Numbered from the stretch's first letter, positions 1-64,000 are shown. The stretch: DNA of 64,000 nt from Nitrosopumilus sp. (GCA_965218785.1 OZ244650.1:704001-768000), one strand, 5' to 3'. The notes: a model not told the origin generated them from the sequence alone. Translations and numbers: made by a program.

Positions 1-2
1 TA

Positions 3-443
3 GTGGGCTCTGCCGGATTACTGTCCCTTCCAGGCGATACCCCGTTGGAACCACTTGAATTTCCAATGGGTACGATAAAAGTCGATGATGTCGTCCTTCA
101 AGTACAAATCGCCGATTCAAAATCCAGACAAATTCATGGGCTGATGTTCCAAGAGCAACTGCCATACGATCAAGGAATGATCTTCGTATTTGATCAACCC
201 GGCGTGTATTCGCTGTGGATGGCCAACGTCCAATTCCCGCTTGACATGATCTGGTTTGACCAGGACGGCAAGGTTGTACATATGGAAACGGACGTTCCTC
301 CATGCAAATCCGCCCTGGAGATCGCAGCCTGTGAGAGCATCATCCCTGACGGCGAGGCAGTTTATATTTTAGAGGTCACCTCCGGATTCGTCGATCAAAA
401 CAATATTACAAAAGACTCTGTTTTGAGCATAATCTCAATTTAG
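3..443 (+). CDS. DUF192 family protein (possibly 5'-truncated by window edge)
   Basis: IADS...GLMF...GMIFVF...LWMANVQFPLDMIWFD...YILEVTSG matches the DUF192 pattern. Confidence 0.85.
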   Translation: MGSAGLLSLPGDTPLEPLEFPMGTIKVDDVVLQVQIADSKSRQIHGLMFQEQLPYDQGMIFVFDQPGVYSLWMANVQFPLDMIWFDQDGKVVHMETDVPPCKSALEIAACESIIPDGEAVYILEVTSGFVDQNNITKDSVLSIISI

Positions 444-483
444 AATTGCAAAACCTTATCTTTGAATCCATCATTTCCAGATC

Positions 484-1119
484 ATGAACAAGTTTATCAT
501 TCCAATCATAATTGGCATTGCGGCCGTTGTTTCTGTATCTGTAATTTTCGTGTATGAGAAATCCTTTGAACCACAGTCAGATCAAATTTATGATTATGCA
601 GATTTTACTTATAATGATATAGAGTCAATTCAAAAAATTCTGGCCAAACAAGACATCTTTGTATCTGTGCCTACTGCGATAACTGATCAAACTACGGATA
701 TGTACTGTACATATTTTGATGAGGGAATCCAAAGAAGCGTGGATTACTGCACCACCACAGTCGTGCTTGATTCTAAAGGAAATACTTTGGGAAACATCAA
801 CATTGGAGGTGATGCAATTTCCCCGATTATGGCAATAGCCAACATTGAAACTGCCACCTTGGAATCCAACCAGGTTGAATCGCTTGCAATAATTAAGACC
901 GTGATTGAAACCCTTGTTTGCGACTGCTGGGAGGAAGAAAAAGACGACGACGATATTGAATCAATTGCTGCCTGGTTGGTCCTTACTCGCGAATTTTATT
1001 ATGATTCTGATCAACGTGGCATCAAATCACAGATAGATGATCTGGGGAGTTATCTGATAACTTTGGAGATTACGCCTAAAGAAAACTCGGTCTTGCAGAC
1101 ACTGATTATTCTAGTCTAA
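484..1119 (+). CDS. Membrane-anchored hypothetical protein
   Basis: 211-aa ORF, N-terminal hydrophobic helix, acidic body with Cys pairs. Confidence 0.75.
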   Translation: MNKFIIPIIIGIAAVVSVSVIFVYEKSFEPQSDQIYDYADFTYNDIESIQKILAKQDIFVSVPTAITDQTTDMYCTYFDEGIQRSVDYCTTTVVLDSKGNTLGNINIGGDAISPIMAIANIETATLESNQVESLAIIKTVIETLVCDCWEEEKDDDDIESIAAWLVLTREFYYDSDQRGIKSQIDDLGSYLITLEITPKENSVLQTLIILV

Positions 1120-1155
1120 TTATATATGACAGACTTTGCTAGTTGACGAATTGCG

Positions 1156-1929
1156 ATGATTGATCAATTATGGCTGATTCCCCTTGGATTTGCCGCCGGC
1201 ATACTAGGTTCGATGATTGGACTTGGCGGTGGAATCATCGTCGTTCCAGTACTGACATTTTTGGGATTTCCTCCAACTGCCGCTGCAAGTAACAGTCTTT
1301 TTGCCGCACTAAGCAATGCGATCGCCTCCACCATTTCATACTCTAGACAAAAGAGAATTGAATACTCGCTGGGTGTCAAGCTTGGACTACTTTCAATTCC
1401 GGGGACCGTTCTGGGCGCAATTATTTCCACTGATGTGACTCCCGGTGTCTTTAAGATATTATTTGGACTGGTCTTGATTGCATCTGCTGCTTATATTTTT
1501 CTGAGAAAAAAGTTCGAGGGCAGAGACAGGAGACTGTCTGTACAAATGACCGTGTTTGTAATCGGGGCCAGCTTTTTTGCGGGAATCATCTCTTCTTTTT
1601 TTGGAATAGGCGGAGGTACAGTCTTTGTCCCGTTAATGGTAGTCGGGATGGGAATGGCAATGAAAAAAGCCGCCCCAACGTCACAGCTGATTTTGTTGTT
1701 TGCATCATTATCTGGTGTAATCGCACACAGTCTTTTGGGACACCCTGATCTTCTTCAGGCTGGATTTTTGGCAATCGGTTCGTTTTTTGGCGGATTACTT
1801 GGGGCAAGACTGTCAATAGATATCAAAGAACGCTACCTGCAAGTCCTAACATCCGTTGTAATCTTGATTGCAGCTGCCAAGTTGTTCCTTGATTCTGCGG
1901 CTGAATTCGGTGTTGGTATTCTAGACTGA
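1156..1929 (+). CDS. Sulfite exporter TauE/SafE family membrane protein
   Basis: Duplicated GLGGG/GIGGG..VP motifs, about 8 TM helices. Confidence 0.9.
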   Translation: MIDQLWLIPLGFAAGILGSMIGLGGGIIVVPVLTFLGFPPTAAASNSLFAALSNAIASTISYSRQKRIEYSLGVKLGLLSIPGTVLGAIISTDVTPGVFKILFGLVLIASAAYIFLRKKFEGRDRRLSVQMTVFVIGASFFAGIISSFFGIGGGTVFVPLMVVGMGMAMKKAAPTSQLILLFASLSGVIAHSLLGHPDLLQAGFLAIGSFFGGLLGARLSIDIKERYLQVLTSVVILIAAAKLFLDSAAEFGVGILD

Positions 1930-2023
1930 CTTTCCGTGTTTATGATGGCATGCAGCATCGTTTGCCTTACTGAATGCTGCACGTTGAAAAAAAGACTCTA
2001 TCCAAACTCGGAAATTTTCCTTA

Positions 2024-3793
2024 TTACCGTGATTCATCAACACAGAAAATAACTTCAGCTGATGATGCTGCATTATCTGATACAAGAAAATCAAATGCAT
2101 CTGCTATCTTTTGATCATCTGGCTCTCCTCCTGCAACCGTACCTGGAAGTATTGTAAACATCCTGATCCTTGACTTTAATACATCGCTTAATTCCTGGTT
2201 GACCGTAGTTGTAAATGGTCTTAGCGCCCCTCTGAAAACCTCCACCTGGGCTCTTTGTGTCCCTGTCACCTTTCTTCCAACTGGTAGATCCGGACCGATT
2301 ATCATGATTGCACCACTTGCATCCTTGTAAAGACGGGGATCCCTGCTGCCTCCGGGAACAAACTGCTCAAGCGCTTTTTGTGCTACTGTGGCCGGAGTCA
2401 AAATGAATTTCTCAGTCAGTGCCTCCCATTCTGCCCTTGTTGATTCGGTTAATTTTGATATTTCCGGCATGCTGCCTGTAACGTGAATAACACTTAGAAT
2501 TTTTCCCATGTTTGTTTTGGCAGTGTTTAGCCATCTTTCCATCTCCTGAGGATTCCTGATGTCCACTATGTGAGAATGAAACTTGCCGCTGATTGATTCT
2601 TGCAATTCCTTTGGCGTTTCTTGTGAAATAAAACATGCGACCTTTCCGCCGTTTTTCTCTACGTGCTGTGCCAAAAACTCCACCCTTTTGGCGTCTGTTT
2701 TATTGGTGGCATCAACTGTAATTACAACTGTCTTTTTCTCAAGGTCCGGTCTGTGAACTCCCGGCACTGCATTTCCAACATGGGCCTTGACAGGATAAAA
2801 CACCCTGTCACCTGGAATGACCTTGCCGTTTAGAATTTTTGCTATCTCATCATCACACAAGTTTAGCACAAATTCTGCAACCTGTGACTGTGATAGGAAC
2901 TCTTGGTTTGCAATCATGTGTGATGTATTGTTTTGAACCTTTTCTGCGATTGCTTGAATCTTGTCTAGCAAATTCGTAAACGTGCTGGCAAGCTTGCTCA
3001 CGTCCCTGCCGTCTGCCAGTTTTTCTGAAGCTTTTAGAACTCCTTTCTTTACCACGTCATCCCCCTCGCCTAACAATGGAAGCAGCTCCCCGTTTGCGGC
3101 ATCCACCTGTGTCGGATCCAGATCCTCAAATCCCCCGACTCTCATAAATTCTGCAGCGGCCTTTGGATAAACCGTCTTGTAAATTCTGTCAGAGTGAACT
3201 GGTCCGGGGTTTGTTGCAATTGATATGATTCCCCTGTCCACTAGTTCCCATGACATTGCCTCGGCCAGTCTGTTTTTTGCACCCTGTGATGCGGTGTATG
3301 GACTTCTAAATCTGTAAGGCCTCTGTTCTAACGGTCTTTCTTCTGTAAAGAATGTTGAAATTGTAATAATTTTTCCACCTTCCTTCATTACTTTTAATGC
3401 CTGTACTGATCCCCAGAACGTACCTGTCAGATGTATTCCTACGGTGCTTTTGAATTCATCTATTGGCGCATTTGCAAAACATGTGACAGGACCTGAAATT
3501 CCTGCATTATTAATCATATAGTCCACTGTGATACCATCCTTTTTCAGCGCATCAAACATGTCATTTACTGCAGTCTCCTCAGATACATCGACTCTTGAAA
3601 AAATTCTAACCGTAGCTGCACAGTCTTTGGGAATTTTTCCTTCAAGATCTCTTGCTGCCTCTTCCAAAGGTTCTTTTCTTCTTCCAAGAATAATCACACT
3701 TGCCCCATTTTCGACAAATTTTGTGGCAATGGCCTTGCCTATGCCTGTCCCGCTACCTGTAATCAGTGCAACTTTATCTTGGAATTTTAACAT
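2024..3793 (-). CDS. Tandem-domain SDR oxidoreductase (malonyl-CoA reductase-like)
   Basis: Likely start MLKFQDKVALITGSGTGIG at 3793; NNAG and NPGPVHSDRI motifs; second degenerate SDR domain in the C-terminal half. Confidence 0.85.
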   Translation of the reverse strand: MLKFQDKVALITGSGTGIGKAIATKFVENGASVIILGRRKEPLEEAARDLEGKIPKDCAATVRIFSRVDVSEETAVNDMFDALKKDGITVDYMINNAGISGPVTCFANAPIDEFKSTVGIHLTGTFWGSVQALKVMKEGGKIITISTFFTEERPLEQRPYRFRSPYTASQGAKNRLAEAMSWELVDRGIISIATNPGPVHSDRIYKTVYPKAAAEFMRVGGFEDLDPTQVDAANGELLPLLGEGDDVVKKGVLKASEKLADGRDVSKLASTFTNLLDKIQAIAEKVQNNTSHMIANQEFLSQSQVAEFVLNLCDDEIAKILNGKVIPGDRVFYPVKAHVGNAVPGVHRPDLEKKTVVITVDATNKTDAKRVEFLAQHVEKNGGKVACFISQETPKELQESISGKFHSHIVDIRNPQEMERWLNTAKTNMGKILSVIHVTGSMPEISKLTESTRAEWEALTEKFILTPATVAQKALEQFVPGGSRDPRLYKDASGAIMIIGPDLPVGRKVTGTQRAQVEVFRGALRPFTTTVNQELSDVLKSRIRMFTILPGTVAGGEPDDQKIADAFDFLVSDNAASSAEVIFCVDESR

Positions 3794-3974
3794 AGATAAA
3801 CTGTAAAAATTTTTGCGATATTTAATTGGATTGATCCATGTAAAAAACAACCTCTTGGATTCCAGTAGGTCTATTCTGATACTGGATATTCTGATACTGA
3901 TATTCTGATATCTATACAAGTCAGATCAAGAGTCATCATTTATCCGTATTTTTGCCACCAAAGATTCATCTTGT

Positions 3975-4298
3975 ATGCGATTTCTCAAAGTTGGCATGTT
4001 CTTACAGGACAACCGTGGAATATTCCTCTCTTCGCACAGTGACATGACATATGGCATTACTGTAACATCAGGCGATGATAAATCCGAGCCTGTAGACAAG
4101 ATTGATCCAGAACCAATACCAGTAGATCCAGAACCAATACCAGTAGATCCAGAACCTGACCCAACACCAACGGATCCAGAACCTGACCCAACACCAACGG
4201 ATCCTGGATCTGACCCAACACCAACGGATCCTACACTCAAACCAGACTATGGCATATTTGAGCAGATCATAAGATGGTTCCAATCTTTATTTGGATAA
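3975..4298 (+). pseudogene. Probable C-terminal remnant of a surface protein (Pro/Asp/Thr linker plus amphipathic tail)
   Basis: DPEPIPV/DPEPDPTPT repeats then GIFEQIIRWFQSLFG; no signal peptide or folded N-terminal domain. Confidence 0.5.
4104..4231 (+). repeat. Coding tandem repeats: 2 x 21 bp followed by 3 x 27 bp
   Basis: gatccagaaccaataccagta x2; gatccagaacctgacccaacaccaacg x3 (last copy divergent). Confidence 0.9.
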
Positions 4299-4379
4299 AC
4301 ATGATAAATACGTCCATGTTGCCCATTAAACCGGATACATCTTGATATCTTTATTTGTGGGTCTGATTCATGATTTTTC

Positions 4380-4616
4380 ATGCATGATGTGGAACCAGAC
4401 ACCTTTGTTCTTCAAACATGGCCTGAAAAATTCAGCGACATGTTAAAGGCGATTGGAATAGATTCACAATCAAAAGAGATAGGAACAGACGATGTTGAAA
4501 AAGGCGAATATTATAGCAGAAATTTTGCTCAAACCCCCAGGATGATAACTAACAGGGGCTGTCTTGATATTATGAATTCCAACATTGATGTGGTACAAAT
4601 TATTCAAAAGGGATGA
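4380..4616 (+). CDS. Hypothetical protein
   Basis: 78-aa ORF, ATGA overlap with next gene. Confidence 0.7.
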   Translation: MHDVEPDTFVLQTWPEKFSDMLKAIGIDSQSKEIGTDDVEKGEYYSRNFAQTPRMITNRGCLDIMNSNIDVVQIIQKG

Positions 4617-4996
4617 GAATGCAAGATCCAAATCCTATTCCCTGGGGTGCACTAGACAGATTTCAGGCACATTTTATCGTAAGAAAGGAGACCGGTGCAT
4701 CTGTCGGAGATTATCTTGCAAGAACACAACTTACCACCAAAGGCCATTTTGCCGCCAAAACAGTTCTCAAAGTCCGATGGAACGGTCCTGGCAAATTATC
4801 CTCCAAACTCAATGAAGATTCACAACTCAATGAAATGATTGCAAAACAGTCAATCAAGGATGCCACTATCTATGTTGAACCCACTGATGATGTGATTCGA
4901 ATTAGAAGCAAATGGGATAACCATCTCGCATTTGGCATTACCAAAGAACTCTTTGAAATTTATGACCGAATAGCAGGTCACATAAAATCAATCTAG
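4613..4996 (+). CDS. Hypothetical protein
   Basis: 127-aa ORF translationally coupled to upstream gene. Confidence 0.75.
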   Translation: MRMQDPNPIPWGALDRFQAHFIVRKETGASVGDYLARTQLTTKGHFAAKTVLKVRWNGPGKLSSKLNEDSQLNEMIAKQSIKDATIYVEPTDDVIRIRSKWDNHLAFGITKELFEIYDRIAGHIKSI

Positions 4997-5529
4997 GCCC
5001 TCCACCAATCCAGGGCAAGAAAATCTATCCTGTCTTTTCCCTTTGGAATTGCCAAAATGAATTGTTTTTTGACCGTGGTTGCAAGTCTGCCGGCAAGAAC
5101 AATCCCTGTGGATGTAATTTGTTCGCTTCTGTTATACACCTGAATCAAATATGGGGCATGATCAATTCCCGGCCCCTTTTCATACACTGCAAAATCACAA
5201 CCGAATTTTATTCCGGGATTGATGATGTATCCCTTGTCCCTAAAATTTTTGTAAACTAGGTATTTTTTATCAAAATCATAGTATTCCTTTTTGCAAATCT
5301 CAACCATCTGTCTTGCAGTTACCGTTTGTTTGTTTTTTGTAACCGTTATTTTCTTGTTTTCTAAAAGATACAGGCCCTCGATTAGATCCAAAATCAACGG
5401 AGCGTCAATCTCCTCTATCTTCGGCTTTGGTATTCCTATTGGTTTTCCATAGTAACCACTGCTAAAGAGTTTGCGTGAATCATCAATATTCCAAACTATG
5501 ATTCTATTTTCTATCAGTTCACCCTTCAT
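4993..5529 (-). CDS. endA: tRNA-intron endonuclease, catalytic subunit
   Basis: VYKNFRDKGY..GIKFGCDFAVYEKGPGIDHAPY...RLATTVKK with catalytic Y/H/K; likely start MKGELIE. Confidence 0.93.
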   Translation of the reverse strand: MKGELIENRIIVWNIDDSRKLFSSGYYGKPIGIPKPKIEEIDAPLILDLIEGLYLLENKKITVTKNKQTVTARQMVEICKKEYYDFDKKYLVYKNFRDKGYIINPGIKFGCDFAVYEKGPGIDHAPYLIQVYNRSEQITSTGIVLAGRLATTVKKQFILAIPKGKDRIDFLALDWWRA

Positions 5530-5625
5530 GTGTTTGTGAAACATCCAGCGTATATGAATTCTCTAGTTGAATCAGTCACTACTGAGGAATCAAAAATAAG
5601 GTAAAAATTCGGGGTAATATTCTGT

Positions 5626-6279
5626 TTACAGGCTCAATGCCAGCAATATGAAAGAATCCGATACTCTCTGGCATTTGTCTGCCATCTCTTCAATTCCCTC
5701 AATTACATCCTTGATCAACAACAATTCCTTTGTGTTTGATACCTCGGTCAAAAGTTTTAGTGTCGCATCCCTGTATTTGATGTCTATCTCCCTTTCTATC
5801 GTCTGCGTTTCCTGGGCCAGTTCTATGGCATTTGCAGTGTTGTTGTTCAGACTCCGAATGATCTCATTTAGCTTGTAAACCTGGTCTACTACTAGTTCAA
5901 TCAACTTTGTGATGTCCTTGTCGAGTTTTGCACTTTTCAGCGTGGTTACCTTTACGTTTGAGAGCTTGAATGAAATACCAGTGATATATCCTGCGATCTC
6001 ATCCATGGTATATGCCGTGTTGAGAAGATTCTCCCTGTTCATGATTAATCCTCCCACGTCTGCCACCTCCCGCGTGATCTTTCTTCTCAGATTTTCAACC
6101 TCTTCCTCGATTGTTGAGATCTGCTCTATTGCATTTTTGATCCCTGCCTTGTCTTTTTTCATCATAAGCTCGGGTATTGTTGCAAGTTCTCTGGAAGCAT
6201 TTAGAATTCTATTGATTTCATCTTGTAAAACTGCTATTGCCTTTCTTTTTGCCTGAACTTCAAGCTCTCCACTATACAT
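5626..6279 (-). CDS. DUF47 / PhoU-like phosphate transport regulator
   Basis: Two helical repeats: IEEEVENLRRKI ... IEREIDIKYR ... IEEMADKC. Confidence 0.8.
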   Translation of the reverse strand: MYSGELEVQAKRKAIAVLQDEINRILNASRELATIPELMMKKDKAGIKNAIEQISTIEEEVENLRRKITREVADVGGLIMNRENLLNTAYTMDEIAGYITGISFKLSNVKVTTLKSAKLDKDITKLIELVVDQVYKLNEIIRSLNNNTANAIELAQETQTIEREIDIKYRDATLKLLTEVSNTKELLLIKDVIEGIEEMADKCQRVSDSFILLALSL

Positions 6280-6341
6280 AACAGAAAACAAATAATCCTA
6301 AGGTAATTTAAATCCTCTATGATTCTTGATATTGAGCATGA

Positions 6342-8108
6342 TTATATCAAATTTTTATCATGTGCGACTTTATTCTGTCCTTTGTATAGCGTGATGACTT
6401 CCTCATTTGTGGAGGCATCCTCGACTGCCTTTTCAACTCTGATCTTGCCAGTAAATTTTGGGAATCTCAAAGCAAGCCCCGCATCCTTTCTTATGGCGTC
6501 TTTTGCCGCTTTGTGAATCGGACTGAGTGTGATTTCAGAGGCCACCACCTCTATTACCAATTCCGGCTCAAACCAGACATCTGCCTCCATTTCACTGTCA
6601 ATACGCGGGTTTTTTTTGATTGTGACCTTTGGATTCAAAATCTGATACAACTGATCCAAATGTTCATCTGAGAATCCGGTTCCCACCTTGCAGATGCTGG
6701 TAAAGACATCCTCGTCCTCATCATACGTTGCAAGCAGCAGCGTTCCATAACTTCCGGTTCTTCTCCCCTTTCCAAAAAATCCGCCTATCACAACAAGATC
6801 CAAACTGTCTCCCAACTCGTTTTGATATTCACGTTTTAGTTTCAGCCAGTAACTTCCCCTCGAACCTGCCTGGTATGGCTTTTCAAGCATTTTTAGCATT
6901 ACCCCCTCACTGCCTGCATTGATACTGTTTTCCATAAAGTCCTCGATCTCACCGCTGTTTTTGATTACTGCCATTGGAATGTGTTTTGCAAAATCATCCT
7001 CCCTTACAACTTTTTCCAGCATCTCCCTTCTGTTTTTGTAGCTTGATTCCAAACAGCTTTTCCCGTTACAGTACAAAATATCAAAAAAGTTGACTGTAAT
7101 CGGATACCGTATGACTGCCTCTTCTATTTTGTATTTCCGTCTTCGATGCATTAATTCTTGAAACGGCAAAAACTCCCCGGTATTTTCGTTGATTGCAACT
7201 GCCTCTGCCTCTAGTATTACATTCTCCGCGCTGACTGCCTTGGGGATTTTTTCAATAATGTCCGGGTAGTAACTTGAAATATTCTCCAAGCTTCTGGAGA
7301 ACAACACTACTTTTTCACCCTCGATGTGAATCTGCACCCTTTCACCATCTAGTTTGTACTCTGAGGCAAATTCGGTTCCCATCTTCTCCATTGCCTCCTG
7401 CTCGCTTTTTACTCTGTCTGCAAGCATGGGTCTAATCGGATTAAACAAAATGATTTCAAATTTTTCTATCCCCTTCAGACCGTTGGTTGCTATGGTCTCT
7501 GCAACCTTGCCTAAATCACTTGACACGTTATATGCATGCTCCAGAATCTTTCTGTTATCCTTGCTTCCTGAAAATGCGATTGCCAGTGCGTCCATTACGG
7601 TATTTTCTGCAATTCCCAGTCTTAGTGAACCCAGTAAAATCTTTAGAATGTAACTTGCCTCTAATGGATTTGCATCATTTAGCAGGCTTGAGATGTATTT
7701 CATTTTCATGTCTTGTGAACGCGCACCTTCCAGCTTGGCAATCCTGAATAATGTCTCATAAACCCTTTCCACTGTTATGTCTTCTGCGAGAAAAGTAGTC
7801 TGTGTCTTTTGTTCTAGTATGATAGATGCGGCATGTCCTAAATCCCCCTCCTTTTTGTATTCCTCCTCGATTTTTTTGACTGGAATTCCAGACGATTTTG
7901 AAATTGCCCTTATTGCAAGTTTTTCTGCAACCCCTAGTTCTATCCCTTCAAAATCAGGCCTTAGTTTTCCTTGCAGAAGATAAGCAATTTTGGAGACGAC
8001 TGTATGCGGCGTGTCTTTGAAGAGCTCCACTAGAAACTGCGTCAACTCCAATCTTTTTCTAGTTGACTCCATTTTGTTAAATGATTCGGCTAAAATGGAG
8101 AATTTCAT
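6342..8108 (-). CDS. lig: ATP-dependent DNA ligase
   Basis: EYKLDGERVQIH adenylation motif, EGVMLK, WLKLK, LRFPKF. Confidence 0.98.
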   Translation of the reverse strand: MKFSILAESFNKMESTRKRLELTQFLVELFKDTPHTVVSKIAYLLQGKLRPDFEGIELGVAEKLAIRAISKSSGIPVKKIEEEYKKEGDLGHAASIILEQKTQTTFLAEDITVERVYETLFRIAKLEGARSQDMKMKYISSLLNDANPLEASYILKILLGSLRLGIAENTVMDALAIAFSGSKDNRKILEHAYNVSSDLGKVAETIATNGLKGIEKFEIILFNPIRPMLADRVKSEQEAMEKMGTEFASEYKLDGERVQIHIEGEKVVLFSRSLENISSYYPDIIEKIPKAVSAENVILEAEAVAINENTGEFLPFQELMHRRRKYKIEEAVIRYPITVNFFDILYCNGKSCLESSYKNRREMLEKVVREDDFAKHIPMAVIKNSGEIEDFMENSINAGSEGVMLKMLEKPYQAGSRGSYWLKLKREYQNELGDSLDLVVIGGFFGKGRRTGSYGTLLLATYDEDEDVFTSICKVGTGFSDEHLDQLYQILNPKVTIKKNPRIDSEMEADVWFEPELVIEVVASEITLSPIHKAAKDAIRKDAGLALRFPKFTGKIRVEKAVEDASTNEEVITLYKGQNKVAHDKNLI

Positions 8109-8140
8109 TCTAATCTATTTCTCTCAGGCAAAAGCTTGAA

Positions 8141-8554
8141 CTAAATGTATCTGAAAATTGTTGGTTTTTCTGATTTTGGATTCTCAGAAACGAGTGCAAA
8201 ATTGTATAACGGGTATTCCTTTTTGTACTGTTTCATAAAACTCCATGCAACGTCATGTGTTTTGAATTCAGTCCTAATCCCGTCGATCCGGCTCTTTTTT
8301 CCAAATACGTCAAAGACTATCATTGAATACTGCCTGGGACGACTGTGCGGCTTTGCCTTGACAAGCCAGATAAGCGCAAAAACAAAGACTGATCCCAAAA
8401 CCACATATTCTCCGGCAACCTTGAAAAATGCCATAATCACCCCTGGTATGGTCTGGCCAAACAGGACTGCCATAAAGTTTGAAAATGAGATAACTGCTAA
8501 TGCCGTTATAACGTAGGTCTTCCAGTCAAATATCCTTGCAAAGCCACCTGACAA
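8141..8554 (-). CDS. Hypothetical membrane protein
   Basis: 137-aa ORF with two TM helices and a soluble C-terminal part. Confidence 0.7.
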   Translation of the reverse strand: MSGGFARIFDWKTYVITALAVISFSNFMAVLFGQTIPGVIMAFFKVAGEYVVLGSVFVFALIWLVKAKPHSRPRQYSMIVFDVFGKKSRIDGIRTEFKTHDVAWSFMKQYKKEYPLYNFALVSENPKSEKPTIFRYI

Positions 8555-8822
8555 CTATTTCTATAATCTCTTTTTTGATTTAACTTTTTCCCATGATAAA
8601 TAATAAGCACAACTATCTGATCCGGATCTTTAATTTCCTCTTTTATGGCAAACACCTGCTCTAGGCGTCTTACCTTGATGTGTGTGTGATTTTAGATTGC
8701 TGGGAAACGAATTCAGGACTGATTTTTGATGTTTCTGTTGATCATGAGCGGCGATGATTCAAGAGGGGATTGCTCTGATAAATAGTGCCGATAACTTTGG
8801 CAACATTTGATCTTTGTATTGT

Positions 8823-9968
8823 CTAATCCGGATCCTCGTAATTTTCCTTCTTTTGAGTGCCGGAGCTGCTTTCTTTCATCGGTTTCATCTTGCCATCTAG
8901 AACATCCATTCTAGCTCTGTACCCTTCAGCATACTCTAGTTCTGATGGAACAAGTGTTGCCGGGTGAATGAATCCCTGGCTTCTGATTGCCATTGCCTTT
9001 TTTGTTGCAATCTCCCGTATGTAATCCCAGTCCGGAGTTGAGAATCCGTCAAACGGACCGGTAAACCGTCCGTTATGCATGCTAAACACCAGTGACTCTA
9101 CAATTGGAATGCAAAAATTGATGGTTGCCGCAGAGTTTAGTTTTACAGGCATTAACGGCATGTTGTGACTGCCTCTTGTATTTCCTGCTACATAATGGGG
9201 ATTGTTAAATACACTGCCGACCTCCTCTGTTGCAGGAAACTTTTTTTGCGTCCTAACCAGACAAACCGGATCATCTTTTCCGACATATGTTCCTGCAATG
9301 TTGTGCAGTCTGTCCGTTGATGCTACAAGGATTGGCTCTCCGTCTTTGGTTGTCACTGAATCTACCACGTATCTTCCAGGATACATCAATGCCGCCTCTA
9401 TCGTTGGTTTATCCTGCCATAATTCAAGTTCTGCAATCCTTCCTTTTTCAACATCCATGATGTTCATCTTTACTCCCTCTGCAAGACTTTTGTTGACGAT
9501 TAATCCCGTATTACTTAGTGCGTCTACGAACATTCTATAAATCGGATAGTTAAACGCACCCGGCTCTGTCTTGTCTGCTGCAAATACAGTAAACGCCTCG
9601 TTTGCCCTCTCTTCAAACTCCATTTCGGCAACTCCCGGACCCATGCCTTTTACATTTCCTGAAAAGGAATCTTTTAGCAGGTCCTGTCCTGCACCATACA
9701 GCCCCTCCTCTTTTGCGACCTGGGTTCCTGCCATGAATGCATCCCATGTCATTTTGTGAATCTGCTGGTTGTCTACCCCGTGTGTATGTGACATTACAAT
9801 GTGGGTGTCATCCCCACAATAGCCAATGTAATAATCGATTAACAAATCCGAGGAATTTTTAACGGTATTTTTAATTGCATCTAGCAGTCTATCACTTGGT
9901 TTTGTGTGGCCCCCAATTCCTCCCACGTCTGCTTTGATGACTGAAACTGTGATCTTCATAATTCTCAT
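8823..9968 (-). CDS. fbp: Bifunctional fructose-1,6-bisphosphate aldolase/phosphatase
   Basis: SVIKADVGGIGGH, GLYGAGQDLL, DKTEPGAFN, YVGKDDP. Confidence 0.97.
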   Translation of the reverse strand: MRIMKITVSVIKADVGGIGGHTKPSDRLLDAIKNTVKNSSDLLIDYYIGYCGDDTHIVMSHTHGVDNQQIHKMTWDAFMAGTQVAKEEGLYGAGQDLLKDSFSGNVKGMGPGVAEMEFEERANEAFTVFAADKTEPGAFNYPIYRMFVDALSNTGLIVNKSLAEGVKMNIMDVEKGRIAELELWQDKPTIEAALMYPGRYVVDSVTTKDGEPILVASTDRLHNIAGTYVGKDDPVCLVRTQKKFPATEEVGSVFNNPHYVAGNTRGSHNMPLMPVKLNSAATINFCIPIVESLVFSMHNGRFTGPFDGFSTPDWDYIREIATKKAMAIRSQGFIHPATLVPSELEYAEGYRARMDVLDGKMKPMKESSSGTQKKENYEDPD

Positions 9969-10102
9969 TTTTACTCCTTTGATTTATGTGCTTTTAGGAA
10001 AACACTTGACTGCAATTAATTGAAATTAACTGGTTTTTTTTCAAAAATTCAACAGAGTCAAAATTCATAACAGTAATAAATGACCTCAAATAGGCACTTG
10101 TT

Positions 10103-11401
10103 ATGGCAACTAAACCCCATCTGAACATGATTGTTACAGGTCACATTGATAATGGGAAATCGACTACTATGGGTCATTTCTTGATGGATCTAGGCGTTGT
10201 AGATGAAAGAACCATCGCAGCACATGCAGTTGAATCTGAAAAGACCGGAAAAGGTGATACTTTCAAGTATGCGTGGGTTATGGACAACATTAAGGATGAA
10301 AGAGAAAGAGGCATTACAATAGATCTAGCTTTTCAAAAATTCGAATCTGCAAAGTATTTCTTTACTTTGATTGATGCTCCCGGTCACAGGGACTTTATTA
10401 AAAACATGATTACCGGCGCTTCTGAGGCAGATGCGGCCATCTTGGTGCTTTCAGCAAAAGAAGGCGAGACTGATACTGCAATTGCAGCAGGAGGACAAGC
10501 AAGGGAGCACGCATTCTTGCTAAAAACACTCGGTGTAAGCCAACTAATCGTTGCAATCAATAAAATGGATGACAGCAACTATTCTGAAGATGCATTCAAG
10601 GCAGCCAAAGCAAAAGGTGAAAAACTGGTACAATCCGTAGGCTACAAGCTAGATAAAGTGCCTTTCATTCCAATCTCCGGATGGAAAGGCGATAACCTGG
10701 TTAAAAAATCCGAAAACATGTCATGGTACGCTGGTAAAACACTTCTTGAAGCATTTGATGACTTTATAGTGGCAGAAAAACCAATAGGCAAACCACTACG
10801 TGTTCCAATTCAAGACGTCTACACCATTACAGGTGTGGGTACTGTTCCTGTAGGCAGAGTTGAGACGGGAGTCATGAAAGCAGGTGACAAAATCGTCGTC
10901 ATGCCTTCTGGCGCTCCTGGTGAAATCAAATCTATTGAGACTCACCACACGGAAATGCCATCTGCAGAGGCAGGTGATAACATTGGTTTTAACTTGAGAG
11001 GTGTTGAAAAGAAGGATATCAAAAGAGGTGACGTACTTGGAACTCCTGACGCACCACCAAATGTTGCAAAAGAGTTCAAGGCACAAATTATAGTTATTCA
11101 CCATCCGACGGCAATTGCACCTGGCTACACGCCAGTCATGCACGCACATACTGCGCAAGTTGCAGCGACTGTTACAGAGTTTCTCCAAAAGATAAATCCT
11201 GCAACCGGTGCAGTTGAGGAAGAGAATCCAAAGTTCCTCAAAGTTGGTGATTCTGCAATTGTAAAGATCAGACCGGTGAGACCCACATGCATCGAAACCT
11301 TCAAAGATTTTCCTGAAATGGGTAGATTCGCTCTAAGAGACATGGGCGCAACTATCGCAGCAGGTATCGTTAAGGAAATTACCGAAGAATACAAGCCATA
11401 G
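10103..11401 (+). CDS. tuf: Translation elongation factor EF-1alpha
   Basis: GHIDNGKST, ERERGITI, DAPGH, NKMD, GRFALRDMG. Confidence 0.99.
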   Translation: MATKPHLNMIVTGHIDNGKSTTMGHFLMDLGVVDERTIAAHAVESEKTGKGDTFKYAWVMDNIKDERERGITIDLAFQKFESAKYFFTLIDAPGHRDFIKNMITGASEADAAILVLSAKEGETDTAIAAGGQAREHAFLLKTLGVSQLIVAINKMDDSNYSEDAFKAAKAKGEKLVQSVGYKLDKVPFIPISGWKGDNLVKKSENMSWYAGKTLLEAFDDFIVAEKPIGKPLRVPIQDVYTITGVGTVPVGRVETGVMKAGDKIVVMPSGAPGEIKSIETHHTEMPSAEAGDNIGFNLRGVEKKDIKRGDVLGTPDAPPNVAKEFKAQIIVIHHPTAIAPGYTPVMHAHTAQVAATVTEFLQKINPATGAVEEENPKFLKVGDSAIVKIRPVRPTCIETFKDFPEMGRFALRDMGATIAAGIVKEITEEYKP

Positions 11402-11411
11402 GCGGATTTTA

Positions 11412-11720
11412 ATGACGCAGACAGCCCGTGTTAAACTGACTTCAACTAGTTTGGAAAAGTTACGGAGTGTTTGCGGGGAAATCATGGGTATTGGCAAAAA
11501 AACCGGTGTTAAAGTAAAAGGTCCCACCCCTCTTCCTGTAAAGAGACTGCATGTTGCAACTAGAAAGTCCCCCTGTGGCAGCGGTACTGAAACCTATGAA
11601 AAATGGGAGATGAAGATGCATCGAAGAATCATAAACATTAATGCCGATGACAAGGCCATAAGACAGTTAATGAGATTAAAAATCCCAGATGACGTCTATA
11701 TTGAATTGTCCCTGACATAA
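11412..11720 (+). CDS. rpsJ: 30S ribosomal protein S10 (uS10)
   Basis: GPTPLP..RKSPCGSG..WEMKMHRR; follows tuf. Confidence 0.97.
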   Translation: MTQTARVKLTSTSLEKLRSVCGEIMGIGKKTGVKVKGPTPLPVKRLHVATRKSPCGSGTETYEKWEMKMHRRIININADDKAIRQLMRLKIPDDVYIELSLT

Positions 11721-11757
11721 TTGGAATCCTTAAATTATAGAAATTTTGATGATAAAC

Positions 11758-11952
11758 ATGGCTGAAGAAAACCTTGATGAAATAGAAGAAACCCCTGCAG
11801 AGACATTTGATGTAAATCATTCCTGTCTTAGATGTGGGACAGTCGTCTCCAATATTGAATTATCCCGCCTGCCTGAAATCAAGTGCATCTGCGGATTCAG
11901 GGTATTTACTAAAGTAAGACCCCCTGTTGTAAAAACAGTAAACGCGATATAA
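11758..11952 (+). CDS. rpoP: RNA polymerase subunit Rpo12 (RpoP)
   Basis: CLRCG...IKCICGFRVFTKVRP zinc ribbon. Confidence 0.88.
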   Translation: MAEENLDEIEETPAETFDVNHSCLRCGTVVSNIELSRLPEIKCICGFRVFTKVRPPVVKTVNAI

Positions 11953-12150
11953 TCATCTGTCTTTTTTGTAACTGTGTTCTCTTTGCAGGTGTGTTCTCAT
12001 ATCCTCCATGTTTGGGAAATACATGTTGCATTCCCTGCAGTCGTACTGTAGATCCTTGCCATGAATGATTTGTTTGTGATTCATCATCTCTTCTTCTTTT
12101 GAAAATTTTTTCCCACAAACATCACATGTAATTTTTTTAAAAAATCCCAC
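11953..12150 (-). CDS. Small protein with two C2H2 zinc fingers
   Basis: CDVCGKKF..HKQIIH and CRECNMYF..HLQREH. Confidence 0.85.
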   Translation of the reverse strand: MGFFKKITCDVCGKKFSKEEEMMNHKQIIHGKDLQYDCRECNMYFPNMEDMRTHLQREHSYKKDR

Positions 12151-12152
12151 TT

Positions 12153-12563
12153 TTATCCAAACTCTGTTTTTTTCTCATCCCAGCACTTTCTACACAGCTG
12201 GCCCTCAATATTCCATTTCCCCTTTGGATTATACCTGATCAGCCCCATCTTTCCGCCGCACAGCGAACAAAAGTTCTTTCTTTTGCCATGATCTTCTTCT
12301 TTTTTATCAAAGCATGCCTTGCACAACAAACCTTCCATGTCCCACTGCCATCGCGGCTCCCACAAATCTGTGATCTTTTGGGTCGTTTTGCATTCTACAC
12401 ATGGCTGCCTTACCTTTCCCTCATAGTATTCCTTTGATTTATCAAAATGACAATCACCGCAAAGTGAACCCTTGAGGTTCCATTCCTTTTTTGGTTTGTG
12501 TTTGTGGGTTAGTTCCTTATTACAAACAGCACAGTATGTCGGTTTTTTACTAAACAGTCCCAT
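12153..12563 (-). CDS. Cys-rich protein with three repeated C4 zinc-binding units
   Basis: Three CxxC...W..xGxLCxxC units. Confidence 0.8.
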   Translation of the reverse strand: MGLFSKKPTYCAVCNKELTHKHKPKKEWNLKGSLCGDCHFDKSKEYYEGKVRQPCVECKTTQKITDLWEPRWQWDMEGLLCKACFDKKEEDHGKRKNFCSLCGGKMGLIRYNPKGKWNIEGQLCRKCWDEKKTEFG

Positions 12564-12832
12564 GTCTATGATATTTTAAATAATTTCATCTATTAAATGT
12601 AATAAAAAATAAAAGATGCCAAATTAGAGCGATTCTTCCCCTGTATCCTGGATTGTAATACCATCTGGATTTAGCTAATTACTGATGAGATGTGTGATTT
12701 TTGAGCAATGTCTACAAAATTGATTCCAGATATATCACATTTCAAAAGCGCATGATATCTAATGATAATATTAGCTGATCTCATGACTATCATAACTTGC
12801 GTTAGATCAGATCATAAAAATAATAAAATTTT

Positions 12833-12955
12833 TTATCTGCCTAGAATTTTCTCAAGGGCCTGACTTGCATTAGTCATGCCATTTCTCTTGGCAAATTTCT
12901 CGATCATTTTGTATTGTTTTTCAGTAAAACAAACCGGCATTGAACGTCTTTCCAT
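12833..12955 (-). CDS. 40-aa ribbon-helix-helix-like protein (not in ORF track)
   Basis: Manual translation MERRSMPVCFTEKQYKMIEKFAKRNGMTNASQALEKILGR; strand-helix-helix pattern. Confidence 0.65.
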   Translation of the reverse strand: MERRSMPVCFTEKQYKMIEKFAKRNGMTNASQALEKILGR

Positions 12956-13290
12956 GAATATGGTCAGATATTTTACCTAATATCTTTTTCTCTTGGAGGT
13001 TTTGTTGTAAATTGGCGGTATAGGCATGAATGTGAATCTTCTCAAAAATCAAAAATCCTGTCTATTGGAAATTAACTTGCAGTATCTTGAATCAGATTCT
13101 GTAGCATTATAGAAATCTAAAATTTGAATCTGGAGAAGATTTGTATTTCATGTCTCTTGCCCCCGTATCTGATAATTTTACAAACCCTCTAAAGCGGCAT
13201 GTTGTAATGCTACGTCGGAATCTGTAAAAGTTGTTACAGAGAAAACAGTCAAAATGACAAGCAAAATAGCAGGATAACTCGAATCATGAT

Positions 13291-13998
13291 TTATTGGGAT
13301 TCATTAATCACAATATCCATAGATATACTCGTGTCACGGTGGTTATCATATACTGTGTTGTTTTTTATTGTGTATTTTGAGTGTTCTCCCAACACTGAAC
13401 TATAAAATGGTATGAACTGTTCTACGCGAGTAATGTCATCCACTGCATAAAAAGTATAATCATAAACCGGCACGGCAGATATATGCACGATTATTTCTTC
13501 ACCTATCTCATATTGAGCATTTTCTGGCAATGTGAGATAAACCTTGTTTGGATCATACAATGACGCAGTTGCATTTTTAAAAGCATATACAAAATCACCA
13601 TTATCATCTAATGTATAATACCACACATGACTAACAACTGTAAAAATTTTGCAATTCCAAGTGCCTTTGTAAATTTCATCTACAGATAGGATGACTGGAA
13701 ATGCAGCATTACCATGATGTGCGTTCCCCCTGGGAATCCAGTGTAATGGTTCTCCAACAGAAAGTACGGTGCCACGAATTGTATATAATACCGCATCTGC
13801 AATGTCTGACACAGACGTAGTCCTCCAAGAAGCACCGCCACCGCCGCCTCCAACATCGAGATTTTTTCTTGCATCATAATTGTAAATGAAATCCTGCGAT
13901 TCTACATCTGAACATCCATCAGGAGCATATGTAAAAACGAACGCGCCAACCGCCGCCATACCAACAATGGCAGAAATAATGTAATACTGTTTGTTCAT
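13291..13998 (-). CDS. Exported/membrane-anchored hypothetical protein
   Basis: N-terminal hydrophobic helix, Gly6 linker, beta-rich domain similar to 35992..36549. Confidence 0.75.
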   Translation of the reverse strand: MNKQYYIISAIVGMAAVGAFVFTYAPDGCSDVESQDFIYNYDARKNLDVGGGGGGASWRTTSVSDIADAVLYTIRGTVLSVGEPLHWIPRGNAHHGNAAFPVILSVDEIYKGTWNCKIFTVVSHVWYYTLDDNGDFVYAFKNATASLYDPNKVYLTLPENAQYEIGEEIIVHISAVPVYDYTFYAVDDITRVEQFIPFYSSVLGEHSKYTIKNNTVYDNHRDTSISMDIVINESQ

Positions 13999-14054
13999 GA
14001 AAAAAGGGATTTTTTATTACTAATAAAGAATGATAAAGACACATTGTAAGGAGA

Positions 14055-14065
14055 GGGGGGGGGGG
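14055..14065. repeat. G11 homopolymer tract
   Basis: gaga-G11-agaga, 57 bp upstream of the 13998 start. Confidence 0.9.
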
Positions 14066-14264
14066 AGAGATCTTACTAGTCACAATATCCAATGTTTTCG
14101 ATCAACCCACACTCTAAATATAATTCAGCATCAATTCTGACAACTGCCAAATTTAGAAATTAAGATTTTACGGGATGAGATTGCCAAACCTATTACAGAG
14201 AACAAGAAAAATGTCTCCACACAAAAAGATTTATTGCGAATAAAAGAAGAACAAAAACTTGAAA

Positions 14265-14516
14265 ACACGAAATTACATCATCTTGCATGGATTGTTCCTG
14301 TCGTCTTGAACCGTGCCCACAGCCTTCGTACGTGTCTGGCAGTGATGCCAAGATTCTTTGCTATCTGTGTGGGTGTTATTCCGTTTTTGCACCATCTGAT
14401 TAGATACTGTATGACTTTTCTGTCGGTCTTTTTTTCATGTTTTTTTGTGATCGAAGCATCTAAAATAATCCATTACTGTCCTCGGATCCGGGGAGGATTA
14501 CTTTTCGTACCATAGA
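14265..14516 (-). mobile_element. Internally deleted IS481-like element with transposase N-terminal HTH remnant (14278..14438)
   Basis: MKK/(frameshift)TDRKVIQYLIRWCKNGITPTQIAKNLGITARHVRRLWARFKTTG; upstream end shared with 20395..20500. Confidence 0.7.
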
Positions 14517-14629
14517 CTAAGGTTACCTGTAGCAAGACACGAAAGCTTGTTTAATTTAGCATGGATTTGATCATAAAATGATTCATAACGTAAGAACGAA
14601 TTTTTGTGTCTTCCTAGTGTAATCTTTTA

Positions 14630-14935
14630 TTATTCAAATGAAAGGCGATTTCCAATGCTTATGATAAACCACCATACATACCAGGCGATCACAAATGGGT
14701 ATGCTTTGGAAGATTTCCAAAACCATATTCCTCCCATAATTCCAAAAACTGCAAAAGGTACTATAATTAAAAGCGCATCAATTCCATTGTATTTTTCTCC
14801 AAAAAAACGTGCTTCTGCACTAATCATAATAAACACAAATACAAATGTTGCCCACACCGTTTGTATAAGCGATGCTGTCTTTCTGACTAAATACAAAAAG
14901 AATGAAAAGGTTAGAACAGCCATCCCTCTTCTCAT
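14630..14935 (-). CDS. Hypothetical multi-pass membrane protein
   Basis: 101 aa, 3-4 hydrophobic segments, AT-rich. Confidence 0.5.
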   Translation of the reverse strand: MRRGMAVLTFSFFLYLVRKTASLIQTVWATFVFVFIMISAEARFFGEKYNGIDALLIIVPFAVFGIMGGIWFWKSSKAYPFVIAWYVWWFIISIGNRLSFE

Positions 14936-15132
14936 CCTCTGGTATCAGCATTAAAATAGATATTGAAGTTATAACCGGCATTTTGTTTGTATAAATCATT
15001 AGAACTACCTAACATTACTTCATACAAGTAACGGTATTATTTTTCAGAATAAACCCAATCTAACAGTTATAATATTATGATAAATTATCCTTTTTAGAAA
15101 GATATTTCAAACCATTTTTTTTAATATTCTCT

Positions 15133-15645
15133 GTGGCAAGAAAACGACAAATCCTGGTAATTGGAAATAACACAAATGGCTGTACTCCAAAACATGAAAA
15201 AATAGCTTATGATATTGGATATGAAATTGCAAAATCCGGCTCTGTTTTGATTAATGGCGGTTTGGGTGGCGTGATGGAGGCCGCATCACATGGCGCACAT
15301 GATGCCAAAGGTTTGACCATCGGAATAATCCCCCAAGATGACTCTTCTTTTGCAAATGAATTCTGTGATGTTGTAATACCCACCGGCATGGGTCTTACCC
15401 GTGACTATCTTAATGCACTGAGTGCCGATGGAGTCATTATTGTTGGCGGTGGTTCTGGAACTTTGTCTGAAGCATGTGCATCATACATGTACAAAAAACC
15501 CATGGTTGCAATCAAAAACCTGGGAGGCTCGGCTGATTCATACATCGACGGATACATTGATCACAGAAAAAACATCAAAATAATAGGTGTTGATACTGCC
15601 AAACAGGCAGTAAGGAAAATCTTGGAATTAATTAGTGCGCGTTAA
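15133..15645 (+). CDS. TIGR00725 / LOG-family Rossmann-fold protein
   Basis: GGLGGVMEAA, GIIP, GGGSGTLSE. Confidence 0.9.
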   Translation: MARKRQILVIGNNTNGCTPKHEKIAYDIGYEIAKSGSVLINGGLGGVMEAASHGAHDAKGLTIGIIPQDDSSFANEFCDVVIPTGMGLTRDYLNALSADGVIIVGGGSGTLSEACASYMYKKPMVAIKNLGGSADSYIDGYIDHRKNIKIIGVDTAKQAVRKILELISAR

Positions 15646-15797
15646 TTTCTTGCATCTTTTTGTAAAATACCGCCTTGTCTGATGTTATTGCACCGATCGT
15701 AGATGGGAGATCTGATGACTGCCTGTACTAAATAACAATTCTTTTGCTAGTTTTGTTGATTATGATGTTATGATGAATCTGCCTTGTGCTGAACTGA

Positions 15798-16937
15798 TTA
15801 TTGCATGGAAATTAGCAGCGGATCCGGCCTGTAAAACTCGCCGTGTTTGTCTGCAAGTTTGTTTAATTCATCAGTAATTCTCTTTATTCCGATTTCTTTT
15901 GCAGTTTCAAATAACGGTTTTTTAAGACCCAGCCCCAGCCGTGCTGCTTTTTCAATCTCTTCGATGTCACTTGCCCCATTTGTGACAAGCCATGCGGCAT
16001 TGTTTAAAATATTTGCAACCAGTTGAATCGGATCATATTTTGCCGCCAGTTCTTCTGAAAGTGCTACACGCTCGTATTTCTCATCAGAATACTTGTAGTA
16101 TCCCTCTCCTGATTTTTGTCCCAGCCTTTTCTCATCAAACATCTTGCCAACTAGCGGATGAGGATTGATGACCTTGCCGTCTCGCAGATGCATCTCCACG
16201 GTTGCTTTGTGAATCACATCCATACCCGTAAAATCTGCCAGCTCAAAAATGCCCATTGGAAACCCCAGCTTGAATTTAACAGCAGAATCAATTTCCTCTA
16301 GTGTTGCGCCTGTCCTGTCTTTTACAAAACATGCCTCATGAACCATTGGAATAAACAGCCTGTTGATTATGAATCCCGGAACGTCTTTTCTGCACAGTAC
16401 TGCCTGCTTGTTGACTGATTTTACGTATTCCAGTGTCAAATCAGTTATCTCCTGTGCTGTTTTTTCTCCCGGAATCACCTCGACTAGTTTCATGAGTTGT
16501 GGAGGATTGAAAAAATGAATTCCTATGAATTTTTCAGGACGCGATGTAGTGTTTGCTATTTCGGTGATTGGTAACGTGCTGGTATTTGATGCAAAGATTA
16601 CCTGCGGTCCTGCAACCTCGTCTAACTCTGCATATACCTTCTTTTTTAGATCCATTATCTCCGGCACTACCTCGATGACCATCTCTGCATCCCTTACTGC
16701 CTCATTCAAATCCACAACGGGTCTGATTCTTGAAAATATTGCGTCTCCTTCTGATGCTGTGATCTTTTCCTTGGTGACTAGTTTGTCCAGACTCCATTTT
16801 ATTTTCCCCATGGCCTTATCTAGGAATCCCTGTTCAATATCCCGCAATACCACGTTGTATCCTGCAGTTGCTGAAACCTGGGCAATGCCGTGACCCATGA
16901 CGCCAGAACCTAAAACCGTGATATTTTTTATCATCAC
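15798..16937 (-). CDS. hbd: 3-hydroxybutyryl-CoA (3-hydroxyacyl-CoA) dehydrogenase, likely HP/HB cycle enzyme
   Basis: VLGSGVMGHGIA, ASNTSTL, GIHFFNPP, PGFIINRL, PMGIFELAD. Confidence 0.93.
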   Translation of the reverse strand: MMIKNITVLGSGVMGHGIAQVSATAGYNVVLRDIEQGFLDKAMGKIKWSLDKLVTKEKITASEGDAIFSRIRPVVDLNEAVRDAEMVIEVVPEIMDLKKKVYAELDEVAGPQVIFASNTSTLPITEIANTTSRPEKFIGIHFFNPPQLMKLVEVIPGEKTAQEITDLTLEYVKSVNKQAVLCRKDVPGFIINRLFIPMVHEACFVKDRTGATLEEIDSAVKFKLGFPMGIFELADFTGMDVIHKATVEMHLRDGKVINPHPLVGKMFDEKRLGQKSGEGYYKYSDEKYERVALSEELAAKYDPIQLVANILNNAAWLVTNGASDIEEIEKAARLGLGLKKPLFETAKEIGIKRITDELNKLADKHGEFYRPDPLLISMQ

Positions 16938-17291
16938 GATCCTCCAAAAACCGTATATCCTTTATAATGTATTTGAAGCGAGGTTTGGAATCTCGGTTTA
17001 TGACTAATGATCATCGATTCCATGTGATAAAGTAATGAATACTAGGACTTGTGTGTTTGACCTATCAAAAAGACTGACATCAGATGCAGCTGGCGGTGGG
17101 TACTATCGTTGTTGATTTTGATTCATCCGGATGCCCAGCATCCATAAAATGCGATCTATCCACATTTTCCCTTAGGAAATGAGAAAAAAGCCTCTTTGAT
17201 TTAAGCGATCAGATACCTTGCGTCTTTTTCTCAAATCTGTGGGGAAGACATTTCGCATCATTTTTAATGTATCTTAAATTTTCATAAAATC

Positions 17292-17459
17292 ATGGGTTTG
17301 TTCAAACGCAACAAAGACGACGATAACAAAACAAAATGTGACACGTGTGGGACAGAACTGCATGATCCTGAGCGTTTAAAAAGACACATGAAAAAAGCAC
17401 ACGGAAATGTACCTGCAAAGAAATTGGATCCAAATGCCGGTGATGGTGGAACCTGGTAA
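17292..17459 (+). CDS. 55-aa C2H2 zinc-finger protein (not in ORF track)
   Basis: Manual translation MGLFKRNKDDDNKTKCDTCGTELHDPERLKRHMKKAHGNVPAKKLDPNAGDGGTW; stop abuts next start. Confidence 0.8.
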   Translation: MGLFKRNKDDDNKTKCDTCGTELHDPERLKRHMKKAHGNVPAKKLDPNAGDGGTW

Positions 17460-17750
17460 ATGGAACTCAATTCAAGTCAGAAAACCAGTCTGGTTTTTGT
17501 GGGTGCCTTTGTTGTCGCCGGAGTAATTTTATCAACTCTTGTTTTTCCATTCTGGAATCTAATTCGTGAGGATGTCTTTGAGGAAGTAGTGATCCTGATT
17601 AACGATGATGGGGTTTGCTATGTCGAAACCGCAGATAACGTCCCCAAGACCATTTATGACTGTACGTTTAATTCAGGCGAGAATGTCACGATCAAATTTG
17701 GCAAGGGTCTTGCGTGGGCGACAATTGTTTCTCCAGAACCGACGGCTTAA
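17460..17750 (+). CDS. Hypothetical membrane-anchored protein
   Basis: N-terminal TM helix and small beta domain with Cys pair. Confidence 0.75.
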   Translation: MELNSSQKTSLVFVGAFVVAGVILSTLVFPFWNLIREDVFEEVVILINDDGVCYVETADNVPKTIYDCTFNSGENVTIKFGKGLAWATIVSPEPTA

Positions 17751-17775
17751 TATTCTGAAAACCCTGTAAAACCGC

Positions 17776-18183
17776 ATGGAGTGTGTCTTTTGTAAAATTA
17801 TCGCCGGTGAAGTTCCTGCAAAAATTCTCAAGGAGACATCAAAGTCAATGTCATTTTTGGACGCATTTCCTCTTGCAGAAGGACACGTACTTGTAATTCC
17901 AAAAAACCACCATCAAAAAATTCAGGAACTGGACTCTGAAGAAAACGCTGATCTGTTTTCCCTTGTACATCAGATGATTCCCAAGGTGGATGAGTTGACT
18001 GGCGCTACTCTGGTTGCAGTACATGATGGAAGAGGCGCCGGCCAGGAGGTGCCACACGTTCACGTGCATCTGGTTCCCAGAAGTGCAGGTGACTCTGCTG
18101 GTACGATTCACAGCATGTTTGGCGCCACATTGAAACTATCTGAATCCAAAATTGAGGAACTTTACAATAAACTAAAAACCTAG
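17776..18183 (+). CDS. HIT family hydrolase
   Basis: CVFCKI, GHVLVIPK, HVHVHLVP histidine triad. Confidence 0.95.
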   Translation: MECVFCKIIAGEVPAKILKETSKSMSFLDAFPLAEGHVLVIPKNHHQKIQELDSEENADLFSLVHQMIPKVDELTGATLVAVHDGRGAGQEVPHVHVHLVPRSAGDSAGTIHSMFGATLKLSESKIEELYNKLKT

Positions 18184-18185
18184 AT

Positions 18186-18857
18186 TCAATAAGGAAACAG
18201 CCTTTCCTTTACGTCGATATCATCTACGATGATTGCCTTTGTTGGACATGTTCTTGCCGCGTTCATTATCTTGTTCATTCCCGCACCCTTTTGATTAATC
18301 ACTGATGATTTTGGATTTGACTTTGTTTCTCGGTTTATGTGAAAAACATCCGGAGCTATCATTTCACAGCTGCAGCAGCCAATACACAGACTCTCATCAA
18401 CATTTACAAACAGATTTGGCTGCTTGTTGGGCTCTCTTGCCTTGTCATATTCCCCGTTTTTACCGTCTGGTCGTATGCGTTCATTGTAATCTTTCCAAAA
18501 CTTTTGTTCATACTCTTTCCAAAAGTCGGGTTCTCCCTCTTCGAACTCTTTGGTGTATTTGCCCCAGTCTTGTTCTGGAATCTTTTCTTCCTTTGTAGCC
18601 CCCCACTGAGGTTTTCTGGCAAATCCCGCATTGGCTTTGTTTTTGGAATATTCCTGACGGGTTTTCTCCTCGCCACGATTCTTTTTGAGATGGGTGTATG
18701 CCTCTGTAATTTTTTTAAATTCGACATCATCCTCTTGGGTTCCGTTTTTTTTGTCCGGATGCATTTTTAGCGCCAATTTTCTATAGGCTGCCTTGATCTC
18801 ATCCTGGGATGAATCCTGCCCCACATCGAGTACTCTGAATGCCTGATACGTGTTCAC
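18186..18857 (-). CDS. DnaJ-domain / ferredoxin fusion (DnaJ-Fer)
   Basis: N-terminal J domain with HPD; C-terminal CIGCCSC...CP Fe-S motif. Confidence 0.92.
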   Translation of the reverse strand: MNTYQAFRVLDVGQDSSQDEIKAAYRKLALKMHPDKKNGTQEDDVEFKKITEAYTHLKKNRGEEKTRQEYSKNKANAGFARKPQWGATKEEKIPEQDWGKYTKEFEEGEPDFWKEYEQKFWKDYNERIRPDGKNGEYDKAREPNKQPNLFVNVDESLCIGCCSCEMIAPDVFHINRETKSNPKSSVINQKGAGMNKIMNAARTCPTKAIIVDDIDVKERLFPY

Positions 18858-18906
18858 TAAAGATAGAAACTAGTAATATGTTAAAAACAATTACACCATT
18901 TTGCCC

Positions 18907-19269
18907 TTATTCAAGCAAAATCTCGTTCTCTGCCTTCCATGCAGGCTCTACTATGCACAAAAACCTCAAATCCACCGAGCCGGTATTTTCAATAAACTGC
19001 CTGGAATTTGGCGGAACATATGCCGAATCGTCTTTTTCAAGATGGTATGTCTCCTCGTCGATCCTCAGCGTTCCCTCCCCGTCTAATATGTAGTATATCT
19101 CAGACGAGCTGATTTTATGAAGCCTGGTTTTTCTTTGAGGCTCTAGTGTAAACTGTGCAATGCTGTAGTTGATTCCGTTTAGGGTGTTGTGCGGATGAAA
19201 ATACTGCCTGATTTTACTTCCCTCATTTCCCTGTATGATGTCTATCTCGGAATTTTTTCTCAGTGACAT
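18907..19269 (-). CDS. Cupin domain protein
   Basis: LHKISSSEIYYILDGEG...YVPPNSRQFIEN. Confidence 0.88.
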   Translation of the reverse strand: MSLRKNSEIDIIQGNEGSKIRQYFHPHNTLNGINYSIAQFTLEPQRKTRLHKISSSEIYYILDGEGTLRIDEETYHLEKDDSAYVPPNSRQFIENTGSVDLRFLCIVEPAWKAENEILLE

Positions 19270-19274
19270 GCCGT

Positions 19275-19730
19275 TTAAATGATCTCTGAAACTTTGGTCT
19301 TAAAATCAGATTCATACCACACCGTTTTATACGTCGAATTTTTCCTAGGCAGGATGTTTATTGCAATATGGGAAAATGTCTTTTTCTTATTTGTTGAGCC
19401 GTGGATATGAAGCGTCTTTGATGGAATATGTACAATGTCCCCCTCCCTTAGTGGGATTTTCTGCATGCTTTTAATTTTGAAACTGGTTTTATTTGTTCCA
19501 TACCTTTTAAAAATTTCAAGACTGCCACTACCTCTTGTCACAATCAACACCTGGTTTCCATCATGTGTGTGAAGCTTTGTTTTAGATCCCAACTCAAAAT
19601 GAACATGATAGATATCCTGCCCGGCAGTTTCTATCTTTTTTGATAAAACCCTCATCCATGTTTTATTGGTAAACCAGTTTGGATTGATCTCTCTCCTGTC
19701 ATCTGCTCCGTAAATATTTGATTTTTTCAT
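19275..19730 (-). CDS. Cupin domain protein
   Basis: LHTHDGNQVLIVTRGSG...GDIVHIPSKTLHIHG. Confidence 0.88.
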   Translation of the reverse strand: MKKSNIYGADDRREINPNWFTNKTWMRVLSKKIETAGQDIYHVHFELGSKTKLHTHDGNQVLIVTRGSGSLEIFKRYGTNKTSFKIKSMQKIPLREGDIVHIPSKTLHIHGSTNKKKTFSHIAINILPRKNSTYKTVWYESDFKTKVSEII

Positions 19731-19731
19731 G

Positions 19732-20097
19732 TTAAATTCTGCCTAAAATCTTTTTTTTCTTTGCTTGGAATTCTTTTTCTGTAATTACTTTGGATTCTCT
19801 CAACTCTCCGAGTTTTTTTAACAACTCTAAATCCTCCTGGGTATTGTAAGTCATGTTTTTAGCAGCAGTTATTCCCTCGTTAATCTTTTTAATTCCTTTT
19901 TTATGCAGCGCCTTGCTCTCTTTTCTTGCCTGACTGTGAAGTTCGCCGCTTGTTTTTTTAGCCTGTTTTGCAGTTATTATGCCAATCTCCACTGCACCGT
20001 CTATTATCTCATCGGCCTTTTTGACTCCGTCTTGTAATGCATTGTCTGCTTTTTTTAGGAATTTTTCAATATAACTGCCTTTTTTTGCGGTCTTCAT
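19732..20097 (-). CDS. Helical protein with C-terminal SHOCT domain
   Basis: LKKLGELRESKVITEKEFQAKKKKIL. Confidence 0.8.
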   Translation of the reverse strand: MKTAKKGSYIEKFLKKADNALQDGVKKADEIIDGAVEIGIITAKQAKKTSGELHSQARKESKALHKKGIKKINEGITAAKNMTYNTQEDLELLKKLGELRESKVITEKEFQAKKKKILGRI

Positions 20098-20394
20098 GTT
20101 TATTGTATAATGTCAAATCTATTATCTCTTTCTTTCGTATGTATTTTGTACTCCGGGAGGCATTTGTGTGACTGATGGTATTTTGCCTGTTTTACGATTT
20201 TAGTAGGATGTGACTTGCTTCTTTTAACACAAGGATCAGACCCTGTATTTGCTGGCCTTCAAACCTAACACTTGATATATCTACTTTTAATTATATTATG
20301 ACTGTCTTTTGATTATCACATTTTAGCTACAAGATATATCGCCTATACATAATTGAATTTTCAATTGTGTTTTTGATGATTTCCCTAATGTAAT

Positions 20395-20500
20395 AATGAT
20401 TTTTTTGTCCGTTTTTTTCATGCTTTTTTGTGATCGGCAGTCTAGAATAATCTGTGATTCTCCTTCGGATTCGGGGCGGACCTACTTTTCGTGCAATAGA
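20395..20500 (-). mobile_element. Second, shorter copy of the IS481-like left end
   Basis: Aligns with about 14415..14516 (tttttttcatg-ttttttgtgatcg...tcggat-cgggg...tacttttcgt); encodes only MKKTDKKII. Confidence 0.65.
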
Positions 20501-20552
20501 TAAACTCGACAAAATACAGTCTCTTATATTGATGAATGTCCTATGCTGTATT

Positions 20553-20880
20553 ATGACAGGCAATATGGATAAAACAGAAGACATCAAACTTCCAGGTATT
20601 TTGATACTTTGTGATGAAGAATCAAAAATATTTGAAGAATATGACAAGCGACCATTATCCAAAAAGGAACAAGATATTTTAGAGGATGCAGACAAGTTTT
20701 ATCAAGCTCAATGTGCTAAAACATGAATAATGCACTACTTGCAAATCCTACAGACATTACCATAAGAAGTATCTAGATGACGATGATTTTACCAAATTAG
20801 ATCTTACTGATGCAGATGGGTCTGATCCACTATTTGTTGACAAGTTCTTTCACACCAAGGCGATCACATCAAAATAACAG
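20553..20880 (+). pseudogene. Small acidic ORF (20553..20726) plus frameshifted partner; possible decayed GNAT-type toxin-antitoxin pair
   Basis: ATGA overlap at 20723; broken frame reads ITIRSI/..DDFTKLDLTDADGSDPLFVDKFFHTKA, reminiscent of GNAT toxin N-termini. Confidence 0.3.
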
Positions 20881-21227
20881 ATTATGTTCCATTTGGTTGG
20901 TTCTAATGATATTGGTAGGACGCTTTACATTGACCATGCATTCAATAATAAATAATAAACTGGAAGAAACATAGGTGATGAATTTGCTTGACAATGCAGA
21001 AAAATTCAGCGGTGGCAAAAACACTTCTAAAAGACACGAACCGGGTCTAATTCCATGTGTGGGGCATTTCCAAACCCAGTGATTCTGGCATAAAATGATG
21101 CCATGACTGGAAAAACGGACTACACTGCAAGGCTGATAACTGCCACAAATTTTCAATTCATAGAAAATTCCCGTTTTCCCCTCCCTGCCAAATATCTGTA
21201 AAGACATCAATAGAATTGATTTAATAG

Positions 21228-21959
21228 ATGGAAACGTGTATTTTGTTTAGTTTGACAAAGAACACCCGTAATGTAAAAGTCACAGTTCTCAGAAAAAACA
21301 TGGATGACATACAGGCCATGGGGATTGTCGAAACAAAGAAGCTCAAACCATTCAAATCCCTATTCTCAAGGCCAAAGCAAGACGAGGTCCACATTCACTC
21401 TCTGAAATTATACTATGAATGCATTTTGATGGTTTCAGGAAGATACGTGGCTGACTATTACAGAAAAGCAACCAATAGAATATCTGTTGATTATAACGTT
21501 CGTGATGTGGTGTTAGGCGATGGCCTCTTTCCAATACGCTCAAAGTCAGAGTTTGCAAAGAAATTTTCTAGAAGACGCGGTAAAAACAAGATCGACTTGA
21601 AACTAGAAGAACACGTATTTATCGAAGAAGAAGACGAGATGGTCTTTGACCAACACGGGCACAAGAGCAAGCCGTTCTTTAAGATAAACTCCAAGACCAT
21701 TGAGAACTATCCAAAAAAGATTCTTAAAAAAAACTCCCAGAACATCAGAAAATCCGAACTGACATATGATGCGGCGCTAGACCGACTTCAAACCATGCTA
21801 AAAAAGCCGTTGGAAACTGACGTCCGGGACTTGTCTGATGAATTTATTCTGCAGGGCATCACCGAGGTTTACGTGCCAGTCTTTGAGGCAAGACTGATTG
21901 GTCCAAAAAGAAAGGTCGGCATCATCCGAATAGACGCCGTCAGAAATAAGGTGTTATAA
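21228..21959 (+). CDS. Hypothetical protein (start may be 21300)
   Basis: 243-aa ORF ending VYVPVFEA...IRIDAV. Confidence 0.75.
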   Translation: METCILFSLTKNTRNVKVTVLRKNMDDIQAMGIVETKKLKPFKSLFSRPKQDEVHIHSLKLYYECILMVSGRYVADYYRKATNRISVDYNVRDVVLGDGLFPIRSKSEFAKKFSRRRGKNKIDLKLEEHVFIEEEDEMVFDQHGHKSKPFFKINSKTIENYPKKILKKNSQNIRKSELTYDAALDRLQTMLKKPLETDVRDLSDEFILQGITEVYVPVFEARLIGPKRKVGIIRIDAVRNKVL

Positions 21960-22778
21960 CTTTACTAGCGCCCTGAACCTGATATCATTGTGCATCTGGG
22001 TAAATGCCTTTTCTTCTTTTGCCCATGAACGAATGATTTTTGGGTTTTTTGAGACGGCACGTTTTAACAGATCCATCGCCTCAGAATACTGGCCCAATGC
22101 CGCCTTGCTTCGTGATTTTGCATAAATGACATTTACATTGTCCTTGATTTTTAAGAGAATCTCATCGAATATCTTGATTGCCTTTTCATGCTGTTCCAAC
22201 TCTGCCAATTGAACGCCTTTTTGAAAAAACGCATCCTGATGTTTTGGATATTTTTTGCATACCGTTTGAAAACAATTTAATGACTCTTCGTGTTTTTTCA
22301 TCTTGGCCAGCACTATTCCTTTGTAGAACAACGCATTTGGTTTTTTTGGATCCGTAGATATTGCCTTGTTTAACATTTCAATGGCCTGCAGATGTTCCCG
22401 TAATTTGTCAAGCAGCACCCCCTTGTTAAAATAAGCCGCGGCATACTTTGAATCTGATTCTATTGCCCTGTCATAGCATTCTGCGGCATCCTGTATATTG
22501 CCCATTTCTGCCAATGCGATCCCCTTGTTGTTGAAGGCCTTGGCGTCTTTTGGATTGATATCTAGCAGCCTGTCAAAACAGGTAACTGCATCGCTGTATT
22601 TTTTCATCTGATTGAGGGCCAGACCCTTGTTAAATATCGCCGTAGTATTTTTTGCATCCTGTTTTATGATCTTGTCAAATAATGACACTGCTTTTTTTGG
22701 CTTGCTCTTTTGTATCATGACCATTGCATCATACAGCAGATCCTCTGCCTTTTCATTACTAGAGCCAAACAATCCCAT
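21954..22778 (-). CDS. Tetratricopeptide repeat protein
   Basis: Repeated 34-aa units A.FNKG.AL.....Y..A..CFD. Confidence 0.93.
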   Translation of the reverse strand: MGLFGSSNEKAEDLLYDAMVMIQKSKPKKAVSLFDKIIKQDAKNTTAIFNKGLALNQMKKYSDAVTCFDRLLDINPKDAKAFNNKGIALAEMGNIQDAAECYDRAIESDSKYAAAYFNKGVLLDKLREHLQAIEMLNKAISTDPKKPNALFYKGIVLAKMKKHEESLNCFQTVCKKYPKHQDAFFQKGVQLAELEQHEKAIKIFDEILLKIKDNVNVIYAKSRSKAALGQYSEAMDLLKRAVSKNPKIIRSWAKEEKAFTQMHNDIRFRALVKL

Positions 22779-23051
22779 GATTTTTACAAAATGGCACTTT
22801 TAATGAAAGTTTGGTTCATCGCACAATTTCCTGACTGCTTTTCTGCCGTTATCTGTCTTTTGGTGTATCTGATGGATTATGCGCGCTTTTTATGCATGCG
22901 CCGAGCTTGTAAAAACGTGGTCTGGAATGCCTTGCCGTCTTTGCATAAGGTACAAATTCCTGAATACGCCATCTTTTAGTATAAATCAATTACCCATGAC
23001 TTGTGCGCAATCCGTTAAATGACATCTGCCTAGTATCGTTGTAAACGTAAA

Positions 23052-25280
23052 ATGAAACGCATCAAACCCGTCCTTACCATGATCTTTTTACTCGGGGTGG
23101 CCGTCATTTTAGCCTCAACTAGTAGTAGTACGGCATATGCCGCAGATGCCGATTCGTATAAGACAATACTGAGAAAAATTGACGCCCTGAGCCTGGGTAT
23201 GACAGACAGCCTCCAGGCAGACATGAGAGACAACTGGGATGCGGTATACTCAAAGCAGTATTCGGTAACTAACACCATGAATTCCATTGACCGACTCGGT
23301 GAGATTTATCAGCAAAAACAGTATCCTCAAATCACAGACTCGATAAGATCGCTTGGCGCATCAATAAGGAATGCCAACACCGTGGATCAGATTATGGAGT
23401 ACCGTGATGATATAGCAAAGCTGGAACAGTCAGTTGAGGTACTAAATAATTCAAATGACATGGAGCAGCTGTTGCTGCATGAGGATGTCTCGGATTTAAA
23501 GACATACCTGCATGGCATATGGACGCCGATACATGCAAACATCCATGAATCAAGAACAGCAGATGACGTCTTGTCATTTCAGACAGACGTTGAGGATATG
23601 GAGCGAACGATACGGTATACTTCAAGCATTTATGAAAACACGCACTCTCCGGTATTTACAATAATAGATCCCCACATAAAGTCAGTGTGGAACAGCTTTA
23701 GGCATGAGGTGCCTGATACCGAGTCCTTGGAGGATCTGGCAAAAGTCACGGCACAGTATTATCATAAGGTAGGCCAGATTGACGGCAAGATAATATCCCA
23801 ATGGGATGCAAAGATTACAGAACTTCAGGTGCATGCCGGACGGCAGGGAAACGCCAAGGATCTCATACTCGTAGAAAATAACATCAAAACACTGGACATG
23901 GTAAAGCACCTGGAAAAAAACGCGAATCCATTTGATGATACGCAGTCCAAAGCGATTCTGAAAAACATAAGCCAGAATTACATAAAGATCAAATCCGACC
24001 TTAAAGAATACGATCTGTATCTTGATGGAAAAAACCAGATGGCACAAAAGGTAACCCAGCTTCTGCACATGGCAAATGACAAATCCAACATGAATAAGAT
24101 GCCTGAATTTGAGTCAAAAATAAAAAACACGCTAAACAGCGTATCACACATCAAAAATGTCTTAAAAACAAACGACTTTAGATACGCGCAACAGCTGCTT
24201 GGTGCCCTGGAACAGCAGTGGCTCAACTTTGAACGATTTTATCCGGAGATACGAAGTTACACGCCCACCTACGAGCAGCAGGATCTCTCAACTGCACAGA
24301 AAAAACAGTTCTATCTCAAACAGATCTCGCAAATCAACTCGCTGGTAAAAAGCCTCAATCTCAACCAGACATCCGCAGACTATATGCAATACAAAAAATC
24401 ACTGCAGGAATCCAGGGCATCCATACTGTATGGAAATTTTCAGACAGGCCATGAAAAAATCTACAAGATCATTGATTTTGCAGGCCAGAAATTCCTGCCA
24501 CACGACCCCAGAATAATCATGGATGTCAGTTATGATGATTCAAACATGTTTACCGTTGCAGGCGCAGTATACAAGCACCATATGAATTCCCGAGACCCCG
24601 TGTCGTTTTATCTTTTTAATCATGATGGTCAAATCGCCAAATTTGATTCTAGAACCGCCCGATCCGGCGACTTTCAGATATTGTGGCGCGCTGACATACA
24701 GCCTGGATTATACATTGCAGAGATACAGCACGGGTCTGCCCGGGAATCACAAATCATCTCAATCTCAGACGGACATCATGAGATGGTCTTCAACCAGGAT
24801 GAAATTGCCATGATGGAGGTGGCAAACACGTTTGAAAATCTGGAGGGTTTTGTAGACAGATTTGAGAGTTCCGGTTCGGGGAGCATGGGAAAGATGCAAT
24901 TGGTCATAAATAAAATCAGAGGGGATCTTACATCTGGACAGCTTGATACGGCTGCAGTGTCCATTCATAAATTCAAAAACAACATAAAATTATACATGCC
25001 CATACAATCATCGACGATTAACATAGATGCGTCTCAAACAGACAGCACGGTGAGGGTCACTGGAAGTATTGCAAAGACTGTAGAATACCGTGAACGGATA
25101 TTTTTAACGGTTTTTGACCATGATGGAAAAAGGGTGTATGAGCAGATTACATATGATGACAAGTACGGCAACATCAATATTGAAATTCCAAAGCACGCTC
25201 TTGCGGGACTGACGGTAATACAGGTGGAATACCACGATTCACTGGCAAGGGACATTATTGAAATAAGTCGGAATCTGTGA
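23052..25280 (+). CDS. Large secreted protein, helical N-terminal region plus two helix-bundle/Ig-like modules
   Basis: Signal peptide (MKRIK-hydrophobic-AYA); internal duplication in the C-terminal half. Confidence 0.8.
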   Translation: MKRIKPVLTMIFLLGVAVILASTSSSTAYAADADSYKTILRKIDALSLGMTDSLQADMRDNWDAVYSKQYSVTNTMNSIDRLGEIYQQKQYPQITDSIRSLGASIRNANTVDQIMEYRDDIAKLEQSVEVLNNSNDMEQLLLHEDVSDLKTYLHGIWTPIHANIHESRTADDVLSFQTDVEDMERTIRYTSSIYENTHSPVFTIIDPHIKSVWNSFRHEVPDTESLEDLAKVTAQYYHKVGQIDGKIISQWDAKITELQVHAGRQGNAKDLILVENNIKTLDMVKHLEKNANPFDDTQSKAILKNISQNYIKIKSDLKEYDLYLDGKNQMAQKVTQLLHMANDKSNMNKMPEFESKIKNTLNSVSHIKNVLKTNDFRYAQQLLGALEQQWLNFERFYPEIRSYTPTYEQQDLSTAQKKQFYLKQISQINSLVKSLNLNQTSADYMQYKKSLQESRASILYGNFQTGHEKIYKIIDFAGQKFLPHDPRIIMDVSYDDSNMFTVAGAVYKHHMNSRDPVSFYLFNHDGQIAKFDSRTARSGDFQILWRADIQPGLYIAEIQHGSARESQIISISDGHHEMVFNQDEIAMMEVANTFENLEGFVDRFESSGSGSMGKMQLVINKIRGDLTSGQLDTAAVSIHKFKNNIKLYMPIQSSTINIDASQTDSTVRVTGSIAKTVEYRERIFLTVFDHDGKRVYEQITYDDKYGNINIEIPKHALAGLTVIQVEYHDSLARDIIEISRNL

Positions 25281-25541
25281 GACTGCTCAGATCAACATCA
25301 TTTGAAATTATCTGCCTTTGTTTCTTCAGATGGGATCAAAGATGCACAAACATTATTGATTTTTGTATTTTAACATACATGACGTGTTGGTGGAGCCGTT
25401 ATTTCTTTGATAACACCCCCAAAATAAATCAGAATCTGATGGCTCTGCCGGCATTAATTATGATACCTGCATCATACTGGCGTATTAAAGCCGTGATCAA
25501 AAAAGGACATTATACCGGTCATTGGAAAGACTTATGCTGGT

Positions 25542-25910
25542 ATGCCCCCGCCTGATTTTGAGATGCGATACCTGGCCAAGAAGGTGCACGTGCATAGGTG
25601 GCCTATGGAGTCTCTGCCCTGGGATGATTCCATAACTGGGAAGATAAACGAGTCAATTAACAAGAATCCTGCAAAAAAGGAGATCACAATCGAGGATAAA
25701 ACCATCCAAATTCAGGGCGTTGAGTTTGGCTCCCTTAAAAAAATCGGAATCTCCGTGCCTTTCTTCAAGGAAGAATGCACGCTGATCTTTGAGGCACAGT
25801 TCGGGGAAGGGTTCTTTGCACATGTCCACATCACCATCAAATCTGTAAATTTTCCTGATGTGTTTGAGCAGCTGATATCCTGGAAACGCAGGTCTTTTCC
25901 AGACGACTAG
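25542..25910 (+). CDS. Hypothetical protein
   Basis: 122-aa ORF converging with hemL. Confidence 0.7.
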   Translation: MPPPDFEMRYLAKKVHVHRWPMESLPWDDSITGKINESINKNPAKKEITIEDKTIQIQGVEFGSLKKIGISVPFFKEECTLIFEAQFGEGFFAHVHITIKSVNFPDVFEQLISWKRRSFPDD

Positions 25911-25911
25911 T

Positions 25912-27210
25912 CTAAATATTTTCTGATGCCGATGCCATCTTCCTGATGTCCTCCTTGGTGTGTGCGTATGAAACTGCGCCAAGCTTGCCTGGCAGGAAGA
26001 ATATGCCGTCATGGGCAATCATCTTAAAGTGGTATTTTGCAAGCATTGCAGAATCACACTTTGCAGCCTGTGCCGGATTTGTGATTTCAGTCATGCCGTT
26101 TTTTAGAAAATGGGTCATAAACAGCGAGCCCTTTCCAGTCACTGCGACTTTGCCATCAAATGCATTGCCTATCTCTTTTCTTGCAAAATCCCCCAGTGAA
26201 TTTATCCTCACATAAATCTCCTTTTTTGATTTTAAAAGATTCAGTGTTGCAAATCCTGATACCATTGAGGCCGGATTTGCAGAAAACGTACCCCCTCCGA
26301 TATAGGAGCGCTCTGATTTTTTCTTTGCAGTAGTGTCTGCATATTCCATGATCTCTTTTTTCCCACATATTACTCCGATTGCCATTCCCCCACCGACAAT
26401 CTTTCCCAGAGTTACAATATCAGGATCCAGCTTCATGGTGGGATAAAGACATCCATATCTGAATCTAAAGCCGGTAACTATCTCATCTAAAATAAACAGG
26501 GAACTGTTTTTGTGTACAAACTCCTGGATACCCCTGAGATATTCCCCGGTGGCCGGAATACATCCGCCTCCCCCCAGCACAGGCTCGATAATCACACCTG
26601 CCAGATTTTTTGCATGTCTTTTTAGAATTTTTATAGACTCTTCCAAATCATTGTATGGAATTGATATGATCTTCTCCTCGTTGATTATCCCGCTGCTCTC
26701 TGATTCTGAAAACGGCCAGTTCACACTCTTTAACAAATCCGAGGTGTATCCGTGCCATCCCCCGTCAATCTTTGCAATCACATTCCTGCCGGTAACTGAG
26801 CGGGCTAGTCTTACCGCATACATTGTGGCCTCTGTCCCTGATGTGACATAACGGATCTTCTCTGCAACCAGAACCGCCTTTGAAATCAGATCTGATAGTT
26901 TTATTGTCTGCTCATTTACCGTCCCGTACATCCAGCTTTTCTCGATCTGTTTTTTCAGGGACTCTTTGACATTTTTTGGACCGTGTCCCAGAATCAAAGA
27001 CCAGTGTCCCATCCAGTAATCGGCATACCTGTTGCCATCCACATCAACCAGGTTTTTTCCTGCAGATGATTTTACAACAAACGGATATGGATCATAAAAT
27101 CTTATATTGTGAGATACCCCATTGACATGAAGTTTTGAAGACCTTGCAAACATCCTTGCAGACATCCTTGTCTTTCTTTTGTACTCTGAAATGTAGTCCC
27201 TCAAAAGCAA
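25912..27210 (-). CDS. hemL: Glutamate-1-semialdehyde aminomutase-like class III aminotransferase
   Basis: [41 protein letters not shown]. Confidence 0.85.
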
Positions 27211-27354
27211 TTTTCAAAATGGGATCTGCCATTTTAACTATCAAAATAACCATATCTGCGTGTTCTGAGCCATTTCCAGGATCCGGATAAATTCATAAAG
27301 ATAAAATGTGTAATTTTTTCAATTTTTTGAACCGATCAGGCGTGATTTCACGCA

Positions 27355-27368
27355 TGGTTTATATGGAT
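27355..27368 (+). promoter_or_regulatory. Probable TATA box of the rRNA operon
   Basis: TTTATAT about 215 bp upstream of 16S, followed by a structured leader. Confidence 0.55.
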
Positions 27369-27520
27369 TCTCTATTCTTTACCTTCTGCATACGTAACGC
27401 AATAGGCGGCGCTTGTGATGAAGTATGGCATTATGCCATTTTGTGATTCATGGGCCTCCAGTTACGCATACAAGAATGAGGATTTGATCAAGTGATCAAT
27501 ATCTGAAATGTGAAGATTAT

Positions 27521-29071
<1,551 letters not shown>

Positions 29072-29179
29072 TAGTCTTCACAATCATCGATGCAATGCAT
29101 CACGAAAGTGATGTATGAAGGATGTAGCAGGTCTCCGCCAGGGGACTTGCAATGATCGTCGTGCATAGTCGTGTAATAT

Positions 29180-32214
<3,035 letters not shown>

Positions 32215-32283
32215 TTGGAGTAAATATCCAGGCCGTGTCTATGCACGATGATCATATATTACACGACAAATTTTTTATTTTTA

Positions 32284-32428
32284 AAACATTGTTCCAAACA
32301 TTGTTTTAAACGACATTGTTCCAAACATTGTTTTAAACGACATTGTTCTAAACATTGTTTTAAACGACATTGTTCTAAACATTGTTCTAAACGACATTGT
32401 TCCAAACATTGTTCTAAACCACATTGCC
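32284..32428. repeat. Tandem array: 27-bp unit (12+15) x5, 11 ACATTG cores
   Basis: aaacattgttYY alternating with aaacgacattgttcY. Confidence 0.95.
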
Positions 32429-32429
32429 A

Positions 32430-32610
32430 AATTATTTGGAAAATACGGGATGCCTATCTGGAATCTATTCAGTCAAGAATCGTGCAACTCTTCAAGAGAT
32501 TTTTTACTTGATGATGTTTTTCTGTCTTTTGATTGATAGAACTCTCAATATCTTTGATTTCCCCATGAGTAAGATCTTCTGCCTGCCTTGTATCTGATAT
32601 GTGTCTCACA
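32430..32610 (-). pseudogene. Possible decayed antitoxin plus RelE/ParE-like toxin start
   Basis: Broken frames AEDLTHGEIKDIE/EFYQSKDRK/VKKSLEELHDS*, overlapping TTG-TE*IPDRHPVFSK*FGN. Confidence 0.3.
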
Positions 32611-32674
32611 ATGTTGCGCCACTACGAAATTTCAGCTGCTGAGTCTGGATCTCATGTTATCTAAAGTTATGATG

Positions 32675-33118
32675 TTAGGTGCAATTGACATCTTCAAGTT
32701 GGATGGTCCTGCCATTTTGTATCCAGGTGGATACAACCTCCACGCAGTAAGGAATCTCAACATGTGCATAAGGATAAACCAACGTAAATCCTGGATCACC
32801 TTTGGAATCAACCTCGACATGCGCTATTGGGGCATCGTCATACTCTGCATCAAACAAAAATACATCATATTTTATTGGCAGCTGGCTGTATATGGGCTCG
32901 CCGGTAACTTTCTTACTGACACAATCAGGATCGCGAGATATTACATCGATGAGCAGTTTTGTATGGCCTGCATCATCAACGTCTAAAAATTCAAGTGATA
33001 TTACGGGTGATGTCACTCCATAACAGCCTCCCTCTCCTCCATATGCAGCCTCCTTCTCGAATCCGAGTATCATGATAAATGCAAAAATTGCGACAATTGG
33101 AAAAATGATTTTCAACAA
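32675..33118 (-). CDS. Secreted hypothetical protein, probable Ig-like beta-sandwich
   Basis: Signal peptide ending AAYG; four Cys; beta-strand pattern. Confidence 0.7.
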   Translation of the reverse strand: MLKIIFPIVAIFAFIMILGFEKEAAYGGEGGCYGVTSPVISLEFLDVDDAGHTKLLIDVISRDPDCVSKKVTGEPIYSQLPIKYDVFLFDAEYDDAPIAHVEVDSKGDPGFTLVYPYAHVEIPYCVEVVSTWIQNGRTIQLEDVNCT

Positions 33119-33168
33119 TATTTGGATGTTGATAAGATATTATAATATTGTGTTCACTGCGGTGTAAT

Positions 33169-33205
33169 GGATGTTTTCGAGAATTTGAGGGATCAGAAAA
33201 CAGAT
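33169..33205 (+). repeat. 37-bp direct repeat, copy 1
   Basis: ggatgttttcgagaatttgagggatcagaaaacagat identical to 34763..34799; weaker similarity continues about 20 bp. Confidence 0.95.
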
Positions 33206-33331
33206 TGATATTTCTGGTTTTTACGAGACAAAAATCATGAATTTACTGATATCTATAGTTACAAGTAAATGTCTTTGAGATCATTTTTATCACACCAAAA
33301 ACTACAAGGATCACCTTTCTCCTAAAACAGC

Positions 33332-33740
33332 ATGAGATCAACCATACCTGAAGATTTCAGAAAAGCATACAAAAAAGAAATAGATCCAAAAATAAAGCCA
33401 AGAATGTTAGTGCACATGTATTATGTGTGCAACATGGCGTGCAGGAAATGACAGTATCTACTGCAATGTCCCAACCGGGTTTACCATGGTAGAACGCTTT
33501 GAAAAGGAAGGTCTTATGGCTCTTGAATCCCAAATGCAGAAGACCTGTAAAAATTCCACACAAAAACGGATCAGATAACACTCAAAACATTCATGGATGC
33601 ACCACGCCGGTGCAGCTGCAACAACTCTTGTTTGCAGACTGGGATTACACTCCACATACACATGTTAGAAAGATTATGCACAGTTACAACAACATGTCAC
33701 CAAAAAAACCAAATCCAATTCATGTAAATCGTTCAAACAA
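33332..33740 (+). mobile_element. IS630-family transposase remnant (multiple frameshifts)
   Basis: FRKAYKKEIDPKIKPRML / VERFEKEGLMAL / RRPVKI / TPVQLQQ...HVRKIMH..MSPKKP..HVNR, the HTH region of archaeal IS630-like transposases. Confidence 0.7.
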
Positions 33741-34047
33741 CATGCATATCCCACTGGACATACCGTCTAAAAAAGAAGATTCCACACCTAGAAAAGAAAG
33801 GATACCGTGTGTGTTGAAGACGAATCAATAACACCAATATGCCATTGTAACGGTATGTGATCTCATCAATGTGTATGTGATCACTCTTTTGAATCTTGGA
33901 TATGGTATCCTGTGTGTATGCTTCTAGTGTCTCTGCAACACGGTATACGGCGTTAATTGCTGTGGATTTACTAATGCGTATGCCAAACGTGTTTAATATG
34001 ATTTCAGATATAAAATCAAAAGGCACATTTGATGCGCGCAGATCCAT
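33733..34047 (-). mobile_element. IS66-family transposase internal fragment
   Basis: PFDFISEII..FGIRISKSTAIN...VAETL...IQKSDHIHIDEIT (HxDET-like motif). Confidence 0.75.
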
Positions 34048-34085
34048 GATCAGATCAACAACATTTTTCCGTATGATCTATTTGT

Positions 34086-34478
34086 TTACGGTGCTCTATA
34101 TCTCATTTTATGCATGAGTTTGCCTATGGTCCTAGAGACATCCTGTATTATTGCCAAGATTGTTTTTGGTTCCAGATTTGATTCATAAAAATTTGAATGC
34201 AACAAACTTGCCTTTGAAAACGAATCAAATATCTCCTTATCTTTCTGCTGTTTTGCAAGTTCTCTTACATATTCACCCAGTGCTCTATGACTTTTCAATG
34301 ATTTATTTTGTTTTGCGGCAATAGTTTTAATTACACATGACATCGCACCCCACATCATCTCACTGGCTTTATGATAATCCTTGATTTTCAGATATGTCTC
34401 TGCATTGTGACTATAATGTAACACCATGGATGCAAATTTATCTGCATCATTTTTGGCCTCGTCAATTTTTTCTGACAT
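34086..34478 (-). CDS. PaREP1 family (HEPN-like) protein
   Basis: AETYL..DYHKASEMMWGA...LKSH...ASLLHSNFYE. Confidence 0.85.
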   Translation of the reverse strand: MSEKIDEAKNDADKFASMVLHYSHNAETYLKIKDYHKASEMMWGAMSCVIKTIAAKQNKSLKSHRALGEYVRELAKQQKDKEIFDSFSKASLLHSNFYESNLEPKTILAIIQDVSRTIGKLMHKMRYRAP

Positions 34479-34689
34479 CTATGAATCCCAAAATCTTCCC
34501 AGAAACAGCGTCAACTTTGATCTCTTTAACCTCTTCATTGAGAAAACCCACATCACATATGATGATCCATGCGTTGTCTTCCGATGTAGTCGATATCAAA
34601 CGAAATGAATCACGATATTCTTCCAAAAATGCCTTGGCTTTTTCTATGGCCTCTTTTGCATCAATATTTTGTATCACGAAAATAATCAT
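34462..34689 (-). CDS. Small cytoplasmic PepSY-like protein (start may be GTG 34677)
   Basis: IDAKEAIEKAK...W.I....EIKVDAVSGKIL; no signal peptide; overlaps PaREP1 start by 17 bp. Confidence 0.65.
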   Translation of the reverse strand: MIIFVIQNIDAKEAIEKAKAFLEEYRDSFRLISTTSEDNAWIIICDVGFLNEEVKEIKVDAVSGKILGFIDVRKN

Positions 34690-34762
34690 TTGTAAATACT
34701 ATTTATTAATTTAGATATTCTGCTCTGGGTAATTCGTGGGTGTTTTCATGGCACTGTAATTA

Positions 34763-34799
34763 GGATGTTTTCGAGAATTTGAGGGATCAGAAAACAGAT
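34763..34799 (+). repeat. 37-bp direct repeat, copy 2
   Basis: Identical to 33169..33205. Confidence 0.95.
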
Positions 34800-35141
34800 C
34801 AATGTTCCTGGTTTTACGATCGTATGCCTGGTAATTCCAATTCTAAAATATCACTTACACGACAAGTTACAGATGATTTGACTTTACTGCCTAGAATGAT
34901 AGTTTCAGGAATTTTGATAAATTAATAATCAGAATTCAACAATGTGACAGACAAAGTAATTCGAGATCTTACATTTTGCATCCCTGATGGTTTTGTTTGA
35001 TTTTTTTTCCTTGAAATCCACCCCTTGTTAGATGTGGCAAATCCCAGTACCATGATTTTTTAAGGATTTAGATAACATTCTAATTCTAAATCATACTTCA
35101 AATCATCCAAGGTGTCTATTTGAGAGATCCAATATGCTTTT

Positions 35142-35828
35142 CTAATGAGTGGATTTCTTTGGTAACTCCTCCTGAACTTTTAGTATGGTATCTACCGTAA
35201 ACCTGACCTTGGTTTTTATCCTATCCTTGTGGGTCAGCATGATTGCCGCAGCATCCAGAAAACTTCGCCCGCCATTTGCTACACAATCAAGAAAGACCCT
35301 TTCAATGGGATTTTCAAATGAACCCATCTTTGGAAGCAGTACAACATTGCCTTTTTTTCCCTCCCTAAACCCATGACTCTTCAAAAACTTGGAGATCTTT
35401 TCCACATCATTAACATATACATACAAGTTAAGCGGAGTTTGAAACTTTGTTAATTCGTAGGCCCTGTGATCCAGTGTTATAATGGAATCCTTTGGAAGAT
35501 GTTTTTTCATAAAGTTGACATCAGTTGATTTGTAGTGTCTTCCAAACCTTCTGGCTTTTTTGAGTGCTGTTAATGAGGGGATTATAGTTTGTAAAACCAT
35601 GTATGGTTGGGAAATTACTTCTCTTTTTATTGTAAATTTTCCACGGTTATAATCTGCCAGACCAAGCTCTTCTAGACGACCCAGCCTTCTTTTGATGGTC
35701 CTAGCAGATACGCTGACTATCGTTTCCAAATTCTTCAGATTATAGATTGGATGGGGAGGCAGCTCCTGTGCGAATCCTATTGCATCCCTTGCCTTTTCAA
35801 GTATTGTTGTGGATTCCTGTGTATTCAT
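35142..35828 (-). CDS. Winged-HTH protein resembling type IV TA antitoxin AbiEi
   Basis: N-terminal HTH (VSARTIKRRLGRLEELGL); C-terminal TLDHRAYELT..TP..LYVYV...GNVVLL...ERVFLDC...GGRS. Confidence 0.6.
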   Translation of the reverse strand: MNTQESTTILEKARDAIGFAQELPPHPIYNLKNLETIVSVSARTIKRRLGRLEELGLADYNRGKFTIKREVISQPYMVLQTIIPSLTALKKARRFGRHYKSTDVNFMKKHLPKDSIITLDHRAYELTKFQTPLNLYVYVNDVEKISKFLKSHGFREGKKGNVVLLPKMGSFENPIERVFLDCVANGGRSFLDAAAIMLTHKDRIKTKVRFTVDTILKVQEELPKKSTH

Positions 35829-35991
35829 ATCGCAGTAATATGTGCAATATATTTATACTTTGGACAAATTTGTCTATTTCCATGTATAATTATATGGAAA
35901 AAAACATAGAGGTTAGTAATGCGATATCAGATTGGAGCTGCCAATCTTCATCATTTAATTTCAACAAGAAAGGTAGCCACAGAGGAATTGG

Positions 35992-36549
35992 ATGATGTTT
36001 ACTAGAAAACAAGGACTTGTAACAACTGCACTCATAATGGTGGCAGTTGGTGGAATGACTTTGGCAATGCTAGATAGTTATCCCCAAACAACCCATGTAG
36101 ACGGTCTACTTGATCCTTGGTCTATACAGGACGTTTCAGATAATTCTCAATATGTTGTAAAGGGAAGAGTAGGAGATCTCAATATCAGCATAGATAAAAA
36201 TTCTAGGGAATTTGGAGACAAACCAATCGTCTACACCGATGCTATAATTGAAATAGAGGAAGAACTAACTGGAAAATATTTGGAAGACAAGATAACTGTT
36301 AGAACAGTCGGTGGAAAAACCGATAAATATTGGACAAGCAGTTCAATATATCCGGAATTCAAACAAGGTGAAGATGTAATATTGTTTGTAGGATATGAAC
36401 CGGATTCGATAATGGGAGGCAATTATTTTGTTGCAGGATATAATCTGGGCAAATATGTGGTGCAAGATGGAAAAGCATATGGTGATGAATACAAAGATGG
36501 ATTATCTGAAAAACAGTTTCTTACAAAAATTCGACAGATAGTCAAATAA
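35992..36549 (+). CDS. Exported/membrane-anchored hypothetical protein
   Basis: N-terminal hydrophobic helix; SIQDV..SQYVVKGRV...ITVRTVGG...FKQGEDVILFV...GKYVV. Confidence 0.8.
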   Translation: MMFTRKQGLVTTALIMVAVGGMTLAMLDSYPQTTHVDGLLDPWSIQDVSDNSQYVVKGRVGDLNISIDKNSREFGDKPIVYTDAIIEIEEELTGKYLEDKITVRTVGGKTDKYWTSSSIYPEFKQGEDVILFVGYEPDSIMGGNYFVAGYNLGKYVVQDGKAYGDEYKDGLSEKQFLTKIRQIVK

Positions 36550-36864
36550 CTTTGTATTTTATTTTCAACTTGCCAGTATACGCAAATGTGTTTTCTCTTT
36601 ACTTTCTAGTCTCTGCAAAGTAACATCCGGTTGATGCAAAACATGATCTGATTACCAAATGCACCAGAACTCATGAATTTTTCAATCTGGAGAAGATCCG
36701 TATTTCAGACCTCGACAAATTTAGTGCCAAAGAGGAAGAACTGATAAAAGACAATGAGAAACCCCGGCCACTACTTCCCAGTAAACAGATTTGAAAATAG
36801 AAAACCTAAAACAGAAAGTTAATCTGTCTCATCTGAGATGTGTCACAGGATTAGAACAAACCCG

Positions 36865-37443
36865 TCAGAGATATTTCCATGCAATCATGTTAGATGTGGT
36901 ACCATCCGCATCCCCCAGCGTATTGGTCTGAAATCCAATACTTTGCATATCCTTGGGATAAATGTCCCACTGGTGTGTCTCGTGAGTGTTTCCATATACC
37001 GTGCCCTGTGCATAGTGTCCGTATGGCATTCCTAATACGATCAGATTGGTTGTAATCCCTTCTAGTCTATCGAGCACGGCTTTGGTCTCCTCTTTATGCA
37101 GATGCTCCGGACCGTGCCAGAAAAAACAGACATCGAATTTTCCAGGCAATAATCTTGCAGCGTCTCGCACGTCCCCCTCTACTATCTTTACGTGGGGGTT
37201 GGTAAATTTTTCCTTCAGGTATCTCACATTTTCTGAAAAAATCTCCAAAACCACGACACTGTCATAATTCTTTACAAAATCTGATAAAAAATGCTGTCTT
37301 CGATGACTTGCACCCACATACAGGACGCTTTTGTACCTGTCTGAAAACAGTTCTGGAAGGCAGCCTCTTAACTGCTTGTCACGTCCATCATCATAAGTGG
37401 GGCTATCTGGAAATTCTTTTAATCCCTTTTCCTGCTTTACCAT
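36865..37443 (-). CDS. Class I SAM-dependent methyltransferase-like protein
   Basis: SVLYVGA, VLEI, EGDVRD, FDVCFFWHGPEHL. Confidence 0.75.
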   Translation of the reverse strand: MVKQEKGLKEFPDSPTYDDGRDKQLRGCLPELFSDRYKSVLYVGASHRRQHFLSDFVKNYDSVVVLEIFSENVRYLKEKFTNPHVKIVEGDVRDAARLLPGKFDVCFFWHGPEHLHKEETKAVLDRLEGITTNLIVLGMPYGHYAQGTVYGNTHETHQWDIYPKDMQSIGFQTNTLGDADGTTSNMIAWKYL

Positions 37444-38107
37444 TATTTTGTAATTCTGATTTTTTTAATTTATGTGTTTTCTAATCCCTTATGATCCCAT
37501 ATTATTATTATTATATCACAAGGGATAATATTACATAACTAAAGACAACAGAGCCAAACAAATCATGGTGCCACCCGGATATTGCTTATAATTCCAGCAA
37601 GATAAATTCAGAGTGAGATCACAGGCAAATCTAGAAAAATATTACATTGTTTCCAATACTTAAAGTATCAAATTTTCTTTGCTCTGAAATTATGGATACT
37701 TTCAAGTCTTATGGGTAATTATTCCTATGAATTATTAAATTATTCTAAAATCCGAATAATTTTTTAATATAAAATATCGTTATTGTTATTATAGCCAGCT
37801 ATCTCGGTATAATTTATCAAAAACATTCGTTGATCCTTGTCACAAAAACGTCTGTAACTGGTTTTTGTTTGTTTGTTAAAGTATTACCAAGTAATGCTAT
37901 GATGGTATTTTGAAAGCCTTCTTCCTACATGCCGCCAGACTCAAAATATTTGATTTATTCCTCTAGTTCTATGTCCTTTTGAAGTTCTTTTGGTAATCCG
38001 ACCCACCATTCCTTTTGACTCACAGACATAACATCAATAACCTCGGGTTGTTAATAGATCTGTTGGTTAATTATTCACTGTAACTGTTAAAGAATATCTG
38101 ACAAAAT

Positions 38108-38590
38108 CTAGTCCTTTAGATATCTGATATCTGAGGTAGATTCGGTCTCCCTTATCTTCACAACTATGGTATCCCCCAGTTTATTGAATATTCTTTGACG
38201 TTTCTCATTTGTCAAAAACCAGCCCAAGACAACATCGATTGGAAGCAGTAATGCTTTTCCAAAACTGTTTATCATGATGCCCTTCAAATCGGCCTCTTCT
38301 CCGGAAATACTGACTGTTCTCAAATTGAGAATTTTTTTCCCAATTGTCTGACCTGTCTTGTATTCTAAAACCGTCCAATATACAAAAAATATGATGCTGG
38401 TTGGAACATACTGTATGATTTCAGCCCCAAAATCATCCTCTTTTTCAAACTCGTAATATGTAGTCCCAAACGATGCAATAGTTATTATTGTGAAAATAGC
38501 CGAAATTATGATAAAATCCACCAGCCAAGCAAGAAACCTGTCTGTCCATTTTGCTAAATGTATTCCTGATGATGTTTCAGAATCAACCAT
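38108..38590 (-). CDS. RDD family membrane protein
   Basis: RFLAWLVD...GQTIGKKILNLR...RQRIFNKLGDTIVV. Confidence 0.9.
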   Translation of the reverse strand: MVDSETSSGIHLAKWTDRFLAWLVDFIIISAIFTIITIASFGTTYYEFEKEDDFGAEIIQYVPTSIIFFVYWTVLEYKTGQTIGKKILNLRTVSISGEEADLKGIMINSFGKALLLPIDVVLGWFLTNEKRQRIFNKLGDTIVVKIRETESTSDIRYLKD

Positions 38591-38687
38591 GCAATAACTG
38601 CACATTTCAGATTAATAAAACATGTTGATCACTTGTCAACATCATTTACATAACAGATAATTTATTTGTGACTAGCAACACAGATGC

Positions 38688-38819
38688 ATGAAGGCAAAAT
38701 TTGCAACATCCTGTAACTCCTGCGGTGATAAGATACAGCCTGGCAAGGAGATCTCAAAAAATAAGGACGAAAAATGGGTTCACAAGCACTGTGTCGAAGA
38801 TTCTGAAGGATTACCTTAG
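38688..38819 (+). CDS. 43-aa zinc-finger protein (not in ORF track)
   Basis: Manual translation MKAKFATSCNSCGDKIQPGKEISKNKDEKWVHKHCVEDSEGLP (CxxC...HxxC). Confidence 0.75.
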   Translation: MKAKFATSCNSCGDKIQPGKEISKNKDEKWVHKHCVEDSEGLP

Positions 38820-38848
38820 AAATTAATAACAGTGCCATCCAAACAGAT

Positions 38849-39709
38849 TTGAAACTATTTTTGGTATCTATAAACCCCCTCGATGTGCTGCTTTGGACCT
38901 TTCGCAGAAATGAAAAAGACGTCGTGAATCTTTACACCGCGCTCTCCCCCCTGATGCAAATTGCCACAGGTGGCACCATGCTCAATTTTGGTTACTGGTC
39001 TTCAAAACACACGGATCCGATCTCTGCCCAAAATAACCTTTGCACGGTTTTTGGGGATTTGGCAGAATTATCCTCTAGCCGACATGCAGTTGATGTTGGA
39101 AGCGGGCTGTCATCCCCGTCAAAACTATGGAGGGATAATCATGACGATCTTGATCTGTATGATGTAAATATCAATTTCAAACAGCTGTCTTTTTCTGGAA
39201 GACAAAAAAACATCGGATTTCTAAACTCTACATCCACCAAACTCCCATTTGCCGATTCCTCAGTTGATCGTGTATTGGCATTGGAATCAGCACAACACTT
39301 CAAGCCTTTGGAGGATTTTATCTCCGAATCAAAAAGAATCCTGACTCCCGACGGATTACTTGCATTGGCAATTCCGATAACCATTGGCAATCCCTCGATT
39401 GGAAAGTTGGGACTCTTGAAATTTACCTGGTCTTCTGAACACTACAGCATGGATTATCTGCGGAATCTGATTTTATCTGCAGGGTTTTTGATATCTGATG
39501 AAAAATTAATTGGTCCGAACGTATATGATCCCCTTGCTGATTACTATATCCGAAACAGACCACAATTAAAAGAGTCAATCCTGAGGAATTATCCCAGTTA
39601 TGTTGAAAACCTCCTCTTCAAATCAATTCAAAAAATGAAAAAAGCATCACAAGAAAAAGTTATTGACTATGCGTTATTAAAATGCAGACTCGTAAAGAAC
39701 ACATCCTGA
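38849..39709 (+). CDS. Class I SAM-dependent methyltransferase
   Basis: LNFGYW, VDVGSG, LPFADSSVDRVLALESAQHF. Confidence 0.9.
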   Translation: MKLFLVSINPLDVLLWTFRRNEKDVVNLYTALSPLMQIATGGTMLNFGYWSSKHTDPISAQNNLCTVFGDLAELSSSRHAVDVGSGLSSPSKLWRDNHDDLDLYDVNINFKQLSFSGRQKNIGFLNSTSTKLPFADSSVDRVLALESAQHFKPLEDFISESKRILTPDGLLALAIPITIGNPSIGKLGLLKFTWSSEHYSMDYLRNLILSAGFLISDEKLIGPNVYDPLADYYIRNRPQLKESILRNYPSYVENLLFKSIQKMKKASQEKVIDYALLKCRLVKNTS

Positions 39710-40068
39710 TGTCGTGCGGTAAATCATAACTAAAGAAATATGGAATGCTGTCGCACCTGACAGATGATACCATTTACCATATACCTGGAATAACCCTGTT
39801 TCCTATCCTCTCCGAATCCGGCGCTAAAATCATGCCTTTTCAGAATCATCAATCGTATTACATCCCAAAAATACATCTGTTACCATCAAAACCAAATGAA
39901 CCTGCAGACATTGAAAATACGTATCTTATCACAAGTGTCGTTTCTGTAGTTATCTCTTGATATCCTCATTTTATGCCCAAATCTCTGGGTGCCTTGGGAA
40001 GGATTTAGCCTAAATCTGCGTATCATTGAATCCATATATTTAAAAAATCCAAAAACAACTACATTTTA

Positions 40069-42486
40069 TTGAAAAGCATTGCTGCCATCATTGCAATTTT
40101 ATTTTTACCTGTATGCGGTTTTGCCTTTGCTGATGATGATTACTATGTGTATGTTGATGAACTGCCTGATTATGCGGAATTTGCCGTAAACGTACTGTAT
40201 GAATCAACCCTGTATTGGGAAGAACAGATTCCCGGATTGCATTTTTATCTGGTAGACGATCCGACTGATGCGAATTTTCGTGTACAATGGGTAAAAGAAT
40301 TCGGAGTCGAGCATGTCGGATATGCGTTTGGAAACAAATTCATCGAAGTCGGTCTTGGAGATAGCAACTGCATAGATTCATGGACTCCCTTTTCGGCAAA
40401 CCACGTATCTAATATCGTAAAGCATGAGATTGGCCATATTCTGGGCTTTGATCACAGCACTGATAAAAATGATATAATGTATCCTGTCGCACTCTCCCAC
40501 GAATACGGCCTGGTCAAAAATGATTATCCCTTTGTTGAAAATTATGGATATTTTGTACCCTTTTGTACTTCAAAACCAGTAACATCCTTTGATTATGAGA
40601 TTTCAACTGATGATCCTGTTTATGGCTTTGATGTTTATTTTGTACCAAGTGCGGATTCCCTCCAAAAATTTGGAGATAATGAACCATTTGAGTATTATGC
40701 AGATGAATCTTGTTATGGGAAAAATTATCTAAGCTATGGGGGAACATGCGAATCAGTATCTGGAGATGGCGGAATAATGATTTTCACACATGACACCCTG
40801 TCTAATCCATTGACTACTATTACCCTCCAATATGAAGAGCACTCTTTGAATGAGCCTCTTCCTGACAGAAAAGTGGTATTCTCAAAGCCTTCAAAACCAA
40901 ATGCTCCTGATGATGCTTCCCCTGTCCCTGTCCCCGTCCCACCAGAGCCTGTTCCTGATGATCCTGCCCCTGCCCCTGTTCCACCAGAGTTACCTTCAGA
41001 TGATGACCCTCTTGTTCCCGTCCCCGTCCCACCAGAGTCAGTTCCAGCTGAAATAATATCGTCTACTGATGTTGGTTCGATAAAACTGGACTCGGGGACT
41101 TTTCAGATTGCATATTCAGATACAGTATACGTCAAAGTTTCTGGAACCATCTATGACAAACAGTCCGTAGACAAGGTAGCTATAACCTGGACATATCCGG
41201 ACGGGCTAACCAATGGAAATATTGTCTTTATTACTGATCAGGGCTATTTTGAATCACTGCTGATTTTAGATGGTAAATCCCCGATTGGAACCTATGAGGT
41301 GCTGGCCTCATCTCGACAAAAAATCGTTGGACTGTTAACATTTGATGTAGTTGAAAAAACATCTTCGCAGGATCCGATAATTTCAAAACCTGTTGAGACT
41401 ACTAGTGTTCCAAACCTTTTGGTTTCTGGAAAAGATCCATCTCACTACATCGATCGTTATAATAACGAATCAGGGTACAAAGACTGGTTTGATGCCAACT
41501 ATCCTGATTATTCAATTTATGAACTGGTAGGATTAAAAGATCCCACATCCTTTGTTGATGCCGACAAGGATCCCCCGTACTACATCAATCGCTACAACAA
41601 CGAACCAGAATACAAAGACTGGTTTGATGCCAACTATCCCGGCTACTCCATTTATGACGTGGTAGGACTAAAAGATCCCACATCCTTTGTTGATGCCGAC
41701 AAGGATCCCCGGTACTACATCAATCGCTACAACAACGAACCAGAATACAAAGACTGGTTTGATGCCAACTATCCCGATTATTCAATTTATGAACTGGTAG
41801 GACTAAAAGATCCCACATCCTTTGTTGATGCCGACAAGGATCCCCAATACTATATTGATCGCTACAACAACGAACCAGAATACAAAGACTGGTTTGATGC
41901 CAACTATCCCGATTATTCAATTTATGAACTGGTAGGACTAAAAGATCCCACATCCTTTGTTGATGCCGACAAGGATCCCCAATACTATATTGATCGCTAC
42001 AACAACGAACCAGAATACAAAGACTGGTTTGATACCAACTATCCAGGCTACTCCATTTATGACGTGGTAGGACTAAAAGATCCCACATCCTTTGTTGATG
42101 CCGACAAGGATCCCCAGTATTACATCAATCGCTACAACAACGAACCAGAATACAAAGACTGGTTTGATACCAACTATCCAGGCTACTCCATTTATGACGT
42201 GGTGGGAATTGATGCCCCGCAATCTATTACATGGATAAAACAAAATGCAAAGATGTGGTCAGATGGCGAGATCTCCGATGAGACTTTTGTTTCGGATATT
42301 TCATATTTGATCTCCAATGATGTCATTGTGATCTCAGAGCCAACAGCTAGTTCTTTTTCTTCAGAATCGTCTATTCCTAGCTGGCTAAAATACAATGTGA
42401 GTCTTTGGCATGATGAAAAGATCAATGATGCGACATTTCTTGAGCTAGTCAAATATCTAGTCGAACATGGGGTTATTGTGAGGTAA
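40069..42486 (+). CDS. Secreted matrixin-like (metzincin) zinc protease with repeat region
   Basis: Signal peptide, HEIGHILGFDH plus DIMYP Met-turn, Pro-rich linker, six 45-aa repeats, C-terminal WIKQNAKMW/IPSWLK modules. Confidence 0.9.
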   Translation: MKSIAAIIAILFLPVCGFAFADDDYYVYVDELPDYAEFAVNVLYESTLYWEEQIPGLHFYLVDDPTDANFRVQWVKEFGVEHVGYAFGNKFIEVGLGDSNCIDSWTPFSANHVSNIVKHEIGHILGFDHSTDKNDIMYPVALSHEYGLVKNDYPFVENYGYFVPFCTSKPVTSFDYEISTDDPVYGFDVYFVPSADSLQKFGDNEPFEYYADESCYGKNYLSYGGTCESVSGDGGIMIFTHDTLSNPLTTITLQYEEHSLNEPLPDRKVVFSKPSKPNAPDDASPVPVPVPPEPVPDDPAPAPVPPELPSDDDPLVPVPVPPESVPAEIISSTDVGSIKLDSGTFQIAYSDTVYVKVSGTIYDKQSVDKVAITWTYPDGLTNGNIVFITDQGYFESLLILDGKSPIGTYEVLASSRQKIVGLLTFDVVEKTSSQDPIISKPVETTSVPNLLVSGKDPSHYIDRYNNESGYKDWFDANYPDYSIYELVGLKDPTSFVDADKDPPYYINRYNNEPEYKDWFDANYPGYSIYDVVGLKDPTSFVDADKDPRYYINRYNNEPEYKDWFDANYPDYSIYELVGLKDPTSFVDADKDPQYYIDRYNNEPEYKDWFDANYPDYSIYELVGLKDPTSFVDADKDPQYYIDRYNNEPEYKDWFDTNYPGYSIYDVVGLKDPTSFVDADKDPQYYINRYNNEPEYKDWFDTNYPGYSIYDVVGIDAPQSITWIKQNAKMWSDGEISDETFVSDISYLISNDVIVISEPTASSFSSESSIPSWLKYNVSLWHDEKINDATFLELVKYLVEHGVIVR
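41425..42210 (+). repeat. 135-bp coding tandem repeat, 5 near-identical units plus 1 divergent
   Basis: aaagatcccacatcctttgttgatgccgacaaggatccc recurs every 135 bp (e.g. 41671, 41806, 41941). Confidence 0.97.
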
Positions 42487-42759
42487 ACCTGGTGATTGGA
42501 ATCAGATTTCCATGGAAATTACAGAATTAACAAATGGTAAAAAGGACTTGGAAATCAGTCTGAAAACCCGCCATGTGGCAGATGCGTGCCTTGAGCAGGC
42601 AGAATTCGGGCGTATCCTGCATGTCCCAACTATGACCAATACCTCCATCTGCTTTTCTGGCGGTGTTGCCAGATATCTGACTCCAATACTTGATCTTGAT
42701 AACCCGGAAGAATCAAAATTAACTAGGTTTTTATTTTTCATACCCTGACTTGAGTTATC

Positions 42760-43143
42760 GTGTCTGATTCAAATACCTCCTTGCAGTTATTTAGTGAAAA
42801 ATGCAGTCAATTACTTGGAGAATCTGAAATAAGATTTGCAGGAATTGTTGACAATGATGGCAAGCTTGTGGCGGGAGGTTTCAAAAAAGGACTCATTCCC
42901 TATGAAGGCGATGAGACTAAATTACAGTCCTTTTTTGATTTTGTCTCAAAGGCATCCATTCGAAAAGAATTTGATGAGAGCCTGGGACCGATAAACTATC
43001 TTGCTGCAAGAAGAGACAAGGCAGTCTTGGTCAGTTTCCCATTTCCAATCACGCATATCCTGCTGTTAATATCTGCAGAACCCACTGTCAATATTGAAAG
43101 TCTGGCCAAAAAAGTCGTCGAAATATTCACTGATGTGAATTAA
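42760..43143 (+). CDS. DUF6659 (roadblock-like) family protein
   Basis: IRFAGIVDNDGKLVAGG...RKEFDESLGPINY...RDK..LVSFP. Confidence 0.8.
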   Translation: MSDSNTSLQLFSEKCSQLLGESEIRFAGIVDNDGKLVAGGFKKGLIPYEGDETKLQSFFDFVSKASIRKEFDESLGPINYLAARRDKAVLVSFPFPITHILLLISAEPTVNIESLAKKVVEIFTDVN

Positions 43144-43538
43144 CCCCGATTAAAAAGCAACGCATTCTTTGATTGTTCCTAAAATCAATTTAGAATACAC
43201 TTTTAGTTTTCTTATTTTATTGGCATCAAGATCCGCCTATGCAGTTAGGATGAAGATCTGTCTATCTGCCGGCATGGATTAAAACTAACATTGAAAGTCG
43301 ATGAGATAACTTGAATTTACCATGAGGATTGAATTTATGTTCGATGATAAAATAATTCTATTTCAGATTGCTGCCAAAACCATCCAATAAAGAGATCCTC
43401 GATTATATTGCAAGTACACGACACTTGATTTCAGTAGATGATCTCTCCATTTATCATTCCTTATTTGGGGATAATCACAACATCTGACCTACATTTTGGC
43501 AAATAGTTTTAATCTGATGAATATTTACATTAATTGAA

Positions 43539-43994
43539 TTGAAGGCAACATTTGGTGCGGGATGTTTTTGGCATGTTGAGGATTTACTTGGTAAAACCAA
43601 GGGTGTTAAATCCACCCAGGCCGGATACACCGGCGGTCAACTCTCAAATCCTACATATGAACAGGTATGCACTGACAATACAGGACATGCCGAAGCTGTC
43701 GAAGTAGAGTATGACCCTGATGAAATATCCTATGAGCAGCTTCTTGACGTATTTTGGAATAACCACAATCCTACCACACTAAACAGACAGGGTCCTGATA
43801 TGGGAATCCAGTACCGCTCTGCAATTTTTTACCATGACGAAGAACAAAAGACAACTGCTGAAAAATCCAAACAGTCACTAGATGTGTCTGAAAAATATGA
43901 AGATCCGATTGTCACTGAGATTGTTCCTGCCACCACCTTTTACAAGGCAGAAGAATACCATCAAAAATATTTCAAAAAATGCGGTCATTCTTGA
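43539..43994 (+). CDS. msrA: Peptide methionine (S)-sulfoxide reductase
   Basis: [30 protein letters not shown]. Confidence 0.96.
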
Positions 43995-43995
43995 A

Positions 43996-44427
43996 TTATT
44001 TTACAATAACTACCGGAATCTTTGCAGTATGTATCACATAATTTGAAACACTGCCAAAGAATATCTCCTTTGTAGAACTTCTTCCACGGGAACCCATCAC
44101 GATCATATCAAATTTGTTTTTACCATGGGCAAGTTTGACGATGTTGTATCCAACCTCCCCCCTCATTATTTTCTCCTTGAAGACGATTCCATTTTGGGCT
44201 GCCATCACCTTGGCATTACTCATTATTTTTTTTATCTCGATGTTTAATGATTTTCGAACCGAGCCTACCCCTCTAAACTCTGAATGTGGTGGCACATGAA
44301 TCAAATACACCCCGGTAATGATTGCCCCGCACTGTCTGGCCAGGGTAATTGCCATTTCCAAGCCTCTGATCGAGTTTTTAGATCCGTCAAGAGGTACTAG
44401 GATTTTTGAGATCTTCTTTTTTATCAC
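43996..44427 (-). CDS. Universal stress protein
   Basis: ILVPLDGS...DMIVMGSRG...GSVSNYVIH. Confidence 0.93.
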   Translation of the reverse strand: MIKKKISKILVPLDGSKNSIRGLEMAITLARQCGAIITGVYLIHVPPHSEFRGVGSVRKSLNIEIKKIMSNAKVMAAQNGIVFKEKIMRGEVGYNIVKLAHGKNKFDMIVMGSRGRSSTKEIFFGSVSNYVIHTAKIPVVIVK

Positions 44428-44537
44428 ACAATACCAGTATTTTAGATCCTAAAAAACGTACTTTATAACCCCTGATTTGGAAATATGGAAAAACTATAAA
44501 TGCGTTTGATCGCAGGATTTACTAAAACTTATCTGCC

Positions 44538-45350
44538 ATGGTAATTGAAGCTAAAATTGTGGAACAGAAATTCATTCAAATTGATGGAAACACAATTCGT
44601 TATTTGGAATCCGGCGATTCTAAAAAAACCCTGGTTCTTGTTCATGGTCTGGGTGCATCAGCTGAAAGATGGTTGCCAGTAATTCCACTCTTTGCAGACG
44701 AATTTCGTGTTATAGTCCCTGATCTTATTGGATTTGGTTACAGTGCCAAGCCTCTTGTTGACTATACCCCCGAATTCTTTTCAGAATTCCTGACAAAGTT
44801 TCTTAGTGCATCTAACATCGTGCGTCCTAACATTGTCGGCTCCTCGCTGGGAGGGCAAATATCCATCCAATACGCCTCTTCACATCCCCAAGATATTGAA
44901 AAACTTGTCCTAGTCTCCCCCTCTGGCATAATGAAAGAATCCACCCCCGCACTTGACGCATACATAATGGCTGCGTTATACCCCAACAAACAAAACGCGA
45001 CAAATGCATTTGAATTGATGGATGGCTCTGCTCATAAAGTCGATGAGGAGGTTGTTACCGGATTTATAAAACGAATGCGACTACCTAACGCAAAACTTGC
45101 CTTCATGTCTACCCTGCTGGGAATGAAAAACTCTGTTCTCATCACATCCAAACTTCAAACTCTTCGGACTCCAACCCTGATTATTTGGGGCTCAAATGAC
45201 CCTGTCATTCCAATTCATCACGCAGATAAATTCGTCTCTGCAATTCCGGATTGTCAGTTTTACAAGATGGAGCGATGCGGTCATACCCCACACGTTCAGG
45301 ATCCGCATACTTTTGTCTCCAAAGTTTCAGAGTTCCTAAATGCGCCTTGA
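44538..45350 (+). CDS. Alpha/beta-fold hydrolase (candidate PHA depolymerase or oligomer hydrolase)
   Basis: HGLG oxyanion loop, GSSLG nucleophile, WGSND, GHTPH catalytic triad. Confidence 0.88.
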   Translation: MVIEAKIVEQKFIQIDGNTIRYLESGDSKKTLVLVHGLGASAERWLPVIPLFADEFRVIVPDLIGFGYSAKPLVDYTPEFFSEFLTKFLSASNIVRPNIVGSSLGGQISIQYASSHPQDIEKLVLVSPSGIMKESTPALDAYIMAALYPNKQNATNAFELMDGSAHKVDEEVVTGFIKRMRLPNAKLAFMSTLLGMKNSVLITSKLQTLRTPTLIIWGSNDPVIPIHHADKFVSAIPDCQFYKMERCGHTPHVQDPHTFVSKVSEFLNAP

Positions 45351-45387
45351 TCTACATTTAAATACCCTTTAATCCCAATCATTACCA

Positions 45388-45813
45388 ATGAGTGGTAATA
45401 CTAACCAATATGATCCCACCGAAATGTTCAAGGATTGGATCCAAAAAAGCGGGCGTGCTCAGGCAGAATTTATGAAAAGTTTTGGCTCTTTGATGGCAAA
45501 TCAATCAGGCCAGACATTTAATCCACTAGAAACCCTAAAGGGAGTTTCTGATGGTGCCAGGGATGCCCAATCAAGTATGATGCAAGGTTTGTCCTCCATA
45601 CAAAACAAAAACATGGATGCCATCTTCAACATTGGACAAATGCTTCCCTCCTTCATGAATTGGGGTGCTTACAAAACTACCATCAGTAGTAATGGAAGAA
45701 TCTCAATCCCTGAGGCAGAGCGTAATGCACTTGGTCTGGGAGAGGGCGATTTGGTTCAGATAGTTATCCTACCAATTGCAAAAAAATCAAAAAACAAGGA
45801 GGTGAAACAATGA
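45388..45813 (+). CDS. AbrB/MazE-type regulator, archaeal PhaR-like
   Basis: C-terminal ISSNGRISIPEAERNALGLGEGDLVQI AbrB domain; Met/Gln-rich amphipathic N-terminus; adjacent to phaEC. Confidence 0.75.
   Translation: MSGNTNQYDPTEMFKDWIQKSGRAQAEFMKSFGSLMANQSGQTFNPLETLKGVSDGARDAQSSMMQGLSSIQNKNMDAIFNIGQMLPSFMNWGAYKTTISSNGRISIPEAERNALGLGEGDLVQIVILPIAKKSKNKEVKQ
45796..45805 (+). promoter_or_regulatory. Shine-Dalgarno site for the phasin-like gene
   Basis: AAGGAGGTGA, complementary to the 16S 3' end TCACCTCCT seen in this window. Confidence 0.8.
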
Positions 45814-46241
45814 GTAACGAAACAACAACAAAACCAAGCAGTTCAAAGGATGTATTTTCAGTATGTCAGCAAAACGTAGACAAACTCTTCAACGGTGTTA
45901 GACAGTCAGTACCACAGTATCATCAATCAATTACTAATGTACAGCAGGAATATCTGCAAGCATATGAAAACGTAATAGATTCGACCATTACACTGCAAAA
46001 AGAATATACACGAAAGGCAGGTATTGCAGCAAATATTCCTGAAGCAAGTCTTAAGGTAATACGTGATACTACGGAAGAATTTGTAAAGGCAACTTCAATA
46101 CAGAATCAGGTGGTACTTGCAACTATCGATGCAACACAGCAAAACATCAAAACATTCAACGATAATGCAAAATCATTTGCTGAACTGAACAAAAATATTC
46201 TACAGTCTTGGATTTCCGCATTTACCACAAAGTACAACTAG
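45810..46241 (+). CDS. Phasin-like helical protein (PhaP candidate)
   Basis: All-alpha Gln/Asn/Thr-rich amphipathic sequence, coupled (ATGA) to the AbrB gene as in haloarchaeal phaRP. Confidence 0.6.
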   Translation: MSNETTTKPSSSKDVFSVCQQNVDKLFNGVRQSVPQYHQSITNVQQEYLQAYENVIDSTITLQKEYTRKAGIAANIPEASLKVIRDTTEEFVKATSIQNQVVLATIDATQQNIKTFNDNAKSFAELNKNILQSWISAFTTKYN

Positions 46242-46257
46242 GTAAATCCAAACTGTT

Positions 46258-46279
46258 AATTTTTTCTTTTTTTATTTTA
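46258..46279 (+). terminator. T-rich tract between convergent phasin-like and phaC genes
   Basis: ttttttctttttttatttt after the stop codon. Confidence 0.5.
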
Positions 46280-47341
46280 TGATTTTTCAGTTAGCCATTG
46301 GCCTAGTTCGGGCAGTATTTTCTTTTGTGACATCGAACTGGCTATCATTCCAACGTGTCCGGTAGGATATATTCTCAGTGTTTTATCCTCACTTCCCACC
46401 GCATAATGCAGTGGCATACTGCATTCAGGGGACACCAAGTGGTCTCCCACTGCCACCTGTGTGAATATCGGCATGTCTATCTTTTTCAAATTAATGACCT
46501 CCCCTTCTATGGACATTTTGTTTTGAATGAGCAGGTTGTCCTGATAGATGTCTTTAATCCACTGTTTGAACAGCTGTCCGGGAATGGGGGGCGTATCTCC
46601 GAGCCATTTTTCCACCCTGAGAAAACTATCCACAAATTTCTTATTATCTATATTTTTGAAAAAGTTCACGTATTTTTCGATTCCCTGCTCGAATGGTTTT
46701 AGGACTGAAAAGCAGTAATACATGAACTCGGGAGGCATGTTTCCGATGATATCTACCATTTTATCTGCATCCATGTGTTTTGCAAGATTGCTGATTACCG
46801 TGGTGTCCCGCCATCCGTCAATGACTGGAGCAGTCGCAACATAGTTTTTCACGTTTTCTGGATGCAGTGCCGCGTATGCCGTTGCTATTGTTGCACCGGT
46901 ACAGTATCCCTGTAATGAAATTTTCTCACATGATGATTCGTTTTTGATGTACTCCACATAGTAATCCAGGTAGCCATTAACATAATCATCAAAATCAAGA
47001 TACTTGTCCATGCTAGTCGGTGTTCCCCAATCCAGCATGTAGACATCAAATCCCTGCTGGAGAAGATTTCTTACCCAGCTTTTTTCTGGATGAATGTCAA
47101 GTATGTGGTATCTGTTAATCAGTGCATATGCAATTAACAGCGGTGTCTTGTGCTGCTTGTCTGTAAGCGGTCTGTAGTGTAATAGTCTTGTCTTGTCCAT
47201 CTTGTGCACGACATCGTGCTGTGTTACCTCCAAGTTGATTTCATCTGGTGCCGAAACTAATTTTGGCGCCTCGATGACATTCTTGCTGAATTTCAGAATC
47301 TCCTCGATTATTTTTGGATCTACTCTTGACTCACTTTGCAT
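46277..47341 (-). CDS. phaC: Class III PHA synthase subunit PhaC
   Basis: PLLIAYALINRYHILD, GFDVYMLDWG, catalytic GYCTG, DHLV, GHVG. Confidence 0.96.
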   Translation of the reverse strand: MQSESRVDPKIIEEILKFSKNVIEAPKLVSAPDEINLEVTQHDVVHKMDKTRLLHYRPLTDKQHKTPLLIAYALINRYHILDIHPEKSWVRNLLQQGFDVYMLDWGTPTSMDKYLDFDDYVNGYLDYYVEYIKNESSCEKISLQGYCTGATIATAYAALHPENVKNYVATAPVIDGWRDTTVISNLAKHMDADKMVDIIGNMPPEFMYYCFSVLKPFEQGIEKYVNFFKNIDNKKFVDSFLRVEKWLGDTPPIPGQLFKQWIKDIYQDNLLIQNKMSIEGEVINLKKIDMPIFTQVAVGDHLVSPECSMPLHYAVGSEDKTLRIYPTGHVGMIASSMSQKKILPELGQWLTEKS

Positions 47342-47909
47342 TTTTTTCCATCTTTTTTTTCTTTAACTCCAACTCTAATCTGCCGATTCTTTTTTTAAGT
47401 GAATGCATCTCCTTGTAAACCTCGTCAATCTCCTCCTTGCTTGGAAGATTCACTGACTGTAGTATTACATTGGTGATGTTGTTCCAGTGCTTGGTTAATT
47501 CAAGTTCTTTTGAAACCAGTCTTCCATAATTTTCCCCGAATTTTCCAGAATCAAACAACTCTGTAAAATCATTGTCAAAAATATCTATCCAGATTCTTTT
47601 AAACGCCTCTATCTGTTCGACATCATGGGGAACCTCGGGCGCCTTTATGTTTACCTTCTTTTGTGCGTCAGTCCATGTTTCTGAGAGCTGTTTATAGTAT
47701 TCTGTAAGATGCTTATTAAACTCCAACAACACCTCGTTGATCTCAATTAACTCGGTGGATATCTTTTTAGAGTTTGCCGCAAAGGATCTCATCGGGCCAA
47801 TGGATGCCAATGCCTGAGGCTTGCTTGACATCAAATGGATGATATCTGTCCAGAAAAGCGACAGGTGTTTGTAATAATCGGTAATATCCTTGGATGACTC
47901 TGGCTCCAC
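47331..47909 (-). CDS. phaE: Class III PHA synthase subunit PhaE
   Basis: FKRIWID...NLPSKEEIDEVYKEMHSLKKRI; overlaps phaC start. Confidence 0.9.
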   Translation of the reverse strand: MEPESSKDITDYYKHLSLFWTDIIHLMSSKPQALASIGPMRSFAANSKKISTELIEINEVLLEFNKHLTEYYKQLSETWTDAQKKVNIKAPEVPHDVEQIEAFKRIWIDIFDNDFTELFDSGKFGENYGRLVSKELELTKHWNNITNVILQSVNLPSKEEIDEVYKEMHSLKKRIGRLELELKKKKMEKNAK

Positions 47910-47962
47910 AGATACCTGCTGATACAGCTCGCAATAAATAGATCGCTTGCCTAATCAAACAA

Positions 47963-48355
47963 ATGCAGAATGTGGAGGAGCTTGAAAAGATTTGTCGGCA
48001 AATCATAAAACTAGATCCCATGATGCGCTCGGCCAGGCTCATAAACAGCAGAGGTCATTTGTTAGCCGGCGGAATGAAGGAGGGACTGCTCTCACTTGAA
48101 GCTCAAAAACAAGATGAGATGATGTTCATGGAACTTGCCTTGCGTGTACGAATGAGACACGAGTTTGATAATGAATTTGGCAAGGTACATTTTTCCATGT
48201 CATACAGGGACAGGATCATTGTGATGAGCTTTCCACTAACTAACGATGATGTGTTTTTGATATCCTGTGAAAAGGAGACTGATTTTGGAAAAACTGCATT
48301 TCAAATTCTCAATATAATCAAGCCTCTTAAAAAAAACCCGATGAAGACATTCTAG
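47963..48355 (+). CDS. DUF6659 (roadblock-like) family protein
   Basis: MRSARLINSRGHLLAGG...ELALRVRMRHEFDNEFG.V.F.MSYRD....SFP; paralog of 42760..43143. Confidence 0.8.
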   Translation: MQNVEELEKICRQIIKLDPMMRSARLINSRGHLLAGGMKEGLLSLEAQKQDEMMFMELALRVRMRHEFDNEFGKVHFSMSYRDRIIVMSFPLTNDDVFLISCEKETDFGKTAFQILNIIKPLKKNPMKTF

Positions 48356-49263
48356 TCGTTGAGCATTTTTCTCAATCCTGCACATCTGTTTCTTATGGTG
48401 ACTTCGGTAACTCCGGATGCAATTGAGATGTCTTTTTGTGATTTTACTTCGCCCGTACTAATACATGCAAGATACAGTGCTGCAGCAGCTATTCCCATGG
48501 GATCCTTTCCTGCCACAATTCCTACTTCTTTTGCCTGGTTCAGAATTATAATCGCCTTTCGCTTACTTTTTTCACTCAATTCTGCAATGCTTGCAATTCT
48601 TGAGACTCCTTTGACAGGATCAACTACCGGCATCTTTAATTCAAGTTCCCTGAAAATCAGCCTGTAACATCTGGCAACATCTTTTCTTCTGATGTTGATT
48701 CCCTTTGCAATGTCGTCTAGCGTTCTTGGTGTCTCTGTATTTCTACATGATGCATAAAGACATGCTGCAACCAGTCCGTGAATTGAACGCCCTCTGACTA
48801 GTTTTTTCTCCATTGCCTTTCTGTAAATGTAGGCTGCCTTTTCTATCACTGCGTTAGTCAATGCAAGTTTGTCTTTTAGTTTGTCCATTTCATTAAGTGC
48901 CTGTCTTAGATTCCTGTCTGCAGACGAATGTGCCTGGCTTCTGCTGTCCCATGTTCTCAGCCTTTCAATCGAACTTTTCACACTTGCAGACAGCGGCTTT
49001 CCAGTGGAGTCCTTGTTGACTGCGCCGATCACAGTTGATAATCCCATGTCGTGCATCGTCAATGAGGTTCCGGCACCTGTTCTTGCCTTGTTCCCCTCAT
49101 CATTTGAAAATGAACGCCATTCTGCACCGGTATCTGTTATTTTATCAGTTACTACAAAACCACACTTTCCACAGAATAACTCTCCTGTATTTTCATCTGT
49201 TACCATCTTTCTGTCTCCGCAGGCTGGACATTTCGGACCTACTGCTGTCGAATTTTTGAGCAT
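48352..49263 (-). CDS. tfb: Transcription initiation factor IIB
   Basis: CPAC..ELFCGKCG zinc ribbon, GAEWRSF, two cyclin repeats, GVTEVTIRNR. Confidence 0.97.
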   Translation of the reverse strand: MLKNSTAVGPKCPACGDRKMVTDENTGELFCGKCGFVVTDKITDTGAEWRSFSNDEGNKARTGAGTSLTMHDMGLSTVIGAVNKDSTGKPLSASVKSSIERLRTWDSRSQAHSSADRNLRQALNEMDKLKDKLALTNAVIEKAAYIYRKAMEKKLVRGRSIHGLVAACLYASCRNTETPRTLDDIAKGINIRRKDVARCYRLIFRELELKMPVVDPVKGVSRIASIAELSEKSKRKAIIILNQAKEVGIVAGKDPMGIAAAALYLACISTGEVKSQKDISIASGVTEVTIRNRCAGLRKMLND

Positions 49264-49563
49264 AATTGAATACACTGTTATATTATCCTGTTATCAACTT
49301 AACCATTTCTACATAGTTGTTTGTATGTAGGTTGAGCTAACACTGATTCTAATCTTTTGGAATGACACCCTGTATTTTCCTTAGAAGGCGATATGCCATA
49401 AAACTGGTATTATTCATTACTTTTTCATACTGATTTCATTATAATTCACCATGATCCGCTATATCATTCCTAATTGGGGTTGTCCTGCTGCGGCAGCAGG
49501 CACCGTATAAATAACATCTGACTTGGAAAATCTTTAATTCATTCATGATTACGTGTTTTTGTA

Positions 49564-49911
49564 ATGAAGAAGATCGGCACCGGGAAGGTCATTTATAATC
49601 TGCGCAAAAAAATCCAGCAGGCTCAGGCAGACCTGGATCAGCTGGGCAAACCGGTATCTGAGATTCCCGAACTGATTGTTTCAGCAAACCTGCTGAGATC
49701 CAATGAATATCTATCTCAAATAAATGAAAAAAAGACCGAACTGTTATCTGCATACATCCAATATTCTGACGCACTCGAAGAACTGCTTTCAACTGTCTTT
49801 GACATACAAAACGATCTAAAGGAAATCCTGAAAAAACAGTCATCTATGATATCCTCCAGAAAAAAGAAACAATCAAAGTCAAAAACCAGATCAAAAAATT
49901 CTAAAAGATAG
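49564..49911 (+). CDS. Hypothetical coiled-coil protein with basic tail
   Basis: 115-aa helical ORF. Confidence 0.7.
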   Translation: MKKIGTGKVIYNLRKKIQQAQADLDQLGKPVSEIPELIVSANLLRSNEYLSQINEKKTELLSAYIQYSDALEELLSTVFDIQNDLKEILKKQSSMISSRKKKQSKSKTRSKNSKR

Positions 49912-49912
49912 C

Positions 49913-50914
49913 CTATTTTGATAAATGAATGATGTCTCCTGCAAGTATTCTCTCCCCGTTATCTAGTATTAATGCACCATCCTCATCAATCCTGGCTGCC
50001 ATCCCACCGGTTCTTCCGTATGCCGTGTCTAGTTCCACGTTCCTCCCAATCGTTGATGATCTTTTTGTCCATTCTGAAATGATCTTTTTGGTCTGTTTTT
50101 TATTTGGCAGCATCTCGTAGATTTTTTCCAGCTCTATCAAGAATGCCTGAATTAATTCAACGGGCCGGACTTTTTTTCTGTGTTCTGCAAGTGATGCAAC
50201 TCCGTAAAAATTAGGCGAGTCCTTTAGTGTTTTTTCCATCTGTTTTGCATCCACGTCAAAATTTATTCCAACTCCCAGGACAAGATTCTCTATCCTGTTT
50301 GATTCCAATGACGCATCTACTAGTATTCCTGCAACTTTTTTGCCCTTGATGGTCAGATCATTTGGCCATTTCAATTCCGGTGAAATTTTAAATGTTTTCT
50401 CCAATGCGTTTGCCAATGCCAGTGATGATGCAATTGGAAACAGCGTGGTAATTGAAATATCTGATTTTGGACGTAAAATTATTGAAAACCATATGCCGCC
50501 TTTGGGTGAAATCCATTTTCTGCCTGCCCTTCCCCTGCCGCCTGTCTGTTTTGCGGCAACTATTATCGTACCATCCTCTGCAGATTCACCTGCCATTTTT
50601 AACGCCTGATCCTGGGTGGAATCAACTGAATCAAAATAGCATGCCCGCTGGCCGATAACTCTTGTCTTAAGACCGGCGGTAATCTCCCATGGAAAAAGTG
50701 AGTCTGAATTGGCCGTCAGCTTGTAGCCTAACTTTTGTTTTGACTCTACGGTGTATCCTAACTCCTGAATCTTTTTGATATGTTTCCACACTGCGACCCT
50801 GCTTATTCTTAAAACATCGCTCAAATCCTGCCCTGATAAATACTCTGTATTGTGGGTCTGCAGAAACGTTAGAACCTTTACCAATCCCGGATTATCATAT
50901 GAATTATAAATCAA
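49913..50914 (-). CDS. birA: Biotin--protein ligase with N-terminal HTH
   Basis: SGQDLS..ISRVAVWKHI, QTGGRGRAGRKW, KWPND, KVAGIL; likely TTG start 50914. Confidence 0.95.
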   Translation of the reverse strand: MIYNSYDNPGLVKVLTFLQTHNTEYLSGQDLSDVLRISRVAVWKHIKKIQELGYTVESKQKLGYKLTANSDSLFPWEITAGLKTRVIGQRACYFDSVDSTQDQALKMAGESAEDGTIIVAAKQTGGRGRAGRKWISPKGGIWFSIILRPKSDISITTLFPIASSLALANALEKTFKISPELKWPNDLTIKGKKVAGILVDASLESNRIENLVLGVGINFDVDAKQMEKTLKDSPNFYGVASLAEHRKKVRPVELIQAFLIELEKIYEMLPNKKQTKKIISEWTKRSSTIGRNVELDTAYGRTGGMAARIDEDGALILDNGERILAGDIIHLSK

Positions 50915-50949
50915 CTGCTGTTTGTTTTTAATCCAAGTATAAAATTGCA

Positions 50950-51459
50950 CTAGAATCCGATATCAAAATCAAATCCGCCGTCATCCATGCCGCCGCCATC
51001 TGTGCCTCCGTCTGCACCTTCTGCTGGCATGTTTTCTGCTGGCACGTAATCTGATATTACAGCGCCCATCATTGTAAACATCATTGAGAACATCACCATA
51101 TCCATTATGCCAAAAAACATCATCGTGGGAAGCACGCCCTTGTTCTCATTCATGACCTGCTGGAGTTTTTGCTTGTTCCCCGTTTTGTAAATCTGTGACA
51201 TGTCGCTCCACTTTTCTTGCAGTTCATGAATCCGCTCATCTATCTCCCTGGAACCTTTGTCTGTGACTGTCAGTTCTATCTTTTGACCAAACAACCCCTT
51301 TTTTTCTAGCACCTGAATGAATCCACGCCCTTCTAATTTCTCCAAAATGGCATTGATCTCTTTGGGCTCGATCTGTGTTGTTTTTTGAATCATGTCAAAT
51401 CTTTTTGCGCCGCGTCTGATTGCGCCCAAAATTATTACATCCTTTGCCTCTGACTCCAT
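50950..51459 (-). CDS. Winged-HTH protein with Met-rich helix and Gly/Asp-rich tail
   Basis: ILEKLEGRGFI...LTVTDKG; tail GGMDDGGFDFDIGF. Confidence 0.75.
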   Translation of the reverse strand: MESEAKDVIILGAIRRGAKRFDMIQKTTQIEPKEINAILEKLEGRGFIQVLEKKGLFGQKIELTVTDKGSREIDERIHELQEKWSDMSQIYKTGNKQKLQQVMNENKGVLPTMMFFGIMDMVMFSMMFTMMGAVISDYVPAENMPAEGADGGTDGGGMDDGGFDFDIGF

Positions 51460-51544
51460 GATTTGGTGTATTTGGGAGTCTTAAAATATTCTTTGCTTTC
51501 CTCGACGTTTAAAAATTATATTCGGCTTTTCTGCGTTGTTTTGC

Positions 51545-51958
51545 ATGGAGCAGGACCATCACACAGATGAGCAGATACGTGATATTTTGTCCCTGAAGAG
51601 GATCGCTGTAATAGGAATGTCTAAAAACCCATCAAAAGCGGCACACCGTGTTCCAAAGTATCTCTCTGATAACGGATATGACATCATTCCTGTAAATCCG
51701 ACTGCCCGTGAGATCCTGGGGAAGAGGTGCTATGACTCTGTTTTAGAGATAAACGATGATATTGACATTGTAGATGTGTTTCGACCATCTGATAAAGTCC
51801 TGACCTTTATCCAAGATGCCATAAAGAAAAAACCCAGGGTAATCTGGCTGCAAGAGGGAATACATAACGCCGAGGCAGAACAGATTGCAAGAGACGAGGG
51901 AATCAGGGTTGTTTTTAACCGATGCATGCTGGCAGAACATCAGAGACTATTGACATGA
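51545..51958 (+). CDS. CoA-binding protein (YccU-like)
   Basis: IAVIGMS, IIPVNP, DIVDVFR, IWLQEGI, NRCM. Confidence 0.92.
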   Translation: MEQDHHTDEQIRDILSLKRIAVIGMSKNPSKAAHRVPKYLSDNGYDIIPVNPTAREILGKRCYDSVLEINDDIDIVDVFRPSDKVLTFIQDAIKKKPRVIWLQEGIHNAEAEQIARDEGIRVVFNRCMLAEHQRLLT

Positions 51959-52320
51959 CTGGTTTTGAAAGTTTTTATCATGAACTGCTTGATCTGGCAA
52001 AAAAACATGAAAAGGAAAACACCCCTCTAAAAATCCAGCAGGATCTTGAAAACGACATCATCAAAATATTTGGCCCGAACATATCCTCGCTGGCAAGGGC
52101 AAAAAACGGACTCGCTGATATAAGCGAACTTGCATATGCAACAGCTGAGCACCATCCCTACTGGAATTTGCTGTATAACTGCTCAGAGATTGCCTCTAGT
52201 GTTTTGGAAAAATGGAAAGACGACCTGTCAGCAGACGACATATCTGATATTGAATGGGCCATCAAGGAACTTTGTCAAACCCTTGAAAAAATCAAAAGCA
52301 AAAATTTTTCAAATTCCTAG
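51955..52320 (+). CDS. Hypothetical protein
   Basis: ATGA-coupled start MTGFESF; helical. Confidence 0.75.
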   Translation: MTGFESFYHELLDLAKKHEKENTPLKIQQDLENDIIKIFGPNISSLARAKNGLADISELAYATAEHHPYWNLLYNCSEIASSVLEKWKDDLSADDISDIEWAIKELCQTLEKIKSKNFSNS

Positions 52321-52354
52321 ACAGAGATAAATATTCAAATTCTGCAGTTATTAT

Positions 52355-53566
52355 ATGCCAATCAAGCTTGGTCTAATTGGCAAGACCAATACCGGAAAAA
52401 CAACCTTCTTTAACTCTGCCACGCTGTCTTCCAAAGACATCTCGTCTTATCCGTTTACCACTAAAAAGCCGGTATCTGGAGTGGCGCATGCCGTATCACT
52501 GTGTGTTCATCCGGAATTCAAGGTAAAGGATAATCCAAACAACTCAAAATGCGTTGAAGGCTGGAGATACATTCCAATCGAACTAATCGACCTGCCCGGG
52601 CTCATCAAGGATGCGTGGAAGGGCAAGGGACTGGGAAATCAGTTTCTCTCCATTGCAGCACAATCTGATGCCTTACTTCACGTAGTTGATGCCTCTGGCG
52701 GAATTGATTCGACTGGGAGAATTACCCAGGCCGGAACCGGTGATCCAATCTCTGATTTTGCCGACATCGAGGAGGAATTAATCATGTGGTATCATAAAAT
52801 TTTGGAGGGAAACAGGGACAAGGTATCAAAATCAATCCGAATGGGTCTGGAGATCTCAGATGCAATTACCGATCTTTATCGCGGCATCGGCGTTAACAAA
52901 ACCCATGTTAAAGACACGCTGCTGGCAACTGGAACAGCTGATAAGGATTTTGATGATTTTGACATGACAGATAGCAAGAAATTTGTATCGCATCTGAGAA
53001 AAATCTCAAAACCGACATTGATTGTGGCCAATAAAATCGATGTTGAAGGCGCAGACAAAAATTTTATAAAATTAAGGGAGCGTTACAATGATTCTATCGT
53101 GGTTCCTGCCAGCGGTGACAGTGAATTCAGTCTTAGACGTGCCGAACAAAAAGGGCTCATAAAATACTCCCCCGGTTCTGAGCAGTTTGATATAGTCAGA
53201 TCCGATGAGCTAAACGAAAAGCAGGTCAGCGCATTGAATTCCATCAAGAAGGGAATCATGGGCGAGTATATGCGGACAGGCGTCCAGTTTTCAATCAACG
53301 TGGCCGTTTTCAAACTGCTTAAAATGAACTCAATATACCCTGTCGCCGATGAGAAGAACCTCGCAGATAAAAAGGGCAGAGTCCTCCCTGATCTAATCCT
53401 GTTAAAAAACGGGGCGACAATCAGTGATCTTGCAAAAGAGATCCACTCAGACCTGACAAAGGGCCTTCTTTATGGAAAGGATCTGCGATATAATCTGAGG
53501 CTTCCAGTTGATTACCAGCTAAGAGACAGAGACGTCGTCTCACTAATTAACGCATCAAAAAAATAA
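52355..53566 (+). CDS. ychF: Obg-family ATPase/GTPase (archaeal YchF-like) with TGS domain
   Basis: GKTNTGKTT, YPFTT, DLPGL, GLGNQFL, ANKID, IHSDL. Confidence 0.9.
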   Translation: MPIKLGLIGKTNTGKTTFFNSATLSSKDISSYPFTTKKPVSGVAHAVSLCVHPEFKVKDNPNNSKCVEGWRYIPIELIDLPGLIKDAWKGKGLGNQFLSIAAQSDALLHVVDASGGIDSTGRITQAGTGDPISDFADIEEELIMWYHKILEGNRDKVSKSIRMGLEISDAITDLYRGIGVNKTHVKDTLLATGTADKDFDDFDMTDSKKFVSHLRKISKPTLIVANKIDVEGADKNFIKLRERYNDSIVVPASGDSEFSLRRAEQKGLIKYSPGSEQFDIVRSDELNEKQVSALNSIKKGIMGEYMRTGVQFSINVAVFKLLKMNSIYPVADEKNLADKKGRVLPDLILLKNGATISDLAKEIHSDLTKGLLYGKDLRYNLRLPVDYQLRDRDVVSLINASKK

Positions 53567-53678
53567 TTGATTTGAGATGCCGCACTATCTGATTTTATTT
53601 GCGGTGATTCAGACCCACGTCTGATGTCCTCCCAACCTGACTGAAATTCCCTGCCACCACTTTCTTGCATGAAATAAC

Positions 53679-54611
53679 CTATCTTGTGATCTTTGAATAA
53701 GACTGCCGGGAGACCTCAATATGATCGAATTTTCCAGGCTGGATGATTTTGGCTAGTATCTCAATTCCCTCCACTGTTCTGATGCTAGGCTTGCTAAAAA
53801 ATGAATTTGCATCTACTGCAAAAACCCTGTCATCTCTTACCGCTCTTAGGGAATTCCATCTTTTATCTTCTGCAAGCGTCTTGCCGTATTCTAGAACCGT
53901 CCGCCCTGTATCAAAACCGCACGGCATCACAATGATCATGTCCGGATCAGATTCGATGATCTCTTGAATGCCCAGACGTCTTGAATGCTCGCCGGTCTTG
54001 CTTATCATGTTGATTCCACCTGCGGCTTGTATCATTTCTGGTATCCAGTGCCCTGCAGTAAATAACGGCTCAATCCATTCTATTGCAAGAATCCTTGGTT
54101 TTTGCATGTTTCTGACTGTGTTGATATTTTGGATTCTCTGCTTCAGGTTAACTGCAACCTGTTCTGCCCGGGGTTCCCTTCCTAAAATCTTTCCAAGTTC
54201 TGTGACAGAGTCTATGATTTCTTGCAAATTATGGGGATCCATGGAATAAACCACTGGTTTTTTTGAAAGAATCCGCACTGCCCTGTCTACCTGGTTATCA
54301 TATGCCGCGCAGACTTTGCATGTCTTTTGTGAAATAATTAAATCCGGTTTTGCATCTTTTAGATTTTTTTCATTTAATACAAAAATATCTTTGCCGTTCT
54401 CTAGCAACTGGCTAGTCATCGCATCAATCTCCGCACTGCTCATCTTCTCTGATGCTATCACCGAACTGATTACCTGTGGTTTTGATGCCGCATCTGGAGG
54501 GTATCTGCATTCATGAGTGACGCCATAAAGCTCATCTTGTGCCCCGAGTTCATATAGTAACTCAGTTGCACTAGGTAAGAATGAGACAATTTTTTTAATC
54601 ATCATCATCAT
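53679..54611 (-). CDS. BtuF-like cobalamin/iron-chelate binding protein
   Basis: IVSFLPSATELL..GVTHEC..P; EWIEPLFTAGHW; no signal peptide. Confidence 0.85.
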   Translation of the reverse strand: MMMMIKKIVSFLPSATELLYELGAQDELYGVTHECRYPPDAASKPQVISSVIASEKMSSAEIDAMTSQLLENGKDIFVLNEKNLKDAKPDLIISQKTCKVCAAYDNQVDRAVRILSKKPVVYSMDPHNLQEIIDSVTELGKILGREPRAEQVAVNLKQRIQNINTVRNMQKPRILAIEWIEPLFTAGHWIPEMIQAAGGINMISKTGEHSRRLGIQEIIESDPDMIIVMPCGFDTGRTVLEYGKTLAEDKRWNSLRAVRDDRVFAVDANSFFSKPSIRTVEGIEILAKIIQPGKFDHIEVSRQSYSKITR

Positions 54612-54686
54612 CTGATGGCTTTTGATCTTTAAACACCCTGTGTTGACTGATCATCAAAATCACTGATCAGGCAGGGATTAATAGGC

Positions 54687-55859
54687 ATGATTCAGGCACA
54701 AAACATGTCATCTGATTCCCAGGACATACGGCGCTCAATTTTGGCAAAATGGCACGAATCACTCTCAAAATACGGAAACCTGTTTTCCTCTGATTCCATA
54801 AGTGGAGCTAGCCCCCCGTCTGTCTTTGTAGGCTCTTACAACTATCCCAAGGTCCTTGTTGGTCCGATGGTCCCACCAATACACGGAGATACCAGCCTTC
54901 TTGATAGTCCGGAGAAATGGAAGGGAAAGTCACTTGAGGAAATTGTAAATTTCAGGCTGCGTCTGGTTCGCGGCATACAAAAAATTCCAATCAAGGAAAC
55001 CACCGGAAGATACATCGAGAATCTTCAGCATCTCACAATGTCATCAAGACCAATCGATTCTGATCTGATATTTGAAAAGCCTCCCTCCTCCATATCCCTT
55101 GATGATCAAAGCGCCCCCTTTGGTCCCATCGCCCATCTAAAATCTGCAAAATTTTCTGGCACTACACCGGTAAAATCCATCGAAAAAACATTCTATGACG
55201 GGGATCTAAAGGCGCAGGATGCCGTCTTGAATCTGTACAACTCTGGAATCGAAATTTCTAAGATTCAAAAATGCTTTAGCATTGGAATGCTCGGAGAGAA
55301 AAGAAGACTTGTTCCAACCCGCTGGAGCATCACTGCCACTGATGATATTATCTCCAAATCCCTTTCAGATGAAATCCTGGATTACAGTCTGATTGATTCA
55401 TGCAGGGTTTTCTCCTATCAACATCTGGGAAACGTCTTCTCTGTTGTTTTATTTCCACACCGATGGATATATGAAATGATTGAAGCCTGGTACTCCAATG
55501 GAATACTTGGATTTGGTTCTGATTCTGAGGATGCACGTGGCATAAGTCATCCTCCTGCAATAGCCGGTGCTTATTTTGCAGCTAAACTAGGTGTTGCCGA
55601 ATACCTGTCAAGACAGAAAATCCAGGCAGGCGTCGTGGTTCTCAGGGAGATAAGGCCTGAATATGCGATTCCCGTGGGTGTGTGGCAGGTACGTGAGGGG
55701 ATTCGTGAGGCCATGAGGCAAAATCCTGTCATGGCTGAAAATTTTGATGATGCCCTGCTAATGGCATCAGCCAAGATGAGCATCAGCAAATCTGAATGGC
55801 TCGCTCATGGAAACATCTCAAAATTAGTGAGGCAGAAAACCATGTCTGATTTTTTTTAA
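54687..55859 (+). CDS. nreA: Nre family DNA repair protein with C-terminal PCNA-interacting motif
   Basis: SPPSVFVG.YNYPKV, LVPTRWSITATD, PVGVWQVRE, terminal QKTMSDFF. Confidence 0.9.
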   Translation: MIQAQNMSSDSQDIRRSILAKWHESLSKYGNLFSSDSISGASPPSVFVGSYNYPKVLVGPMVPPIHGDTSLLDSPEKWKGKSLEEIVNFRLRLVRGIQKIPIKETTGRYIENLQHLTMSSRPIDSDLIFEKPPSSISLDDQSAPFGPIAHLKSAKFSGTTPVKSIEKTFYDGDLKAQDAVLNLYNSGIEISKIQKCFSIGMLGEKRRLVPTRWSITATDDIISKSLSDEILDYSLIDSCRVFSYQHLGNVFSVVLFPHRWIYEMIEAWYSNGILGFGSDSEDARGISHPPAIAGAYFAAKLGVAEYLSRQKIQAGVVVLREIRPEYAIPVGVWQVREGIREAMRQNPVMAENFDDALLMASAKMSISKSEWLAHGNISKLVRQKTMSDFF

Positions 55860-56267
55860 TTGCCCTGCATTACTTTCTTTAACAGTTTGAAGAGTCAAGA
55901 GAGTATTTTGAGGGAACAACAGCATCAAATTTTATCTTGCTTTGTATTATTCCTGCACCCAACAATGACTGGATGGCATGCCTGTCTTTAATTTTTTTAT
56001 CAGCCGCTGGCCGTTTTTTAGGTTATCATCAAGGGTTATCGAAACTAGCCACCCTGCATTGTTTTTAATCCAGTCTGGAATTTCAGCATAAGAATACTTG
56101 ATGATATGCCAGTATTAGTGCGGCTGACCAAAACTCTCATCATCCGGATATCGACTAATATTTAATCGTGTTAATTTATGGTGCCAACTCTGGATATGGT
56201 GTTTTTGCCGATCTACCCCCAAAAGAGAGGGCATAAATTCTGGATTTTAAATAAAAAAAATGAAATT

Positions 56268-57020
56268 ATGAGCGCTGAAACTGAAGACACCTTCTCCAAC
56301 TATGGTGTTTATACCGTTAGTGACAGTCTTGAACTCTCACTTCCCAACACGCTGATCAAAATTCAGCGAATAGGAGAAAACGTCTTTTCATACTTTAGAA
56401 GGGATTCTGAGGGAAGGATTGCTGAAAAAATGATTCCTGTAAAATCCAATGAAATTCAAATTGAGGTGGCGCCAATACGTCCGCTTAATCATCCTGCCAG
56501 GAGAACAGGCCATATCTTTTTAAAATTTGACAAGGATATCCATCTCGGCGAGAATTCAGCTGCTAGTATCTTTGTTCATTGTCCAATTGAGATTGGAGTT
56601 TTCCTAGTTTATGGTGCAAGCCGGGAATCTTTGGACTGGGTTACATGCAGTCCTGTAAATTCCAGATTCGGCCTTTATGGTCCGCCTGACACTGGCACAC
56701 TATGCAAGTATGCCAAGGTGTCACTGGCAACTGATTATGGCGATTCGGTTTCATATGTTCAATGCGTTATGAAAATCATCATTGAAAATACCCTGAAAAC
56801 CGGACAAACGGTAAGTAAGGTAGTCTTTCCAATCACTGATAACTCGCTGTACTATCAAGGCTCAAAAACGATAATTGACGGCATCAAAGTCACTCTCCGG
56901 AAGAGGGCTGCAGTCAACATTGCCGATGTCAAAACCGATCCTGCTGGTACGGATTGGGTCAAATCCCCGACATGGGAAGACACCACTGTTAGCACCACTA
57001 TGGAGATGGGTCTGGAGTAA
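56268..57020 (+). CDS. DUF432 domain protein
   Basis: PIEIGV, GLYGPPDTG.LCKY, VSKVVFP; adjacent to MscS. Confidence 0.8.
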   Translation: MSAETEDTFSNYGVYTVSDSLELSLPNTLIKIQRIGENVFSYFRRDSEGRIAEKMIPVKSNEIQIEVAPIRPLNHPARRTGHIFLKFDKDIHLGENSAASIFVHCPIEIGVFLVYGASRESLDWVTCSPVNSRFGLYGPPDTGTLCKYAKVSLATDYGDSVSYVQCVMKIIIENTLKTGQTVSKVVFPITDNSLYYQGSKTIIDGIKVTLRKRAAVNIADVKTDPAGTDWVKSPTWEDTTVSTTMEMGLE

Positions 57021-57844
57021 TGCCTTTGGAATTCCTTCAGGGTCTATCTGAGATGCAAATTATCGGCGAACTGACCGTTCTTTCACTGTTAATTGGGGGA
57101 ATCATCATGGCAGTCGGAGTCATTATTGCCAAGATTGCCAAACTGCTGTTTCATAAGTATTACGCGCCGACACTGCCAAAAGATACCGCGCAAAATCTCA
57201 GCAAGCTGATCTATTTTGGAATAGTAATACTCTCGTTTCTGGCATTCACATCAAGCCAGGGAATTGATCTATCCGGTCTAATTGTCGCAGGAGGAATTTT
57301 TGCAGTGGTGATTGGATTTGCGACACAGTCCGTCGTGTCCAACCTGATTTCGGGAATCTTCCTCATCGTTGAAAAGCCTGCAAAACATGGGGATACAATT
57401 CATCTGCCTGACATGGGAATCTATGGTACCCTGCTAGATATTGGAACCTTTTCTAGCATGGTTAGAAAATTTGATGGGACCATAATCCGAATTCCAAACG
57501 AAAAGTTCTTCACATCAAACATACGATCCCTTGCCGTCTCGACTGTCAGACGTGCTGATGCCACAGTCGGAATTTCCTACAAAACCAACATTGATCATGC
57601 GGTATCTGCAATAAAAAAGGAGATTGAGATCGCCATGCCTTTTGTACTCTGTATTCCTGAACCTGAATTTAGAGTAAACGAGCTTGGCGACTCTAGTGTA
57701 AATATCCAGATACTGGTATGGTATCCCAGGGATGACTGGAGCCTGGTTCAGCCGGTTTTGCTTACCACGATAAAGCGCGCACTGGATAATGCAGGCATTG
57801 AAATTCCATTTCCACAACGCGTTATCTGGGGTGCAAAGGACTAG
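57020..57844 (+). CDS. mscS: Small-conductance mechanosensitive channel
   Basis: IGFATQ..VSNLISGI, IRIPNE, LGDSSVN, AGIEIPFPQR. Confidence 0.93.
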   Translation: MPLEFLQGLSEMQIIGELTVLSLLIGGIIMAVGVIIAKIAKLLFHKYYAPTLPKDTAQNLSKLIYFGIVILSFLAFTSSQGIDLSGLIVAGGIFAVVIGFATQSVVSNLISGIFLIVEKPAKHGDTIHLPDMGIYGTLLDIGTFSSMVRKFDGTIIRIPNEKFFTSNIRSLAVSTVRRADATVGISYKTNIDHAVSAIKKEIEIAMPFVLCIPEPEFRVNELGDSSVNIQILVWYPRDDWSLVQPVLLTTIKRALDNAGIEIPFPQRVIWGAKD

Positions 57845-57847
57845 TTG

Positions 57848-58126
57848 TTACTGTGTTGAGACCTGCCTGCTGCTTTTTTGTCTTTTTCTGATCAGACTAA
57901 ACATTATCATTCCGACATTGATGATTGAAACGATTTCAATCAGGTCCACCCCGTACAGGAACCAATCGATAACCGGATGAACCCTGGATATGATTCCTGC
58001 CTCCAGCATGATATCTGCATTCCAAACCATGTGTGGGATCTGAATGAACTGTATTACTGCAATGATAACTATGCTTCCCAGGATCTTATTCTCGTACCAC
58101 TTCCAGAACTTGTTCCATGGATTCAT
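57848..58126 (-). CDS. Small hypothetical membrane protein
   Basis: 92 aa, two hydrophobic segments. Confidence 0.7.
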   Translation of the reverse strand: MNPWNKFWKWYENKILGSIVIIAVIQFIQIPHMVWNADIMLEAGIISRVHPVIDWFLYGVDLIEIVSIINVGMIMFSLIRKRQKSSRQVSTQ

Positions 58127-58557
58127 GATGTTCCTTGATGCTCAATTCTATTAAACACTGTGAAAATTAGATTCGACTAATTAAGACGGACTAATTTTTT
58201 TACGCATAAATTCTTCATTTAAAATATGCAACTTTTCCGTCTTTTTTTCTAATGATGATATACCTCCTAGATGAGTTTCCACATCTGAAATGATCTGATC
58301 AAACTTACTTTAGAATTTTTGCAGAGACGGCCCTTGATTTTGCAGGTGACTGATTTTGTGTGACCGTTCTGGTGACCTGTCATCAAACTATCTTCTGCAA
58401 CACCTGCATCAATGTTGAAATTGCACTCGTGTGACTGTCTTTAATTTCTGATATTTAACAGATGGAACATGTTCCTAGTGCCAATGCCTCACTAGCAAAA
58501 AAATGACTTGCCAGTCATGGCGCAACAATTCCTAGAACCACTGCCATATCTGCTTTT

Positions 58558-59946
58558 TTAACTTTCGGCCTTGATGTGTTCTTTTTTCATCCAGATCGTC
58601 CTATCTTTATGATCAATTAATTCGACATTCATCTCGTTTAGCCTGTCACGAATCTCATCTGCGTCTGCAAACTGCCTTTTCTTTCTTAGTTCCTCCCTGC
58701 CTTGAATCATCTCGTCTATCTTGTGCTTTTCATCTTTAGTCATTTCTGGAATGCTCAATCCCAAGACATTCATCATCCTCTCAAATTCTATCTTGATAAT
58801 TCGTGCATCCACACCTCCGAGTATTCCCTCTGCTGCCAGTCTGTTTGATTCCCTGACAAGCTGGAAGAACGCCGATAATGCAAGATGCGTGTTAAAATTG
58901 CCTTCTAGCGCGTCATCAAATCCGGTTTTTGCATTTTTGATAATTCTGTCTGATTCCCCCCGGTTTTCATTATCTGCGTGTAATAATTCGTAATAGCACG
59001 TTTCAACCTGCCTCCACTTTGTGAGATTTTCCTTCAAGAGTTCCTCTGAATAGTCAATCGGTTTTGAATAGTGTCCTGACAGACAAAACAGCCTGATGAT
59101 GTTGGGTCCCCAGTCTTCTAATACGCGTCTGATTGATTTTATATTTCCAAGGGATTTTGACATCTTTTCGCCGTTAATTGTTACCATTCCTACATGCATC
59201 CAAATCTTTGCAAACTGTGAGCCTGTATAACATTCGGACTGTGCAATCTCGTTTTCATGGTGGGGAAAGATCAAATCCCGCCCGCCCCCGTGAATATCAA
59301 AATTTTCTCCAAGATACTTTATGCTCATCGCCGAGCATTCCACATGCCATCCGGGCCTGCCTTTACCCCACGGGCTGCTCCATACGGGTTCCACATCTGA
59401 GAACTTCCACAATGCAAAATCCAACGGATTGTTTTTTGACTCGTCTATCTCAATTCTGGCCCCTGACTGGAGATCGTCTGTCTTTTTTTTTGATAGTTTT
59501 CCGTATTCGGAGAACTTTGAGACTGAAAAATAAACCCCGTTCTTTGAGGCGTATGCGTACTCTTTCTCAACTAGCCCTTTGATGAACTCGATGATATCCT
59601 CTATGTGCTCTGTGGCCTTTGGATAACCTGTTGCACGTTTTACATTTAATTCATCAAAATCCTCAAAGTAATTCTTGATGTACCTCTCACTGACTGCCTT
59701 TGCAGGTACGTTCTCTGTCTTTGCACGGCTGATTATTTTATCATCCACGTCTGTAAAGTTTTGAACAAACTCGATCTCTGCCCCCTTTGATTCGATGTAT
59801 CTTCTTAGCACGTCAAAGACTATGATGGTTCTGGCATGACCGACATGTGATTCATCATAAACTGTCACCCCGCACAGGTAGATTCTGATCTTTTTTGAAA
59901 CATCCAGCCTCTGCTCGGAATTTGTCAGCGTATCTTGAAGATTCAT
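58558..59946 (-). CDS. cysS: Cysteine--tRNA ligase
   Basis: CGVTVY..HVGH, PGWHVEC, DIHGGG.DL.FPHHENE, KMSKS. Confidence 0.98.
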   Translation of the reverse strand: MNLQDTLTNSEQRLDVSKKIRIYLCGVTVYDESHVGHARTIIVFDVLRRYIESKGAEIEFVQNFTDVDDKIISRAKTENVPAKAVSERYIKNYFEDFDELNVKRATGYPKATEHIEDIIEFIKGLVEKEYAYASKNGVYFSVSKFSEYGKLSKKKTDDLQSGARIEIDESKNNPLDFALWKFSDVEPVWSSPWGKGRPGWHVECSAMSIKYLGENFDIHGGGRDLIFPHHENEIAQSECYTGSQFAKIWMHVGMVTINGEKMSKSLGNIKSIRRVLEDWGPNIIRLFCLSGHYSKPIDYSEELLKENLTKWRQVETCYYELLHADNENRGESDRIIKNAKTGFDDALEGNFNTHLALSAFFQLVRESNRLAAEGILGGVDARIIKIEFERMMNVLGLSIPEMTKDEKHKIDEMIQGREELRKKRQFADADEIRDRLNEMNVELIDHKDRTIWMKKEHIKAES

Positions 59947-60740
59947 CTCTGCTTCCTGTCTGGTTTTTGTTCTGGCAGTCTTTTATGTTCGCTGTTTTTG
60001 TTTAATTCAACAATCTTCTCCACAACCTTCTTTTCAATCTGGCTTATCTCTGCTGTCTTGTCAACTGATAATTTTTTCTCAAACAGGCAGTACAGGATGG
60101 AGTCTATCTCCTCATAAGACATACCCAGCTCGCCTTCTGCCTCGTGGTCTTTCCATAAATGGGGGCTGCTCTTTTTTGAAATGATTTCCTCTGATATTCC
60201 AAGATGTCTTGCAATCTCCCTTACCTGCAACTTGTATAGCGAGATAATCGGGGTAAGATCCGATGCGCCGTCTCCAAACTTTGTAAAATATCCTATCAGG
60301 TGTTCACTCCTGTCACTGGAACCCAAGACCAGGTAATTTTTGATGTTTGCATAATAATACAGGATGTTGGTTCTGATTCTTGCGCGAAGGTTTCCTCTGG
60401 CCTTCTCACTGGGTTCGAGATACATGGAATACTCGTTTACAATCGGCTTGATATCAATCAACTTGTATTTTATTCCTGTCAGTGCAATCACCCGAAGTGC
60501 GTCCTGTGTCTCTATCTCCGGCGTAACTGACGTATCTGGCATGATTAGTGCCGTGGTATCTTCTTTTAGTTTTGATTTGCACAGGTATGCCAGGACTGCC
60601 GAATCAATCCCCCCGCTCAGCCCCAGGATGACCCCCTGAGATTGATTCTTTGTTATCTGCTCTAGGATGAACTCCTGGATTGTTTCTGTGATCTCCGAAT
60701 AATCCTGATTCTTGATCTCATTTATGATGTCCTGATTCAA
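59943..60740 (-). CDS. nadE: NH3-dependent NAD+ synthetase
   Basis: GLSGGIDSA, GNLRARIR, GYFTKFGDG. Confidence 0.97.
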   Translation of the reverse strand: MNQDIINEIKNQDYSEITETIQEFILEQITKNQSQGVILGLSGGIDSAVLAYLCKSKLKEDTTALIMPDTSVTPEIETQDALRVIALTGIKYKLIDIKPIVNEYSMYLEPSEKARGNLRARIRTNILYYYANIKNYLVLGSSDRSEHLIGYFTKFGDGASDLTPIISLYKLQVREIARHLGISEEIISKKSSPHLWKDHEAEGELGMSYEEIDSILYCLFEKKLSVDKTAEISQIEKKVVEKIVELNKNSEHKRLPEQKPDRKQR

Positions 60741-61190
60741 TAATTGTTTTTCATACTGCGGGAATAAAACTTATGCCTGATATAGTAAAGACGGCGTTCC
60801 TATCAAATACTAGGTAAGTGCTTGGGTGTCTTGACTTGTAAGTTGATGTGTCTTGCGAAATTATCCCAAAAACATCTGATCGCAAAATCATAACTTGGAA
60901 GAATTCGTCTGGAAGAAGAGAGCTACTCAGCAAGATGCTGCTGCATCGGACCCGTTAGATGTGAAAGAGCTATGAGATGACGGTGGTTCTGGTGCAAAAC
61001 AGTGATTATATAATCAGATACGCCAGTCTTTAATTTTTCAATCCGGCAAAGATCATATTTGGGGTAACATTTCACAAAACATCCGGGGCTTTACAATAGT
61101 CAAAACACCTGCCAACTTGTCAGAGCAGGCATTCTAATCTGGGAATACTGACATGGAGTGCTGATTGTTAAATTTATCATCTGTTTTTTC

Positions 61191-61493
61191 TCAAATGTCT
61201 ACATAAATGCCATCGTCTCTTGCTTCAACCAGATACGTTTCTATTTTGACGTCTTTGAGATAGTCCTTCAACTCCCCTGTTTTGATGTTATAGTGCCAAA
61301 AATGTAATGGACATTCGACAATGCCCCCCTCGAGCTTTCCTGAGGCAATTGAGCCGTCCTGATGAACGCAAAGATCATCTAATGCATGATATCCGTCCTG
61401 ATTGAACACAGCTATCTGCTTTCCGTCAATCTTGAAGGCCTTGCCTTTTCCCTCAGAGACCTCCCCCTTTTCAGCAATTTTCTTCCAGGTCAA
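61191..61493 (-). CDS. Rieske [2Fe-2S] ferredoxin
   Basis: CVH...CPLH ligands. Confidence 0.92.
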   Translation of the reverse strand: MTWKKIAEKGEVSEGKGKAFKIDGKQIAVFNQDGYHALDDLCVHQDGSIASGKLEGGIVECPLHFWHYNIKTGELKDYLKDVKIETYLVEARDDGIYVDI

Positions 61494-61568
61494 TAATTTA
61501 GCGATACTTTTGTCATTTATTTACATTCGCATGATAGGATTTTATAGTCTTATTCGTGGATTTGTTCA

Positions 61569-62810
61569 TTGAGCAAGGTAAAGACCAGTAAAAAATTGAT
61601 CAGTGACGGCAAACTCTCCTATCAATGGGCCAGATCCCACATGCAGATTCTAGATAATACCATTAATCGTTTTAAAAAATCAAAACCGCTAAAGGGCATA
61701 ACTCTTGGATTCTGCCTGCATATTACAAAAGAGACCTCCGTTTTGCTTATCGGTGCCAAGGAGCTTGGCGCAACTGTTGCATGCTGTGGTGGCAATCCTT
61801 TGACGACCCAGGATGACATTGCCGCATTTCTGGTCTCTCAGGGAATTCATGTGTACTCGTGGCATGGACAGTCTGTCAAGGAATATGACTGGTGCATTGA
61901 CCAGGTTTTGAAGCACAAACCTACAATTCTAACTGATGATGGTGCAGACATGAACATCAAGGCTCATTTTGACAAGAGATTCAAGAACATGAAAATTCTT
62001 GGGGCAACTGAGGAGACTACTGCCGGTGTTACTAGAATCCGGGCAGTCGAAAACCGGGGAATGCTCCGTTATCCGGTCATTTTGGTAAACGAGGCATATA
62101 CAAAACACATGTTTGATAACCGGTATGGCACCGGACAGAGTACAATTGATGGCTATCTTCGAGCCATGAATCTGCTTATGGCGTCAAAACGCGTGGTTAT
62201 AGTCGGGTATGGCTGGGTTGGCCGTGGTGTTGCAGCACGGTGTAATGGAATGGGCTCAAAGGTAATAGTTACAGAGATAGATCCGATAAAGGCACTAGAA
62301 GCCCACATGGACGGTTTTGAAGTAATGCCAATGTCGCAGGCCTGCAAAACAGGTGATATCTTCATCACGTGTACCGGAATGACTAGCGTGATTAGAAAAG
62401 AACACATCCTGCAAATGAAGGACGGTGCAATCATGGGAAACGTCGGTCATTTTGATGTTGAAATAGATAGTAACTTTCTGCTCAAGAAATCAAAGTCCGT
62501 CAAAACAGTAAGACCGAATCTTGATGAATGCGTCCTGAAAAACGGAAGAAAGGTATACCTGATTGGACAGGGCAGACTGGCAAACCTGGTTGCAGCAGAA
62601 GGGCATCCTCCCGAAGTCATGGCACAGTCATTCTCAAATCAAATCCTGTCCGTGTTATACATTCTCAAAAACCACAAAAAAATGGAAGATAAAATCATTA
62701 ATGTTCCCAAAGAAATCGACAGACAAGTCGCAGTCGATGCGCTAAGGGCAATGGATGTTAAAATCGACAGACTCACTCCAGAACAGGTAAAATACGCCGA
62801 CAGCTGGTAG
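61569..62810 (+). CDS. ahcY: S-adenosylhomocysteine hydrolase
   Basis: LHITKET, DDGAD, EETTAG, FDNRYGTGQS, GHFDVEI, GRLANL. Confidence 0.98.
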   Translation: MSKVKTSKKLISDGKLSYQWARSHMQILDNTINRFKKSKPLKGITLGFCLHITKETSVLLIGAKELGATVACCGGNPLTTQDDIAAFLVSQGIHVYSWHGQSVKEYDWCIDQVLKHKPTILTDDGADMNIKAHFDKRFKNMKILGATEETTAGVTRIRAVENRGMLRYPVILVNEAYTKHMFDNRYGTGQSTIDGYLRAMNLLMASKRVVIVGYGWVGRGVAARCNGMGSKVIVTEIDPIKALEAHMDGFEVMPMSQACKTGDIFITCTGMTSVIRKEHILQMKDGAIMGNVGHFDVEIDSNFLLKKSKSVKTVRPNLDECVLKNGRKVYLIGQGRLANLVAAEGHPPEVMAQSFSNQILSVLYILKNHKKMEDKIINVPKEIDRQVAVDALRAMDVKIDRLTPEQVKYADSW

Positions 62811-62975
62811 ACTCTCTGCAAATCATACATGCCAGAACTTCATAACTGCTGTCTTGATTTCCCATCTGATGATTTAGAATCATGATGTTGATAACTGATT
62901 CCATCTGTTTTTTATCCTGATTCCTGCCCCAGTCTAAAACTTCTTAACCCCAGCGTTGTTGCTGGCTATTATCTG

Positions 62976-64000
62976 ATGAACAAAAAAGCCATCATTACCA
63001 GTGCGTTGCCTTATGCAAATGGGGAAATTCATTTGGGACACGTCGCATCCACGTACCTGCCAGCAGACATCACCACTAGATTCCTAAAGCTAAACGGTGT
63101 GGAGGCATACTATGTCTGCGCATCAGATGATTTTGGAACCCCGATATTAATTCAATCAGAAAAAGAGGGAAAGACACCTGCTGACTATGTTGCCCATTGG
63201 AACAAGCGTGATCTGGAGGATTTTACCGCGTTTAACATCGGATTTGATTATTTCTACAAGACAAGCTCTGCTGAGAACGTTGCATTTGTCCAAGATGTCT
63301 TCAAAAAACTAAACGATGCGGGCCACATCTACGAACAGGAGATCATTCAGTTTTACTGTAATAATGATAAAAAATTCCTGCCTGACAGATATGTCCGGGG
63401 CGCATGTCCATACTGTCATGCCGAAGATCAATACTCTGATCTCTGTGAAGGCTGCGGCCGTGTTCCAGATGAAATTATCAATCCACAATGCTCGCTTTGC
63501 GGTCAGCCTCCGACAAAAGAAAAGACAAATCATTATTTTTTCAAACTGAAAAATTTTAGCGATTCATTATCCAAGTGGCTTGATGAAAACGAACATCTTC
63601 AAAAGGATGTAAAAAAATATGTCCAGAATTGGATAAAATCCGGCCTGATTGATTGGGATATAACGCGTGATATCTCTTGGGGCGTGCCGATACCGCTAGA
63701 CGGTGCGGGAGACAAGGTGTTTTATGGATGGTTTGATAATCATCTGGCATACATTTCAACTGCGATAAAATTCCTCAATGATAAGGGAATCAACGGCAAG
63801 GACTTTTGGAATTCTGCTGACATTTATCACTTTATTGGAAAGGACATCGTGTATCATCACTATCTCTTTTTGCCTGCAATGAGGCTGGGAATCGGCAGTG
63901 AATACAAGCTGCCTGATTACATTCCGACTCGGGGCCATCTCACTTTACAGTCAAAAAAGATCTCCAAAAGCAGAAACTGGTATGTCGGCCTCAAAGAGTT
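62976..64000 (+). CDS. metG: Methionine--tRNA ligase (runs off window end; not in ORF track)
   Basis: Manual translation MNKKAIITSALPYANGEIHLGH...WDITRDISWGVP...HFIGKDIVYHH...KISKSRNW. Confidence 0.97.
   Translation, partial: MNKKAIITSALPYANGEIHLGHVASTYLPADITTRFLKLNGVEAYYVCASDDFGTPILIQSEKEGKTPADYVAHWNKRDLEDFTAFNIGFDYFYKTSSAENVAFVQDVFKKLNDAGHIYEQEIIQFYCNNDKKFLPDRYVRGACPYCHAEDQYSDLCEGCGRVPDEIINPQCSLCGQPPTKEKTNHYFFKLKNFSDSLSKWLDENEHLQKDVKKYVQNWIKSGLIDWDITRDISWGVPIPLDGAGDKVFYGWFDNHLAYISTAIKFLNDKGINGKDFWNSADIYHFIGKDIVYHHYLFLPAMRLGIGSEYKLPDYIPTRGHLTLQSKKISKSRNWYVGLKE

What the first reader, a model, noticed from the sequence alone, without database searches (positions are those of the whole stretch)
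44538..47909. Apparently complete PHA granule module in a Nitrosopumilaceae-like archaeon: hydrolase, PhaR-like and phasin-like genes converging on phaE-phaC
Seen: phaE-phaC with an intact catalytic Cys/Asp/His on the minus strand. Facing it are three co-oriented genes: an alpha/beta hydrolase, an AbrB-domain protein and a helical Gln/Asn-rich protein with a perfect Shine-Dalgarno. Known: class III phaEC occur in some Thaumarchaeota, and AbrB-like PhaR plus phasin PhaP form an operon next to phaEC in haloarchaea. Inference: this is the thaumarchaeal equivalent, and the hydrolase is an intracellular PHA depolymerase or oligomer hydrolase of a different fold from the patatin-like haloarchaeal enzyme. 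I know of no characterisation of these three accessory genes in AOA.
Basis: partly seen in the sequence, partly recalled or inferred. Interest (0 to 1): 0.75.

Follow-up and report, generated by a model that had tools for sequence, protein, structure and literature searches.

The report
Archaeal nitrifier bioplastic granule gene cluster
Ammonia-oxidising archaea keep, beside their bioplastic (PHA) synthase genes, a regulator related to one known from salt-loving archaea, a very abundant protein that looks like a granule coat, and an esterase that might break the polymer down, which gives concrete candidates for how these abundant microbes store and recycle carbon.

Summary
The five genes are real and in the stated order. 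The order hydrolase-abrB-helical gene><phaC-phaE is kept in 46 of 52 informative Nitrosopumilales loci, and hydrolase-abrB adjacency in 79 of 80 loci, while the other neighbours change. The AbrB protein is a true homologue of Haloferax PhaR (HHalign 99.6%). It has its own TATA box and a conserved inverted repeat across its start codon, a candidate operator. The helical protein is not detectably related to haloarchaeal PhaP but behaves like a phasin: strongly amphipathic, perfect Shine-Dalgarno, and among the roughly 50 most intense proteins in a published N. maritimus proteome. The hydrolase is the weak link. It belongs to the EstN1 family, already characterised as a short-chain esterase and propionyl-CoA thioesterase that complements bioH, and not reported as tested on PHA. 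It fails the depolymerase HMM cut-off, lies about 55 genes from phaC in Nitrososphaera, and its inferred N. viennensis orthologue does not change under carbon limitation. The module is not 'complete': it has no monomer-supply genes. Verdict: a thaumarchaeal variant of the archaeal phaRP-phaEC system, probably with a separate phasin family; a depolymerase role is plausible (about 0.4) and cheaply testable.

The parts
44538..45350 (+). Cytoplasmic alpha/beta-fold serine esterase of the EstN1 family (Ser103/Asp221/His249); candidate PHA/oligomer hydrolase or short acyl-CoA thioesterase
   Evidence: 20 of 21 EstN1-family logo positions at one ungapped offset; 49% identical to the N. viennensis protein; tree; model pLDDT 94.6
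45357..45364 (+). TATA box of the phaR-phaP unit, 23 nt before the ATG (leaderless transcript inferred)
   Evidence: sequence; conserved across Nitrosopumilales loci
45381..45399 (.). Conserved inverted repeat ATTACCA-ATGAG-TGGTAAT across the phaR start codon; candidate PhaR operator
   Evidence: core WACC-N7-GGTW in 52 of 69 loci after the hydrolase stop, 0 of 68 upstream of the hydrolase, 0 of 52 upstream of phaE; Gly3 codon GGT in 57 of 66, the most constrained of 38 conserved Gly columns; single copy in the window, chance mean 0.31
45388..45813 (+). PhaR homologue: two N-terminal helical repeats (about 7-35, 45-80) plus C-terminal AbrB DNA-binding domain (about 95-131)
   Evidence: HHalign 99.59%, E 4e-24; 22/37 identical to Hfx. 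mediterranei PhaR in the domain
45796..45805 (+). Perfect 10-nt Shine-Dalgarno inside the phaR 3' end, serving the phasin-like gene
   Evidence: SD-like word near the start in 43 of 57 orthologues
45810..46241 (+). Phasin-like amphipathic all-helical protein (putative PhaP of its own family)
   Evidence: no homology to haloarchaeal PhaP
46277..47341 (-). Class III PHA synthase catalytic subunit PhaC (Cys147/Asp300/His329)
   Evidence: TIGR01836 above cut-off; GYCxG in 57 of 57 orthologues
47331..47909 (-). Short archaeal-type PhaE subunit
   Evidence: PF09712 above cut-off; HHalign 94.5% to haloarchaeal PhaE
47926..47945 (.). Conserved phaE promoter element (TATA-like core flanked by GATC-like words), probably shared back-to-back with the divergent DUF6659 gene
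   Evidence: core in 47 of 51 loci; bidirectional use is inference from 23-nt spacing to both starts

Best explanation
The locus is the ammonia-oxidiser version of the archaeal PHA granule system, built from at least three transcription units. (1) phaE-phaC makes the polyester (family membership shown; activity inferred). (2) A leaderless phaR-phaP transcript makes a little PhaR and, through the internal perfect Shine-Dalgarno, a great deal of an amphipathic phasin that coats the granules (homology, promoter and abundance shown; granule binding inferred). PhaR most likely represses its own operon by binding the inverted repeat over its start codon and is titrated away when polymer accumulates, as described for Haloferax; it probably does not control phaEC, whose promoter lacks the repeat (inferred). 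(3) The EstN1-family esterase has stayed beside phaR since the common ancestor of Nitrosopumilales and Nitrososphaerales, is expressed separately and apparently constitutively, and most likely works on the PHA pool. The single most likely reaction is hydrolysis of amorphous PHA or short hydroxyacid oligomers (about 0.4; inferred from linkage only). Confidence in parts 1-2 is about 0.85; the figure below is for parts 1-2 plus a PHA-linked role of some kind for the esterase.
For: Full five-gene order in 46 of 52 Nitrosopumilales loci with at least 2.6 kb of right flank. In the more distant Nitrosopumilales loci the hydrolase keeps abrB 29/30, phaC 25/28, phaE 19/21 and phaP 22/27 but loses msrA (3/22), usp (4/23), tfb (3/16) and birA (1/16). 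abrB is adjacent in 10 of 10 Nitrososphaerales loci, one with phaC and one with phaE next to it. Among 72,556 plasmids the six best AbrB hits are haloarchaeal; four were opened and sit directly before phaP-phaE-phaC, and the only non-haloarchaeal hit has E 0.5. The phasin-like protein has amphipathicity z 5.7, the highest of 41 window ORFs of 100-260 aa, against 6.1-8.0 for haloarchaeal PhaP; the nearest named Atlas cluster is PhaP_Bmeg at 0.90. In the N. maritimus proteome its orthologue WP_012215375.1 has 44x and 19x the intensity of PhaC and 202x and 580x that of the PhaR orthologue. PHA-like granules and a Raman PHA band are reported in N. maritimus, with no PhaZ or PhaR among the six PHA genes found by KEGG. 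The hydrolase tree follows the host orders, and PHA synthase was inferred as gained in the AOA ancestor. A Bacillus intracellular PhaZ has the same fold (Z 31.4) and is not induced during mobilisation either.
Against: The hydrolase scores 103.9 vs cut-off 300 on NF050089. Its best structural matches are C-C hydrolases (Z 36.5), with B. thuringiensis PhaZ only rank 34. EstN1 prefers C3 acyl groups (pNP-propionate 10.1, pNP-butyrate 0.1 U/mg; propionyl-CoA 14.6 U/mg). In 8 of 10 Nitrososphaerales loci hydrolase and abrB are tail-to-tail with no phaEC in the flank held, and in N. evergladensis and N. viennensis the hydrolase is about 55 genes from phaC. The inferred N. viennensis orthologue is 'no change' (adj. 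P 0.16) while PhaC and PhaE fall under carbon limitation (adj. P 3e-9 and 4e-9). An unrelated DUF6659 gene is almost as faithful a neighbour (15/19), so gene order alone is not proof of function. L059 (a whole chromosome) keeps hydrolase-phaR-phaP with no phaEC within 10 kb, and L065 keeps the hydrolase without phaR. The phasin-like gene is absent between phaR and phaC in six Nitrosotenuis/Nitrosotalea-like loci. It matches no phasin Pfam above threshold (Phasin_2 in 2 of 37 members, best E 0.009).
Confidence: 0.62

Rival explanations
1. phaR-phaP-phaEC is a granule system, but the esterase is a short-chain acyl-CoA thioesterase that trims propionyl-CoA or hydroxyacyl-CoA pools at the junction of the 3HP/4HB cycle and PHA synthesis, and does not attack the polymer.
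For: EstN1's highest measured activity is on propionyl-CoA (14.6 U/mg vs 0.26 on acetyl-CoA). Apparently constitutive. An invariant hydrophobic cap suggests a defined small substrate. It would also explain the linkage.
Against: Other members were not assayed on CoA esters in the parts read; wasting propionyl-CoA would cost an autotroph energy (inference); hydroxyacyl-CoAs were not among the substrates listed.
Confidence: 0.2
2. The esterase is the AOA BioH analogue (biotin precursor demethylation), and its place beside the PHA genes is historical.
For: EstN1 complements E. coli bioH and M. loti bioZ mutants and cleaves dimethyl pimelate (0.35 U/mg). birA lies 4.6 kb from the hydrolase in the window.
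Against: The N. viennensis and N. evergladensis orthologues (72% identical to EstN1) failed to complement, and the authors allow that EstN1's activity is coincidental. The paper notes that no ACP is known in archaea and that no bioC was found. TIGR01738 77.7 vs cut-off 206.95. birA stays near in only 1 of 16 distant loci.
Confidence: 0.12
3. The esterase is a promiscuous housekeeping enzyme with no tie to PHA; the adjacency is inherited gene order.
For: Own promoter downstream of it, opposite orientation in Nitrososphaera, no co-regulation with PhaEC; the DUF6659 neighbour is similarly retained.
Against: All left-hand neighbours are exchanged between lineages while phaR stays in 79 of 80 loci.
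Confidence: 0.2
4. The helical protein is not a phasin but a generic abundant coiled-coil or membrane-binding protein, and the AbrB protein has a PHA-independent regulon.
For: No sequence or fold match to a known phasin; retained in L059 without nearby phaEC; missing at the locus in six PHA-synthase-bearing loci.
Against: Same position and overlap as Haloferax phaRP; PhaR homology; hydrophobic moment peaks at 98-100 degrees and not 102.8; the low-PhaR/high-PhaP ratio matches Haloferax.
Confidence: 0.12

Closest known systems
Haloferax mediterranei maoC(phaJ)-phaR-phaP-phaE-phaC cluster (pHM300, NC_017943.1)
   Same: Class III PhaC (40% identity), short PhaE (HHalign 94.5%), AbrB-type PhaR (99.6%; 22/37 identical in the domain), phaR overlapping a small helical phasin gene.
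   Different: phaEC faces phaRP instead of following it; no phaJ/maoC or phaB in the cluster; the phasin shows no detectable homology and no acidic C-terminus; PhaR carries a duplicated N-terminal helical repeat; the candidate operator is one inverted repeat where Haloferax has four tandem repeats; an alpha/beta esterase is attached, whereas the Haloferax depolymerase PhaZh1 is patatin-like and paired with bdhA.
EstN1 (Ngar_c14400) of Nitrososphaera gargensis and its HMM family (PMC6138646)
   Same: 20 of 21 logo residues at one offset; GSSxGG elbow; Ser-Asp spacing 118; 47-50% identity to N. viennensis, N. evergladensis and 261-aa S93/D211/H238 proteins; sister clades in the tree.
   Different: The window protein is on the Nitrosopumilales branch (GSSLGG, Asp-His spacing 28 vs 27). 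The paper proposes a biotin role; the text read reports no PHA substrate and no PHA link (its Fig. 6 on ORF context was not visible). EstN1's own sequence was not obtained.
Bacillus thuringiensis intracellular PHB depolymerase PhaZ (PDB 8YNV; NCBIfam NF050089)
   Same: alpha/beta fold with cap, serine elbow, no signal peptide; Z 31.4, rmsd 2.1 A over 254 residues; third-best PDB sequence hit of the family profile.
   Different: 25% identity, sequence match confined to the first ~125 residues, score a third of the cut-off; elbow GSSLG vs GWSMG; 33 entries align better.
Bacillus megaterium-type phasin PhaP (PF09602)
   Same: Nearest Pfam-named cluster in ESM feature space (0.90, 174 of 256 features); similar size.
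   Different: PF09602 is not among the 25 (of 63) families listed for 37 members; recognition score 2101 is below the tool's reliability level, so this is a lead only.
Ferroglobus/Geoglobus phaR-phaP-phaE-phaC clusters (bioRxiv 10.1101/2025.05.06.652502)
   Same: The same kind of inference: an archaeal phaRP operon next to phaEC outside the haloarchaea.
   Different: Euryarchaeal, Haloferax-like order; that paper has no mention of Nitroso- or Thaumarch- taxa (0 hits).

Membership tests
Class III PHA synthase | PhaC above the TIGR01836 cut-off with Cys/Asp/His triad | tested here: met
   405.7 vs 365.3; Cys147/Asp300/His329
Class III PHA synthase | phaE directly upstream of phaC | tested here: met
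   PF09712 40.9 vs 25.7; HHalign 94.5% to haloarchaeal PhaE; TIGR01834 below cut-off (36.6 vs 154.95)
Class III PHA synthase | Polymerises hydroxyacyl-CoA | not testable with these tools
   PHA-like granules reported in N. maritimus
Haloarchaeal PhaR | C-terminal AbrB-like domain homologous to Hfx. mediterranei PhaR | tested here: met
Haloarchaeal PhaR | First gene of an operon with the phasin, near phaEC | tested here: met
   4-nt overlap and own TATA box; order kept in 46 of 52; co-transcription itself is inferred
Haloarchaeal PhaR | Negative cis element of four tandem repeats in the phaRP promoter | tested here: inconclusive
   A single conserved inverted repeat was found; no dedicated tandem-repeat search was run
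Haloarchaeal PhaR | Binds its promoter and PHA granules, represses phaRP | not testable with these tools
   needs EMSA and granule proteomics
Haloarchaeal PhaP family | Sequence homology to Hfx. mediterranei PhaP | tested here: not met
   HHalign 0.47%, BLASTP E 4.4, no tblastn hit in plasmids at E 10; profile HMM gives only 9.4 bits
Haloarchaeal PhaP family | Asp/Glu-rich C-terminus | tested here: not met
   sequence: Glu 5.6%, neutral to basic tail; feature from review passage
Phasins (functional class) | Small, all-helical, strongly amphipathic | tested here: met
   three helices (pLDDT 64.8); z 5.7, highest of 41 controls
Phasins (functional class) | Far more abundant than the synthase and regulator | tested here: met
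   published N. maritimus proteome tables: 19-44x PhaC, 202-580x PhaR by raw intensity
Phasins (functional class) | Match to a curated phasin Pfam family | tested here: not met
   Phasin_2 in 2 of 37 members, best E 0.0088
Phasins (functional class) | Fold like a solved phasin | tested here: inconclusive
   best Z 8.5 to a designed helical bundle; low-confidence helical model
Phasins (functional class) | Binds the granule surface | not testable with these tools
   needs granule proteomics or localisation
EstN1 family of thaumarchaeal carboxylesterases | HMM-logo residues (triad, W, P, G positions; GSSXGG) | tested here: met
   20 of 21 at offset +7; at most 4 at any of 50 other offsets
EstN1 family of thaumarchaeal carboxylesterases | Groups with the Nitrososphaera EstN1 homologues | tested here: met
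   99/91 clade of 39 rows split by host order; EstN1 itself not in the tree
Intracellular scl-PHA depolymerase, B. thuringiensis type (NF050089) | Score above the curated cut-off | tested here: not met
   103.9 vs 300; best of 49 members E 1e-35
Intracellular scl-PHA depolymerase, B. thuringiensis type (NF050089) | Serine elbow, triad, no signal peptide | tested here: met
   these features are common to many esterases
Intracellular scl-PHA depolymerase, B. thuringiensis type (NF050089) | Hydrolyses native or amorphous PHB and oligomers | not testable with these tools
   not among EstN1 substrates in the methods read
Patatin-like depolymerase PhaZh1 | Patatin fold, GTSGG box | tested here: not met
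   alpha/beta hydrolase by Pfam and fold
BioH pimeloyl-ACP methyl esterase | TIGR01738 above cut-off | tested here: not met
   77.7 vs 206.95
BioH pimeloyl-ACP methyl esterase | Complements a bioH mutant | not testable with these tools
   literature: EstN1 yes, two 72%-identical orthologues no
Meta-cleavage product (C-C) hydrolases, BphD/MhpC/CarC | Family HMM and the substrate-binding Arg and Asn | tested here: not met
   TIGR03343 75 vs 462; the CarC Arg aligns with invariant Phe176 and the elbow Asn with Ser102; the role of these residues is recalled, from no call

The most novel reading that the evidence does not exclude
The EstN1 family, so far read as a BioH analogue, is the missing PHA depolymerase of ammonia-oxidising archaea. 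It would have been inherited with PHA synthase and PhaR from the ancestor of Nitrosopumilales and Nitrososphaerales, with its C3-acyl preference reflecting a polymer that contains 3-hydroxypropionate drawn from the 3HP/4HB cycle. The 143-aa protein would define a separate phasin family that ranks among the most abundant proteins of N. maritimus, controlled by an AbrB-type operator over the phaR start codon.
Probability: 0.3. Interest if true: 0.8.

Novelty: new variant of a known kind. Interest (0 to 1): 0.58.

Why it matters
[quoted passage not shown] PHA-like granules have been imaged in N. maritimus, but a KEGG-based survey found only the synthase, BdhA, a hydratase and two dehydrogenases, with no phasin, regulator or depolymerase. 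This locus names a candidate for each missing role. It gives a likely function to one of the most intense 'hypothetical' proteins in the N. maritimus proteome and offers a 19-bp operator to test. It also suggests re-assaying an enzyme for which an expression and purification protocol already exists. If the esterase degrades PHA, its current reading as a biotin enzyme needs revising and the route by which starved nitrifiers recover stored carbon becomes testable.

Tried and rejected
C-C (meta-cleavage) hydrolase: best fold match but rejected on HMM score and missing Arg/Asn. Homology of the helical protein to haloarchaeal PhaP: not found by tblastn, HMM, HHalign or BLASTP. Fold search of its model listed no phasin among 50 rows and was uninformative; PDB sequence search gave only weak coiled-coil hits. 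One operon for all three + genes: rejected because of the conserved TATA box before phaR and the opposite orientation in Nitrososphaera. The sigma-70/terminator scan is not suited to archaea and was at chance level. Rfam found only the rRNAs. Hydrolase against plasmids: only ~30% generic hydrolases, none annotated as depolymerase in the 25 of 294 rows shown. The alpha/beta hydrolase beside the Haladaptatus pha cluster is not in the EstN1 clade (long branch). A first alignment (A2) was too divergent for the locus scan. The N. maritimus hydrolase was not found in the stored, truncated proteome file, so its expression there is unknown; NVIE_002510 appeared only in the identifier table. Accession-level look-up of cluster members could not be made, so EstN1 (AFU58376) was not aligned directly and the identity of NVIE_002500 rests on gene offset. 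PMC7490402, PMC7055376 and PMC7819960 held nothing relevant. No complex prediction was run.


Full report
OBSERVATION. All five ORFs are present at the stated coordinates. PhaC passes the class III cut-off (405.7 vs 365.3) with Cys147/Asp300/His329. PhaE passes Pfam PF09712 and aligns with haloarchaeal PhaE (HHalign 94.5%), though it is far below the bacterial TIGR01834 cut-off. The Shine-Dalgarno before the helical gene is a 10/10 match to the window's own 16S 3' end, and only 2 of 68 long ORFs carry an SD-like word. The host is a Nitrosopumilaceae archaeon (rRNA operon; hydrolase tree).

SYNTENY. phaR-like abrB is the immediate neighbour in 79 of 80. Twenty loci had under 2.6 kb of right flank and were set aside for the order count. 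Of the remaining 60, 52 are Nitrosopumilales, and 46 of these have the exact order of the window; 3 lack only the phasin-like gene, 2 have phaEC moved away or absent, and 1 has the hydrolase alone. I split the loci by rank into close (L001-L039, L061), more distant Nitrosopumilales (the other loci up to L069, and L073) and Nitrososphaerales. In the distant group the hydrolase keeps abrB 29/30, phaC 25/28, phaE 19/21 and phaP 22/27, but msrA only 3/22, usp 4/23, tfb 3/16 and birA 1/16 (denominators are loci with a hit or enough flank). So the block outlives its surroundings. Against over-reading this: the divergent DUF6659 gene also stays (15/19). In the 10 Nitrososphaerales loci abrB is always adjacent, but tail-to-tail in 8, with phaC or phaE next to it in only one locus each. 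In N. evergladensis the homologue NTE_01571 and phaC NTE_01626 are 55 tags apart. The loci are related genomes, not independent trials.

PhaR. Against 72,556 plasmids, the six best hits of the AbrB protein are haloarchaeal AbrB proteins (E 6e-8 to 4e-6); four were opened and precede phaP-phaE-phaC, including Hfx. mediterranei pHM300; a fifth, cut by the record end, precedes a helical gene. The only non-haloarchaeal hit has E 0.5. Profile comparison gives 99.59%, E 4e-24; the domain is 22/37 identical for the window protein and 29/37 for a Nitrososphaera member. Most Nitrosopumilales proteins tested carry the N-terminal helical unit twice. A TATA box lies about 23 nt before the ATG, implying a separate leaderless transcript. 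An inverted repeat spans the start codon (45381-45399). Its core is present in 52 of 69 loci there, 0 of 68 upstream of the hydrolase and 0 of 52 upstream of phaE. The Gly3 codon that forms the right half is GGT in 57 of 66, the most constrained of 38 conserved Gly columns, although GGA is the commonest Gly codon; the next column is close (0.84, GGA in phaC). The core resembles the B. subtilis AbrB motif TNCCA-W4-TGGNA (PMC3025583, passages) with a 5-bp spacer. One copy in 64 kb is not itself significant (28 of 100 shuffles); the case rests on conservation, and no compensatory change was seen. An operator is inferred, not shown.

PHASIN-LIKE PROTEIN. It has no detectable homology to haloarchaeal PhaP, consistent with a review stating that PhaP homologues are confined to haloarchaea (PMC9049629, passages), and no phasin Pfam above threshold. 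The fold search was uninformative. For a phasin role: same place and overlap as Haloferax phaP; three long helices; amphipathicity z 5.7, highest of 41 window controls and near haloarchaeal PhaP (6.1-8.0), though PhaE (5.0) and one other ORF (4.7) come close; nearest named Atlas cluster PhaP_Bmeg 0.90, a lead only. In the N. maritimus proteome (PMC11082331, supplement rows) the orthologue WP_012215375.1, lying between PhaC (...374) and the AbrB protein (...376) and matching by its peptides, has intensities 3.3e10 and 5.0e10 (rows 51 and 37 of tables whose seen rows fall in order of intensity). PhaC has 7.5e8 and 2.6e9; PhaR 1.7e8 and 8.7e7. High phasin with scarce co-transcribed PhaR is what is reported for Haloferax (PMC7137286, passages). 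Automatic annotation has partly noticed this already: one UniRef name is 'Phasin family protein' and one Atlas cluster is called 'putative Phasin domain-containing protein'.

HYDROLASE. PMC6138646 (parts 1-5 of 7 read; supplement searched) describes EstN1 of N. gargensis and a 49-member thaumarchaeal family. The window protein matches 20 of 21 logo positions at one ungapped offset, at most 4 at any other. Eight of ten Nitrososphaerales members show EstN1's GSSFGG and all ten the 118/27 triad spacing. The window protein is 49% identical to the N. viennensis and N. evergladensis proteins, and the tree splits by host order. EstN1 is a short-chain esterase (pNP-C3 10.1, pNP-C4 0.1 U/mg), a propionyl-CoA thioesterase (14.6 U/mg) and complements bioH, but two 72%-identical orthologues do not; no PHA substrate appears in the methods read. 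For a depolymerase there is only the linkage and a compatible fold: B. thuringiensis PhaZ aligns at Z 31.4 but ranks 34th, behind C-C hydrolases at 36.5, and NF050089 gives 103.9 vs 300. In the N. viennensis carbon-limitation proteome (PMC12542715, passages and supplement rows) NVIE_002500, taken as the orthologue because it is an alpha/beta hydrolase 55 genes before phaC as in N. evergladensis, is unchanged (adj. P 0.16) while PhaC and PhaE fall. That shows no co-regulation. It does not exclude a depolymerase, since the Bacillus enzyme also is not induced during mobilisation (PMC7236355, passages). My split for the esterase: PHA/oligomer hydrolase 0.4, acyl-CoA thioesterase 0.25, unrelated housekeeping 0.2, BioH analogue 0.15.

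MECHANISM. Shown: gene identities, PhaR homology, separate promoters at sequence level, conservation, abundance ratios from published data. Inferred: PhaEC polymerises hydroxyacyl-CoA from the 3HP/4HB cycle; PhaR represses phaRP at the inverted repeat and is drawn off by nascent polymer; the phasin coats the granule; the esterase turns over polymer or oligomers. The cluster lacks phaA, phaB, phaJ and bdhA, so it is not self-sufficient.

WHAT IS KNOWN. phaEC in most AOA is known (PMC4084955, passages; gained in the AOA ancestor, PMC7554672, passages; absent from Ca. Nitrosospongia ianthellae, PMC6790972, passage). PHA-like granules were imaged in N. maritimus, whose KEGG survey listed six PHA genes without PhaR or PhaZ. 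phaRP-phaEC is known in haloarchaea and proposed for Archaeoglobaceae (bioRxiv 2025.05.06.652502, passages; its supplements were not visible). Searches listed no paper assigning a phasin, PhaR or depolymerase in AOA, or linking EstN1 to PHA; only the top 2-30 rows of each were seen. The library lacks most subscription papers. Cai 2012, Cai 2015, Liu 2015, Tseng 2006, Spang 2012 and Kerou 2016 were not read and are known to me only through the reviews; Cai 2015 may already list thaumarchaeal PhaR homologues, as a PhaR-like gene in Ferroglobus had been noted before. Figures and three unreadable supplement files of PMC7554672 may also bear on co-occurrence.

VERDICT. A real, ancient, conserved cluster; a new variant of the archaeal phaRP-phaEC system. 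PhaR is solid, the phasin probable and of a separate family, the operator a new testable detail, the depolymerase an open hypothesis on an enzyme family already characterised for other reactions. Interest 0.58.

Noticed in passing
window 47926-47945 and 47963-48355: The phaE promoter core is nearly invariant (47 of 51 loci) and sits 23 nt from both the phaE start and the divergent DUF6659 start, suggesting a back-to-back promoter; the DUF6659 gene co-travels with phaE (15 of 19 distant loci) and a paralogue lies at 42760-43143.
   Followed up: partly
window 45388-45630: The PhaR N-terminus is a tandem duplication of a helical unit that is single in the Nitrososphaerales proteins and matched once, weakly, in a Nitrosopelagicus protein; possibly the polymer-binding part.
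   Followed up: partly
L049, L054, L055, L058, L069, L073: Nitrosotenuis- and Nitrosotalea-like loci where phaR abuts phaC with no phasin-like gene between; loss or relocation unknown.
   Followed up: partly
L059:10810-20795; L064:10792-20783; L065: Rearrangements break the block between the phasin-like gene and phaC (L064: phaEC inverted 5.5 kb away; L059: not within 10 kb); L065 keeps only the hydrolase.
   Followed up: partly
L078:7516-8193 (-): A 225-aa helical protein in a Nitrososphaerales locus matches the phasin-like profile weakly (E 2e-5): a possible distant family member.
   Followed up: no
L083:790-1602 (-): Haladaptatus caseinilyticus also has an alpha/beta hydrolase next to maoC-phaR-phaP-phaE-phaC; it falls outside the EstN1 clade.
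   Followed up: partly
window 43996-44427; L081:5396-5818; L084:5404-5826: A universal stress protein gene flanks the pha cluster both here and in two Haloferax species; may be coincidence.
   Followed up: no
window 40069-42486: 805-aa probably exported protein with an HExxHxxGxxH zinc-peptidase-like motif, a Pro-rich linker and about six tandem ~44-aa repeats near the C-terminus (labels from reading the sequence, no family scan).
   Followed up: no
window 15798-16937 (-): Looks like a 3-hydroxyacyl-CoA dehydrogenase (recalled from its N-terminal motif, not scanned); the only other ORF with an SD-like word.
   Followed up: no
window 27576-32185: Archaeal 16S-23S rRNA operon.
   Followed up: partly
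window 48352-50950: TFB paralogue and a BirA-like biotin ligase (label from reading the sequence) downstream of phaE.
   Followed up: partly
window 44538-44561: Many orthologous hydrolase ORFs begin about seven codons later, so the true start may be the GTG at residue 8.
   Followed up: no
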